NCBI RefSeq assembly: GCF_044704955.1
Contig: NC_091978.1
Location: 319,920,001 to 319,984,000 of the forward strand
Direction: 5' to 3'
DNA length: 64,000 bases
DNA from: Pristiophorus japonicus
Lineage: Eukaryota
Shown: piece by piece, positions 1 to 64,000 of the stretch
How the letters are laid out: the number at the start of each line of letters is the position of its first letter
Position numbering within the stretch: the first letter of the stretch is position 1
The notes under the pieces: model-generated
Seen by the model: only the letters and a program-made list of their open reading frames with translations
Told to the model about the DNA's origin: nothing
Database searches by the model: none
Translations under genes and position numbers: made by a program

Positions 1-2190
1 TCGGTCCCTAATCAGCCCAGCCCTCCTCTTATTACATGTTTATGATTTATATGCTTACAGGAGACTTTTGAATTCCCTTTTATGTTAGCTGCAAATCTGT
101 TCTCATACTCTCTTTTTGCCTCTCTTTTTTTTCATTTCCCCTCTGAACTTTCTATATTCAGTCTGATTTTCTCTTGTATTCTCAATCTGACATCTATCTT
201 ATGCCCACTTTTCTGCTTCATCTTACTCTCTATCTCTTTCGTCATCCAGAGAGCTCTGGCTTTAGTTGCCCTACCTTTCTCCCTCGTGGGAATGTACTTC
301 GACTGTACCGAATCATCTCCTTTTTAAAGGCAGCCCATTGTTCGATTATGCCTGCCAGTGTTTGATTCCAGTTTACCCAGCCAGGTCCGTTCTGAACCCA
401 CTGAAATTTGCCTTCCTTCATTTTTACTTTACAGTATTTTTACTCTAGATTTTCCCTGTCCTTTTCCATAGCTAATCTAAACCTTGTGATACTATGATCA
501 CTGTTCCCTAAATGTTCTGCTACTGCCACTTGCTCCACTTGACCCACCTCATTCCCCAGAACCAGATCCAGCAATGCCTCCTTCCTTGTTTGGCCTGAAA
601 CAAACTGATCAAGAAAGTTCTCCTGAACACACTTCAGTAATTATTTCACCTCCCTGCCCTTTACACTATTAGTATCTCAGTCTATATTGGAATACTTGAA
701 GTCCCCTATTAACACTACTCTATAGTTCTTGCATCTCTCTGTAATTTCCCTGCAAATTTGCTCTATATCTTTCCCACTAGTTGGTGGCCTATAGAATACA
801 CCTAGTAGTGGAATGGCACCTCTATTATTTTTTAACTCTAACTAAATAGATTCTGTCTTTTGATCTTTCCAGGACATCCTCTCTTTCCAGCATTGTAACA
901 TTCTCCTTAACCAATACTGCCACCCCACCTCCTTTCTTTCATTGCCTTCCTTTCCTGAACACCTCATATCCAGGAATATTTAAATCCCATGCCTGCCTTT
1001 TTTTGAGCCACGTCTGGTCTCCGTTATCGTTTCGACATCATATTCCCATGTGGCTGTTTGCGCCTGCAGCTCACCAACCTTATTTACCATGCTTCGTGCA
1101 TTTACACACACAGACTGTAAACCTATTTTAGACCTTCTTGCATTCTCTCTTGTCTGACCACACCTAATACCTTACTATTTCTTACTCTAGCACTATCTGT
1201 CTTTCACAATCCTTTGTGCACTTTATTTCCCCTTTCTAATGCCACATCCTGGTGCCCATCCCCTTCCTGCCTAACAGCACTAGCAAATCCCCCTGGCAGG
1301 ACATTGGTTCCATCTTTTTTGAGGTGCAACCCATCTGGCCTGTACAGGTCCCACCTCCACCAAAACTGGTCTCAATGTCACTGGAATCTGAAGCCCTTCC
1401 TTCTGTGCTATCTCTCTAGCCATGCGTTCATTTGCTCTATGCTCCTATTTCTATACTCACTAGCTCGTGGCACCGGGAGTCATCCAGAGATTACTACCTT
1501 TGAGGTCCTGCTTTTTAATCTCTTTCCTAGCTCTCTAAAATCGGCCCTCAAAACCTCATCCCTCATTTTATCTATGTTACTGAATACTGTTTGAGAGCGA
1601 GATGCACTCAGGCCTCCTGCACTTCCTGCCTGGTCCTCCTTGTCCCATTTCCTCTCTGCTTGCACACCCTTACGCTGCGGGGTAACCACCTCCTGAAATG
1701 TGCTATCCACATAGCTCTCAGCCTCATGGACCGCAGTGACACCAGCTGCTGCTCAAGCTCCGAAACCCAGAGCTCGAGCTCCTCCAGCTGACGACACTTC
1801 TTGCAAACATGGTTGTCCAGGACACTGAAAGCATTCTGAAGTACCCACATTGCACAAGATGTGCATTTCACGGGACTGAGGTGCCCTGCCATGCCTCTAC
1901 TTAATAAATTATTAACCACCTTCACAGAAATAAACTCAAGACTTAAAAAGCAATCACCAGCTACTCACCCATTTTTTTTTCTCTTCAGCTCCTTCCCTTA
2001 TGCTGATGTCACTTACCTCACTCCCTGATGCTCGCATTCCCTCCAGGTTCTCGGGCCTACCTTTATCTCCGGCCACTCCTCTCGCTCTCTTCCCAATCTC
2101 TCCAAATTCCCAACTTAGCACTCTGTTTAGAAGCACTCCATTTAGAATCACTCTGTGCAACCCACTCTCTAAACAGGACTGCTATTTCAA
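1..2190 (-). mobile_element. Decayed CR1 LINE: 5' UTR, ORF1 (Zn finger/leucine zipper + esterase) and endonuclease part of ORF2; continues past the window start
   Basis: ORF 1608..1925(-) CTSCAMW...CKKC..LEELELWVSELEQQL and ORF 1480..1710(-) DEVLRADFRELGKRLKSRTSKVVISG are homologous to ORF1 of the CR1 at 42818. Downstream sequence resembles CR1 APE (GDFKY motif on - strand). Many frameshifts. Confidence 0.85.
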
Positions 2191-2210
2191 AGAGCCAGCT
2201 CAGGCACAAT

Positions 2211-3106
2211 GGGCAAAATAGCCTCCTTCTGTGTTGTAAGTTTCTGTGAATCTATGGCAAAACCGGCTGTGCTGTCTGAGATCATTACAGACCAGGAAAC
2301 AAATCTGAGACCTTCTGATGTGTGCAGCATCATGCTACTCCTGGTACTCAGTGCTACTACATATAACTTGACCAATTGGGGGGCCTCGCCCACAACTTCA
2401 AATTATTTTATGTTTCTTCAAGTCTTTTGTAATTCCCCCAGTTTTACCCTCACTTCTGCTAATAGCAATAATGATCCTGCAGCATAGTTTCACAGATGGT
2501 GGGGCGGGGGGGTAGGGGGAACTCTGGTGAATCACCCAAGTGCTGATTCTCCATGGGTGAGGTTGGGCAGAGAGGCACCAATAATATGATGGCGGCAGCT
2601 CAGTGAACTTTAGCCCATTAGACACCCGTGACCTGTATTATTGGGCATGGAGGCCTGAGACCTACAGCCCCACCCGAGTTGCCCAGCGTGCAGCAGTGAA
2701 CATCGAGTAGGGCTGGAGGCAATTGTGCAAGCTGTGTACAAGGCTTCTTAGGCACCCAACTTCCATTTGAATTGGGCAGCCTTCTCGCTGCTCAGCACCA
2801 CTTTAAGACGGGCACTGAAGGGGCTGGCTGTGTTAGAAAAAAAAACGTTCCTGGCCATTCACGCTCCCTTGTCTAGTGCTTTTCTGCCCACGCCGCAAAG
2901 TAGCCCAGTGGACAAGAGACAGCCTGCAGCCCTTTGCCGGATGCTGCTGCCTGTCACGAGCAATGCACCCAGAACACCAGGAAATTGTACAAGTGACTTT
3001 ACGTCATCTGGTGAAGTCACAGCGTGGCATGCAAGGTACATCACTGACCTCTGAATATCAGTAGACAATTGGACCTTGGGAGCACACAGCTGAGCCGATT
3101 CTGCCC
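2211..3106. mobile_element. Old PIF/Harbinger-like non-autonomous element (MITE)
   Basis: Degenerate inverted termini gggcaaaatagcctc...gagccgattctgccc; GC-rich interior relative to the flanks. Confidence 0.4.
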
Positions 3107-4467
3107 TTATACAACCACGAGATATGTGAATTGGAAAAAATGCGAATTCTAGCTAATTTTCCCATCCCTCCACTCAATTCAATTATAGCTGCCCTGGCAT
3201 CAGCTTTGAAAGGGAACATTTCACTGACTTTTTGAATGACTTTTCACTGGACCGAAGATGTTCTCGCTAGCTGAATGTGTTGGCCTTTAAAATACAAAGT
3301 TAATGCTTGTTCTCTGTTAAAATTGAATGAAATATGTGTCCACGTGAGTTGTGGCACGCAGACAACATTGTGACATCACTACCAGTTATGTCAGGACAAG
3401 CTCACTGAGAACATTATCAAATGCAACTATTTTTGGTTCGTGCAGAAAGAGGAGGTAATAAAAGTTAATCAAAAATTTATTTCATGTGAGAGCAACTTAT
3501 ATTTATGTCTATAAAATAGCAACTGTAACCTGAGTAGAAAGCACTATTTTACCTGACTTGCACATTGGTAAAGTGTCAGTGGATTGGGTTGCTGGCCTGC
3601 AGCTGTTGGTTGTTTGCAGCAGCTATTTAGTGCTCATTGTTTCAATGCATGCAGACCGTGAGTCTGTTGCATGAGAAAAAGCCCAAGTTTTCCAGTTAGG
3701 GTACTTGCCTAAATCTAAAAGCACAGAGCAGATTCTTGATAAAGTGGACAACAGGTACAGGTGTGAATCATCTGAATGACAGGAGACAATTAGACAACAT
3801 CTGGTGCGGAATGCCTGGAGGCTGCCCTGTAATCACTGCTATTTAAAAAGTATAGGTCTTGTACATGGAAGATAAAAACCTGAGTGAACATTTACCTACA
3901 GCGGTTCCTGTGTAACATTTTATTTTCTTCTTCCTTTGTGGAAACATAAATAAGACTGTCAGGTAGAAACAGTTGTTAGCATGCACTCCCACCTATCGTC
4001 ATTAACATAGTCAGTCTGTTTTTCTACATAGATACGTAGAGTCTGCTTTCAGAAGCATTTCCTTCCTGTCTCACTAGTCAATTACTGAGAGTTTTTTTCT
4101 GAATGCCCTGACATATGTATGGACATATTTATTTCCTACGGACAAAACTCTATCATTTTCAATTTGAAATATGTCTGATCTCGACGTTAAGTAGAGAAGC
4201 TGTAGGATATATCCCACGAGTGGATTGACCTGATAACTTGCAAACAAGAAAGTATGAGAGTAGAATTTCAATGGTATCCAACTGTCCCTCGCTATTTGTT
4301 TGTTCCACATGTAAGTAATTAAAATGATTACTTCACTTTAAATGCAAACTATATCAATATGCTGATTGTGTAGGAGTTCCAATGGTGGCATTCTATCAGT
4401 TTTTTATCTCCACAGTCAATTCCATCTATTCTCAATCATACCATCAGTTCCACAAAACATGGAAGTA

Positions 4468-4788
4468 CAGGTTGAACCTCCTTGGTCCGGGTTTCTCTGG
4501 TCTGGAAACATCTATGGTTCGGCATTAGTTTGCGGAACTGCCACTTTGCGTGGGTGGCGTCCAGTTTCCCGCACTTCCCAGAAATCAAAGTTTTTTTTAA
4601 GGTATGATGAGGTAGATAGCCCAGGAGAGTGGTGAGCAACACTTTACAGGTAAACCTAAGCTTGGCTGGGCGAATGCTTATGTAGGGTGTATCGGTACAG
4701 TCATATACTGACCTCACATGGTTCGAAAAATTCTCTGTTTCGACACCGGTCAGGTCCCAAGGGTGCCGGACCAGAGAGGTTCAACCTG
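4468..4788. mobile_element. Tc1/mariner-pogo (Tigger-like) MITE
   Basis: TIRs CAGGTTGAACCTC...GAGGTTCAACCTG with TA on both sides (gTA|cag...ctg|TAc). Confidence 0.85.
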
Positions 4789-5164
4789 TACCTCATAGAG
4801 ATAATAAAACATGTAGTTTCAGTCAACATTCACTTCACTGTGTAGGATTTAATACAATTGAGTGAATTAGAAATCAAAAATAGAAAATTGTCCTCTCTTT
4901 TGCCTGTTTTATGTATTATGTCTTTTTAAAAAAAAATTTCCTGTCAATTTGTTTCCCTCCTCCACCTCTCCGCAAGCCACTGACGCTTTCCTTGGATACA
5001 TTTTCATGTGCACTGGTCAGTTTTTCTAAGTAGCCATTCTTCATGTGTAAGCATAACCATGAGTAGCGACAGGTTAGTTCATTGATGTCCAAGGCACGGC
5101 CCCTGATCCAAATGAGGCCGATGAGCTTCTTTGATCAATCACAGCACTCATGCTGGTTTTTTAA

Positions 5165-6127
5165 ATTATTTATTCTGGGCATGGCCAGCATTTATTGCCC
5201 ATCCCTAATTGCTCTTGAGAAGGTGGTGGTGTGCCACCGCCTTGAACCGCTGCAGTCCGTGCGGTGAAGATACTCCTATAGGGAGTTCCAGGACTTTGAC
5301 CCAGCAACGATGAAGGAGTGGCGATGTATATCCAAGTCATGGTGGTGTGTAACTTGGAGGAGAACCTGCAGATGAAGGTGTTCCCATGCATCTGCTGCCC
5401 TTGTCCTTCTAGGTAGTAGAGGTAGCGGATTTGGGAGGTGCTGCTGAAGAAGCCAAGGCGAATTGCTGCAGTGCATTTGTAGATGGTACACACTGCAGCC
5501 ACGGTGCGCCGGTGGTGGAGGGAGTGAATTTTTAAGGTGGTGGATGGGGTGCCAACCAAGCGGGCTGTTTTGTCCTCGATGGTGTTGAGCTTCTTGAGTG
5601 TTGTTGGAACTGCAATCATCCAGGCAAGTGGAGAGTATTCCATTACACTCCTGACTTGTGCCTTGTAGATGATGGAAAAGCTTTGGGCAGTCAGGAGGTG
5701 AGATACTCGCTGCAGAATATCCAGCCTCTGACCTGCTCTTGTTGCCACATTATTTATGTGGCTGGTCCAGTTAAGTTTCTGATTATTGGTGACCCCCACC
5801 GCCCCCACCCGGATGTTGATGCTGGGGGATTCAGTGATGGTCGTGCCATTGAATTTCATACAGCGGTGGTTAGACTCTCGCTTGTTGGAGATAGTCATTG
5901 CTTGGCACTTGTGTGGCGTGAATGTAACTTGCCACTTATCAGCTCAAGCCTGAATGTCATCCAGGTCTTGTTGCATGCTGGAATGGACTGCTTCATTTTC
6001 TGAGCAGTTATGAATGGAACTGAACACTCTGCAATCATCAGCGAATATCCCCACTTCTAACCTTATGATGGAGGAAATGTCATTGATGAAGCAGCTAAAG
6101 ATGGTTGGTCCGAGGGCACTGCCCTAA
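5165..6127 (-). mobile_element. 5'-truncated 3' fragment of the same LINE family as 7547-10697
   Basis: ORF 5170..5898(-) QKLNWTSHINNVATRAGQRL...IYKAQVRSVMEYSPLAW matches 10060-10330(+). Same tail (gcaattagggatgggcaataaatgctggcc). Confidence 0.9.
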
Positions 6128-6928
6128 GTATCTCTTGCTGGTTCCACTCATCGCTGCACTTGTGTGCTAAACCATTCAGCACCTTTAAGTTGTTTAAAGT
6201 TCCTGAGCCTGGAGGACTAGAAAGGGTTGCTCTCTGATTGGCAGATCTGACAGAATTTAAAAGAGCTGCCGCATTCTATCACGCCCCAGTGCTGCTTTAT
6301 TTTTTTATCTACACATCATCATTCATAGCATAGAATTTAATAGTGTCAAAATGATCATCATTCATCTATGCAGTACTCTGAAGGTCCTTAATGTCTTCAA
6401 CAAATCTAATTCTGCTCATGTCAGAATTTAAGACTTACTGAGAAGGCACTCCTGATAAACCACTGCACTGTCAGTACAGAGAGAAAAGATAAGTTAGTGT
6501 TTTTGTCAAGCAGTTTTTACTGTCCTGCCATGAAAATGATCTGTGAACAGATTGTTTTTTTTTAATGAGCAGGAGGGCAAAACTCCAAACGTACAAAGCT
6601 ATTTTCAAAAGTAACCATGTGCTATAAATTGGGTATAACATTGGTCAGTCATCATGTGACGCAGAATAACTTTAAGGGGCTTGTAATATTGTGTATGGAC
6701 GCTTGCATTATTACGTTATCATGTGTGCACCACTGGCTGCATCAGAGCCAAACCCAATATTGTCCTCGCACACCACCCAGATCTATGCACTTCTCACAAG
6801 AGTTAATACATAAATCTTAGGAGCAGGAATCCTGGTGCTAAGGCAATTCGAGTGCTCCAACCGCCACTAAGCTAAGATCGGTAAATTCAGCACTGGCTAG
6901 GAACTAAAGCTAGGTTCTTCCGATTCTG

Positions 6929-7098
6929 ATACAAAAGCAAAATACTGTGGATGCTGGAATCTGGAATAAAAATAGAAAATGCTGGCAATCTCAGCGGGTC
7001 AGGCAGCATCTGTGGAGAGAAAAACAGAGTTAACGTTTCGGATCGATGACTGATGATGCTGCCTGACCCACTGAGATTTCCAGCATTTTCTGCTTTTA
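6929..7098. mobile_element. Palindromic Penelope-pLTR-derived short element
   Basis: About 45 bp inverted arms (aataaaaatagaaaatgctggcaatctcagcgggtcaggcagcatc / gatgctgcctgacccactgagatttccagcattttctgcttttatt). Flanked by direct repeat ttccgattctg (6918-6928, 7099-7109). Family assignment is from recalled similarity to chondrichthyan Penelope termini. Confidence 0.6.
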
Positions 7099-7546
7099 TT
7101 CCGATTCTGTATGACTTAGCTCTCAATGTCACAACCAGTTGAGTAACTGGAAGATTCTGATGTAATTTTCTAAAGGTGAAAAGGATCATGTGCTAAGTAA
7201 TCACTTACATATGCATGATCTTAATTCACAAAGTGCTTGTGCTTGTGGATATTTTTTCTCTTCTGCATATTTCCTTATTTTCCTATATTTTATAAACATG
7301 CAAATAAGATAGGGTATATGCACGCTTATTATAGATTTCATTCTATTTGCATAATGTGTAGTCTCTAGACCAGTGTTTTACACTTGAGCCTCACCATTTT
7401 TGCTGGGTGGCAAATGGAAAAAAACATTATAATTAGATCCTGTTGTTTACTACTCCCTTTTTGCTCTTCTAATATCCCTTTTCATCTTCCTACTAAAGAT
7501 AACAAGGAATATAGAAAGTGTAGTACCAGCTCTCCAACACGTATGC

Positions 7547-10500
7547 ACTAATGATCCGGAGACATGAGTTCAAATCCTGGGGAATTTAAATTCTGTTAAG
7601 TAAATACATCTGAAATAAAAAGCTAGTATCAATAATGGTAACCATGAAACTACTGGATTATCATAAAAACCCAGCTGGTTCACTAATGTCCTTTAGGGAA
7701 GGTAAATTTGCTGTCCTTACCTGGTCTGGCCTATATGTGACTCCAGACCCACAGCAATGTGGTTCACTCTTAACTGCCTTCTGAAATGGCCTAGTCAAAC
7801 TGCTACAAAGAAGTATACTAAGAATAACACAAGATGGATCACCCGGCATTAACCTCGGCACCGGACACGATAAAGGCTCACCGAGCCCACTCCACTCTGA
7901 AAAGTCCTCCTCACTAACATTGTGCCAAAATGTGGGAGAGCCATCACACAGTCTAGTCAAGCAACAGCCTGACATAGTCATACTCACAGAATCATACCTT
8001 TCAGCCAACTTCCCAGACTCCTCCAATACCATCCCTGGGTATGTCCTGTCCCACCGGCAGGACAGAGCCACCAGAGGTGGTGGCACCGTGGTATACAATC
8101 AGGAGGGAATGGCCCTAGGAGTCCTCAACATTAAGTTCAAACCCCATGAAGTCTCATGGCATCAGGAGAAATATGGGCAAGGAAACCTTCTGCTGATTAC
8201 CACCTACACCCTTCCTCAGCTGATGAATCAGTACTCCTCCATGTTGAAAACCACTTGGAAGAAGTACTGAGGGTAGCAAGGGTACAGAACATACACTGGG
8301 TGGGGGACTTCAATGTCCATCACCAAGAATGGCTCAGTAGTACCACTATTGACCAAGCTGGCCGAGTCCTGAACGACATAGCTGCCAGACTGGGCCTGCG
8401 GCAGGTGGTGAAAGAACCAACACAAGGGAAAAACCTATTTGACCCCTTCCTCACCAGTCTACCTGTCGCAGATGCACCTGTCCATGACCATATTGGCAGG
8501 ACTGACAAGCGCACAGTCCTTGTGGAGATAAAGTCCCGTCTTCACACTGAGGACACTGCCCATCATGATGTGCGGCACTACCACCGTGTTAAGTGGGATA
8601 GATTCAGAACAGAACTAGCAGCTCAAAAGTGGGCTTCCGTGAGGCGCTGTGGGCCAACAGCAGCAGCAGAATTGTATTCTACCACAATCTGTAACCTCGT
8701 AGTATGGCATATCCCTCATTCTACCACTATCATCAAGTCAGGGGACCAACCCTGGTTCAATAAGGATTACAGAAGTGTATGCCAGGAACAGCACCAGGCG
8801 TACCAAAAAATAAAGTGCCAACACCGTGAAACTACATCACTGGACTAAGTACCTGCTAAACAGCGAAAACAGCATGCTATAGACAGAGCTAAGCAATCCC
8901 ACAATCAACGAATCAGATCAAAGCTCTGCAGTCCTGCCACCTCCAATCGTGAATGATGGTGGACAATTAAACAACTAACGGGAGGAGGGGGCTCCATGAA
9001 TTTGCGAGTGCAAAAGACTGGGCTAAAACATTCACAACCATCTTCAGCCAGAAGTGCCAAGTGGGTGATCCATATCGGCTTCCTCCTGAGGTCCCCATCG
9101 TCACAGAAGCCAGATTTCAGCCAATTGAATTCACTCCATGTGAGATCAAGAAACGGCTTCGTGCACAAGATACAGCAAAGGTTATGGGCTCCTACAACAT
9201 CCCGGCTGTCGTGCTGAAGACGTGCTCCAGAACTAGCCAAGCCTCGATCCAAGCTGTTCAAGTACAGCTACAACACTGGCATCTACCTAACAAAGTGGAA
9301 AATTGCACTGGTATGTCCTGTCCACAAATCCAGTTTGGCTAATTACCACCCCATCAGTCTCCTCTCAATCATCAGCAAGGTGAAGTAAGGTGTCGCCGAC
9401 AGTGCTATCAAGCGGCACTTACGCACCAATAACTTGCTCATCAATGCTCAGTTTGGATTTCGCCATGACCACTCGGCTCCAGACCTCATTACAGCCTTGG
9501 TCCAAACACGGACAGAAGAGCTTAATACCAGAGGTGAAGTGAGAGTGACTGCCTTTGACATCAAGGCAGCATTTGACCGAGTGTGTCTTCAAAGAACTCT
9601 AGTAAAATTGTAGTCTATGGAAATCAGGGGGAATACTTTCCACTGGCTGGAGTCATTCCTACCACAAAGGAAGATAGTTGTGGTTGTTGGGTACCAATCA
9701 TCTCAGCCCCAGGTCACTGCTGCAGGAGCTCCTCAGGGCCATGTCCTAGGTCCAACCATCTTCAGCTGCTTCATCCATGACCTTCTCTCCATCATAAGAT
9801 CAGAAGTATGGTTGCTCGCTGATGATTGCACAGCATTCAGTTCCATTTGCAACTCCTCGAATAATGAGCAGTCCTTGTCCACATGCAGAAAGACCTGGAC
9901 GACATTCAGGCTTGGGCTGACAAGTGGCAAGTAACATTCGTGCCTCAGGTGTCAGGCAATGACTATATCCAACAAGTGAGAGTCTAACCACCTCCCCTTG
10001 AGATTTAACGGCATTACCATCCCTGAATGCCCTCATCATCAACATCCTGGGGTTCACCATTGACCAAAAACTTAACTGGACCAGTCAGATAAATACTGTG
10101 GCTACAAGAACGGGTCAGAGGCCGGGTATCCTGTGGTAAGTCACTCTCCTTCTGACTCCTCAAAGCCTTTCCACCATCTACAAGGCACAAATCAGGAGTG
10201 TGATGGAATACTCTCCACTTGCCTGGCTGAGTGCAGCTCCAAAAACACTCAAGAAGCTCAACACCATCCAGTACAAAGCAGCCTGCTTGATTGGCAACCC
10301 ATCCACCATCTTAAACATTCACTCCCTCCACCCATCATGGTTGTAGTGTGTACCATCTATAAGATTCACCGCAGCAACTTGCCAAGTCTTCTTCGACAGC
10401 ACCTCCCCAAACTCGTGACCTCTACTGTCTAGAAGGACAAGGGCAGCAGGCGCATGAGGACACTATCACCTCCAAGTCACACACCATCCTGACTTGGAAA

Positions 10501-10697
10501 TGTATCGCCGTTCCTTCATCATCACTGGGTCAAAATCCTGGAACTCCCTCCCTAACAGCATTATGGAAGTACCTTCACCACATGGAATGCAGCAGTTCAA
10601 GGAAGTGGCTCACCACCACCTTCTCAAGGACAATTAGGGATGGGCAATAAATGCTGACCTTGTCAGTGACGCCCACATCCCATGAACAAATAAAAAA
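7547..10697 (+). mobile_element. Near full-length single-ORF LINE (CR1 group, possibly Zenon-like; APE + RT, no ORF1) with tRNA-like 5' head; pseudogenised copy
   Basis: APE motifs (KVLLTN at ~7901, QPDIVILTESYL, RGGG, WVGDFNVHH) and RT motifs (DIKAAFD, PQGHVLGP, LADD) across frameshifted ORFs 7920-9934. B-box GAGTTCAAATCC at 7566-7577. 3' end cacatcccatgaacaaataaaaaa. Confidence 0.9.
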
Positions 10698-10844
10698 TAT
10701 ATACGTTTCGCTTATGTTGTCACAGCCCCCATCCCCTTGCCAATATTTATCCAACATTGGCATCAAGGTGTTGGAGGAACTTGTACAATATTGGTGAACG
10801 AACCCTCTCCAACATAACTACCACTTGCATATATGTATATAGAA

Positions 10845-11140
10845 TTACATGGAATTTCACAGAACAGAAATAGATAATATGCTGGCGTTTATGCTCCACA
10901 CGAGCCTCTTCCCACCTTGCCCTTATTCCTTTCTCCCTCAAATACTTATCTAGCTTCTCCCTCATATACTTATCTAGCTTCTCCAGAAATGTATCTATGC
11001 TAATCACTTCAACTACATTTGGTAGTGAGTTCCACAATCTTTGTGAAGTAGTTCCTCCTGATTTTCTTATTGGGTTTATTAGTGGCTATCTTATCTTTAT
11101 GGCCCGTAGTTTTGTACTCGGCACAAGTGGAAACATCCTC
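10845..11140 (-). mobile_element. Old CR1 3'-end fragment containing a 24 bp tandem duplication (10933-10984)
   Basis: WNSLP...FLEKLDKYMREK on - strand is the CR1 ORF2 C-terminus; ctccctcawatacttatctagctt occurs twice. Confidence 0.65.
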
Positions 11141-11169
11141 TCTACCTCTATATTTTTTCGAGAAAAGAG

Positions 11170-11680
11170 AATGTAGCGCCACTAACATAAGAGAAACGTC
11201 CCAAGTTGCTTCACAGAAGCATAATCAGACAGAAATGCACACCAAGCCAAAGAAGGTGATATTAGGAGAACTGACTAAAAGCTTCGCCAGAGGTGGGTTT
11301 TAAGGAGGGTCTTAAAGGAGGCGCTGTGGTTAAAAACATTTAGAGAGGGAATTCGAGTGCATAGGGCCTCAGTGGCTGAAGACGTGGCCACCAAAGGTGC
11401 AGCGACGGGACGGAATGTGTTACAGATCTTCAGATGAAATGTTAAACAGAGACCCCATCTACCCGTGGAGGTGGATATCCTCTTACATTATTTAAAGAGT
11501 AGGGAGTTCTGGTATCCTAGCCAACAGTAATCAGCAGCACCAACAACACACATTGCTCATTCATCTTATTGCTGTTTCTGTTATGTGATAAATGGCTAGA
11601 CATTTTGGCTAATATTAACAGTCACTGCACCTCAAAATAATCCATAATGTGAAGAGGTTTGTGACGTTATTTAGAGATAC
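11170..11680. mobile_element. L2 3' fragment (-) followed by a decayed Deu-type SINE core (+)
   Basis: Reverse complement of the L2 tail (ggtgggttttaaggagggtcttaaaggag), then cagatgaaatgttaaacagagacccc...gggagttct...tcctagccaa, resembling the DeuSINE core. Confidence 0.45.
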
Positions 11681-12394
11681 TTAAGTCCAGGAAAAGTAGA
11701 CATACTGCTTCTGGCTTTCGTTAAGTATTTTAACATTTTCCTGAATCTTGTATTTTTCTTCTTACACTGAAATACAGTTTGAGTTTTCTCCATTTTTCTA
11801 TTTTATTTTCCATTCCACTTCAGTTGTTTATAGTAGTAACAATTAAATAATTAAAACATTCTTAACTGTTTCAGCTCTCCATCCTCTCTGCCCTCCAGCC
11901 ATTCTGACTATCTTAGTAATCACAGGGACGAGTTGAATTTTTGACCTGTCGTGTGTGTATGCATATACATATGTACATGTAGTCAGGACAAACTCCTTAT
12001 AAGCAGAATTGCTTTAACAGAAATAGGTTTACCACAGGTCAAAAAATTCACTGGTCTCAAGTCAAGGACCTACTGTTTATATACAGTCAGTTCCTGTTGA
12101 GTAAATAACCTGATTTCAGAAAATGTTATTCACTGCTCAACAGTTCGTAGTGAAATATTAGTAAGAATTTCACAATATATTATGCGCTTCAAATTGTAAT
12201 GGAAGGTTTTTCCAAAATGTAAACATTTCACTTAAAGAGACATTACTTTCAATTTTAACCCAGCCAGAATGGTGCATGGAAGTGGTTAAAATCAGCCTGA
12301 GTCGACTTACCTGCCTGAGGTCACTCCATTCCCGCCCAGTGCCATTTCAATTCAGTGACACCGCTACTAGATCCTATCTACTGATAACACTAAA

Positions 12395-12745
12395 AGGAGA
12401 GGAGAGAGTAATAACATGAACTGCAAGTTGGAGGTAGCAGCTAGATAGTGCCAGTATGAATTTGGGTCAGGGGTTGGAGACTGTCTGCATAAAATGGAGG
12501 GAGGAGTGGGAGAAGAGTACTAGCTTTGAACTAGAGGGAGAGAGAGAATAGTGCCATCTTGGATTGAGGAAGGGGAGAAGAATGCCAGCATAAATTGGGG
12601 TGAGAGGGAAGGAAGAGAGCAAGAACACTGCGATCATGAATTAAGGACAAAGCGGGGCGAAGAGCCATCATTGAACTAGGAGGTAAATAGAGAGAAGTGG
12701 GCGCTGCTACGAACTGGCGAGAGAGGGAGAAGAATGCTTCATGAC
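12395..12745. repeat. Degenerate purine-rich minisatellite (~35-45 bp units)
   Basis: About 9 recurrences of gagaagagtgccagcatgaactg-like units separated by GA-rich spacers. Confidence 0.5.
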
Positions 12746-14444
12746 CGGCATATTAACGATTCGACAATCAGATTTTGGAACAGAAAGTATCAATACATAC
12801 ACACAGTAACCTGCAATTGCTCCGCAAAAATGAAGGAAATCCCTGCAATTTTTGCAACAATCATCTGTACAAGTGGTGAAATTTGGGCATATCTACAGCT
12901 TAAGCTTTGACACCCTGTGCGTCATTGCACCTTCAAAGTAATATATTATAGGTCTATATTCAGAGCTATTTTTCAGCCGGCAGCATTTGTGATGCTGTTG
13001 ATCAGCTCTTGCTATTTTTTCTGATTATCCTGTATGTTCCAACAGCAGAAATACCTACTGAGCCCAGAATCAAGCCTAGGCCTTCAGTGGTGTTCTTGAT
13101 ATCTGCCTTTATCAAGCATGTTAGGTAACAAGGGGAGAAGATATTGGGATATAAACTGAAACTGAACCAAATGAGAGAGGGAAAAAGGCACTTGGGGAAG
13201 AAATATATACGGGCAAGGAAATTGTGGGTGAAAAAAATAAAATGGCAGATTTCCTTGTGGTTACCACATTTTGGTTAGGTAACCACAGAAGCTACCAGGA
13301 ATAAAAGCTAACCACAGATCCCTACTAACACAAGACCCCAGCTAACATACCAGGGTGTCCTACACTGAATATATTGTTTGACTAGGCCAATAGGAAAATG
13401 GTATTTGAGAACAGAATTGAACTTTTGAATGCTAGAATTCCAAAGGGATTCCAAGGAAACTTGATGTTGTGGTGGTGGGTACAGGGAGAAGTTATGTATT
13501 CACTCTATCGGGTGTTAGAATGACCTCTAGTGTCAGAGCTCGAGGAATGTAAAGGGTGTTGCAAATGGAGTGTGATGCCTTATTCTATTCATGACACCCT
13601 CAACGTTCCTTTACCTTTGACCTTCAGAGGCCATTCTGGCTTCCTGTTATGATGTGAATAGAGTGAATTGTGAATAACGTGTTTGCATACCATTTGTTGT
13701 CTGTGGTTTAAAGCACTTAGTTTCCTGTATCACAGTACAGGGAGGCTGAATGAATATACCCAGTTATTAGTTGTAAAGAATGAAAGTTTTCAATGGGGCC
13801 ATACCATCAGGACTTTACGGCTTTCAATTCAGGAAAACTTCTGTTTAGAGAACATTCAGACAGGACTTTGGCAAATGCATCGTCTTATCAGTGCTCGTGC
13901 TCCAAAAGCATCCAGTTTGATGATAAAAATATGGTGTACAGAATTTGGAACCTGCTGACTTTTACAGAAAAGGTGATTTGTGACCATTCCAAATGTACGA
14001 AACCTCACATCGAACCCTCCACGTGACTGATGATTAAGCTGCGCAGGAGTTAGTGCTCGAAGACTAGTATTTGAGATCTGGTCTCGCCTATCTTTTATGT
14101 TGAGGTGCCCCTATTCAAGTTGCAGATGTCATCTGATTTGTCATATTTTATGCCTCCATCTTTGATGTTACTCAGTTCAGATGAGCTTGATTCTGCGGAT
14201 GACATTTTGGGTGGCAGCTTGAATTGTTGTCACCTGTTAGTGGCATAGGTATAACTATAGCTCAATTAGTAATGCACCATGCTGTGATACAGAGCCATAC
14301 AGACAAGAAAGATGTAAAACACAGACTTTGTACTGTGATGACTGTTCTCCAGACTAGGGAAATGAAAATTAGGCATGGCTCCTGTTTCTATTTACAATCC
14401 AGTTTCTATTTACAATCCATGGAGAAGTACTTGTGCAGAGGTTA

Positions 14445-14780
14445 CATAGGAACAAGAGTAGGCTATTCAACCTCTCGAGCCTGTTCCGTCATTCAATTAG
14501 ATCACGGTTGATCTGTATCTTAACTTCATCAATCTGCTTTTTGCCTAACAAAATTCTGTCAATCTCAGTTTTGAAATTTTCATTAGATCTCGCCTCAACA
14601 CCATTTTGGAGGCAAGAGTTCCAGTTTGGGGTACTGAATTTGCATGATCAGCCATGATCATATTGAATGGTGGTGCAGGCTTGAAGGGCCGAATGGCCTG
14701 CACCTATTTTCTATGTTTCTATTTCCACGACCCTTTACGTGAAGAAATGCTTTCTGACATCATCCCTTAAGGTCTGGCTC
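14445..14780 (-). mobile_element. Old CR1 tail (-) interrupted by a ~95 bp younger CR1 3' end (+, ~14625-14720)
   Basis: Host reads gagttccag|...|atttccacgaccc. The insert ends gaatggcctgcacctattttctatgtttct, like 55212-55250. Confidence 0.65.
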
Positions 14781-14983
14781 AGTCAGCAATGATCGGGCTC
14801 AACTCTGATGACTTCCATAATTTAATGACCTGGTCATAGTATCTAAACTACTATTAGTAATGTCCACTAGATGGAGGTACTGAAGGGTGGCCAGCACCTG
14901 TGGAACCAAACTTTACCACAATTCACTAGGCTCAACATAATTCACATGAAAAAGGGGAGAAAAATTGGAAGAGAAGAGTGAGG

Positions 14984-15051
14984 AAAAAAGCTACTTCCTC
15001 CTACAGTTGGTTAAGTTAAAAAAGCTACTTCCTCCTACAGTTGGTTAAGTT
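14984..15051. repeat. Perfect 34 bp tandem duplication
   Basis: aaaaaagctacttcctcctacagttggttaagtt twice, no mismatch. Confidence 0.95.
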
Positions 15052-16736
15052 ATACCGCAGTTTGTGTACCAAAATGCTAAACCCCAGAGTGATAATATAT
15101 AAGATCACATGGGTATGGGGTCAGAGAGTAGGCCAAATACTTCCCCATGATGTGAGGAGGCTAATGTGAAGCTGAATAGCCCTTGACTTCTATCAGTCAG
15201 TCGTAGACAAGCACAGATAGAACTTAGGAGTGAGTCACTTGCATCATGTCTTGAAGATGGCTGAGAGTACCAGAGGATGGGGGAGTAATGAAAGAATGAT
15301 GAAGTTACAAATAAAAATATAACTACGTTCTTTTCTCCACTCCCAGTCCCCAACCCCCTGGTGCAAGACGATACTGCTTCTTTAAGTGATCCCTACAGAT
15401 TAGCTTAAATACCTTCCACTAGTTCAGCTACAACAGGCACTTTGTATTCAACAAACATGTGTACTCTTTTGACTCCTAACCTATGACTGTGACCCTACAC
15501 AGCAGGACACTCGCATGCTACACATATCTGAATAGACAGATCAATTTGTGTCCCTGTCTGAAAGAAGTTCATTTTCACTAAATCAGTTAGTTCCATAAGT
15601 TAATAAGCAAAAAAATGAAAAGCTGTGCAAGGGAGAAAAAAAAATGTTGAATGTAAAGCAGAAGAGAGAGTGTACAATATTAATATGATCCCAAAATCTG
15701 TGGAAGCATCTACTGTATATCTCTAAGCCATTTACTTTATTTATCACATGACTGTTACACAAATAACAAATAAACAGGCCTCTAACTAAACTGAACGTTC
15801 AAATAAGTGACTACAGCCCTCCCTAACAAGCTGAAGTTCAGGCTCAATGCATTGCTTCATGCATATTAAGAGAAAATCCCTTTCCAATATACTGCACTAT
15901 TCCCCCACACATACTACAAAATACCTTCCGTGGTTATATACCTCTGTGTGCCAAAATCCTCCATATACAATATAGAAAAAGCCCCCTTTGTAACCATGAA
16001 TTGTGTAAGTACTGCCACTATTCTCCTTTTCTGAGGCTTCTGCCACAGTTGTGTGTCTCATACATCACGAATAACCTTCAGTGCACACCATGCCAAATGC
16101 AATGGGAAGATGGTAATTTTGGTGAAGGATGAGATCAAAATGAGCTGAAGGGCCTTTTTCATTTGAACCTATTTTATAAACTATAGCCCTATTCCACCCT
16201 GTGTACCATCAATGCAGTGCTGCTTCCCTCCCCTCCATACTGTTTCCTGCCTCCTATTGTAGCTACTATCCAGTGCCTGAATCCTACTACTTCCTCCTCC
16301 TGGGGATTTCCCAAATTCTTTTTACGTTATCCTCTTTGGTCATGTCACTTTCCAAAATCGATCAGTGCTCACTTCTCTCAGTATCTTCCAGCTCCTCCTT
16401 ATCAGTTTCATTCCCTTTGAATTACATAATATGATGGTTCTGCAGAACAAAATATGTACAGACCTATGAAGGCAATGAGAAAAAAGATCTAATAGAGAAA
16501 AGGAGAAATAATTTTGAAGAAATGTATCTGTTACTGCAGATGGCAGACCTAGATCCAACTGGAGCGAATTTTATTTTGCCAACATGGATTTTGGAATTTG
16601 ATGCACACCAAGTTTTAATAGTGTTAATTTCATACTATCCCTTTACTTGTAGATTGCATTTAGTTTACACCCACAAGCATTAGGAAGCATCATGAGCTGT
16701 TTCCTAAAAACAAATCCTACCTCTGTATAACCATAG

Positions 16737-16925
16737 TACATTACAACAGTGACTGCACTCCAAAAGTACTTCATTGGCTGTAAAGCACTTTGAGACGTCT
16801 GGTGGTCGTGAAAGGTGCTATATAAATCCAAGTCAGTCCTTCCTTCCTTCCTTCCTTCCTTTCTTTTCTCCCTCTCTCCCTTCCTTCCATCTTTGCATCC
16901 TTCCCTTTCTCCTTTCCTTCCTTTC
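16737..16925 (+). mobile_element. SINE 3' tail (L2-type, Deu/SacSINE-like) followed by a (CCTT)n microsatellite
   Basis: tacattacaacagtgactgcactccaaaagtacttcattggctgtaaagcactttgagacg...tgctatataaatccaagtc; a similar tail lies at 46148-46255. Confidence 0.6.
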
Positions 16926-17179
16926 TGTCAAATGCTTGTTAATTTCAAAGGCCTACCTTTGGTATAATGCATGCTTCACCTAAGAAATTTTTAATTTTTA
17001 ATTAAGGAATCAAGGTGAATGAAGGGCCAAGGCCTTTAGTGCAGGTTGTCAACAATATTGAAAAAAACTAAGAGAACAGACAAAGTCAAGTTTGTGCTTA
17101 TAACAATGAGGTGGAGTGGAGATCAATTTTTTTAAACGTATGCTGCAATTACCCCAAGACACTGGAACTGCTTTGTCCT

Positions 17180-18232
17180 GGGCTCTTCCAATTCTGGCCG
17201 CTTGGTCATCCCTGATTTTAATCGCTCCACCATTGGCGGGCGTGCTTTCAGCTGCCTTGGTCATAAGCTCTGACCTAAACCTCTCTGCCTTTCCTCCTTT
17301 TAAGACTCTCCTTAAAAACAAAGGGGCCGAAATTGTCCTCCGTCCCAAACAGGGTGCACTTTCCACTTTTTAAGCGTTCTGTCTACCCCAATACATGGGG
17401 TGGAAAATCCGGGGAAATTCAGCTGTTTGTTTCTTTTTGGAGCGGGGAGGATGCATCAGTGGGGCAGAAGTGCAGGCAAGTCGAAACGGCTGTCGCTCCG
17501 ATTCATCAGCGCCGTGCTGATGACATCAGCACAACACGGATGTGCCGCGTCACGCTGCCACGTCACAACGTCCCTCCCCTTTCAGTTAAAGGGGAGAGCC
17601 ACTGCGAACTCTGCAGCCACTTTAGTGGCAAATACTGGGCCACCAGGGAGGGTTTCGGCTAGGCTAGTGGCCCGGTACCCAAAGGCGGGTGCCGGGCTGC
17701 CTGTTGGCAGCTCGGACAAACCCGTGGCCTCCATTGTCAGGCCGACCTGTCAGTCGGCTGACAATTAAAATAAAATGGCCGTGGCGGCAGTGCGCCCTCC
17801 CATTTAAGAGCGAATGCACCGCCCAGCCACAAGAAGCTTCCCACCGGGGAAAGCTGTCAGGGGCACCGAGCGGCGGCCAATCCGCTCCCGCGGGGCGGAA
17901 AGGGGTATCGCCGCCAGTCGGTAAGTGGTCAGCGTGTGCCCGATGAGGCGGGAAGACGGCCGTGGCGGTCCCGTACAACGCTCCAAAAGTAAAGGAGGGC
18001 AAAATGGTGGGCCCCCGCACCGACCGAGCGGCGAGTCCTTACCGACCCGTGGCCGCCTCGTTGAGGCAGTCACAGCTCTTCTAGAAAGGGGCAATTACAG
18101 CCCACTTCTCTTTGACTAAGCTTTTGGTCACCTGTCCTAATATCGCGATGTGGCTTGGTGTCAAATCTTGTGCAGCGCCTTGGGACGTTTTACTACGTTA
18201 ATGGTGCTATATAAATGGAGGTTGTTGTTGTT
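17180..18232 (+). mobile_element. L2 3' end split by a Harbinger-like MITE
   Basis: cgctccaccattggcgg...ctccttaaaa | MITE | acttctctttgactaagcttttggtcacc...ctatataaatggaggttgttgttgttg; same tail as 34300-34572 and 58330-58848. Confidence 0.75.
17323..18103. mobile_element. PIF/Harbinger-like MITE, family B
   Basis: Termini ggggccgaaattg...caattacagccc. Internal ttaaaggggagagccactgcgaactc and gggccaccagggagggtttcgg are shared with the 21307, 50569, 51445 and 57365 copies. Confidence 0.7.
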
Positions 18233-19446
18233 GTAAGAATCAGCAGTATCTAAGAACGTTGCTGGTAGCAATGTACGTGGTAATCTAAAAAGGTTCACCA
18301 TCTATTTGTGCTGAAGGTTCTGTATCTCTTCTCAGGATAGGCAGATAAATTACTACCTGTACCTCACACTGGCCAGATTCCCAGTGCAACCCGGAATGCT
18401 TGCAACCGGACAAGGTTATAGAATGCCCATCAGCTTACTGCACCTCTGGCACTGTAAACAGATTGGGTCTCACTGTGACTTGATAACTCTTCCCTTAAGC
18501 ATGATCGATTTTTTTTCTCCAAATCCGAGCAGCTCATTTACTAGCTTTAGCATTCTGGGAAAGACACTTAGAGAGTTAACATATGGAAGCTATCCGACAA
18601 AGGAAGTTCTGAATTCATAACATTAAAGCTGTGTCTCCACAGGTGAAGACTGCAAAACGACTGAATCACTTCTTTTTTGCATTGTTCATAAAACAGTACC
18701 TTGAAATGAAATGGCAAACTATGTGGCATTATTATTGAGATTGGAAAAGTGATATGGAAAATGTAGCTTACTGTAAATTTATAAATAAATTATCCTTTTA
18801 TGCATTAGAACATTACAAGAGATTTGCAGAGTTAAAAGGATGAGGATGATCAATATCAACTGTATGGTTCTTTGCTTTTTAACCACTAGGATGGAGGTTA
18901 TAATGGTGGTTAGTTGCACAAACAAAAATATTAGATGCAATATAATTATAATTGCAGACCATATCAAAGGTGCAATCAGAATACTTAGTGTGTCAGAACC
19001 TCATTTCCAGTGATTCATGGACATGCCTCCTAATTTATTACTTTTATGAAGTCTATAATGTAATATATGAAAGGAATGTACAGTTAATAAAAGTTTGCTT
19101 TACATAAGGCTTGTATTAATTTTGTTCAGTTCAGAGCCAGTTGGCTCCCTGCCTGAAACATTGTTTAAACATTCTTGAAGTAATTGGTGTTTTGACAGTT
19201 GGCTTCATGCAGCAAATGTTAACCATGGCTGGAATGTCATGAAAAAGACCTGACCCAGGAAAGAACCCATCATGTAACAAATGCACTTCTCATTTTCATT
19301 ATTCAGAATTACAATTTTTTTCCGTCAGTTCATGTTTCACTTAAATCTGTGTTTTAAAAAGTAGAATTAGAAATATAAATTTTATATAATGGATGGTAGT
19401 TCTGCACTGCTTTAGTGTACAAATGTGCTCTAGGGATAGGTGCATG

Positions 19447-20009
19447 GGGCGAGAAATTTGCCAGACTCTCATTATTTGACAAATAACGCCATTTTAGTGA
19501 AAAAATAAGAAACATTTTGCCATTTTTTAATGGGGTAAGTTTGGCCAAAAAAATACCCGTCGTTAAAAAACAATGTTGCTGGAGGAATCGTGTTGGAAAA
19601 TGCCGTCCTCTCCAACTTTACCGCGAGGCCGATATTGTGAAAAATACAGGGGAAAAAACACCCCCAAAAATGTTCAAAAATAAAAATTGAGAAAACATTA
19701 ACAGAATTGCTGAAATTAAAAAAAAATTCAACTTACCTTTTTTGTAGGTCTTCTTACTTACCGACATTTTTGAAGCTAAATGTCAGGTTTTTCAAAACGG
19801 TGTTTTGCGAAGCATGTATGGCGGTGCCAAATGGCCAAACTTAGGCGGTACGTTTTTTTAGGTATGTCGTTACTGAAAATGCCAATATGTTGACAATGCC
19901 ATCCTTAAGGTTTGTGGAATATTAAGCAGTTTATTTTTAGGACAAAAACTTTGTTTTACTGCGAAGAAATCACGCGAAAACGGACGTTACAGTGGCGAAT
20001 TTCTAGCCC
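19447..20009. mobile_element. PIF/Harbinger-like MITE, family A
   Basis: TIRs gggcgagaaatttgcc / ggcgaatttctagccc; flanks atg/att. Reverse-complement homolog of 29493-30111. Confidence 0.75.
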
Positions 20010-20028
20010 ATTGTGTATTGAAATTTTA

Positions 20029-20729
20029 GCCTTGATTTTAACTCCGCTCGCCTGGCGTAAACCAGGCAGGTGATGGATGGGGCAGTTAAAATGGGGCGGG
20101 GAACTTGCCCACTCCTTTCCCACCCCAATCTGGCCGACTCCAATTTTAAATTGCAGGTGGCAAGGACACCTACCCCAAGGTGGTGTGGTCCTCTAAATAT
20201 GCAGGTCGGGCTCCAATGTCATCGGGGCTATATCTGCCATTTCAATCTGAGGCCTGATCGGGGGAACAGTGGAGCCTTAAATGCCAAACCTACTGAGAAC
20301 AGAAGCCTGGGCCGGAAGAGGCCCAGTGATGTAAGGTTTTACAATTTTTTTTCGTTTCCTTGTGGGCCAGGAGGAGCGTGAGTGCCACTCCAGGCCCCAC
20401 AAAGTAATCTTGGGACACCCTTACACCATGCTTTCCCTCCTCCCTTTCCTCCCAGATCCCTCCGCTGGATTTACTTTGTGCCGGGGACTGTTCTCGCGGG
20501 TCCCGGGAGCTGGCCTTCTGCCTCTCAATTTCTCATTCTCACCTGCCGGCCAAGTAATGATTCCTGCTCCGTTTGGCTGGACTCCGACCTTGCATAATGT
20601 AAATGAAGTCCAGGAACTAAAATCTCTTCAGGCCCCAGCATGCGAGCTTGTCACTCGCCCTGAGCCCCTGCCCTCCAACCGCCCCCCCACCCCCCAACCC
20701 GCAATCCTGCCCCAAGTTAAAATGAAGGT
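20029..20729. mobile_element. GC-rich MITE (Harbinger-like, family C)
   Basis: Inverted termini gccttgattttaact / agttaaaatgaagg; GC-rich interior. Confidence 0.55.
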
Positions 20730-21306
20730 TTTTGACTCTAGCAGGCCTCCAAAGTGGAATAGGGAGCTCATAAACTCTGACCTGCCATTAATCAGACACT
20801 TCTCCATTTGCTGGAAGGGATTTGCTGAACAGTTATAAATACATAACAGAGGGACATGACACAGGTTTGCTCCAGCCAATTTCCCCTTCCATTCTTGTTC
20901 AGGAAGACCAGGAGTGCGATGACCTAGTGCAGAGTGGAAGCAAGTCAGGTTTGCACAGAGGGGAAGAGATAATTAGAAAAGAAGTCAGCACAACAGCTTT
21001 AGAGTTCCTAGCGGCATGTTCAGAGAGGTGTTCTGTACCTCTGTACATGCACAATTAATTTATTTCCCTTAAAATATTCTCCCTGTAAGACACTTGCTCA
21101 TGCTAGGGTACAGTTCCACAGGTTAAGTCTACCCTCTGGTCTCTTGCAGAAGTGTTCATTCTCCATCTGTAATCTCAGGTAATGAGCATCATCAACCTGG
21201 TCAACTGTGTAAGGCAGCAGAGCCACGCCTGATCCTGACCTCACCCATCAACAAAGGCATACTTTCAAGCAGGAGTCACTAGATAGCATTTGAGGGTAGA
21301 AACCGA

Positions 21307-22104
21307 GGGAGAAAAATTTGGTTACGCCCTGTTTGGGAGCAGTAATCGAGGGGAGGCGGGACATCGTCCGCCCAGCACGGAGGTCCCGCCCTGGCTGCGA
21401 AATTGTGGTCACCCTCCCTCATTGGAAGTCGAGTGCAATTTTGCATGGGGCAGGTTTGGGGGCGCTACTCGGGCGGGCTCGCCAGTGCTACGTGGCTTAT
21501 CCGCATAGTGCTGGCACATTTCAACACCCCTTTCCTTCCGTTAAAGGGGAGGGCTGCTGCGGATTCTACGGGCCATTTGAAGGCCTCCACTGGGCCACCA
21601 AGGCTAAGGGGTGCCGTGGCCACAGCCTGGCACCGAGACAGAGTGCCGGGCTGCACGATGATGGCCCAGAAGCCGAGAAAAGAGCAGTGAACAACCCGAC
21701 GGGTGAGTTGGGGAAAAAAAGCAAGATGGCTGCGCAGCACACTCCCCCTCGCCCTTTAAGGTTCACGCCGCGATGGGCCACCGGCTCAGTTTGCGACCCA
21801 TAAGGCTGGTGCGGGCATTGCCCACGGCAGCCTCACGGGGCTCTAGCCAATTTCTGCTGCGGGGCGAAAAGAGGCCGCCACAGGTGAAAAGGGGTCACCG
21901 CGCACGGTGATGACATCATTGCCAGAGGTGCAGCAGCCCCCAGGGCGCTACCAGCGGGGACAGGGCACTACCGTATTCGTGCCTCCGCTAACTCCCGTGT
22001 AATTTCGCGGGAGCCCAAGGTGAAAACAGTATTGCACCCCGTTAGACCCCCCCCCCCCCGGGAGGTGGTAATGGGATGCGCAGAACAGGGGAATTCCGGA
22101 CCCC
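21307..22104. mobile_element. PIF/Harbinger-like MITE, diverged family B
   Basis: Internal gttaaaggggagggctgctgcg, tgggccaccaagg, aagatggctg, cctttaagg; degenerate GGG..CCCC ends. Confidence 0.6.
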
Positions 22105-22427
22105 TGATATATTTTTTCTCCTCCACCTAGACCAGGTGAATTGTCGAGTACCTTTGTCACTGAATATTGGGAATACTGAAGCCATTATCTTTGGTCCACG
22201 CCACAAACTCTATACCCGTGCCACCAATTCCATCTCTGACCCTGCCTCTGTCTCAGGCTGAACCTGACTGCAGCCTTGGAGTCATTTTCGACCCAGAGTT
22301 GAGCATCCAACCCCATATGCTCTCTCTCACAATCACCTCTTACTCCCACTGCTGTAACATCACCAGTCTCACCCCACCTCATCCCATATTCTGCTGAAAC
22401 CCTCATCCACCTTACCTTTGGAAGGAT

Positions 22428-23565
22428 ATAGAAACATAGAAACATAGACATTAAAACATAGAAAATAGGTGCAGGAGTAGGCCATTCGGCCCTTCGAGCC
22501 TGCACCGCCATTCAATGAGTTCATGGCTGAACATGCAACTTCAGGACCCCATTCCTGCTTTCTTGCCATATCCCTTGATCCCCCTAGTAGTAAGGACTAC
22601 ATCTACCTCCTGTTTGAATATATTTAGTGAATTGGCCTCAACAACTTTCTGTGGTAGGGAATTCCACAGGTTCACCACTCTCTGGGTGAAGAAGTTTGTC
22701 CTCATCTCAGTCCTAAATGGCTTTCCCCTTATCCTTAGACTGTGACCCCTGGTTCTGGACTTCCCCAACATTGGGAACATTCTTCCTGCATCCAACCTGT
22801 CTAAACCCGTCAGAATTTAAAATGTTTCTATAAGATCTCTTATTCTTCTGAACTCCAGAGAATACAAGCCCAGTTGATCCAGTCTTTCTTGATATGTCAG
22901 TCCCGCCATCCCGGGAATCAGTCTGGTGAACCTTCGCTGCACTCCCTCAATAGCAAGAATGTCTTTCCTCAAAGGAGACCAAAACTGTACACAATACTCC
23001 AGGTGTGGCCTCACCAAGGCCCTGTACAACTGTAGCAGCACCTCCCTGCCCCTGTACTCAAATCCCTTCGCTATGAAGGCCAACATGCCACTTGCTTTCT
23101 TAACCGCCTGCTGTACCTGCATGCAAACCTTCAATGACTGATGTACCATGACACCCAGGTCTCATTCCACCTCCCCTTTTCCTAATCTGTCACTATTCAG
23201 ATAATAGTCTGTCTCTCTCTGTTTTTACCACCAAAGTGGATAACCTCACATTTATCCACATTATAGTTCATCTGCCATGCATTTGCCCACTCACCTAACC
23301 TATCCAAATCACTTTGCAGTCTCATAGCATCCTCCACGCAGCTCACACTGCCACCCAACTTCGTGTCATCCGCAAATTTGGAGATAGTACATTTAATCCC
23401 CTCGTCTAAATCATTAATGTACAATGTAAACAGCTGGGACCCCAGCACAGAACCTTGCGGTACCCCACTAGTCACTGCCTGCCATTCTGAAAAGTACCCA
23501 TTTACTCCTACTCTTTGTTTCCTGTCTGCCAACCAGTTCTCAATCCATGTCAGCACACTACGCAC
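22428..23565 (-). mobile_element. Young 5'-truncated CR1 (RT C-terminal half + 3' UTR)
   Basis: ORFs 23197..23595, 22817..23149 and 22541..22795 (-): SGVPQGSVLG, KFADDTK, LVRPHLEYCVQFW. (TAGAAACA)n tail at 22428-22465. Confidence 0.95.
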
Positions 23566-23569
23566 TACC

Positions 23570-24082
23570 CTATACTTGTAATTGAGGTAGTGCAATGAAG
23601 ATTCACCAGACTGATTCCTGGGATGGGGGGATTGTCCTCTGAGGAGAGATTGAGTAGACTAGGCCTATATTCTCTAGAGTTTAGAAGAATGAGAGGTGAT
23701 CTAATTGAAACATACAACATTTTTACAGGACTTGACAGGCTAGATGCAGGGAGGATGTTTCCCCTGGCTGGAGAGTCTAGAACCAGGGGTCACAGTCTCA
23801 GAATAAGGGGTGAGCCATTTAGGACTGAGATGAGGAGAAATTTCTTCACTCAGAGGGTGGTGAATCTTTGGAATTCTCTACCCCAGAAGGCTGTGGAGGC
23901 TCAGTCATTGAATATATTCAAGACAGAGAGCAATAGATTTTGGGATATTAAGGGAATCAAGGGATATGGGGATAGTGCAGGAAAGTGGAGTTGAGGTAGA
24001 AGATCAGCCATGATTTCATTGAATGGCAGAGCAGGCTCGAGGGGCTGAGTTGCCTACTCCTGCTCCTATTTCTTATGTTCTT
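23570..24082 (+). mobile_element. CR1 3' fragment (its first ~18 bp sit at 22410-22427)
   Basis: ORF 23623..23994 LGLYSLEFRRMRGDLIETY...WNSLPQ; tail cctatttcttatgttctt. Confidence 0.9.
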
Positions 24083-25799
24083 ATGCCTTTGCTACCTCCT
24101 GATTCGGCTATTCCAGTGCTCTCCTGGCCAGCCTACCATTCTTCGTGAATGTCAGCCCATCTAAAACTCTGTTGCCTGTATCTTAACCCACACCAATTTC
24201 TCCTCATCCATTATCCCTGTCCTCACTGACATACCTTGGCTCCTGGACCTCCAACACCTCAGATCTAAAATCCTTATCCTTGTGTTTAAGTCCCTTCATG
24301 ACCTCGCCTTTTCTTATTTCTGTAACCTTCTCCAGCCTGGAAACTCCCTCTCTTCTTTGAGACTCTCACCTCTTTATGTGATCCTCTCCTCCACCCACCT
24401 TCATTCCACCATTGGCAGACATGCCTTCAGTCACCTAGGCTCTGTAGTTTGGAGCTACCTCCCTAAATTCCTCCGTCTCCCTTTCCTCCTCTAAGACCCT
24501 CCTTAAAACCCACCTCTTTTAGCAAGCTTTTTGGTCATCCCTCCTAATAACTCCTTCGGCTCGGCATGCATTTTTGTGAAGCACCTTGGAGTGTTTTTCT
24601 GTGCTATATAAATGCAAATTTTTTGTTGTGGCACCTCCAATGCCAGCCAAGCTAATAGCAGCCACCTCCACCGCCAGCCATGCTAACAGCAGCCACCTCC
24701 ACGGAGGCCTGCAGCCTTCGTGGTCTGTCATAACGGGTGATATATTTATTCCTTGAAGCATCAGGAAAGCTACCAGAACATTCTGTATGTGCAACAGAAT
24801 TAAAGGAGCCTGAAGCGGCCTGAATTAGGTCACATTCAGGTATTCACAAATATGAACATGACATTACTGGGGTCACTTTGAAATACAGAACTGCGTGTAA
24901 TGGAACACTTTTATTATCCGGGATCATTATCAAGTACTCTGAGATCAGGTATAGCAGGACCAGGTGGTGAGGGAGATGGCAAGCTTGTGGAATTTAAAAA
25001 GGGAGTTCCAGCGGGTAGGGTTATAGTGGTAGAAAGGGAGATCACCAATGGGGGAGCAGATGACTAGGATTAGACCAGTGTCAGAGAACTGTGTATGTTA
25101 TAATAATGTTAGTTATAACAATGTTAGTTATAACAATATTAGTTGCAACACAGCTGTGACATGAGATTACAAGATAGTTATTGACAAAGAAGGGCAGTTA
25201 GTCCATTTCAGTTCATTGATTCATTAAGATTATTGCAATCCACCCTTGCAGCATCCAATTCTTTCTTAAATACTTTCGCCTCCATTGCCCTACCTGGAAG
25301 TCTTTTGTTAGCACACCATGTCAATAATGCCCCCCACCCCTCAGTTGTAATGCTTCTGTGGAAAGTTCATGACAAATGAAGTGACAGTGGCCTTTAAGTG
25401 GATATCGCAAACTGATCACTTAAGAAAGTATTAGCCATTATTACTTTTTTATTACCCTTAATATACTGGAAATGTTTAGTATAGTCTTGTTTTTGATGTG
25501 GAACTATTGTTTTCTCTGAATATTACTTTTTAAAGCTAAAATGTTACTCATATAAAATGTCACTCAGATCCTAAGAATAGAGTAGTAGCTGTAATAACAT
25601 TTATATGCCAAAATAATCAAAGTTTTAATTCTAGTTTGTCTCAAGTGTGTGTTAAGAGCAGTTTTGTAATCTATATTTTATGTGTTCAGAGCACTTAAAT
25701 CCTCAAGTATATCTGGGGTGAGTTAAGTGACTTGAATGCTAAAGGCTAAGATGCATCTTCACATGCATTCACATTATTTCCGATGAGAGAGATTGGAAA

Positions 25800-26640
25800 A
25801 TTAGGAGGCCATTCAGCTCCTCGAGCCTGTTCCACCATTCAATTAGATCATGGCTAATCTGTATCTTAACTTCATTTTACCCCGCCTTGGTTCCGTAACC
25901 CTAATAACCTTGCCTAACAAAAATCTATCCATCTCAGTTTTGAAATTTTCGATTGACCTAGCCTCAAATGCTTTTTGGGGCAAAGAGTATCAGATTTCCA
26001 CTATCCTTTGTGTGAAGAAATGCTTCCTGACATCACCCCTGAACAGCCTAGCTCTAATTCCAATTCCCGCTTATTCTGGACTCCCTTACCAGATGAAATA
26101 GCTTCTCTCTATTTACCCTATCAACTCCTATGATCATCCTAAACACCTCAGTTAGATCACCCCTTAATCTTGTATATGCAAAGGAATACAAGCCTAGTCT
26201 ATGCAGTCTGTCCTCATAATTTAACCTAGGTTTTGGAGGCTGGGCCCACTGAAATTAAGAACATAAGCAATAGGAGCAAGAGTGGACCATACAGGCCCTC
26301 TAACCTGCTCTGCCATTCAATAAGATCATGGCTGATCATCGATCTCAACTCCACTTTCCTGCCAAATCTCCATATCCCTTGATTCCCCATGACTCCAAAA
26401 ATCTATCTATCACAGCCTTGAATATATTCAGAGACTCAACATCCACAGCCCTCTGGGGTAGAGAATTCCAAAGATTCACAACCCTGAGCGAAGAAATACC
26501 TCCTCATCTTTGTCTGAAATGGCCTACCCCTTATCCTGAGACTGTGCCCCTTAGTTCTAGACACTCCAGCCAGGGGAAACAACCTCTCAGCATCTACCCT
26601 GTCAATCCCCTTCAAAATCTTGTATGTTTCAACCAATCAC
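25800..26640 (-). mobile_element. Two adjacent CR1 3'-end fragments (25800-26225; 26257-26640)
   Basis: ggccattcagctcctcgagcctg and aagaacataagcaataggagcaagag tails. ORF 26436..26636(-) ETYKILKGIDRVDAERLFP. Confidence 0.75.
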
Positions 26641-28873
26641 CTACCCAGTGAAATTAATCAATGAAGAAAAAAAGTGACACAAATCACCCATTTAGCTACC
26701 GACATAAAGGAAAACTGTAATTGTTATTAGAATGTTACCAACCATCGGAGAGACGAGAAGAGAACCTCCATGTGCCTGTATTTCGTGTCGCAGTCTACTA
26801 TCAGTCCATTGTCTGTTAGTTGAACCAGCTGCCCTGTTCTGAAAGAAGCACAGAACATGAAAAAATCAACTGATTGCATGGAAGCTGTGTATTAATTTTA
26901 TTGATCTGTGCAGTGATTAACATTGACTCTTTGTACCACAAGAAAACAGGACTGTTCAAAGCTTGTAGTACTCAGTGGCATGTGTATTAAAGAACGGAGA
27001 AGCAGTGGCCATTTGTTGCCTGCTTAATCTGACCTGAAAAGTAAGCATTGAATGGTACCCTTGACAGGTGACGTTTCGTGTGTAGAATGTGCAGCAGGCT
27101 TCCATATGCTTGTACAAATGTCCTCTTATTTAGCTTAATCTGAGTGGGATGTGGGAAACGGTCCAAGTCAGAGATTACTCAGTGTGTAGCAGGGAAAGCC
27201 CATAAGTCTGCACAGCTGTGACTTAATATTCTGCACACCATTTCTTGGGACTCGGTATCAAATATGTTTGTTGTCATAGCACTTCCGTTTTTAAAGTGAA
27301 ATATAAAGTGTTTTTATCCTACAGAAGAAGGACTTTACTGTATGGGGCTTTAGGGAATGTTCTGAATGCATTTCCTGTGCAAAATAACAAAATTAGAATT
27401 CTTTAAATTTCTCTGTTCTTCGAAGCTGAGTGCCCAGCCGTTCCACCAGCTGTGGGCTCCCTAAGCTTTGTTGTCCTGTCACAGCTCAATGGAGTATTTA
27501 AAGAGGACTTTGGAAATTTGCCCTGACTGTTGCTTCACATGTCAGTTACCAACACTGACATTTTCACACTGACAAATACATACCATAAAGAACACTTTCA
27601 TACTAACACACAGGTATCTATATAGAGTATTTCACACTGATAGCTACTTGCTATTGAGTGCTGGTTAGGTATAACATTTCATTAATTCCCAGTTTAAGTT
27701 TCAGCTAGTTTGATCCTGATTAAATGTACCAAATGAGGGGGCCCACAATGCAGTGCTGACTCTGTTTTGTGAATTATACATAAGATCCTTAATTTCTCTC
27801 AACCCCGACCCACCTACTCCTTGCCTCAATTTCTGAAAAATCTCTAATTAGTTGGCTGTATGATAACAGTGTAACATTCTAGGTGAAATATCACAAACAA
27901 CATCCAAAGTGACCACAGAGCTGGGTGGTGATGACACATACTGGGCCATGAGGAGGAAAAAGAGATGAAGAGGGGATTTGCAAAAAAAATATTGGCAACA
28001 GGAGTGGACCAATTTAGCCCTTTGAGCTTGCTCAACCATTCCACTAAATCAGGCCTCATCTGTACCTCAACTCCATTTACCAGCCTCAGCTCCATATCCC
28101 TTAATACCCATACCAAACAAAAATCTATTGCTCTCGGTCTTCAAAGCTCAATTGTCCCAGCATCCACCGCTTGTTGTGAGGGCGAGCATTCTAAATTTCT
28201 ATGACCCTTTGTGTGAACAATTGCTTCCTGATTTACTTCCTGAATGGCCTAGCTCTAATTTTATGATTAGGACCCCTCATTCCTAATTCCCCCATCAGAG
28301 GAAATAGAATCCTTTTAATATTTTAAACTCATTGATCAGATCACCCATCAAACTTCTATACTTACCGGTGCACAAAACTGAAAACAGTACTCTAAATGGA
28401 CGCTGACCAAGACTCTATACAACTGAAGCATAATTTCCTCCCGTTTGTAATCCAGCCCCCTTGAGATAAAGGTCAGCATTCCATTCGCTTTTTGATTGCT
28501 ATTTGTACCTGTCTACTCGCTTTGAATGATTTGTGTACTTGGACTCACAAATCTCTCTGCTCCTCTACAGTTCCTACTATTTAGAAAATACTTCAGTTTA
28601 TCTTTCTTCGTACCAAAATGGATGATCTCACACTTGCCGACATTAAACTCCATCTGCCAGAGTTTTGCCCATTCACTTAATCTGTCTATGTCCCTTTGCA
28701 ACTTCCTGTTTCCATATGTTTTACTTACTGTCCCTCCTAATTTAGTGTCATCTGCAAACTTGGATATGCAACACTCTCCTTCATCCAAGTCATTAATAAA
28801 TATGGTGAAAAGCCTAGGGATCATCATTTGTCACATCCTGTCAATCTGACTACATGCCCTTTATTCCACTCTC

Positions 28874-28957
28874 TGTCTCCTACCTCCCAATCAATGTCTC
28901 CTACCTCCCAACCAATGTCTCCTACCTCCCAACCAATATCTCCTACCTCCCAACCAA
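28874..28957. repeat. 21 bp x4 tandem repeat expanded inside CR1 RT
   Basis: tgtctcctacctcccaaccaa x4 (2 substitutions). Confidence 0.9.
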
Positions 28958-29492
28958 TTTCCAACCCTTCAAAAGGCTACCTCCAATTCCATGCACTCTA
29001 ATTTTTGCCATTAATGTTTTGTGTAGAACTTTATCGATTGTCTTCTGGAAGTCTATATAGATAACATCTATGGACACTCTTTGTCTACTTTATTAGTGAC
29101 CTCCTTAAAAAATTCAACTCGGTTAGTCAGATGTGAATTATCTTTAACAAAGCCATGCTGCTCTCTCTGAGCAATTCATACTTGCTTAAGTGCGCAATCA
29201 TTCTGTCCTTAATGAGAGATTCTAATTTTCCAGTCTAATAGCACAATTCCTGAATCTAGGGAGTTTTGGAAGATAACTAACGCATCTGCAATTTCCTCAC
29301 CTACATCTTTTAATATCCTGGGGTGGAAACCCTCAGGTCCTGGAGATTTATCGACTTTAAGTCCCATTATTTTCTCCATTACCTTTTTTTAACTAATATT
29401 GAATACAATAATTTCCTACCCTAGATTTATTTTCAGTTTACCTTCTATCACAGGTATTTTTCCTCTTCCTCCAATGTGAAAATGCATACAAA

Positions 29493-30111
29493 GGGCTAGA
29501 AATTGGCCAGCCTTGCGCCATTTTTTCGGCGATATTTTACCTTTTTTGACGTTTAAAAGATGTCCACCTAAATTGGCCAAAGTTGTATGCCAGTGGCTTT
29601 AAAATACCGCTGAAAAGTGGACCGCCGTCGTGCAATACCAAAAAAAGCAATATCGCGTTAAATTGGTCGTTCGGCGCACTCGTATTCTGCGAAAAAGACG
29701 TCCGAGAAAAGCCTGCGTTGCAGCCCCAGAAACAGCGGTAAATATGAAGACCTGCAAAAAAAGATAAGTTAAAGTTTTTATTTTTTAATTCTTTTGCAGC
29801 GATTACTTAGTTAAGGGTCTTATAAATGTTTTGTGATTTTTTTATTTTTTATTTTTTGTATTTTGCAATTTTTGTGTGTGTGTGTGTTTTCCCCCCTCCC
29901 AGGACCTGTCTTTTTAGCAGTAATCGGCCTCGCATTAAAGTTGGCGAGGACCGCAGTTTCCACGACTACTCGTGCAACGCCGATTTTTACCGTCGGGCAC
30001 ATTTTATTGCCAATTTTACCCCTTTAAAAAAAATAGCGGTATTTGTAACGGTATTTTTGGCAAAAAATGTCGATAAAATACCGCTATCGTCGAAAGACCA
30101 ATTTCTAGCCC
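29493..30111. mobile_element. PIF/Harbinger-like MITE, family A
   Basis: Perfect 14 bp TIR gggctagaaattgg / ccaatttctagccc; cleanly interrupts CR1. Confidence 0.85.
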
Positions 30112-30469
30112 AGTTTAATAAATCTGCCATTACCTTGTTATCTATTACCATGTCACCTGCATCTGTCTCTAATGAGCCCACATTTCCCTAAGCCATTCGC
30201 TTACTCCTAATATATTTATAAAAACTTTTACTGTTAACCTTTAGATTACTTGCAAGATTTTTTAGTATTCCCTTTTTGTAGTTCTTAATATTCTGTTATG
30301 TCCCTTTGTGTTTTTTTATTTTTTCCAGTTCGCTGGATTACCACTTTTCTTGGCATTTGTGTAAGTCACTTTCTTTAGCTTTATTCTGTGTCTTACCTCA
30401 CATGTTGACCATGGTTGCTGGACTGTACAAGTGAACCTTTTCTTCTTTAGGTGTATGTATTGGTCTTCA

Positions 30470-31950
30470 TTGAATCATAGTAATTTACAGCGTGGATGTA
30501 GGACATTCAGCCTAAGGTGTCTGTGCCAGCCGAAATAGAGCTATCCAGCCTAATCCCACTTTCCAGCTCTTGGTCCGTAGCCTTGCAGGTTACAGCACTT
30601 CAAATGCATATCCAAGTACTTTTTAAGTGCAATGAGGGTTTCTGCCTCAACCATCCTTTCGGGCCGCAAGTTCCAGACCCATACCACCCTCTGGGCGAAT
30701 AAAGTTCTCCTCAACTCCCCTCTAATCCTTCAACCATTAATTTAAATCTATGTCTCTTGGTTATTGACCGCTCTGCTAGGGGAAATAGGTCCTTCCTATC
30801 CACTCTATCAAGCCTCTCATAATTTTATATACCTCAGCATCCTCTGTTCCAAAGAAAACAACCTCAGCCTATCCAAACTTTCCTCATAGCTAAAATTCTC
30901 CAGTGTTGGCACCATCCTTGTAAATCTCCTCTGTACCCTCTCTAGTGCAATCACATCTTTCCTGTAATGTGGTAACCAGAACTGTACGCAGTACTCTAGC
31001 TGTGGCCTAACTAGTGTTTTATACATTTCTAACATAACGTCCCTGGGCTTTTATTCTATGCCTCAGCTAATAAAGGAAAGCATCCCCTACGCCTTCTTAA
31101 CTACCTTATCTACCTGTCCTGCTAACTACAGGGATCTGTGGACATGCACTCCAAGGTCCCTCTGTTCCTCTACAGTTTTCAGTCTCCTACCATTTATTGT
31201 GTATTCTCTTGCTTTGTTAGCCCTCCCCCAAATGCATTACCTCGTACTTCTCTGGAGTGAATTCCATTTGACACTATTCTGCCCACCTAACCAGTCCATT
31301 GATATCTTCCTGCGATCTATAGCTTTCTTCCTCACTATTAACCACACATCCAATGTTTGTATTATCTGAAAACTTCTTAATCATGCCCCCTACATTGAGT
31401 CTCAATCATTGATATATACCACAAAAAGCAAGGGACCTAGTACTGAGCCCTGCAGAACCCCACTGGAAACAGCCTTTTAGTCAGAAAAACACCCGTCGAT
31501 CATTACCCTTTGCTTCCTGCCACTGAGCCAATTTTGGATCTAACTTACCATTTTCCCTTGGGTCTCATGGCATTTTACTTTTCTGGCCAGTCTGCCATGT
31601 GGGACCTTGCTAAAATCCATACATCAAATGCGCTACCCTCATCGACACTCCTTGTTACCTCCTCAAAAAAAATTCATTCAAGTTAGTCGGACACGAGCTT
31701 CCTTTAAAAATTCCATGCTGACTGCTCTTGATTAATCCGTGATTTTCTAAATGATGATTAGTATTATCCCTCAGAATTTTTTTCAATAATTTGCCCACCA
31801 CCGAGGTTAGTTTGACTGGTCTGTAAGGTCTATTTCTTTCTCCCTTTTTAAACAACAGTACAATGTTAGCAATCCTCCAGTCCTACTGCACCACACCTGT
31901 AGCCAGAGAGGATTGGAAAATAATGGTCAGAGCCTCCGTTATTTCTTTGC
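30470..31950 (-). mobile_element. CR1 3' half (different subfamily), decayed
   Basis: ORF 30817..31035(-) YKTLVRPQLEYCVQFW; ORF 31655..31855(-) YRPVKLTSVVGK...SQHG. Confidence 0.85.
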
Positions 31951-32127
31951 TTGCTTGGTCCAGTGGTAAGGGGGTCGAAGACGACTGGAGATCAGACTCC
32001 GCTGTATGGGCCTAGTACATACAAGCACACAAACTCCTACTGTCCTCATTTCTCCTTCCTGCAGGACCTCTCTCCCTGGGTTGCATAGGATGCAGTGGCG
32101 GTCTCACAAACTCACTGGCCCATGCTG

Positions 32128-32368
32128 CGCTGCTCCTGGGCCCCGACCCTGGTGCTGGTCCAGTCTGCGTCGCTCCTGGGCCACGACCCTGGTGCTGGTC
32201 CATTCTGAGGTGCTCCTGGGCCATGACCCCGCCGCTCCTGGGCCACGACCCTGGTGCCTGGTCCAGTCCGCACCGCTCCTGGGCCACAACCCTGGTGCTG
32301 GTCCAGTCCGCACCGCTCCTGGGCCACGACCCCGCCGCTCCTGGGCCACGACCCTGCTGCTGGTCCAC
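32128..32368. repeat. GC-rich minisatellite (40 bp unit with 22 bp short variants)
   Basis: ccgctcctgggccacgaccctggtgctggtccagtccgca; core ctcctgggcc recurs 7 times. Confidence 0.85.
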
Positions 32369-33499
32369 GCTGGTTGCATTCTCTGAGCTGCTCGCGCTGC
32401 TCCCTGCGGGAGCTGGCTGCTCCTCTTTATTTCCCTGCTGCCAGTGGTGGTGTTTCCCCCCCCACCCCCAGGGAAGGTGTATTAGCTTTCTGATTACACC
32501 AGGTCTCATATGGGCTAGGAAAGTGGGAACGCCCGAACACGGAGTTCCTACTCCTGGACCCACTCACTCCAATGTTCGCGGCCTGGAATGGTTGAGGAAA
32601 TACATCCCCAAGATTCCAATATATTAAAAAGATATGAGTTATATAATTCACAACCACCTCATTTAACTATATAAAATTGACTTTTGTGTGTTTGGACTAT
32701 CTCTGAGTGTTTACATTTGGAATACTGTCTGCAACTTGATTTTGCTGCATTGCTGAGGACCTGAATGAAGAGGTTAAAATTCCCAGAACATCTACCATCA
32801 TTGATTGTCATGTGCACAGTGTCCATCGCCCCTTCCCGCCCCCCCCCATCTGTAATCTGTTCCTCAGTCTTCCCCACGTAGCGTTGCATTCCACTTCTGC
32901 CCCTACTGCTCTGGGCCTTTGTTCCTCACCGCACTCCAATTCTTGGCTCCCTGCTGAGTGCCATTTTCCCAGCTGGGAATGTGACCATGGTTGGCATTAC
33001 AACTAAATACAGAATACATGTTAGCAAAGACATTGGAGAATTGTTAGTAGATTAGAATAACAGTCCGCATGCCATACAAATAATCCTGTTAGTAGACATA
33101 AATGTTTCAAGCAGTATACAGTATAAATAATGCAGTTTATGTAGAATGTATATAACCCAATTACTGTACAGTATAAATAACAGTATACACAAGTAATGTA
33201 GTTAGTATAGGCTATAAGTTCCGCAGGCATGCTCCACTGGTGTCTCAGTGAGTAACTGTATGAATTACTTAGAATTTACAGCACAGAAACGGGCTATTCG
33301 GCCAAACCAGTCTATGCCTATGCCGGTGTATATGCTCCACCAAAACTTCCTCTCACTCTGTTTACTTTATCTCACCATGGCTCAGTACTTACATTGCACA
33401 ATGCACCATAAAGCCCAGAAGATCTTAGGTTCCGTCTGTGCTGATCAGGTGATTTTAGCCAACGTGACAATTTAGGTGCCAGAATTAACTTTGGTGAGG

Positions 33500-35600
33500 A
33501 CATGTATGATGATCAAGTGTGAGTCAGTGTAGGAAAAGATATGGGCAGCAGAATTTTGGACAAGCTGAGGTTTATCGAAGGTGAAAAAAAGGTGAGATGC
33601 TGCCCCTTGGCGACATCATCCGAAAACACAGCATCAGTTTCCACATGTACGCCGACGATACCCAGCTCTACCTCACCACCACTTTGACCACTCCACGGTC
33701 TCTAAATTGATGGACGTCCAGTTTTGGATGAGCAGAAATTTTCTCCAATTAATATTGCGAAGACCGAAGCCATTGATTTCTGTCCCCGCCACAAACTCTG
33801 TTCCATAGCCACTGACTCCATCACTCTCCCCAACATCTAGGCTGAACCACATTATTCGCACCCTTGGAGTCATATTGGACCCTAAAGTGAGCTTCTGCCC
33901 ACATATCCACAGCATGTAAAACACCTATTTCCACCTATGCAATATCGCCCATATCTGCCCTTACCTCAGCTCATCCGCTGCTGGAACCCTTATCCATGCC
34001 TTTGTTACCTCTATTCCAACACACTCCTGGCTGGCCTCCTATGTTTTACCCTAGGTAAACTTGAGGTAATCCAAAACTCGGCTGCCCATGTCCTAACTCA
34101 CACCAAGTTCTGTTCATCCATCATCCCTGTGCTCGCTAACATTGGCTCCTGGTTAAGCAGCTCCTCGGATTTCAAAATTCTCATCCTTGTTTTCAAATCT
34201 CTCCCATGCCTCACCCCTCCGTATCTCTGTAATCTCCTCCAGCCCCACAACGCCCCAAGATATCTGTGCTCCTCTAATTCTGGCCTCTTGAGTATCCTTG
34301 ATTATAATCGCTCAACCATTGGTGACCGTGCCTTCTGTTGTCTAGATCCTAAGCTCTGGAATTACTTGCCTAAACCTCTCTGCCTCTCTACCTCTCTCCT
34401 CCTTTAAGACACTCTTTAAAACCTACCTCTTTGACCAAGCTTTTGGTCATCTGCTCTAATTTCACCTTATGTGGCTCGATGTCAAATTATTTGTCTTAAA
34501 ATACTCATGTGAAGCTCCCTGGGATGTTTTACTGTGTTAATGGCACTATATAAATACAAGTTGTTGTTGTTGTGAACATTGGACCAATCACGTCTGGAGG
34601 TGATAAATTATGGGTTTCAGTAGGAGATGGGTTGAGGTAGTAGCAGAGGCAGAAGTAAGCAGTCTTCGTGATGGAAAGGGTATGAAGCTTAGGGCCAAAC
34701 TAGAGGCTGAGGTTATCAGCAATCAGATTCAGCCTGAACCTTGGCCAAGGAGGGGATGAAATCGATGCTGAGGGTACGAAATTTGTGGTGGGGACCGAGG
34801 GCAGTGTTTTCAGTCTTCCCAATATTTAGGTGAAAGAAGTTACGGCTCATTCAAGACTGGATGTTGGATAAGCAGTCAGACACCTCAGAGGCAGTGGAGG
34901 TGTTGAAAGAGGTGTTGCAGAGGTAGAGTTGGGTATCATTGGCATATATGTGAAACAGGCTCCACGTCTGCGGATAATATTGTTAAGGGACAGCATGTAG
35001 ATGAGAAAAAAGAAGATACAAAGGATGAATCTCTGGAGGGGAAAGAGAAGTCATTGCTCGAGATGCTCTGGCTACGATTTGGTAGGTAATAGTGGAATCA
35101 AACAAGGGTAGTTCCACTGAGCTGGACTGTAGATTAAAGGCACTGGAGGAGGATACAGTGGTTGACCAAGTTAAAGGGCTGCAAAAGTGTTAAGGAGGGA
35201 TAATACACCACAGTCATAGTCCCAGAAAATGTCACTCGTAACTTTGATTCAGGCTGTTTCAGAGCTGTGGCAGGTGTGGAAGGTTGATTATAGGGATTGC
35301 AAAAAGGAATTTCAGGAGGTTAAGCACGCTTCTGGGAGGTGACAACCCATTCAAGGACCTCAGAGAGCAGAGAGACATTGGAGATGAGGTGGTAATTAGC
35401 AAGGACAGAGAGATTGAGAATAGGTTTTTATGGGAGGTGATGACTGGTCTTGAAAGGTTGGGACATAGCACCTGAGGAGTGGAAACCAATTACAATGTCA
35501 GCTAAAATGGGGCCAAGAAGGGAAGTTAGATGCTCCGGAGTTAGAGGGAATGGAGTTGAGGAAGCAGGAAGGTCTTGTGGATGAGATGATTTTGGAGAGG
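33500..35600. mobile_element. L2 (+, 33598-34572) inserted into an older L2 (-)
   Basis: + copy has cacatgtacgccgacgatacccagctctac ([10 protein letters not shown]), ORF 33937..34407 and a (ttg)n tail. Flanks 33540-33590 and 34573-35600 are consecutive reverse-complement L2 sequence. Confidence 0.75.
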
Positions 35601-36291
35601 GCAGGGGGGGAGATGGGGTTATATTTGCTCTCCAGGCAATCCTAGAGTAGTGGACTGTTTTGGCAGAGGAGAGAAGAGCTTGATGTGGTCAAGCCTAGGG
35701 TTGCCCTCCTGGATTGCCAGGAGGCTCTTGGAATAGGACATGGATCTCTCGGGCACTGCTGAGATCTTTGCGCTTTAAATTTCCCACCACAGCCCCCCCT
35801 CTGACTTCACCAGCAGCCAGTGCAAAGAAGCCTGCGGCTTGGTGAGGTCACTGACCCACTGCCACAGAGTGCCAGGGAACGGAAGATTGGTGAGTGTGGG
35901 CTAAGCTGTATGGGTGGTCTCATTGGGGTGCCTTCGTCATCAGGGAACTATTGTAGCTATTCAAAATGAATGCCAGGATAATATAAGACCTTCAAGTGAG
36001 GCAGAAATACGTGTGATTCAACAACCTGTAGGAATTCCTGTCGTACGAAATGTGAAAGATTATTTTCTGTGATATTCCAATGGCGACAGAGGATAATGTG
36101 GTATGGTCAGTGTGTGATCCCACATATAATATGTATTGTGTATGGAATGTCTGTGCAGTTCATTTCAAATTATTTCTGACAATAGAATAAATGCCTGTAT
36201 AGAGATTCTGGAATATGCCCAACAACATCAAAAAACGTCAACTTTTTGATAAGTTGGCAATTTTAATGAATATTTTCATACTAAAATCTAT

Positions 36292-37020
36292 GGCCTGGAA
36301 ATTGAGTCATGTCGAGCGTGTTTTTCAGGCATTATGCAGCCTCTTGCGCCCATAATAGCAGGCAGAAAGTGTACCGCCCAGCATACTGGGCAAGGACAAA
36401 CAAGAGGTGTCTTTTACCCACACCTGAAGCAAATGTTTATCCCTTTGCATATGCAAATAAGGGGCCTAAGTTTGTTGCAAGATTGGTTTGTCCTGAGATA
36501 GCTGGCGCCGTTGCTGGCTGCACTCAGGGAAATCAATATCACACATCAGCTGCAGAAAAACAGTAAGTTACTTTTCTGTAAACCATCATCTCGATCTCCC
36601 CACCCTGGCCTTGAGATCCCCAAACTCCCTCGTTCTCCCCGCAGCCCCCACACTGAGATCCCTGATCTCCAGGCTCTCAGATCTCCCAATCCAAGCCCCA
36701 ATCTCCAGGCTGCCCAATCTCCTTCCCCTTCCTGTCACAGATCATGACTCGCGATCCACCCCTCACCCTCACCCCACCTTCCCAAGGCCTGCAATCACTT
36801 ACTTGAGAGCACAGATAGTTGAAGGCCAGGATCCTTCGGGCCAACAATCACTCACCTGTGGGCTGCTATGGCTCTAGCAGTGGCCCAAGCATCCATAACG
36901 TACCTGCATGCCTCCTCCCACGTCTCTGTGAATGAGGTCCGAGGCCGAATATTCAGGGCTCCTCACACTCTCACCATTCGTGCACAGGTTTGAAAATGTG
37001 CACTCCCAAATTTCTATGCC
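36292..37020. mobile_element. Harbinger-like MITE
   Basis: Termini ggcctggaaattg / caaatttctatgcc; flanks tat/tag. Confidence 0.55.
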
Positions 37021-37059
37021 TAGCATTATACCAAGGAAGTGTGTTAACGTTTTTGCCGT

Positions 37060-38676
37060 GGCCTAGAAATTCGAGGGTTTAGCGCTGGCAGTTAAGGCTG
37101 TTTTTCTGAAAAAAATGGCGGCCGCCCAATTCCGTTGAGTCCCATGATGGCCGCCATTTTTGGCAGATCGGCAGCTCTGCTGTTGCTTGCGCTCGCCGCA
37201 AGTATTTTAATTAGTAGGAGCATGACGTCAATTGGCGTACAACACCTAAATGACACACGCTCATCCATTTTGGAGCTCGCCCTCTCCAAAGCGCGCCCGT
37301 GCGTGCAGCTGTTGACAGCACGTAGAGACAGGAGAAAGTGGCGGTGAGCTATAACCTGTACAGTAAACAGTTGTAGAAATAACCAGTAATTATGGAGAGC
37401 TCAGACTATATAATTGGAGTAAAAATTGCTTCCAATGAGATACATTAAATCCCCCCCCTGGTCCGTCAAACATTATGGGAGGTAAATCATTTTCAAACAA
37501 ACTGTACTGTTGTACAGTTGTAAGAATCTTAGGAAAAAATCAAAACTGCATTTCCTTTAATTTTATACATTAGGTTTACTAGTTTAGGAACTGATAAAAT
37601 AAAATGCAAAGTTTGGAAGTCTGTTTTTAAAAGGCTTAACACCATATTTTCACCAAGAATTCTTCAAAAGTCTGCTGTTGTTAAAAAAAAATTTGCACCC
37701 TCTTCTGCACGATTTACACCAGTAACCACCTGACCAAGAAGTTCATATTCCCTTTTAAAAAAAATATTATTTCCATTGATGTCGCATGCAACGGTTTAAG
37801 GACATTTATGCCACAGTCTTTATATGGTGTTTCTAGTCACAGTCCCTCCAGAGCTGAGCATGTGCTTTAATACCCACTCACCAGGGAGTGGATCAATTAT
37901 AAGAACATAATGAAAAGGAGCAGGAGCAGGCCACACAGCCCCTCGAGTCTGCTCCGCCGTTCAATAGGATCATGGCTGATCTGATCTTGGCCTCAACTCC
38001 ACTTTCCTGCTTGTTCCCCATAACCCTTGACTCCCCGATTGTTCAACATGAATATATTCAATGACTCAGCATCCACAACTCTTTGGGGTAAAGGATTCCA
38101 AAGATTCACGACACTATGCGATCTGCAGGCTAGTGCACTGACATTGCTAGCTGCTAGACGATGCATCCCCCGCCCCTTCCAGCACCGTGGTGGAGCACAA
38201 ACCTCCACACAGCAACCATCTGGGTGAAGCATCTTTGACCTATGGCAGCCAGCGAAGGTGGGAGTACCAGGCAGTCTAGTACCCATTTGTGGACCCCACA
38301 CAAGAGCCAGACAAATGTTTGCGAAAGTAAGGGGGGATCCAGAGACAACAAATGCCTCCTAATGTGTCACAACGCACAATGCTCCAACCCGACAAAGGCC
38401 AACAACGGACTCATTACCTCCTGGCCCTGCAAGACCAAATGATCTGAAACAGCAGATTGCCTGAGAATGCCACACTGGTCCTTTAGATGCGACCTTCAGC
38501 CTCCTGCTGCGGTTACTGCCCGAAAGAGCGCGTTGCGCAAGAGATTTTCTGCTCCGCTCATGTAAATCAGCAGGCAGCATCAAAATACCAGTGCTGTCTG
38601 CACTTTTTGCGGGCGGCCATTAACCTTGGCCTGTGGTGTCGCCGGCCGTTTTCCGGCCTACTCAAATTTCTGGGCC
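37060..38676. mobile_element. Longer Harbinger-like non-autonomous element containing a CR1 tail (-, ~37900-38118)
   Basis: Termini ggcctagaaattcg / caaatttctgggcc; GC-rich subterminal arms. Confidence 0.55.
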
Positions 38677-38712
38677 AATAACTTAAGTCTCAAGCTTCTC
38701 GTTACATTCATT

Positions 38713-39561
38713 GGGCTCAATTTTCCCCAAAGCTGTTTTTTGGCGTACTTGAAGAGTTACACCCGTTTTTTTTGGGCCCAAATATGCCCCAAAAAATCAT
38801 CCAAGTTTCCCCGTTTGAATTCTTCATTTTGGCGCTGCCTAGCCTGTTGTTTAGTTTTAGGGGTGGAGCCCAAGATCTGCGCCAAAAAGATCAGGTTGCC
38901 ACGGTAACCAAGGGCACACTGCGGGCTGAGACTGGAAAGTGAAACACACAGCCAGCTCACAGCAACCTGCACAAAGTGTAATGACAAAATTCTATCTCTC
39001 CCTCTTCCTCTGCCCCCACTCCCCTCCCGATGCCGGTCCCTGCACCTATTCCAGGCCGAAGGGCCTCACGGTGCTGGTCCCAGTCTCCGCTCCTATCCCA
39101 GGCCCAAGTGATTCCCAGTCCCGGTCCCCTATCCTATCCCAGGCCGAATGGCTTCCTCACTCCTGGTCCCCGCTCCTAACTGTGCCCGAAAGACTCCCCC
39201 CTCCCCCCCCTCTCTACCGCTCTCTTTCACCTCTCTGCTGCTATACGGGCCCTGGACCTGCATCTGCTGCACTGATTTACTTACCTGTGCCGATTTTCTT
39301 AAACCACCAGAAGGTTTTTCCACAGACCACATATGCTGTCCTGAGAAGAATTGGAGTAAATCAGAGGTGGCCAAACTTGCTTAAATGGCCAGAATTGGCA
39401 GGTTACGCCTCCTATGACACAAAAAAAACGAACCTAAAAAAATCACAACTAACTAAGTTACGCTGGTGCACATTGATTGGGGAAACTTGTATTTTTTAAC
39501 TTAGACCCAAAAAAGCGGCACGCGCCAAATAAACGCGCAAATCACCTGGGGAAAATTGAGC
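38713..39561. mobile_element. Harbinger-like MITE
   Basis: TIR gctcaattttcccca / tggggaaaattgagc (15 bp). Confidence 0.7.
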
Positions 39562-40558
39562 AATCTTACTGAGTTTTGCATCCGTGGTTTACGATGTTGT
39601 TCCAGGTATCCAATTTTCTACCGAGACACAGAAAATATCCAGAAATGATCTGTGTTAGAATGATCCTGCTTCCGATATTGCTATTTGTTTGTTAACACAT
39701 TAGTATCGCTGAGTGTACATTAATGTTTCAACATACTGGTTAAGATTTTGAAATGTTTGGGCATAAAGTAAGTTTGTCAACTCTGGTTCGATGTATTCCT
39801 TGAGGTTTGATCACATGACGGTTGATCACATGACATTTGCCCGCAGTTTGTAAATATTCTTGTACTGAGCAGGTGTGGAGAACTCTATTGGACATGGTTC
39901 TTGTTCCAGTGTTCTGAGATTGTTGTTGTAGTTCACAAGCCTTTCAGAACACGTGCAAAGGAAGTGTGCTGGAGGCTTCAGCCTGACCCCAGTACCTTAG
40001 CTTGAGCTGTGGAGGAGACACATTTCAAGCCAATGGAGCAAGAAGAAACCACGCGCTCAAAACAGCTGTTTGAACATCAGCACCTTCACCTGAAACACTG
40101 GAGCAAATACAGTTTATGTTATATCCACACATAAGTCTATACTTCTCTTTAAACCATTCTTAAATACAATAATAAAACAAACCTGTAGCTCTAGCTTCTC
40201 ACAGACTTGTCGGTGCTCAGATATACAATACAGTATCAGTAGATGGTTCGGGGCCTGCTCACCTCCATGTCTGACTGCACATCCTCACTTCAGATGGAGG
40301 GAAAAAAGAGCCAATCAAAATACAAACTTGCTGCTGTTGCCAAGCCGTTCTAACAAATTATAATCCATGAATGAAAACTTTTCGAGGCAGAGATGAGGAT
40401 CATTTGTTTTTTTTAAAGAAACTTTTTCAGCTAATTATCGGAAGAGGAGCCATGAGTTAATCTGCATAATACAACAAAGCACAACAGTCATTGGCTCCAC
40501 CTGCTGCACCACTGACCCACGAATGAAGGGCAGCAGATGGTCCGGGAGTCCCACAGCC

Positions 40559-40879
40559 ATGCCACTAATCGATCTCCAGGCAAAGCTCGGCATCGATATT
40601 GACAAATGGCTGCTGATCCAAAGTGGTGTGCAACCCAATAAACGTGCAGTTCGTTGCCAAGTGTTTGAGAAGGAGTGGATTGAATGCGCACATGGAATTG
40701 AGAAAATCCGAGCCAAGAAGTGGTGTAAACTGGAGATGGACGATTTCTATGAATGTATGCACTGGCAAAAATTGCAAAGGAGGCTGCATGAAATCAAAAC
40801 ACAAAAGGAAAAGCTGATCAAGGAAGGCAAGTACACTCCTCTAGACCACCACGCTGGCAATGATGAGCCATGTCCATAG
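40559..40879 (+). pseudogene. NDUFS5: Processed (intronless) retrocopy of NDUFS5 (complex I 15 kDa subunit); 106 aa ORF still open
   Basis: [42 protein letters not shown]...[11 protein letters not shown]...[11 protein letters not shown]. Twin CX9C motif; same length as vertebrate NDUFS5; no intron. AATAAA at 41052, ATTAAA at 41083, A-tract from 41103. Confidence 0.92.
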
Positions 40880-42317
40880 GTGCTGCCCTCCACTTCATCA
40901 CACCGGCAGGAGCAACTGTCGGGATCCTCCCAAAAGTTCCAGTCAAAGGCTGGACCGTTGCAGTTGGTCTGTGCTAAAGATTATCGTGGAACAGTATACA
41001 CCATGTATATCTAGTTTAGATGAGTTGTTTTGGGGATGGCCATCCTGGGACAATAAATCTGTGTAACTTACCATCAAAGAGAATTAAATCTAATTAATTA
41101 TGAAAAAAAAACAAGGCTAGCATCGAAAAAAAAAGAAAAAAAAACAAGGCTAGCAAAAAAAAACAAGGCATGCTTTCAGACTATTAATTTTCTTGCAGTG
41201 ACTTGACTCCGTTAAATAAACATCAAGGATCTTTTTGCCAAAAAAACAAGGCATGCTTAATAGGAAAACAATATAGGTAAGAGGTCCGTCAGAGCATCAC
41301 TGCGTAACACAATAGTGCACATCTTCTTCCACATTTTCTCCTGAGTTGCTTGCAGCAGTGCCCGGGAGATTCATGTGCCATTCCCGAACCCTCACCAACA
41401 ATCCGGGAGGGTTGGCAACCAAGCCCTAAAGATGGAACAAACAAGACTTCCAGAAGCTCAAACAATGTGCCAGAACACTATAGTGAGAGAGAACATAGCT
41501 ACACTAAAATTACTAGTACCTCACTGAGAATTATTTTGTTTGTGCAGTGCTTGCTGCACCCGTAGGGAAATAGTTCGCAGCTTAAAAGTGCTAGAAAGCT
41601 ACTGTAAAGGTTGCAGAGAGGCAGTTAATTTCCAGAAAGCTAGCTTTGTTATTTTTTGATTGCTTTATAATCCGTCTGCATAGGCCAATATGAAAGGGAT
41701 TATATAGTGTAACTTTACAGACTGATTGAGCCTTCCTAAAAACCCCACTTCTGTTTGCAATCATTGTGTTTTTGGCAATTTGGAGTTGACCTTGTCAGAG
41801 TAGTGCCATGCTCAGTCATTGCTGCCTAATCAGCCGCCTAATCGACACAGGTGCAGAAGCATATTCAGATCCTGATCTCTGTGCAGATGTTGATCTGTGT
41901 TTTGGCTCAGTTTGTAATTGCATAACGTGGACAAGATATTTTCTCTGTAAGCATCCATGGTTCTCACATGTAGGTCTGGGGAGTGCTATGTGCACAACAT
42001 ATTTCCCAACATGCCTAACTTTTGGTGTTTCGAGATTTAAGTAAGTTCCATCATGCATCGTTACCGGTTAACCTTTTGAGTGGTGAATGGTTCCTGCAGT
42101 TTTAAGTCAGTGCAAGCAGTTCTTTACAAGCATCTTTCTATCAAATGCACGACCATTACAAAACAAAATTAGTGAAATATGTAACACCACAGAACGTGCT
42201 TGAAGAAATGCACAAAATTGTTACTTCGAATATTTGAAACAAATATCTTGCAGCAAAAGTCCCATACAAGAGTAAATGTTCCAACACTGACCCTGACACT
42301 ACTACTTACATCCCTCC

Positions 42318-42628
42318 GGCAGCGGGAGGCGGCATCAGAGGGGAGGCGGGAGTTCGAGGTGCGTGGAGAGGCCTATATAGGCCCAGCGGCAGAGGAGAGG
42401 CAGGAGTTCGAGGTGCGTGGAGAGGCCTATATAGGCCCAGCGGCAGCAGGAGACGGCGGCAGAGGAGAGGCGGGAGTTCGAGGTGTGTGGAGAGGCCTAT
42501 ATAGGCCCAGCGGCAGAGGAGAGGCAGGAGTTCGAGGTGCATGGAGAGGCCTATTAAGGCCCAGCGGCAGCAGGAGACGGCGGCAGAGGAGAGGCGGGAG
42601 TTCGAGGTGCGTGGAGAGGCCTATAAAG
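42318..42628 (+). promoter_or_regulatory. CR1 5' tandem monomer array (5 units; 54/70 bp alternating), each with a TATA/CArG-like element
   Basis: Unit gcggcagaggagaggcgggagttcgaggtgcgtggagaggcctatataggccca. Confidence 0.6.
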
Positions 42629-42817
42629 ACGTGTTTGTGCAGTTGCAGCGGGGAGAGAAGGCAAAAACAAGTAGAAAGAAATCGAAAGGTGACGTCACAG
42701 CCAAGGGGGTAAGTGATTGGCTGGTGATTGGTAAGTAGTTTTTCTTTTTCTTTTCTATATCAGTAAGTAACATTTAGCATTATTGTTGCCAAATTAAGTT
42801 TATCTAAGGGTTAAGTC

Positions 42818-43765
42818 ATGGCAGGACAGCTCGGACATGTGTTATGCTCCTCCTGTACTATGTGGGAAGTCAGGGACGCTTCCGGTGTCCCTGACGACTA
42901 CATGTGCGGGAAGTGCATCCACCTGCAGCTCCTGATGGACCGCATTGCGGTACTGGAGCTGCGGGTGGATTCACTCTGGAACATGCACGATGCTGAGAAT
43001 GACGTGAATAGCACGTTTAGAGAGTTGGTCTCACTGCAGGTAAAGGGTACACAGCCAGATAGTAAATGGGTGACCGACAGGAAGAGCAGTGCAAGGAAGG
43101 TCGTGCAGGGGTCCCCTGCGGTCATCCCCCTGCAAAACAGATACACCGCTTTGGGTACTGTTGAGGGGGATGCCTCATCAGGGGAGGGCAGCAGCAGCCA
43201 AGTTCATGGCACCATGGGTGGCTCTGCTGTACAGGAGGGCAGGAAAAAGAGTGGGAGAGCTATAGTGATAGGGGATTTGATTGTAAGGGGAATAGATAGG
43301 CGTTTCTGCGGCCGCAACCAAAACTCCAGGATGGTATGTTGCCTCCCTGGTGCAAGGGTCAAGGATGTCTCGGAGCGGGTGCAGGACATTCTGAAAAGAG
43401 AGCGTGAACAGCCAATTGTCGTGGTGCACATAGGTACCAACGATATAGGTAAAAAATGGGATGAGGTCCTACGAGACGAATATAGGGAGCTAGGAGCTAA
43501 ATTAAAAAGTAGGACCTCAAAAGTAGTAATCTCAGGATTGCTACCAATGCCACGTGCTAGTCAGAGTAGGAATCGCAGGATAGCCCAGATGAATATGTGG
43601 TTTGAGGAGTGGTGCAAAAGGGAGGGATTCAAATTCCTGGAACATTGGAACCGGTTCTGGGGGAGGTGGGACCAGTACAAACCGGACGGTCTGCATCTGA
43701 GCAGGACCGCAATCAATGTCCTCGGGGGAGTGTTTGCTAGTGCTGTTGGGGAGGAGTTAAATTAA
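42818..43765 (+). CDS. CR1 ORF1p (Zn finger-leucine zipper + SGNH/GDSL-like esterase), 315 aa, uninterrupted
   Basis: CSSC...CGKC; LQNRY; VIGDLIVRG (GDS motif mutated); HIGTND; DGLHL. Confidence 0.88.
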   Translation: MAGQLGHVLCSSCTMWEVRDASGVPDDYMCGKCIHLQLLMDRIAVLELRVDSLWNMHDAENDVNSTFRELVSLQVKGTQPDSKWVTDRKSSARKVVQGSPAVIPLQNRYTALGTVEGDASSGEGSSSQVHGTMGGSAVQEGRKKSGRAIVIGDLIVRGIDRRFCGRNQNSRMVCCLPGARVKDVSERVQDILKREREQPIVVVHIGTNDIGKKWDEVLRDEYRELGAKLKSRTSKVVISGLLPMPRASQSRNRRIAQMNMWFEEWCKREGFKFLEHWNRFWGRWDQYKPDGLHLSRTAINVLGGVFASAVGEELN

Positions 43766-46254
43766 CATGGCAGGGGGATGGGAACCTAGGTAGGGAGACA
43801 GAGGGAAATAAAATGGAGGCAGAAGCAAAACATAGAAAGGAGAATAGTAAAAGTGGAGGGCAGAGAAACCCAAGGCAAAAAACAAAAAGGGCCACATTAC
43901 AGCCAAATTCTAACGGGGCAAAGTGTGTTAAAAAGACAAGCCTGAAGGCTCTGTGCCTCAATGCGAGGAGTATTCGGAATAAGGTGGACGAATTAACAGC
44001 GCAGACAGCAGTTAACGGATATGATGTAATTGGCATCACGGAAACATGGCTCCAGGGTGATCAAGGCTGGGAACTCAACATCCAGGGGTATTCAACATTT
44101 AGGAAGGATAGGCAGAGAGGAAAAGGAGGCGGGGTGGCGTTGCTGGTTAAAAAGGAAATTAATGCTATAGTAAGGAGGGACATTAGCCTGGATGATGTGG
44201 AATCGGTATGGGTGGAGCTGCGGAATACCAAAGGGCAGAAAACGCTAGTGGGCGTTGTGTACAGACCACCAAACAGTAGTAATGAGGATGGGGACAGCAT
44301 CAAACAAGAAATAAGGGATATGTGCAATAAAGGTACAGCAGTTATCATGGGCGACTTTAATCTACATATTGATTGGGCTAACCAAACTGGTAGCAATGCG
44401 ATGGAGGAGGATTTTCTGGAGTGTATTAGGGATGGTTTTCTCGACCAATATATTGAGGAACCAACTACAGAGCTGGCCATCCTAGATTGGGTGATGTGTA
44501 ATGAGAAAGGACTAATTAGCAATCTTGTTGTGCGAGGCCCCTTGGGGAAGAGTGACCATAATATCGTAGAATTCTTTATTAAGATGGAGAGTGACACAGT
44601 TAATTCGGAAACTCGGGTCCTGAACTTAAGGAAAGGTAACTTCGACAGTATGAGGCGTGAATTGACTAGAATAGACTGGCAAAGCTTTGACGGTGGATAA
44701 GCAATGGCAAACATTTAAAGATCACATGGATGAACTTCAGCAATTGTACATCCCTGTCTGGAGTAAAAATAAAACGGAAAAGGTGGCTCAACCGTGGCTA
44801 ACAAGGGAAATTAAGGATAGTGTTAAAACCAAGGAAGAGGCATATAAATTGGCTAAAAAAAGTAACAAATCTGAGGACTGGGAGAAATTTAGAATTCAAC
44901 AAAGGAGAGCTAAGGGTTTAATTAAGAGGGGGAAAATAGAGTACGAGAGAAAGCTTGCAGGGAACATAAAAACTGATTGCAAAAGCTTCTATAAATATGT
45001 GAAGAAAAAAAGATTAGTGAAGACAAATGTAGGTCCCTTGCTGTCGGATTCAGATGAATTTATAATGGGGAACAAAGAAATGGCAGACCAGTTGAACAAA
45101 TACTTCGGTTCTGTCTTCACAAAGGAAGACACAAATAACCTTCCGAAAGTACTAAGGGACAGTCGGTCTAGTGAGAAGGAGGAACTGAAGGATATCCTTA
45201 TTAGGCAGGAAATTGTGTTAGGGAAATTGATGGAATTGAAGGCCGATAAATCCCTGGGGCCTGATAGTCTGCATCCCAGAGTACTTAAGGAAGTGGCCCT
45301 AGAAATAGTGGATGCATTGGTGATTATTTTCCAAAAGTCTATCGACTCTGGATCAGTTCCTATGGACTAGAGGGTAGCTAATGTAACACCACTTTGTAAA
45401 AAAGGAGGAAGTGAGAAAACGGGTAATTATAGACCGGTTAGCCTGACATCAGTCGTGGGGAAAATGTTGGAATCAATTATTAAGGATGAAATAGCAGCGC
45501 ATTTGGAAAGTAGTGACAGGATCTGTCCAAGTCAGCATGGATTTATGAAAGGGAAATCATGCTTGACGAATCTTCTGGAATTTTTTGAGGATGTAACTAG
45601 CAGTGTGGACAAGGGAGAACCAGTGGATGTGGTGTATTTGGACTTTCAAAAGGCTTTTGACAAGGTCCCGCACAAGAGATTGGTGTGCAAAATCAAAGTG
45701 CATGGTATTGAGGGTGATGTACTGACGTGGATAGAGAACTGGTTGGCAGACAGGAAGCAGAGAGTCGGGATAAACCGGTCCTTTTCAGAATGGCAGGCAG
45801 TGACTAGTGGAGTGCTGCAGGGCTCAATGCTGGGACCCCAGCTCTTTACAATATACATTAACGATTTGGATGAAGGAATTGAGTGTAATATCTCCAAGTT
45901 TGCAGATGACACTAAACTGGGTGGCGGTGTGAGCTGTGAGGAGGACGTTAAAAGGCTGCAGGGTGATTTGGACAGGTTAGGTGAGTGGGCAAATGCATGG
46001 CAGATGCAGTATAATATGGATAAATGTGAAGTTATCCATTTTGGGGGCAAAAACACGAAGGTAGAATATTATCTGAATGGCCTCCTGCACCTATTTTTAT
46101 GTTTCCTGTTCAAAAGACGTCCATTAACCATTGCTCTTTGTTTTTGACTACGCAACAACACTGACTACACCTTGAAAGTAAGTCATTGGCTGTGAAACAC
46201 TTTAGGACATCCTGGGCTGTAAAAGGCATGAAATAGATGCAAGTTCTTTCTTCT

Positions 46255-46960
46255 TTCTTAACCAGCATTATTTTCATTACCAACAAATTCCCATCAATAC
46301 CATATGCCTTAATTTATATCAACAAACCTCCGATATCACTGCATTTCCTTTATCATTACACTATTATTTCCTCAAAGAATACTATTAAATTTGTCAGACA
46401 TGACTTGAATATTATAAACTTGTGCTGGCTGTTCTAATTACCCCACATCTTTCTAAGTGAGTATTAATTTGATCCCATAGTATGGCTTATCCATTATGAA
46501 TATTAAGTCAACTGGCCTATAAGTTTACCTTTCTCTCTCTTTATACAGAGGAGTTACAATAGCAATCCGCCAGGCCTCTGGCACATTTACTATGTCCAAA
46601 AATGTGAGCAGAGCCTACGCAATCTCTTGACTTTTCTCAGTGTTCCCGGATGCAAGCTGATGGGCCTGTTACCTTTTTCACTTTGAGTTCTGTCCCTCTA
46701 ATCTGCCTATTTAAATGATTCACCTCCTCGTCTTGTATCCTTTCATTCCCACTACCATACTCTCTGTGAAAACATATGCAAAGTACACATTTAGTATCTC
46801 TGCCATTCTTTCATGCTCCAGTGGGAAGATTTACACTTTCATCTCTAATCGGCCTTACCCTTTCTTAAACTATTCATTTACTTTTATGCATTTATGTCCA
46901 ATTCTTTCTTGTTTTCTTTTAATGCCCAGCTCTCTCTCGGCCATTCTAATCTCCTTTTTT
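46255..46960 (-). mobile_element. Very old CR1 ORF2 remnants
   Basis: Reverse-complement matches to CR1 motifs (aaatttgtcagacatgactt, tgtgctggct, atctctgccatt). Confidence 0.4.
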
Positions 46961-47274
46961 GCTTCTCCGATGGAAAGGAAATTTAGCAATTGGATGAACC
47001 AGATTTGCTGTTTTTGAAGTGCACAAAAAAGATTGTTAGATTGCTAGCGGCTTCCGGTCCTCCAGCAGATGCCAGTTTCAGTCGACAAGATAGATAACAA
47101 AAGTGTTCCTAATTCAAGTAAAAATTGGCGAAATCTAAATCTTTTGGAACGAGCAGGAAAAGATAGATCTATGGATGAGACAGTACTGCCGAAGCAATTG
47201 AGCGTTTCCACTGTAGTTGGAACAGTTTTCTATGCATGTTTCTTAATCAACAAGTCTCCTCACATATCACAGTA

Positions 47275-47588
47275 CAGGTTTAACCTCCATTATCCAGGAC
47301 TCGCTTATCTGGCACCACCTCTCGTCCAGAACCATTCCCGGTCACTCCGACTTGAACAAATTGAAGTCCTTCCTCGCTGCCGACTCCCGCAATCGTGACC
47401 TGACCCTGCGATCCACCACTGCCCACCCCCCACGATCTCTCTGCCGCACTCCCAGCCCCAAGCCAACCAGCCCCGATATCCCCTTGCTCAGTACTTGTAC
47501 CATCCAATTTAATGTGCCTCATCCGGCAAAGTCCCTTATCCGGCATAGGCCAGGTTCCAAAGGTGCTGGATAAGAGAGCTTGAACCTG
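47275..47588. mobile_element. Tigger-like MITE
   Basis: TA|caggtttaacctc...gcttgaacctg|TA. Confidence 0.8.
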
Positions 47589-47743
47589 TACTATGTATTT
47601 CTCTTGTGAGCTAAAATAAAGTAGCTTTGCTCTTTGCATTTATTTGTGAATTAACAAGGAGAATTCTTCCGATAACATTCCCCTTCCTAACGTGTATGTC
47701 ATCAGAATTCCAAAACACATCCATTTTCTGTTGTTTCTGTGTA

Positions 47744-48073
47744 CAGGTTGAACCTCCCTTATCCAGAACTCCCTTATCCGGAACCACTCCTCGTCCAGAA
47801 CCATTCCCGGCCACCGGATGGCACATGCGCGAACAAATTGAAGTCTTTCCTTGCAGCCGACTCCTGGAATCGCTGGCCTGACCCCACGATCCCCCCTCCC
47901 CACCCCCGCCATGATCTCTCTGCCGCACTCCCAGCCGCAAGCAAGCCAGCCCCGATATCCCCTTGCTCAGTACCTATACCATCCAATTTAACATGACCAC
48001 CCCTCGTCCGGAAAAATCCCTTATCCAGAGCAGGCCAGGTCACGAGGGTTCCGGCTAAAGGAGGTTCAACCTG
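47744..48073. mobile_element. Tigger-like MITE (same family as 47275)
   Basis: TA|caggttgaacctcc...ggaggttcaacctg; colinear with 47275-47588. Confidence 0.8.
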
Positions 48074-48399
48074 TCATTTATATACTATTTAACATTAAAT
48101 GTTACAAATTGTATTCGTTACAGGTTGCAGCGAAACACAACTAACTGTTGTAATGTGCAATGCAAAAATGTTGTTCATATAGCTCAGATGAAAGTGGCCC
48201 TTAAGCTTGGCTGATTTATTAGCTGCATATGAATGATTTTATAGACAAATTGGTCTGTGAGCGAATTTGTGCTCTTATTCATTTGTAAGTGATCTCTTGT
48301 GTAGGCTTTGTTCACACGTTTCCATGTGAGGAACCTTGTGCGCACATTAACATTTTAGAGACCACAGATGCTTGTGCATTTGCTGGCATGTACGGTATA

Positions 48400-48750
48400 G
48401 GGTACGATAGCACAGTGGTTATGTTACTGGACTAATAATCCAGAGGCCTGGAGTAATGATCCAGTGAGTTTAAATCCCACTACAGCAGCTGGGTAATTTA
48501 AAATTCTATTAATTAAATAAATCTGGAATAAAATAGTGATTTTTAAAAAAACCTACTGGATTGTTGTAAAACCCCATCTGGTTCACTAATGTCTTTTAGG
48601 GAAGGAAATCTGCCGTCCCTACCCAGTCTGGCCTATATGTGACTCCAGACCCACAGCAATATGGTTAACTCTGAAATGGCCTAGCAAGGGCAATCAGGGT
48701 TGGGCAATAAATGCCGGTCTTGCCAGCGACGCCCACATCCCATGACCGAA
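48400..48750 (+). mobile_element. tRNA-headed SINE made of the 5' head and 3' tail of the 7547-10697 LINE
   Basis: A-box TAGCACAGTGG (48408-48418), B-box-like GAGTTTAAATCCC (~48466-48478). Body matches 7547-7795; tail gggcaataaatgccggtcttgccagcgacgcccacatcccatga matches 10628-10686. Confidence 0.9.
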
Positions 48751-49230
48751 TTTTGTAAAAATGTGAGTGGTTTCAGTTAAACATTAAATATGTTAGCATC
48801 CTCATGAATATCTGAACAGTCCTGAGCTTTTAATCTTTTTGTTTCCTCCCATGCTTTTGTTATATTTCTAGCACTCTGTCTTTTTTGCTTTTCACTCTTT
48901 TTCGCTTTCTTTTTTTGACATCTGCATACATTTCAATTGCTTTTTGTTTTACTTCTCTTCCCCGATATCATCAACTTGGCTATCAATGTTGGTACAATTA
49001 ATTGCAGGGCCATATTGCAGTGCCAAGACTTTGCATTAGAATACAGTAAAGAAGCATGCAGTAAAAAAATTTGGGAGGATAAAGGACATTTTTTAAAAAA
49101 ATGCATTTTCAAATCTGATTTATTTTTTTAAATGAACACACTGATGTTGACTTCACAAACTAATATTAGTCACAGCTGGCAGAGGCCAGCTAACCTTTTC
49201 CTACAGCTGTTTCAGTTGTGCGCTGTTCAT

Positions 49231-50023
49231 CCCCTCCCCCTACCGCACTACACCAAAATTCAGGTGGAATGAAGTGGTTATAAAAGCGTCCATCAACACT
49301 GGTGCAGCTTGCCAAGCCAAGTATTTGGGTTGGAAGTTATACCTCCCCAACTGCTTCAAAACAGGAAGTAAGTCTGTTAAGTGATGGATAGCTCTACTTT
49401 GCCTGGAGGAGGAGAAAAAAAAAAGGCCTTTGCTTCTGGGCGCTGAATGAGTTCTGCAGTTGTTCACAGTGTAAAAAAAACAGACTTGCTCAGAAGGACG
49501 GTAACTCCCCTTCAGGAGCTGGTCTAGGCAGATCTCATCCTTGCTGAAAATATTCAAAACCTGTCGTCCTGACAGAAACAGCCTGCAGGATTCCAGAGAC
49601 TCCATGTTGATTAAATACCAGATGTGCCTGACTCCAGGCTTTATTCTACAAAATGCTCACTGCTGTTTATCCCCATTCTGACAGGGTAAACTCTCAGTAT
49701 TGTGGCATATTCCTAATGAGCATGTGATTGTAGGGTGTGTTTTTCTGGTTTATTTTGTTTTTTTCCCCACTGTGCACGAGTCAGTAATTTGATGTGACAG
49801 CACTTGATATGTACATGGCTGTGCGAATTTGTACAAGGCCAGGTTGAAATGTGCATGACCATACAGATGTGTGCATGACCATGCTGATGTGTACGTAGCC
49901 CCACTGATTTGTATAAATATGGTTTTGAACTATACATTTAATTCCTTTCGTGGTCAGAATCAGGTAGACAACTGTGACCCATTGAAGCTGGTCCAAAATT
50001 CAGATTCTTCAGGCAGAACTAAT
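49231..50023 (+). promoter_or_regulatory. Candidate TATA promoter with possible short exons (unverified)
   Basis: cccctccccc at 49231, TATAAAAG at 49279, donor gaa|gtaagt at 49368. ATG 49653-49685 then gtaaac; ag|49958-50023|gtaaga open in phase 0. Confidence 0.25.
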
Positions 50024-50568
50024 GTAAGAAATGTGTTGAAAAAGTTTTGTGCAGTTTAAAAAAAAAAATCCGTGACAATCACAACCCCCACCACCCTCCC
50101 TATCCACCCACATACCCACCCACATTATACAGCTCGTTGCTCTCATTGGCAGCGTTTGCCGGATATTCTCTCTTTGCAGTCATTTATCTTGTTGCAACAT
50201 TTCAAATATAGCCATGATATTAGCTAGATTTTTTTGGCATGTCAGTCTAACCAACACTACATGAAAAATCACATTATTATCTAATCTGAACTATGTCAGT
50301 TCATGTTTGTCAAAGGCGGCAGCCTGAAAAAAAGTTACGAAATTTGGAACAGACGGTTCTGAGGAACAGAGGATCCTTTTTCTCCTATTACAGCTAGATG
50401 TACTTTTTAAGATCAGTTTGAATGCTTGTCTCTTTTAATGAATTGGAGTGTTTTTGCGTGATTTATTAAAAGTTGCAAACAGCCAGGATTTGTATTTAAC
50501 TCTTCAATTACTTTCAAGTCGGTGATATTATTTTCCTGGATCTGCCGACAGAGCAGTGAAGACAGTGC

Positions 50569-51248
50569 GGGGCCGAAATTGCCCCCACTGCCCCCCGACC
50601 CCAAACAGGGAGCACCTTCCTTTTAAAAAAAAAATTCTCCGTCCCAACCAATAGGGCAGGGATACCAGAGAAATTCAGCCGCTAGAATTTTTTATGGTCG
50701 GAGTGCAAGGTGTGGCGGCTGTGAGGCAGAAGTGCCCTTCAAGTGGGTTGGCCGCCCCGACCAGTCATCAGTGTCGCGCTGAGGCGTCACAGTGTCCCTC
50801 TCCTTCAGTGAAAGGGGAAGACCGCTGCGAGCTCTGCAACAAAGTTCAGTTTGGGCCGCCAGGGAGGGATTCGGCCGGGCCAGCAGCCTGTTTGCGGCCC
50901 AGCTGAACCCGGGGGGCATAATTGTCGGGCTGAACTGGCAGTCGGCCGACAAAGATAAATATAATGGAGCCGAGGCAGCGCAACTTCCCCTTTAAGTGCA
51001 GACTGCTGGGGAAAGCTGTCGGTGGCACCGACTGGCGTTGCTGCTGCGGGGGACGGAAAGGGGTCGACGCGTGCCTGACACGGCGGGAAAATGGGCGGAA
51101 CGGAAACCCGTTCCCGTCGCTTCCAGCTCGGGGGCAATTTCGGACAGGTCAGCCCATCTGTCCGCCCCCGGTTGGTAAAGCCCCTCGGCTCCATTCCCAC
51201 CTCTTGGAGACGGTAATTGAGCTTATGGGGGAGGGCAATTTTGGTCCC
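50569..51248. mobile_element. PIF/Harbinger-like MITE, family B
   Basis: ggggccgaaattgccc / gggcaattttggtccc; colinear with 17323-18103. Confidence 0.75.
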
Positions 51249-51444
51249 AGCAGGTTTTTATGGTCTGCATAACTGGGAGTACAATTTTGCATGCAAGCGT
51301 CGTGTTGAGATTTTACAACTCATTGATGTAAGAAAATGGAGGTGAACATTAGGCTAGAGTTGCCACAATGCAAGATTTAACAATTGTCTGTTCCTTTTCT
51401 CCTCTGTCAAGCACGATTAAATATTGTTCTACATTAAGGACACT

Positions 51445-51897
51445 GGGGGCAAAATTGCCCCGTGCCCCATTTGGGGCGCACAATTTGAATGAAATAAATA
51501 TTTAGCGCCTGGCAAGATGGGCCGCTAAATGTCGCTGAATTGGGGTCTTTGTCGGAAAGAATGTGCGAGGCGGTATCGGAGGCGTGATTCGCCTCTGTGG
51601 GGCAGTTAGCGGGGTGCAAGGCTCAACGCCACGCTAACCACAGCATCCCTCCCCTTCTTTCGCTTTCCTGGCGCCCACTGGGCTACCAGGGAGGGTTTTG
51701 GGTGGGCCAGCGGCCTGGCATCCAAGAGCTGGCGCCAAACTGCATCGCCCCCACGTCAATCTCACGTCCCACGGGACAATTTTCGGGGCGATAAATCGGC
51801 GTGCATGGCGATGGCATCAAACCCATTTTTGCCCGGAGGCAATTCTGGGCGGGTTGTTTCCCTGAAGGCTAGCTATAAAAGGGGCAATTTCAGTCCC
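51445..51897. mobile_element. PIF/Harbinger-like MITE, family B-related, shorter
   Basis: gggggcaaaattgcccc / ggggcaatttcagtccc; flanks act/acc. Confidence 0.65.
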
Positions 51898-52214
51898 ACC
51901 ATAAATTCCAGTTGTTTTTATAATATAGACAGGCCATTATATAGCAGGGTGGAACGGAAAGTTGCACAGCAAAAGTCTCTGGAATTGGATATGGTTATTT
52001 TCTGCTATGAATCAGTTGATTTCTTGTCCAAGATTTATGTAATGAACGTTAATGAAGTGCCAGACAAAGCATTATTTTGCTAAACTTAAGTACCTATAGG
52101 TTACCCAGTAAAGATTACCTAAAAATGAGTAATTATTTTTAAAGAGCAAAAAAAACACATTTTAAAACATTCTGTCAGCAGTAACACAAATAGTTATAAA
52201 TCCCACTTCTTCCT

Positions 52215-55200
52215 TGACAGCCCACTTCTACCTCCTTCCCAAGATCCACAAACAGGACTGCCCTGGTAGACCCATCATTTCAGCATGTTCTTGCCCCACA
52301 GAACTTATTTCTTCCTATCTCAACTCTATTTTTTCTCCCCTTGTCCAGTCTCTTCCCACCTACATTTGCTACTCCTCCGACGCCTTAATAGTTTCCAGTT
52401 TCCCGGCCCCAACCATCTCCTTTTCACCATGGACATCCAATCCCTCGACACTTCCATCCTCCACCAGGATGGCCTGAGGGCGCTCTGCTGCTTCCTCGAG
52501 CAGAGGCCCAACCAGTCCTCATCCACCATCACCCTCCTCTGCCAGGCTGAACTTGTTTTCATATTGAACAACTTCTCCTTAAACTCCACTCACTTTTTCC
52601 AAATTAAAGTTGCTGTGGGAACCCACATTGGTCCGAGCTATGCCTGCCTTTTCATGAGATGTGTGGAACATTCTTTGTTCCAGTCCCACTCGGGTCCTCT
52701 CCCTCACCTCTTTTTCCAGGGCATCAAACAGGAAATTAGGGGTGCATGCAATAAAGGTGCAGCAATTATAATGGGTGACTTTAATATGCACATAGATTGG
52801 GCTAACCAAACTGGAAGCAATACAGTGGAGGAGGATTTCCTGGAGTGCATAAGGGATGGTTTTCTAGACCAATATGTCGAGGAACCAACTAGGGGGGAGG
52901 CCATCTTAGACTGGGTGTTGTGTAATGAGAGAGGATTAATTAGCAATCTCATTGTGCGAGGCCCCTTGGGGAAGAGTGACCATAATATGGTGGAATTCTG
53001 CATTAGGATGGAGAATGAAACAGTTAATTCAGAGACCATGGTCCAGAACTTAAAGAAGGGTAACTTTGAAGGTATGAGGCGTGAATTGGCTAGGATAGAT
53101 TGGCGAATGATACTTAAGGGGTTGACAGTGGATGGGCAAAGGCAGACATGGATGAACTACAACAATCGTACAATCCTGTCTGGTGTAAAAATAAAAAAGG
53201 GAAGGTGGCTCAACCGTGGCTATCAAGCGAAATTAGGGATAGTATTAAAGCCAAGGAATTGGCATACAAATTGGCCAGAAATAGCAGCGAACCCGGGGAC
53301 TGGGAGAAATTTAGAACTCAGCAGAGGAGGACAAAGGGTTTGATTAGGGCAGGGAAAATGGAGTACGAGAAGAAGCTTGCAGGGAATATTAAGGCAGATT
53401 GCAAAAGTTTCTATAGATATGTAAAGAGAAAAAGGTTAGTAAAGACAAACATAGATCCCCTGCAGTTAGAATCAGGGGAAGTCATAACGGGGAACAAAGA
53501 AATGGCAGACCAATTGAACAAGTACTTTGGTTCGGTATTCACTAAGGAGGACACAAACAACCTTCCGGATATAAAAGGGGTCAGAGGGTCTAGTAAGGAG
53601 GAGGAACTGAGGGAAATCTTTATTAGTCGGGAAATTGTGTTGGGGAAATTGATGGGATTGAAGGCCGATTAAATCCCCAGGGCCTGATGGACTGCATCCC
53701 AGAGTACTTAAGGAGGTGGCCTTGGAAATAGTGGATGCATTGACAGTCATTTTCCAACATTCCATTGACTCTGGATCAGTTCCTATGGAGTGGAGGGTAG
53801 CCAATGTCACCCCACTTTTTAAAAAAACGAGGGAGAGAGAAAACAGGGAATTATAGACCGGTCAGCCTGACCTCAGCAGTGGGTAAAATGATGGAATCAA
53901 TTATTAAGGATGTCATAGCAGCGCATTTGGAAAAAGGTGACATATAGGTCCAAGTCAGCATGGATTTGTGAAAGGGAAATCATGCTTGACAAATCTTCTA
54001 GAATTTTTTGAGGATGTTTCCAGTAAAGTGGACAAAGGAGAACCAGTTGATGTGGTATATTTGGACTTTCAGAAGGCTTTCGACAAGGTCCCACACAAGA
54101 GATTAATGTGCAAAGTTAAAGCACATGGGATTGGGGGTAGTGTGCTGACGTGGATTGAGAACTGGTTGTCAGACAGGAAGCAAAGAGTAGGAGTAAATGG
54201 GTACTTTTCAGAATGGCAGGCAGTGACTAGTGGGGTACCGCAAGGTTCTGTGCTGGGGCCCCAGCTGTTTACATTGTACATTAATGATTTAGATGAGGGG
54301 ATTAAATGTAGTATCTCCAAATTTGCGGATGACACTAAGTTGGGTGGCAGTGTGAGCTGCGAGGAGGATTCTATGAGGCTGCAGAGTGACTTGGATAGGT
54401 TAGGTGAGTGGGCAAATGCATGGCAGATGAAGTATAATGTGGATAAATGTGAGGTTATCCACTTTGGTGGTAAAAACAGAGAGACAGACTATTATCTGAA
54501 TGGTGACAGATTAGGAAAAGGGGAGGTGCAACGAGACCTGGGTGTCATGGTACATCAGTCATTGAAAGTTGGCATGCAGGTACAGCAGGCGGTTAAGAAA
54601 GCAAATGGCATGTTGGCCTTCATAGCGAGGGGATTTGAGTACAGGGGCAGGGAGGTGTTGCTACGGTTGTACAGGGCCTTGGTGAGGCCACACCTGGAGT
54701 ATTGTGTACAGTTTTGGTTTCCTAACTTGAGGAAGGACATTCTTGCTATTGAGGGAGTGCAGCGAAGGTTCACCAGACTGATTCCCAGGATGGTGGGACT
54801 GACCAATCAAGAAAGACTGGATCAACTGGGCTTGTATTCACTGGAGTTCAGAAGAATGAGAGGGGACCTCATAGAAACGTTTAAAATTCTGACGGGTTTA
54901 GACAGGTTAGATGCAGGAAGAATGTTCCCAATGTTGGGGAAGTCCAGAACCAGGGGTCACAGTCTAAGGATAAGGGGTAAGCCATTTAGGACCGAGATGA
55001 GGAGAAACTTCTTCACCCAGAGAGTGGTGAACCTGTGGAATTCTCTACCACAGAAAGTAGTTGAGGCCAATTCACTAAATATATTCAAAAGGGAGTTAGA
55101 TGAAGTCCTTACTACTCGGGGGATCAAGGGGTATGGCGAGAAAGCAGGAAGGGGGTACTGAAATTGCATGTTCAGCCATGAACTCATTGAATGGCGGTGC

Positions 55201-56285
55201 AGGCTAGAAGGGCTGAATGGCCTACTCCTGCACCTATTTTCTATGTTTCTATTGATGATTGTATCGGTGCCGTTTCCTACTCTCGCTCTGAACTTGAAAA
55301 TTTCATTCATTTTGCATCCAATTTCCACCCTTTCCTCACCTTCACATGGTCCATCTCCGACTCTTCCCTACCTCGACTTCCCCATCTCCATCTCTGCGGA
55401 TAGGCTTTTGACCAGTATCCACTATAAATCCACTGACTCCCACAGCTACCGAGACGACACTTCCTCCCAGCCCGCATCCTGTAAGGACTCCATTCCATTC
55501 TCCCAGTTTCTCCGTCTCCGTCGCATCCGCCCTGACAATGCCACCTTTCACACTACTGCCTCTGACATGTCTTCCTTTCTCCTCAACAGAGGTTCCCCTC
55601 CGCCGTGGTTAACATGGCCCTCGACCGTGCCCGCTCTATTTCTCGCGCCTCTGATCTCATCCCTTCCCCTCCCTCTCAGAACCACGACAGGGTTCCCCTT
55701 GACCTCACCTTTCACCCCACCAGCCTCCACATTCAATGGATCATCCTCCACCATTTCCGCCACATCTAGCGTGATCCCACCACCAATCACATCTTCCCCT
55801 CTCCTCTCCCTCAGCACTTCGAAGGGACCACTCCCTCCGCAACACCCTGATCATTCCACAGTCACCCCCAGCACCCCCTCCCCTTCCCACGGCACCTTTC
55901 TGTGCAAGTGCAGGAGATGCAACACCTGCCTTTTTACCACCTCCCTTCCCACTATCCAGGGCCCCAAACACTCCTTCCTGGTGAAACAGCAATTTACTTG
56001 TACTTTCAATTTAGTATACTGTATTCGCTGCTCACGATGTGGTCGACTCTACATTGGGGAGCACCTCCGTTCAGTCCGCATGTGTGATCCTGAGCTTTCG
56101 ATCGCCTGTCACTTTAATTCTTCACTCCATTCCCACTCTGACCTCTCCATCCTCGGTCTCCTACACTGTTCCAATGAAGCTTAATGCAAGCTCAAAGAAC
56201 AGCACCTCATCTTTAATTTAGGCACTTTACAGCCTTCTGTACTTGACGTCGAGTTCACCAATTTCAGAGTGTAACCGCTGCCAAT
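52215..56285 (+). mobile_element. Penelope-like element (RT + GIY-YIG), split by CR1
   Basis: FYLLPKIHK..PGRPIIS, FTMDIQSL, GTHIGPSYACLF (52215-52719). After 55251: IDD, YLDF, SIPFSQFLRLRRI, CKCRRCNTC, NLVYCIRCSRCGRLYIGE. Confidence 0.9.
52720..55250 (+). mobile_element. Young 5'-truncated CR1 (APE C-terminus, RT, 3' UTR)
   Basis: ORF 53968..55161 is an uninterrupted 397 aa RT (YLDFQKAFD, PQGSVLGP, FADD); upstream frameshifts; tail ctattttctatgtttct. Confidence 0.95.
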
Positions 56286-56629
56286 CGTTGGCTCCCCCCC
56301 ACTCCCGAGCCTGATCCTTTTTTTCTCCTTGTCTCTAATGGCGCCAGTGAGAAGCAATCACGTGAAGGTTTAATGGCTGACATTTCACCCAACTGCACGA
56401 CTGAATTTATTTTTCCAAGGTGGTTCCAGTTAATATTTTTATTTCTCTCCCAACTACATATAGATAAACACACACACTTATGATTTCCCATAAATCATTA
56501 AAGTTACCCATACAGTTGCAAGTAGACTATTCCTATTGTACCATTTCTTCACTTGGTCTTTGTTCTATGTATTTTTGGCTCACACACTTGTGCTCAGTCA
56601 CATATCCTTGATGTAGTCCATCATTGGGC

Positions 56630-57364
56630 ACCTTCATTCCGGAAATAGTGGGGAGCCAAGGGTCTAGTCAGACTGAGGAACTTAAAGAAATTAGTATTAG
56701 TAAAGAAATAGTACTGGAGAAATGAATGGAAATAAAAGCCAACTAATCCCCTGGATTTGATAAGCGAGAACAAGTGATAGTGGTGTCTTTGGATATTCGA
56801 TAAGGTGCCACACGAGGTTATTACACAAAATTAGGGTTAATTGGATTGAGGGTAATATATTAGCATAGATTGAAGATTGGTTAATGGACAGAATACAGAG
56901 TTGGAACAAACGGGTCATTTTTGGGTTGTCAGGCTGTAACTTGTGGGGTACCACAAGGATCGGTGCTTGGGCCTCAGCTATTTACAAACTATATCAATGA
57001 ATTAGATGAGGGAAATGAGTATAATGTATCCAAGTTTGCTGACGTTACAAAGCTAGGTGGGAAAATAATTTGTGAGGAGGATGCAAAGAGGCTTCAAAGG
57101 GATATGGATAGGTTAAATAAGTGGGCAAGAACATGGCAGATAGAATATAATGTGGAGAAATGTGAAGTTATCCACTTTGGTAGGAAAAATAGAAAAGCAG
57201 AATATTTTTTAAATGGTGAGAGATGAGGAATTGTTGGCATTCAGAGAAACGTGGGTGTCCTTGTACACGAATCACTGAAAGTTAACATGCAGGCACAGCA
57301 AGCAATTAGGAAAGCAAATGGTATGTGAGCCTTTATTACAAAGGGATTGGAGCATAAGAGTAAA
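56630..57364 (+). mobile_element. Decayed CR1 RT fragment
   Basis: ORF 56921..57226 GVPQGSVLGPQLF...SKFADVTKLGG. Confidence 0.85.
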
Positions 57365-58005
57365 GGGAATCGAAATTGTCCACCGAACGTGTTTCGACTG
57401 TTTTCAAGGCCGCAGTAGATGTGGTGGCCTCTTGCGCGAAATTCAATCCTTTGGCTTTTTTTTTTGAGCGGCCCGGAAGTCGGTCATAATGGGGATGGAA
57501 GTGTGGCAGAGAGCGGAAGTTTGGTAAGTAGAAGGGCAGAAATGGGGAGCGGGCGGAGTGTCCGCCACTGTCACTCATCAGCGTAGCGCTGATGACATCC
57601 TCACGCTGGCGCGTCAACACGTCTTTCCCTTGAACTAAAGGGGAGAGCCGCTGCGAACTCGGCAATTCTTAAAGTTAGGTCCACTAGGCCACCAGGGAGG
57701 CTTTCGACCGGGCCAGTGGCCTCGCACCCAAGACGGGGTGCCAGGCTGCCTGTTGCCGACCTGGCCGAACCCGGGGGGGGGGGGGCATAATTGTCAGCCT
57801 GACCTGGCAATCAGATTGACAAAAAAAAATAAGATGGCGGCCGCGCCAGTAGGTCCTCCCCTTTAAAGGCAGCTGCACCGCCATTTTACAAGCATAGTGC
57901 GCCGGTGGCTCTGAGCGGCAGGAGCACGATTTTCAGCACGGAATTTCATGGGGAGGCACATCGGCGGTGCGCGCTCTGATGACACACTTGGGACGGATCA
58001 GCAGC
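57365..58005. mobile_element. PIF/Harbinger-like MITE, family B (right end missing)
   Basis: gggaatcgaaattgtcc start; gctgatgacatc, aaaggggagagccgctgcgaactc, ggccaccagggagg. Confidence 0.65.
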
Positions 58006-58009
58006 AGTG

Positions 58010-58848
58010 GAGCTTCACTCATCTGCTGCTGAAACCCTCATCCATGCCTACGTTACCTCTAGACTTGACCATTCTAATGCACTCCTGACTGGCCTCCCAC
58101 CTTCTACCCCACGTAAAGTTGATGTCATCCAAAATTTGGCTGCCCATGTCCTAACTCGCACCATGTCCTGTTCACCTATCACCCTTGTGCTCGCTGACCT
58201 ACATTGGCTCCGGGTTAAGCGAAGCCTAGATTTAAAAATTCTCATCCTTGTTTTCAAATCCCTCCTTGGCTTTGCCCCTCCCTAGCTCCGTAATCTCCTC
58301 CAGCCCCAAAATCCTCTGAGGTATCCGCGCTCCTCTAATTCTGGCCTTGTGAGCATCCGCTATTTTAATTGCTCAACCGTTGGTCGCCGTGCCTTCAGCT
58401 GCCAATGACCTAAGCTCTGGAACTCCCTCCCTAAGCCTCTCTGCCTCTCTACCTCTCTTTCCTCTTTTAGCTGCTCCTTAAAACCTACCTCTTTGACCAA
58501 GCTTTTGGTCATCTGCCCCAATATCTCTTTGTGTGGCTCAATGTCAAATTTTGTTGTACAACACTCCTGTGAAACACCTTGGGATGTTGTATTATGTTAA
58601 AGGCTCTACATAAGTACAAGTCTTATCGCCGAGAGCGTGCAGAAACCAAGCACAGGCATCGGAAGGAGCGTGCGGCAAACCAGTCCCACCCACCCTTTCC
58701 CTCAACGACTGTCCGTCCCACCTATGGCAGAGACTGTAATTCTCGTATTGGAGTGTACAGTCACCTAAGAACTCATTTTTAGAGTGGAAGCAAGTCTTCC
58801 TCGATTCCGAGGGACTGCCTATAATGATGATAAATACAAGTTGTTGTT
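58010..58848 (+). mobile_element. L2 3' fragment
   Basis: ORF 58007..58285 AETLIHAYVTSRLDHSNALL...IQNLAA...LHWL; L2 tail. Confidence 0.85.
58622..58829 (+). mobile_element. RTE-clade LINE 3' end inserted in the L2 tail
   Basis: ...PTYGRDCNSRIGVYSHLRTHF* (decayed C2H2-like C-terminus), (atg)n-type tail, flanking repeat ataa(g/a)tacaagt. Confidence 0.7.
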
Positions 58849-60937
58849 CTGCAGATAACGCCGATTTCTGGCTCCGTCTATGAAATTTGTATCGCTTGTG
58901 CATTCTGCGCATGCACAATCACATATTTGTATTCTTTCAAGAAAATATACATGGCTACAGTGACTGTAAGCACAAAAGCAAAAAGGAAGCAGCAAGATGG
59001 AACAGAAAAAAATTGTTGAGGACAAAAAAAAGAAATACGTCAAATAAAAGAGCCCACAAAAGAAAGACAACAAGTAGAACGAGCTGGAACAGAAACCATT
59101 GTGTGCACAAATATAGATACAGAGACAAGCCACAATTACCATGAGCAATAGCACCTGGAATTCAATGGTTAAAAATACATTTATTTCAGAACCAGCTTTA
59201 TTTTGCTACTATTTATGCAAGAACCTTTTGCTATTTAGTTATTCTAAACTTGTGCAATATAAAACTGTAATATGTATTATAATTTAAAACTGCATTACAT
59301 TATTTTCAGAAGTGCTAAAGAATTCACAAAAATCAAACAACAATGTAGTCAAAATTATTTGCCCCCAAATTACACAGACCCATAATCTCTGCAGTTACAC
59401 TAGGATTGCACTCATTGATGCCCTCCAACATTGACCCCACTGGAGGCCTACGCAGAGTCAAAGGGCATTGTGAGCATATAGTGGGTACTTTCTAGTGCAT
59501 AGAGGCCAGAAATTCTGGTGTCTCTGTCAATGCTGGAGGGATTCGTGGTTTTCCAATCAGCCTCAGGGGCTTTAGCAGTGCGAACCACTTCCTAGAGGCC
59601 AATATGGCACATTTCACTGGACATGTCAGCCTTGAGAGCAGGGCATAGGAAATATATAGAGGAAACAAAAATGATTAGAAATCCTAACGGTGGTATGAAG
59701 AAATACTAACAGGAATTAGTAAAGGATTTTGTTCATGCACAGGAAATAAAAGAATAGGTAAAGAAAGAGTAGGGCTGATTAGAAATGAAAAGAGAAATCT
59801 TATGGAAGATAAAGGGGTGCTAGAAATGGTGAATGAGCGACATGGAGAGGAGATTGACCAAACGACAGAAAACGAGTAATGAGTAAGGGATATTTTTCAG
59901 ACTCAATTAATATACACATGGGTGTCCCATGGGGTTCAGTGTTAGCTCCATTGCACTTTCCTATATATCAAAATTTGGAAATGATACAAAAATAGAGGGC
60001 ACAATTATCTGCAAAGAATACTTGTGTCAAAGCCCTTTTGAGGGCCAGACCTCATTTCAATATCAACAGGCGAGCTGCGTACGCAGTAACAGCACTCATT
60101 AGCAGCTTGCTGTTTAGGTGGGGCAGGAAATCCTGCAGTTTTAACATGGAGCTGTGCCAAAATTAGGAATCTCCAGGGTGGTTTGGGGGGGGAGGGCAGG
60201 GAGAGGCAATCATGGAGGGGCTGTAGACAGTGAGCAGAAAGATCTCTGAAAACCCCCAGAAACGTACCTTTTTTCTAAGCAGCCTGCAGTGGTCCCTTTA
60301 AAGTTAGGCTACTCAATGCTGTGCACACTCTGTCCATTGGTCTCTTAATATTGTATCAGGGTCCTGTGTACATTGTAGGACCCCAACTTGCATTTTACAA
60401 GTAGGTTCCCATCTGAAACAGGGTGGCACCTGAGCCGCCCATGTAAGAGCCCCAAGATAAATGCCTGTGGGAGGATCAGGAGTGGGAATGGTGCGATAAA
60501 TTCACCCCTGCAATTTTTAGTGTTGCCGTACCATTACTGCCAGGTCCTCAAAATCAGGGCTCGTAGATTTGGCCGATAGATATTGAGTGAATTTTGATGC
60601 AGAGAAATGTGAAATGGCACATTTTGGAAGGAGGAATAAGAGATAAAATGTGCATTGGATGGACCTTTATGCAGTTGAACGCCTGTAGGCCCGAGAAGGG
60701 AACTCTCTGTAGCTTTGGACTCAGGAGGTACACCTCTGACTGAAAATTCAGGGCCAATATCATTCACTGCTCTGAAGCATTTCATTGCAATGCCATGAAA
60801 CTATGTGATCAGTAACAGATTACACTGGAGTGTGAGAATGAGATTATTTCACTTATTTTAAATCGTTATCTCGTGCATAAATCTGAGTACACTCTGAAGT
60901 AAAAAATATTTTTCAGAGGGATTGCTGCACTAAAAAC

Positions 60938-61111
60938 TGTGATATATTCACAGAGCACAGCACACACAGCTTTCTATAATGGCAGACAGCATCTCAGAAG
61001 TTCCGGGAGCTTCTGGTCAGCTGACTCATTTATTCACCTTTAGTTGCAGTAACACAATATGTCCACATCCACAGTGTGGAGCTACAACATTACAAGCTTA
61101 CAGGCATTACA
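60938..61111 (-). repeat. 174 bp 3' LTR (TGTAA...TCACA)
   Basis: Begins immediately after the PPT; TG...CA ends with imperfect inverted termini tgtaat/atcaca. Confidence 0.7.
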
Positions 61112-63247
61112 CTTCTCCCTCCTGAATGAAGAAGTTATTGTAACAAACATCATACATAACTTGCATGGACTTATTTTGCCAAATTTACAAATTTAACTTA
61201 ACCACTTGTTTTCTGTTTTGAAGAGGATACCTTCGCTCTCGAACCGAACCTTCCAAACATGGTGTCAAATTTTAAACTCATTCGAAGTTGATCCTGAGGA
61301 ACGTTTTCCTCCACGGGATTTCCTTGATTTTCATTTGAACTCACTATAACTTCAGACTCTTTATTTTCCTGACTCGGACTCGGACTTAAATTCTGATTTT
61401 CTCTTGGATTTGTTTCCAGTACATTGGATGTAGGTATCAAAACTCTCTGATGAGTCAGAAATAATTGAATCATTCCCACCTTCAACTCCTTTTATGTCTT
61501 AGGTAAAATATGATCAATGTGAACAAACCTAACCTGTCCATTATCAAACATCTTGACCAAATATGTGCGAAGACCGCATATCTTCACTACTTTTCCTAGT
61601 GACCGCTTTACCCATTTATGGTGATGGTTCTTCACTCTCACCACCTGATTTAATTTCACACTTCTCTGTTTTACTCGACTTCTATCATGATTTTCTTTCT
61701 GACTTAATTGTGTCTCTTCTATGGACTGCGCCAAATTTGGTTTTAACAACGAGAATCTGGTTCGTGGCTGTCGTTTGAGAAACAACTCTGCTGGTGTTCT
61801 ACCAGTAATTGTATGAGGAATATTACAATATGTAATTAGGAAATTAGCCAATTTGTGATCCAATGACAACTGTCGTTTCTTTGGATTTGGATCCAACATT
61901 TGTTATACAATTTGTACAGTTCGCTCTGCTGCACCATTCAAAGCAGGGTGGGTGGAACCTTGGTATGTTTCACACCATTTTGGCTTGTGAACTGTGCAAA
62001 TTCTTCTGAATGGAATTGTGGTCCATTATCGAAAACAATTTCTTCTGGGAGGCCAAATGAAGAAAATAAACTTCGTAAAATGTCTAATGTTTTACTTGTT
62101 GTTATTTTCCACATTGGAAACACCTCAACCCACTTCGAATGGCTATCAATCACAATGAACAATTGTTGTCCTTCTAGCTCAGCAAAATCAATATGTAGCC
62201 TTTGCCACACCCTGGGAGGCCATTTCCATGGCTGTAATGGTACTGATGGTGGTTGCTTGCTTACTGATTGACATGTCATACGCTGACTCTATATCTTCAT
62301 CAAGACCTGGCCATCATTAATAACTGCGTGCAAAACTTTTGGTCAAGCACATTACCAGGTGCTGGTCATGGAGGTCTCCTAATAATTTTGACCTAAATTT
62401 ATTTGGTATAACCACTCTTGCACCCCACATGATACAATCTTTATCGACTGATAATTCATTCCTACGAATGAAGAATGGATGAATATCTTTGTCTGTTACC
62501 TGGTTTGGCCATCCATTTTCAATATAATCATACACCTTTGACATCATTGGGTCACTTTGGTTGCTCCGCCAATCTCTTCAGCTGTTCATCAAGGTATAAA
62601 AAAATAGAACACTTCTTCCCTAACGGGTGTAATTTGTGATGGGGAAGACAATCTATACATAGCATCAACATTACTGTGATCAGCTGATCATCTTTATTCA
62701 ATATCATATGTATATGCTGACAAAATCAAAGCCTATCTCTGTATTCGGGCTACAGCTAATGTTGGAACTAGGGATTACTGTTAGGGGCTTATGGTCCATA
62801 ACGATGGTAAACTTACAACCGTACAAGTATTTGTGGAACTTCTTGACCCCAAAAATTAATGCCAAAGCTTCCCTTTCGATTTGCAATAATTATGCTCACT
62901 GGCACTGAGAGTGCGTGAAGCAAAAGCAATTGGTCTCTCCTCCCCACTACTTAATACATGAGAGATTACTGCCCCAGCTCCATACGGAGAGGCATCACAT
63001 GCTAACTTAATCTCCTTACATATATCAATAGTGAACTAACATGGTGCTCTCTACCAATTTGCTTTTACACTCCTTGAATGCCATATCGCATTCTTTTGAC
63101 CACTTCCAATGGACCTGTTTTTTCAATAGTTCATTCAGTGGATGTAATACGGTAGCCAAATTTGGTAGGAACTTCGCATTATAGTTCAAAAGACCCAAGA
63201 ATGAACGAAGTTCAGTGACATTCCTGGGAGTGGGTGCATTTCTAATT
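60938..63247 (-). mobile_element. Ty3/Gypsy LTR retrotransposon (K02A2.6/Mag-like): RT-RH linker, RNase H, integrase, PPT and 3' LTR; decayed
   Basis: [27 protein letters not shown]; WQRLHIDF..IDSHSKWVE..DNGPQF; PHTITGRTPAELF. PPT aggagggagaag (61123-61112). Confidence 0.92.
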
Positions 63248-64000
63248 GCAAATGCATGGCAGATAAAGTATAATGTGGATAAATGTGAGGTTATCCACTT
63301 TGGTGGTAAAAACAGAGAGACAGACTATTATCTGAATGGTGACAGATTAGGAAAAGGGGAGATGCAACAAGACCTGGGTGTCATGGTACATCAGTCATTG
63401 AAGGTTGGCATGCAGGTACAGCAGGCGGTTAAGAAAGCAAATGGCATGTTGGCCTTCATAGCGAGGGGATTTGAGTACAGGGGCAGGGAAGTGTTACTAC
63501 AATTGTTCAGGGCCTTGGTGAGGCCACACCTGGAGTATTGTGTACAGTTTTGGTCTCCTAACTTGAGGAAGGACATTCTTGCTATTGAGGGAGTGCAGCG
63601 AAGGTTCACCAGACTGATTCCCGGGATGGCGGGACTGACATATCAAGAAAGACTGGATCAACTGGGCTTGTATTCACTGGAGTTCAGAAGAATGAGAGGG
63701 GATCTCATAGAAACGTTTAAAATTCTGACGGGTTTAGACAGGTTAGATGCAGGAAGAATGTTCCCAATGTTGGGGAAATCCAGAACCAGGGGTCACAGTC
63801 TAAGGATAAGGGGAAAGCCATTTTAGGACCGAGATGAGGAGAAACTTCTTCACCCAGAGAGTGGTGAACCTGTGGAATTCTCTACCACAGAAAGTTGTTG
63901 AGACCAATTCAGTAAATGTATTCAAAAAGGAGTTAGATGAAGTCCTTACTACTAGGGGGGTCAAGGTATATGGCGAGAAAGCAGGAATGGGGTACTGAAG
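63248..64000 (+). mobile_element. Young 5'-truncated CR1 inserted in Gypsy pol; runs off the window
   Basis: Near-identical to 54412-55163; ORF 63215..63826. Confidence 0.95.

Follow-up and report, generated by a model that had tools for sequence, protein, structure and literature searches.

Does the window analysed here, a 64,000-nucleotide stretch of the Pristiophorus japonicus genome, hold a protein-coding retrotransposon that was transcribed by RNA polymerase III? In the textbook division, LINEs use RNA polymerase II (Pol II) and SINEs use RNA polymerase III (Pol III). A sequence-only reading of the window proposed that the LINE at 7547-10697 departs from this division, as it carries a tRNA-like head, leaves no room for an ORF1 and contains no run of four T residues (T4), the Pol III terminator in that reading. 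The first matter to settle is what the element consists of. The sequence from 7547 to 10697 (+) is a single 3.15-kb element comprising a partial tRNA-like head, a leader, one decayed APE and RT open reading frame and a hairpin-bearing, A-rich tail:

7547 to 7577 (+): 3' part of a tRNA-like SINE head, about 30 nt, that lacks the A-box half and has the B-box-like GAGTTCAAATCC at 7566-7577
7578 to 7821 (+): LINE 5'UTR, or leader, about 245 nt; the body of the SINE corresponds to 7577-7794
7822 to 10640 (+): single decayed ORF of about 940 codons, running from APE through RT to a C-terminal part, with frameshifts and in-frame stops
10625 to 10697 (+): 3' tail common to the SINE, with a hairpin at 10637-10681, AATAAA in its internal loop and then an A-rich end

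The flanks are single-copy on both sides and the repeat unit is contiguous between them. At the left boundary the word depth in run X1 rises from about 19 at 7421-7541 to about 98,000 at 7542-7662, this depth, like the joins described below, being that of Logan contigs at 80% likeness. A dip in depth at 7784-7904 cannot be read as absence of sequence, because the stretch is a diverged one in which the LINE copy carries indels. A search for a target-site duplication around the copy gave none that was convincing, so it is contiguity that argues for insertion in a single event.

The head piece at 7549-7577 aligns locally with 48454-48477 of a SINE in the same window, with 23 of 24 aligned bases identical and two short gaps, and scores 32 where the maximum among 500 shuffles was 23. 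It is cut at about position 57 of the SINE, keeping the B-box and lacking the A-box. The leader that follows contains eight ATG triplets. The APE begins at about 7901 (KVLLTN), pieces of the ORF match PF14529 and PF00078 (RVT_1) in Pfam, and the whole is collinear in tblastn with the 960-980-aa LINE proteins P0004 and P0006, from their residue ~37-46 to the end. The start codon appears to have mutated to ata at ~7821-7823, a position that the ‘MKPDG...’ N-termini of P0166 and P0168 would assign to it; the stop is tag at 10638-10640. Upstream of this putative start (~275 nt) the longest ORF has 49 aa and no Pfam match, and related full-length LINE proteins, encoded on 3.6-3.9-kb contigs, have only ~30-45 residues ahead of the APE. 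ORF1 is indeed absent, but its absence cannot serve as a pointer to Pol III: the CR1-group LINEs Zenon, which is poly(A)-tailed and present in elasmobranchs, and Rex1 are published as being without ORF1 (PMC13343379), as are some L2 LINEs (PMC3880073), so the trait lends a Pol III reading no support.

The tail hairpin has a folding energy of -19.1 kcal/mol (z = -2.7). The copy ends aaataaaaaatat, and contigs of the family in four runs continue into A runs of 10-14 after 10686/10697. The poly(A) tail and AATAAA motifs of the family are like those of ordinary Pol II LINE mRNAs. The family looks Zenon-like by architecture, having one APE and RT ORF, a short hairpin in the 3'UTR and a terminal poly(A), and several shark species carry it in great abundance. 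The head, the position of the APE, the positions of the boxes and the base-run counts on which the sequence-only reading relied were all reproduced on recheck.

Two further elements in the window are needed to interpret the head and tail:

48396 to 48752 (+): partner SINE, in which a tRNA-like head carrying A and B boxes is followed by the 5'UTR and then the tail of the LINE
5180 to 6138 (-): second copy of the same LINE, 5'-truncated, with the C-terminal part of the RT and the tail; the tail hairpin carries a deletion

The boxes of the SINE lie at tRNA-like spacing (A-box TAGCACAGTGG at 48408-48418 and B-box GAGTTTAAATCC at 48466-48477). Neither ARAGORN nor Rfam at gathering level detects a tRNA, and against the Rfam tRNA model the head reaches 16.2 bits (E = 1.3), short of the 29 set for gathering. 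The body of the SINE presumably does not resemble the V domain of the V-SINE class to which HE1 belongs; it is the LINE leader, 7577-7776 matching 48489-48678 at 80.6% over 201 aligned columns and 7795-7821 being LINE-only relative to this window's SINE copy. The tail is 85% identical between the LINE and SINE 48685-48751 (67 nt). The complete head ascribed earlier to the SINE near 48400 is present, and both ends of this SINE are common to the LINE. Since the 5'UTR and the last ~70 bases of the LINE form its body and tail, the SINE amounts to a LINE that has lost its ORF and gained a Pol III head; it is in effect an ORF-deleted form of the LINE on which the head is complete. Joins of the SINE type, linking 7773-7794 to 10605-10642, occur in several variants in the reads of four runs (Logan contigs). 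The second LINE copy is 79.2% identical to 9722-10662; the consensus fold of the three tails is uninformative, because this copy carries the deletion in its hairpin.

The junction between leader and ORF is not confined to this locus. The same leader runs into the same APE start in five further gene models, P0153, P0165, P0167 and P0169 (whale shark) and P0038 (source unknown), so that what serves the SINE as ‘body’ is the 5'UTR of this LINE. The tRNA-like piece has been verified on a LINE in one copy only, that at 7547-10697, and as the A-box is absent there a complete type-2 promoter on a LINE has not yet been seen. Searches at the protein level yielded short fragments of gene models and nothing full-length from the family at more than 50% identity, and metagenome contigs scanned with an APE N-terminus alignment gave no relative. 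Residues 1-27 of P0169 were considered as a translated tRNA head and dropped, having no significant match.

The base composition of the coding strand is the second peculiarity of the element. Between 7547 and 10697 (+), at 22.4% T, there are 17 runs of at least four A, 7 of C, 6 of G and none of T; the zero and the 17 agree with the earlier count. Mononucleotide shuffles lead one to expect 6.2 T4 runs (0/1000 gave zero), dinucleotide shuffles 3.1 (P0 = 0.034), a second-order estimate 2.1 and a synonymous-codon shuffle on the mapped frames 3.4 +/- 1.6 (P0 = 0.018), the runs of A, C and G being at expectation in the last of these. Runs of at least three T are also low (16 observed against 23 expected, P = 0.011), and given these 16 the chance that none reaches four is 0.08, so there is no sharp threshold at T4. 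The LINE at 43798-46081, a CR1 control in the sequence-only reading, has the 7 T4 runs attributed to it, and four other LINE families in the window have 3-8 T4 per kb, each at its own expected rate. The second copy has one T4, at 5679, where the first reads cctttcc (10168), as had been noted, and this is the sole T4 in the 940 nt covered by both copies. Forty family-majority variants are listed; 13 are changes to T and 0/13 make a T4. The depletion is real but modest, with P ~0.02-0.13 under context- and codon-aware nulls for one decayed copy considered post hoc.

What most probably lies at 7547-10697, although we would put this only somewhat above an even chance, is an old, 5'-truncated and frameshifted insertion of a compact, ORF1-less CR1-group LINE whose family exchanges 5' ends with its ORF-deleted SINE partner. 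If stringent-type LINE/SINE pairs are a guide, the LINE protein presumably copies both LINE and SINE RNAs by recognizing the 3' hairpin and A tail that they have in common. A leader of ~250 nt is common to the two RNAs, so that 5' ends could move between them, and they would pass from one to the other by copy-choice of the reverse transcriptase; an alternative route would be descent from a LINE lineage that once acquired a head. The ~30 nt of head on the LINE copy would then be carried over from such an exchange. The coding RNA itself would most likely be a Pol II product, as in other LINEs, transcribed from the leader or obtained by read-through and polyadenylated afterwards, and the T-poor coding strand may be due to a preference for C-rich codons and an overall shortage of T runs rather than to proven selection against Pol III terminators. 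Several observations fit this account poorly. The template RNA of this copy must have begun inside or upstream of the tRNA-like head, so a Pol II start within the leader needs an extra recombination step; T4 is still missing at P ~0.02; and the eight upstream ATGs are a poor fit to cap-dependent scanning.

It is rather unlikely that the copy is instead a one-off chimera, formed when the reverse transcriptase switched from LINE to SINE RNA within the leader or when the cDNA was joined in register to a resident SINE, in which case the head would be uninformative about the LINE family. For L1, chimeras formed by template switching to small RNAs are familiar, the ~250 nt leader offers a stretch common to both partners, the SINE is far the more abundant of the two, and the head has been verified on a LINE at this one locus. 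However, the head would usually be complete after a switch to SINE RNA or a join to a resident SINE, and here it begins only at about SINE position 57; there is also no break or filler at any junction. If such chimeras were rare, the single near-full-length copy sampled would also be unlikely to bear a head.

Transcription by Pol III from end to end is a distinctly unlikely explanation, although the observations that prompted it largely hold. It supposes master LINE copies with a complete tRNA-like head, transcribed from the A and B boxes over ~3.3 kb, with the coding strand kept free of T4 and the SINE a simple internal-deletion derivative. The RNA would be uncapped, translated without scanning and perhaps polyadenylated through AATAAA in the manner of T+ SINEs; AATAAA-bearing Pol III transcripts can be polyadenylated (PMC8466645). 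In its favour, the SINE-type 5' end, leader and ORF are contiguous in one insertion; only T runs are depleted, with no T4 in 3.15 kb against 3.4 expected from codon shuffles; the one T4 in the sequence common to both copies falls at the cctttcc site of the first; and no listed majority change to T creates another. The compact single-ORF design with its many upstream ATGs and the several distinct deletion joints of the SINE also agree with it. Against this, an A-box-bearing LINE copy has not been seen and only one head-bearing copy has been read; the element is one unit lacking ORF1 and T4 but not one with a complete type-2 promoter. The shortage of T runs is modest, is not tied to length four (the conditional P of 0.08) and was measured in one decayed copy, and LINEs of this group have generally lost ORF1. 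Runs presumed to be RNA follow genomic copy number and, as contigs, give no start sites, strand or expression. No natural Pol III transcript that codes for protein over several kilobases is known to us, and a search of the paper library found no paper on a Pol III-transcribed or tRNA-headed LINE.

Independent neighbouring insertions, with a SINE fragment beside or around the LINE, or an assembly join, are most improbable despite the abundance of SINE copies in the genome, since no SINE tail lies between body and ORF or past the LINE end (best local score 17; self-score 124), the body runs in register into LINE-only leader as in the five other gene models, and contigs from the sample that is probably the source agree fully with the left flank and on into the head. 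A LINE nested within a SINE was rejected on the same absence of a SINE tail after the LINE end.

The exchange of 5' ends favoured here has precedents in part. Bodies of SINEs can come from LINE 5'UTRs by way of ORF-deleted ‘bipartite’ LINEs (Kojima 2018, PMC5786205), and the present SINE resembles Bov-tA, CoeSINE4, SINE2_Gav and WALLSI2 of that study in having a LINE 5'UTR as its body and a LINE 3' end as its tail. In those cases, however, the 5' parts come only from the RTE and Vingi clades and the LINEs are without tRNA-like sequence, whereas the LINE here is of the CR1 group and one copy has some. The same work, the one systematic survey, left the origin of most SINE bodies open (PMC5786205). 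A CR1-group LINE whose complete 5'UTR is the body of a very abundant tRNA-headed SINE extends the 5'UTR-body model to another clade and to sharks. A LINE copy with part of the Pol III head of the SINE suggests, further, that 5' ends move between the partners, and such movement could put a coding LINE under a Pol III promoter. Were full-length Pol III transcription true, it would break the division of polymerases between LINEs and SINEs and provide a natural long protein-coding Pol III transcript.

Comparison with other systems places the pair more closely. The LINE is like the Zenon-type LINEs of elasmobranchs in its single APE and RT ORF, lack of ORF1, poly(A) end, occurrence in sharks and strong conservation between shark species, but a tRNA-like 5' end and a SINE partner go unmentioned in the Zenon paper, in which ‘tRNA’ occurs 0 times (PMC13343379). 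The ORF1-less L2 elements UnaL2, with its partner UnaSINE1, and ZfL2-2 likewise have a compact single ORF and a 3' hairpin common with a tRNA-derived SINE, a hairpin that the proteins of these stringent-type LINEs recognize (PMC3880073, PMC1636434); in those pairs only the 3' tail is common, and the ends are short repeats rather than poly(A). Among sharks and rays, the HE1 SINE and HER1 LINE (Ogiwara 1999, as listed in PMC3747384), compared by description only, are similarly a tRNA-derived SINE and a CR1-like LINE with a conserved common 3' tail, HE1 being classed as a V-SINE. In trypanosomes, RIME/ingi and NARTc/L1Tc (PMC1874656, PMC3383444) also pair a LINE with a short element produced by internal deletion that keeps both LINE ends, but these are protozoan and the place of a tRNA-like Pol III head is taken by a common 5' piece that acts as Pol II promoter and ribozyme. 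Chimeras of the U6/L1 template-switch type (bioRxiv 10.1101/2025.02.02.635956) resemble the present copy in that sequence from a Pol III-type RNA heads the LINE insertion; there a complete small RNA is abruptly joined, whereas here the small RNA is truncated and the join lies inside the stretch common to SINE and LINE.

The element at 7547-10697 (+) is a single repeat unit flanked by single-copy DNA: in the likely source run, word depth is ~19 at 7421-7541 but ~98,000 at 7542-7662, and it drops again past 10697.

Parts of the LINE copy, and a second copy of the same family
7547-7577 (+), tRNA-like head piece of ~30 nt, with homology to the 3' part of the SINE head (SINE 48396-48752)
7577-7776 (+), leader stretch, 80.6% match to the SINE body at 48489-48678
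after the leader (+), decayed ORF, a single ORF with APE (PF14529) and RT (PF00078)
10625-10691 (+), tail, 85% identical to the SINE tail
5180-6138 (-), second LINE copy, 5'-truncated

The head piece contains GAGTTCAAATCC at 7566-7577, and 23 of the 24 bases aligned between 7549-7577 and SINE 48454-48477 are identical (score 32; the best of 500 shuffles scored 23). The ORF is collinear with LINE proteins of 960-980 aa, from their residue ~37-46 to the end. All sequencing runs were compared as contigs, and the family contigs extend into A runs past 10686/10697 in each of the four runs examined. The copy carries deletions relative to the family at 8996-9001 and 7794, where the contigs read on with ...ATCCCCATCCTCAATGATGG... 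(past 8996/9001) and CAAGCCACTCAGTTGTA... (past 7794); these deletions account for one frameshift and for part of a dip in depth at 7784-7904.

The start of the ORF was fixed from whale-shark (Rhincodon typus, EukProt) gene models, which are other copies of the family. Two of these public models, P0166 and P0168, open with 'MKPDG...' followed by '...NIW(G/E)LV(P/L)K(P/L)GE...KQ...', the start of APE, which places the start codon at ~7821, where the LINE copy has ata. This position agrees with the 30-45 residues found ahead of APE in distant full-length relatives. The leader of the truncated copy is ~275 nt long and its longest ORF is 49 aa without a Pfam match, so ORF1 is truly absent. The sequence-only reading was right on this absence, but it is not unusual: Rex1 and Zenon universally lack ORF1 in a 2026 survey (PMC13343379), as do some L2 LINEs, e.g. 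ZfL2-2 (PMC3880073). Eight ATG triplets lie in the 275-nt leader (7547-7821); whale-shark models start at three of them, and the frames differ.

The gene models P0165 and P0167 begin at the ATG of '...ctgaaATGGCCtag...', the end of the SINE-shared body, and continue via LINE-only leader into APE. In P0169 and P0153, and likewise in the chimeric model P0038, translation of the body is joined to that of APE. The leader-ORF junction is thus present in at least six copies, the window LINE copy included, and is not unique to this locus; the SINE 'body' is therefore the LINE's own 5'UTR. SINE-type joins, in several variants from four runs with at least four species labels, pass from 7773-7794 to 10605-10642, and some retain up to 26 extra leader bases. 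From these joins, the SINE consists of nearly the whole leader, the last 20-35 codons and the 3'UTR; it is in effect the LINE minus its ORF. The compact, ORF1-less LINE and the tRNA-headed SINE have the whole leader and the tail in common.

The shared tail folds into a hairpin of -19.1 kcal/mol (z = -2.7) in the LINE and of -17.3 kcal/mol in the SINE. By analogy with stringent-type LINE/SINE pairs (PMC1636434, PMC4176376), the LINE protein may recognise this hairpin and the A tail on both RNAs. The hairpins lie at 10637-10681 and 48697-48741, with AATAAA inside an internal loop; the LINE copy has GCTGAC/GTCAGT as its inner stem and the SINE copy GCCGGT/GCCAGC, both paired despite the differences. 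In the second LINE copy (5165-5225, -), a deletion of ~17 nt has removed the 3' half of the hairpin, and the end reads gaataaataatttaaaaaa.

Zenon has a poly(A) tail, a trait unique within the CR1 group, and is present in elasmobranchs with consensus sequences >84% alike (PMC13343379). Both Zenon traits, the missing ORF1 and the poly(A) tail, are present here, and the family is 'Zenon-like' in the sense of a resemblance by traits rather than placement in an RT phylogeny. A scan of metagenome contigs returned no relatives. The closest published model for the pair is that of Kojima, in which ORF-deleted 'bipartite' LINEs supply their 5' parts as SINE bodies (PMC5786205). The donors in that survey were only RTE and Vingi LINEs without tRNA-like sequence (PMC5786205), whereas here a CR1-group LINE acts as donor, with part of the head borne by one LINE copy. 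HE1/HER1, the classic elasmobranch SINE/LINE pair (listed in PMC3747384), could be the same pair or a sister pair.

No tRNA was found in the window by ARAGORN, or by Rfam at gathering level, and a permissive threshold gives the SINE head 16.2 bits (E = 1.3) on the tRNA model. What makes the head tRNA-like is thus its pair of A and B boxes rather than the covariance model, and from these boxes the SINE would be transcribed by Pol III. A tRNA-like part joined to the LINE is verified in the 7547-10697 copy only, where it begins at about SINE position 57 and is missing the A-box. Its presence there means that the template RNA began within or upstream of the head. The head could have come from a heritable LINE lineage that bears it, by copy-choice between LINE and SINE RNAs along the 250-nt shared leader, or by joining of a new LINE cDNA, in register, to a resident SINE. 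We favour, with some reserve, a pair that exchanges 5' ends while the LINE coding RNA is made conventionally. A one-off chimera at this locus is unlikely.

The sequence-only reading proposed Pol III transcription of the LINE itself from its tRNA-like head and its lack of TTTT, and there are indeed no runs of T>=4 across the 3,151 nt of 7547-10697 (T = 22.4%). The expected count varies with the null model.

Expected runs of T>=4 in the LINE copy
mononucleotide shuffle: 6.2 expected, zero in none of 1000
dinucleotide shuffle: 3.1 expected, chance of zero 0.034
second-order estimate: 2.1 expected, chance of zero ~0.13
synonymous-codon shuffle on mapped frames: 3.4 +/- 1.6 expected, chance of zero 0.018

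Runs of A, C and G are at expectation in the synonymous shuffle. Runs of T>=3 are also low (16 observed against 23 expected, P = 0.011); that all 16 stop short of four has a probability of 0.08, which gives no sign of a sharp threshold at four. The deficit is real and T-specific but modest, and it was measured on one decayed copy with the hypothesis formed beforehand. Elsewhere in the window, four LINE families have 3-8 runs of T>=4 per kb, near their own second-order expectation, at 15% C against 27% in the LINE copy. Where the two LINE copies overlap, the sole TTTT is in the second and the first reads cctttcc. Among the 40 family-majority variants listed, from 765 variant positions, 13 are changes to T and none makes a run of four. 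Seven fragments from other CR1-group LINE families, at 43798-46081 (+), 52639-55131 (+), 30847-31984 (-), 22583-23574 (-), 56747-57208 (+), 63248-63823 (+) and 28384-28818 (-), have C-poor sense strands (11-15% C; the LINE copy has 27%) whose TTTT runs, at 1.7-7.9 per kb, are close to what their own composition predicts.

If the coding LINE were truly transcribed by Pol III, this would suit the T-specificity of the deficit, and also the eight leader ATGs, which sit badly with cap-dependent scanning towards the main ORF. The AATAAA motifs in the tail would fit as well, as polyadenylation is possible for SINE transcripts made by Pol III that carry AATAAA (PMC8466645). However, no A-box was seen on any LINE copy, the T-run statistics are weak, loss of ORF1 is general in this LINE group and the literature searched gave no precedent; we regard this reading as doubtful, judging from sequence. 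Adjacency or artefact is very improbable, as no SINE tail lies between body and ORF or past the LINE end and the element is therefore not two independent insertions.

The family contaminates shark gene annotations: in the chimeric models P0038, P0015, P0003 and P0155, host-gene exons (CAND1-like, zinc-finger, PDZ) are fused to LINE/SINE pieces.

Follow-up and report, generated by a model that had tools for sequence, protein, structure and literature searches.

A short element joining the 5' leader and 3' tail of a tRNA-headed Zenon LINE in the shark Pristiophorus japonicus

The window analyzed here, a stretch of 64,000 nucleotides from Pristiophorus japonicus, contains a short element (48400-48760, + strand) that is a decayed copy of a multi-copy family. 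It is composed entirely of a Zenon LINE's 5' leader and final ~70 bases, and it probably arose by internal deletion of the LINE. The deletion is preferred as the origin because all of the short form's sequence is also found in the LINE and because a second breakpoint exists. Since a tRNA-like head is already present at the start of Zenon in this family, one deletion would be enough to give an element with the shape of a SINE.

In the accepted view, the birth of a SINE takes at least two events, because the small-RNA head is acquired independently of the LINE part, which is either a tail or a deleted LINE. With a headed LINE, birth is reduced to one deletion, and the shark and ray genomes now available allow such births to be counted and their origin and direction to be established. 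There is a consequence for annotation as well: the abundant head and body will be labeled SINE or LINE according to the library, so that repeat counts in elasmobranchs are distorted.

Structure of the short element

The element is a worn shark-type repeat of about 350 bases on the + strand. It comprises a tRNA-like head (48400-48489), a body in common with the Zenon 5' leader (48489-48684), and a Zenon 3' tail (48685-48761) with the last three codons, the stop, the 3' stem-loop and remnants of the A-rich end. A search for box motifs places the A box, TAGCACAGTGG, at 48408-48418 and the B box at 48468-48477. The match of the head to tRNA is weak: it scores 16.2 bits (E=1.8) against the Rfam tRNA model, which is below threshold, and ARAGORN calls a tRNA at 48403-48489 under relaxed scoring alone, the default run over the whole window giving no tRNA genes. 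The isotype called for this decayed copy is Ile; in the Zenon consensuses the putative anticodon loop, by eye, is CTAGTAA, i.e., AGT (Thr). T runs in the body at 48540 and 48594 are predicted Pol III stops in the decayed copy. RNA folds of the head and of the tail are no better than those of shuffled sequences (z -0.3 and -0.1), and the fold of the LINE tail has a z of -1.9. No convincing target-site duplication was found at either the short element or the LINE of the window, so the short copy is not marked by one as an independent insertion.

A segment of the anticodon arm is duplicated in tandem in the head of the short element (starts at 48427 and 48448, within 48427-48465). By eye, the same duplication is present in the SquAca Zenon consensuses, SquAca_Zenon-1 opening with the same head as the short element, and other species carry a different insert there. 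Both window elements also have many deletions of 10-15 nt relative to the published consensuses (7576-7590, 7795, 7913-7925, 48672, and 48685). Several of these fall between short direct repeats, and SquAca_Zenon-3 is similar; such deletions are perhaps a habit of the Zenon reverse transcriptase.

The element thus has features of two classes. As in tRNA-derived SINEs (SINE2), there is a head with A and B boxes, the tRNA match being weak, and a 3' tail in common with the partner LINE. As in short internally deleted elements (SIDEs), the ends of one LINE are joined without the coding middle, and the junction recurs in contigs and in two protein records, as expected of a multi-copy element with a common breakpoint.

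Match to the LINE of the window

The original prediction had aligned ~48450-48686 with 7547-7797 of the LINE and had the short element jump from there directly to the last ~65 bp of the LINE. Both are borne out. In the pairwise alignment of 48449-48687 with 7544-7798, 196 of 225 columns are identical, and blastn and nhmmer in the window give E=5e-35 for 48445-48684 against 7540-7794. The segment 48685-48751 matches the last 67 bases of the LINE (10625-10691) with 85% identity over 67 nt (E=2e-16). The leader and tail blocks adjoin at 48685 with no bases between. The common stretch, put at 290 bp in the prediction, comes to ~240 nt inside the window, as the LINE copy begins within the tRNA head. 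The first ~45 nt of the short element have a partner only in published consensuses and none in the window. In the 64 kb, the head and body occur only in these two elements, at 48400-48760 and at 7544.

The Zenon LINE and its elasmobranch relatives

By its 5' sequence, 7544-10697 (+) is a decayed elasmobranch Zenon. Its 5' leader (7544-7798) consists of a truncated tRNA head, with a B box at 7568 and no A box, and the body. The linker and a single decayed EN-RT frame follow (7799-10637, +), with EN from ~7901 (Pfam Exo_endo_phos_2, E=3e-6; RVT_1, E=7e-23). The frame has many stops and frameshifts. As in Zenon, there is a single ORF with an APE endonuclease and RT and no ORF1, for which there is no room, because EN starts ~100 nt behind the leader. 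The 3' tail (10625-10697, +), part of which is retained by the short element, has a stem-loop and a short poly-A, the A-rich end lying at 10688-10697; in hundreds of contigs, loose ends with A runs are found behind 10686/10697. The named proteins closest to the LINE are ray and shark gene models with 57-66% identity, compared to ~30% for the canonical CR1 copies of the window. A second Zenon copy, 5'-truncated and on the opposite strand (5178-6138, -), is 79% identical to the first and also carries the tail.

ORF1-less Zenon elements with poly-A tails have been reported in five elasmobranchs (Stuart et al., 2026; PMC13343379). Each Zenon consensus in Supplementary Table 2 of that paper was compared over its first 400 characters, by motif search and by eye. 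A 19-letter body motif is present in 7 of the 10 rows, and these are all seven of the shark and ray rows, from five species (CarCar, HypSab, RhiTyp and ScyCan Zenon-1; SquAca Zenon-1 to -3). The seven consensuses (2886-3314 nt) have an A-/B-box-like opening followed by the body, behind which a linker of CAAGCCACTCAGTTGTA type leads to the endonuclease. The window LINE is like them in head, body, linker, length (2.9-3.3 kb), the single EN-RT ORF and the A-rich tail (PMC13343379). By eye, the short element and the LINE of the window agree with the SquAca consensuses in their head variant; the ray consensus and the other three from sharks lack this variant. In the first 400 characters of the two hagfish rows and the one coelacanth row no such head or body is seen, their 5' ends being possibly incomplete. 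The chimaera has almost no Zenon (179 kb; PMC13343379). The lack of the leader in other Zenons implies that the elasmobranch LINE gained it, the donor being either a tRNA or a SINE of older date. The text of Stuart et al. has no occurrence of tRNA, promoter, polymerase or non-autonomous, and so describes neither the head nor a short derivative (PMC13343379). No description of a tRNA-headed Zenon or its SINE was found in the literature searched, most subscription journals, Repbase Reports and Dfam being outside its reach and supplements being places where one might exist.

Junctions at the family level

Contigs of public runs were aligned to the LINE at 80% likeness, with four runs per comparison and five different runs overall (of 24); contig counts do not equal copy numbers. 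With the tail excluded from the query, loose ends behind 7794 were found in 260 (run X1), 463 (X10) and 59 (X20) contigs, and in X23 none was at 7794 among the loose ends listed. The majority reading of the 7794 loose ends is the LINE linker, CAAGCCACTCAGTTGTA..., with an agreement of 0.61-0.64, the two forms being pooled. Among the joints listed, single contigs join the body to EN (7753>7960, 7762>7933, 7764>7943 and 7778>7948). In the whale-shark gene model P0045, the body-coded MSFREGNLPS is joined to the start of EN. It had been held that the relationship would fall if the head were essentially never attached to the ORF elsewhere; all 7 of the 7 elasmobranch Zenon consensuses, and the linker reads of the contigs, join the two. 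In public contigs, both kinds of junction, head with ORF and head with tail, recur across several organisms. Contig depth over the body is above that at the start of EN (for example, ~100,000-190,000 against ~2,000 in X23), depth being no measure of copy number.

Among the 15 joints listed, four run from body to tail, and such joints are present in all four runs. They account for 7 of 12 tabulated rows, in 4 of which CAGT(T) lies directly on the tail CAAGG and in 2 within a few bases of it. The translations of protein records P0050 and P0054 run from body through linker to tail, across the short-form junction. The contig joints and the protein records agree, so that the family junction, as read from sequence, is CAGT-T-CAAGG, with one common T and no inserted sequence. 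These joints, in four runs and in P0050 and P0054, also contradict the view that the short form is a deletion at a single locus. Mapping of breakpoints, proposed in the prediction as a choice between one and many, gave from the contigs this main junction and a second joint, 7794>10605, represented by one contig in each of four runs. At the second joint 20 more bases of the ORF end are retained. In X20, in the one contig whose letters were displayed, there is extra LINE-only sequence on both sides, including more of the linker.

The word caa(g), at which the prediction had placed the jump, is not the breakpoint of the family. In body-to-tail contigs a linker of 14 nt, of CAAGCCACTCAGTT type, precedes the tail. 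In the copy at 48400-48760 this linker was lost later, between two CAAG words. Searches for related DNA gave no matches in viral, metagenome and prokaryote collections, and a peptide-pattern scan for related loci gave 127 stretches, none of which was confirmed.

Origin of the short element

The two origins proposed in the prediction, deletion of the ORF from the LINE or capture of a SINE's head and body by the LINE, are supported as the alternatives to be weighed. Deletion fits better: no base of the short form is absent from the LINE, the second breakpoint exists, and the two window elements have a head variant in common. The extra LINE-only sequence at the second joint can arise only by deletion from the LINE. 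The common SquAca head variant, seen by eye, is in favor of deletion too, although recombination between the two forms could also give it. In Lepidoptera, Zenon has yielded deletion elements at least four times (PMC6740152).

The route by deletion would be the following. Elasmobranch Zenon, whose consensuses start with tRNA head, body, linker and EN-RT, would have acquired the head in the shark and ray lineage, probably when the template was switched to a tRNA or to an RNA, already in existence, with a tRNA head. As the joints read, the leader at CAGT(T) came to be joined to (T)CAAGG near the ORF end with an overlap of one base, and at least one other breakpoint was used. The reverse transcriptase may have produced the join by jumping along its Zenon RNA template, or a deletion in DNA may have done so. 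From the A and B boxes, Pol III would then make a short RNA, and the Zenon protein would copy it in trans via the retained 3' stem-loop. The copy at 48400-48760 decayed thereafter: its 14-nt linker was lost and T runs appeared.

The head with its 200-nt body resembles a ready-made SINE, and this is the counterpoint to deletion: an older SINE could have donated the leader of the LINE. A tRNA SINE using the Zenon tail would have given head and body to Zenon by template switching, and the main short family would be the ancestral SINE. Several observations point this way. Zenons outside elasmobranchs are without the head in the consensus starts compared, hence the leader was gained later (PMC13343379), and lepidopteran Zenon and Persaeus are described as without tRNA homology (PMC6740152). 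Tails of Zenon are used as tails by bivalve tRNA SINEs (PMC11481361), and template switching between SINE and LINE RNAs is an accepted route to chimeras (PMC4824008). However, as every base of the short form is also present in the LINE, the switch would have needed to fall exactly at the border of SINE body and tail. The second breakpoint is left unexplained, and no known SINE body was matched (the SacSINE1 head and the EbuSINE2 Deu body differ by eye, and motif searches of three supplements gave 0 matches). On balance this direction is unlikely.

Recombination or template switching could also have carried head and body back and forth repeatedly between the LINE and the short form, with no single direction. 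Contigs contain many internal joints across the LINE, and lineage-specific head variants are common to both forms, as such exchange would have it. Internal joints are, however, predicted equally by one-way deletions, and repeated exchange is considered quite improbable. That the window holds an accident of a single locus, either a LINE whose middle was deleted once it had inserted or a LINE inserted into a SINE, would suit the missing target-site duplications and the single copy of each form in the window. It is hardly credible, being contradicted at the family level: both junctions recur in further contigs and organisms, in protein records and in the consensuses in print.

Transcription and translation of the headed LINE

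LINEs are usually transcribed by Pol II and SINEs by Pol III. Not one TTTT occurs on the sense strand of 7544-10690 (3147 nt), where base composition predicts 6.2 (P=0.002); dinucleotide shuffles of the same stretch predict 3.0, and 13 of 300 shuffles had none. The second Zenon copy has one TTTT in 961 nt, at a place where the first has CTTT. In 7264 nt from four CR1 stretches comparable in T content, there are 19 TTTT (binomial P=0.0016, the copies not being independent). Against specificity, CCCC is also scarce in the window LINE (7 versus 12.4 expected, P=0.03), and TT is under-represented (0.77). The absence of TTTT weakly suggests transcription of the LINE by Pol III.

It is conceivable, though we lean slightly against it, that elasmobranch Zenon would be an autonomous coding LINE transcribed end to end by Pol III from a tRNA-derived promoter, repeatedly shedding SINEs by single deletions. 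Translation would then be cap-independent, since the endonuclease would have no AUG in frame ahead of it. In the EN frame of the HypSab consensus, the one checked in this respect by eye, the last stop upstream is not followed by an ATG. If the parent is truly read by Pol III, a coding Pol III transcript of 3.3 kb would be translated without a cap, contrary to the division of LINEs and SINEs between the two polymerases.

A conserved ATG of the linker (window 7835-7960 and the consensuses) opens a short MKPDGPPGIDL-like frame, which in the HypSab consensus is, by eye, out of the EN frame. An ATG in the body was tried as the start of the LINE protein and found no support: a search with the junction translation gave five matches, three derived from the body without continuation into EN and two from unrelated repeats.

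Other features of the window

An intron-less NDUFS5-like frame at 40559-40879 (+; Pfam Ndufs5, E=1e-45) is likely a retrocopy. A canonical CR1 of nearly full length, whose ORF1 is an esterase (GDSL) and whose ORF2 is split, occupies 42815-46147 (+), and more CR1 pieces lie at 22640-23658, 52800-55161 and 63230-63826. Two segments flanking one CR1 copy (52270-52750 and 55162-56184, +) resemble what would be the RT and the GIY-YIG portions of a Penelope-like element interrupted by CR1; neither has a Pfam match at E 0.01.

Comparison with known systems

The premise of the prediction, that SINEs share only the tail with their partner LINE, was too strong, as bipartite SINEs of RTE and Vingi elements (Kojima, 2018; PMC5786205) and SIDEs of Zenon (Wang et al., 2019; PMC6740152) have been published. 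Among these is Persaeus of Lepidoptera, a SIDE built from the 5' end and the 3' end of Zenon and described as without tRNA homology or a Pol III promoter (PMC6740152). Persaeus is like the shark element in being composed of Zenon ends, with breakpoints near the ends of the ORF, and its origins were repeated. It differs in having a variable center and 5-bp direct repeats at the break, whereas the shark element has a tRNA-like head, no center and an overlap of one base.

The bipartite SINEs (Bov-tA, AfroSINE, CoeSINE4 and others) have both 5' and 3' sequence in common with a LINE, as here. In their case, a deleted RTE or Vingi element received the tRNA head secondarily, and the LINE lacks it (PMC5786205); the Zenon LINE carries the head itself.

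The DeuSINEs SacSINE1 and LmeSINE1, and the V-SINE HE1, are tRNA-headed with a LINE-like tail, as the short element is (PMC5499810; PMC10468316). SacSINE1, as described, has another head and a tail of L2-2_CM type, and its LINE is without the SacSINE1 head or body (PMC5499810). HE1 pairs with HER1 (PMC10468316). By eye, the head and body differ from positions 2-78 of SacSINE1 and from the Deu body of EbuSINE2 (supplement of PMC5786205), so the combination of head and Deu body that marks SacSINE1 and the DeuSINEs is not that of the element. An exact short-motif search of the supplements for the central domains of CORE-, V- and Meta-SINEs gave no matches, exact words being prone to miss old homology. 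A first reading, in which a SacSINE1 or Deu-domain SINE had been captured by the LINE, was dropped, head and body being both different.

The SINE-LINE relationship that was predicted to be unusual is therefore real, and it holds for the family. It is unusual in that a probable SIDE is at the same time a SINE in structure, because the parent LINE carries the tRNA head.
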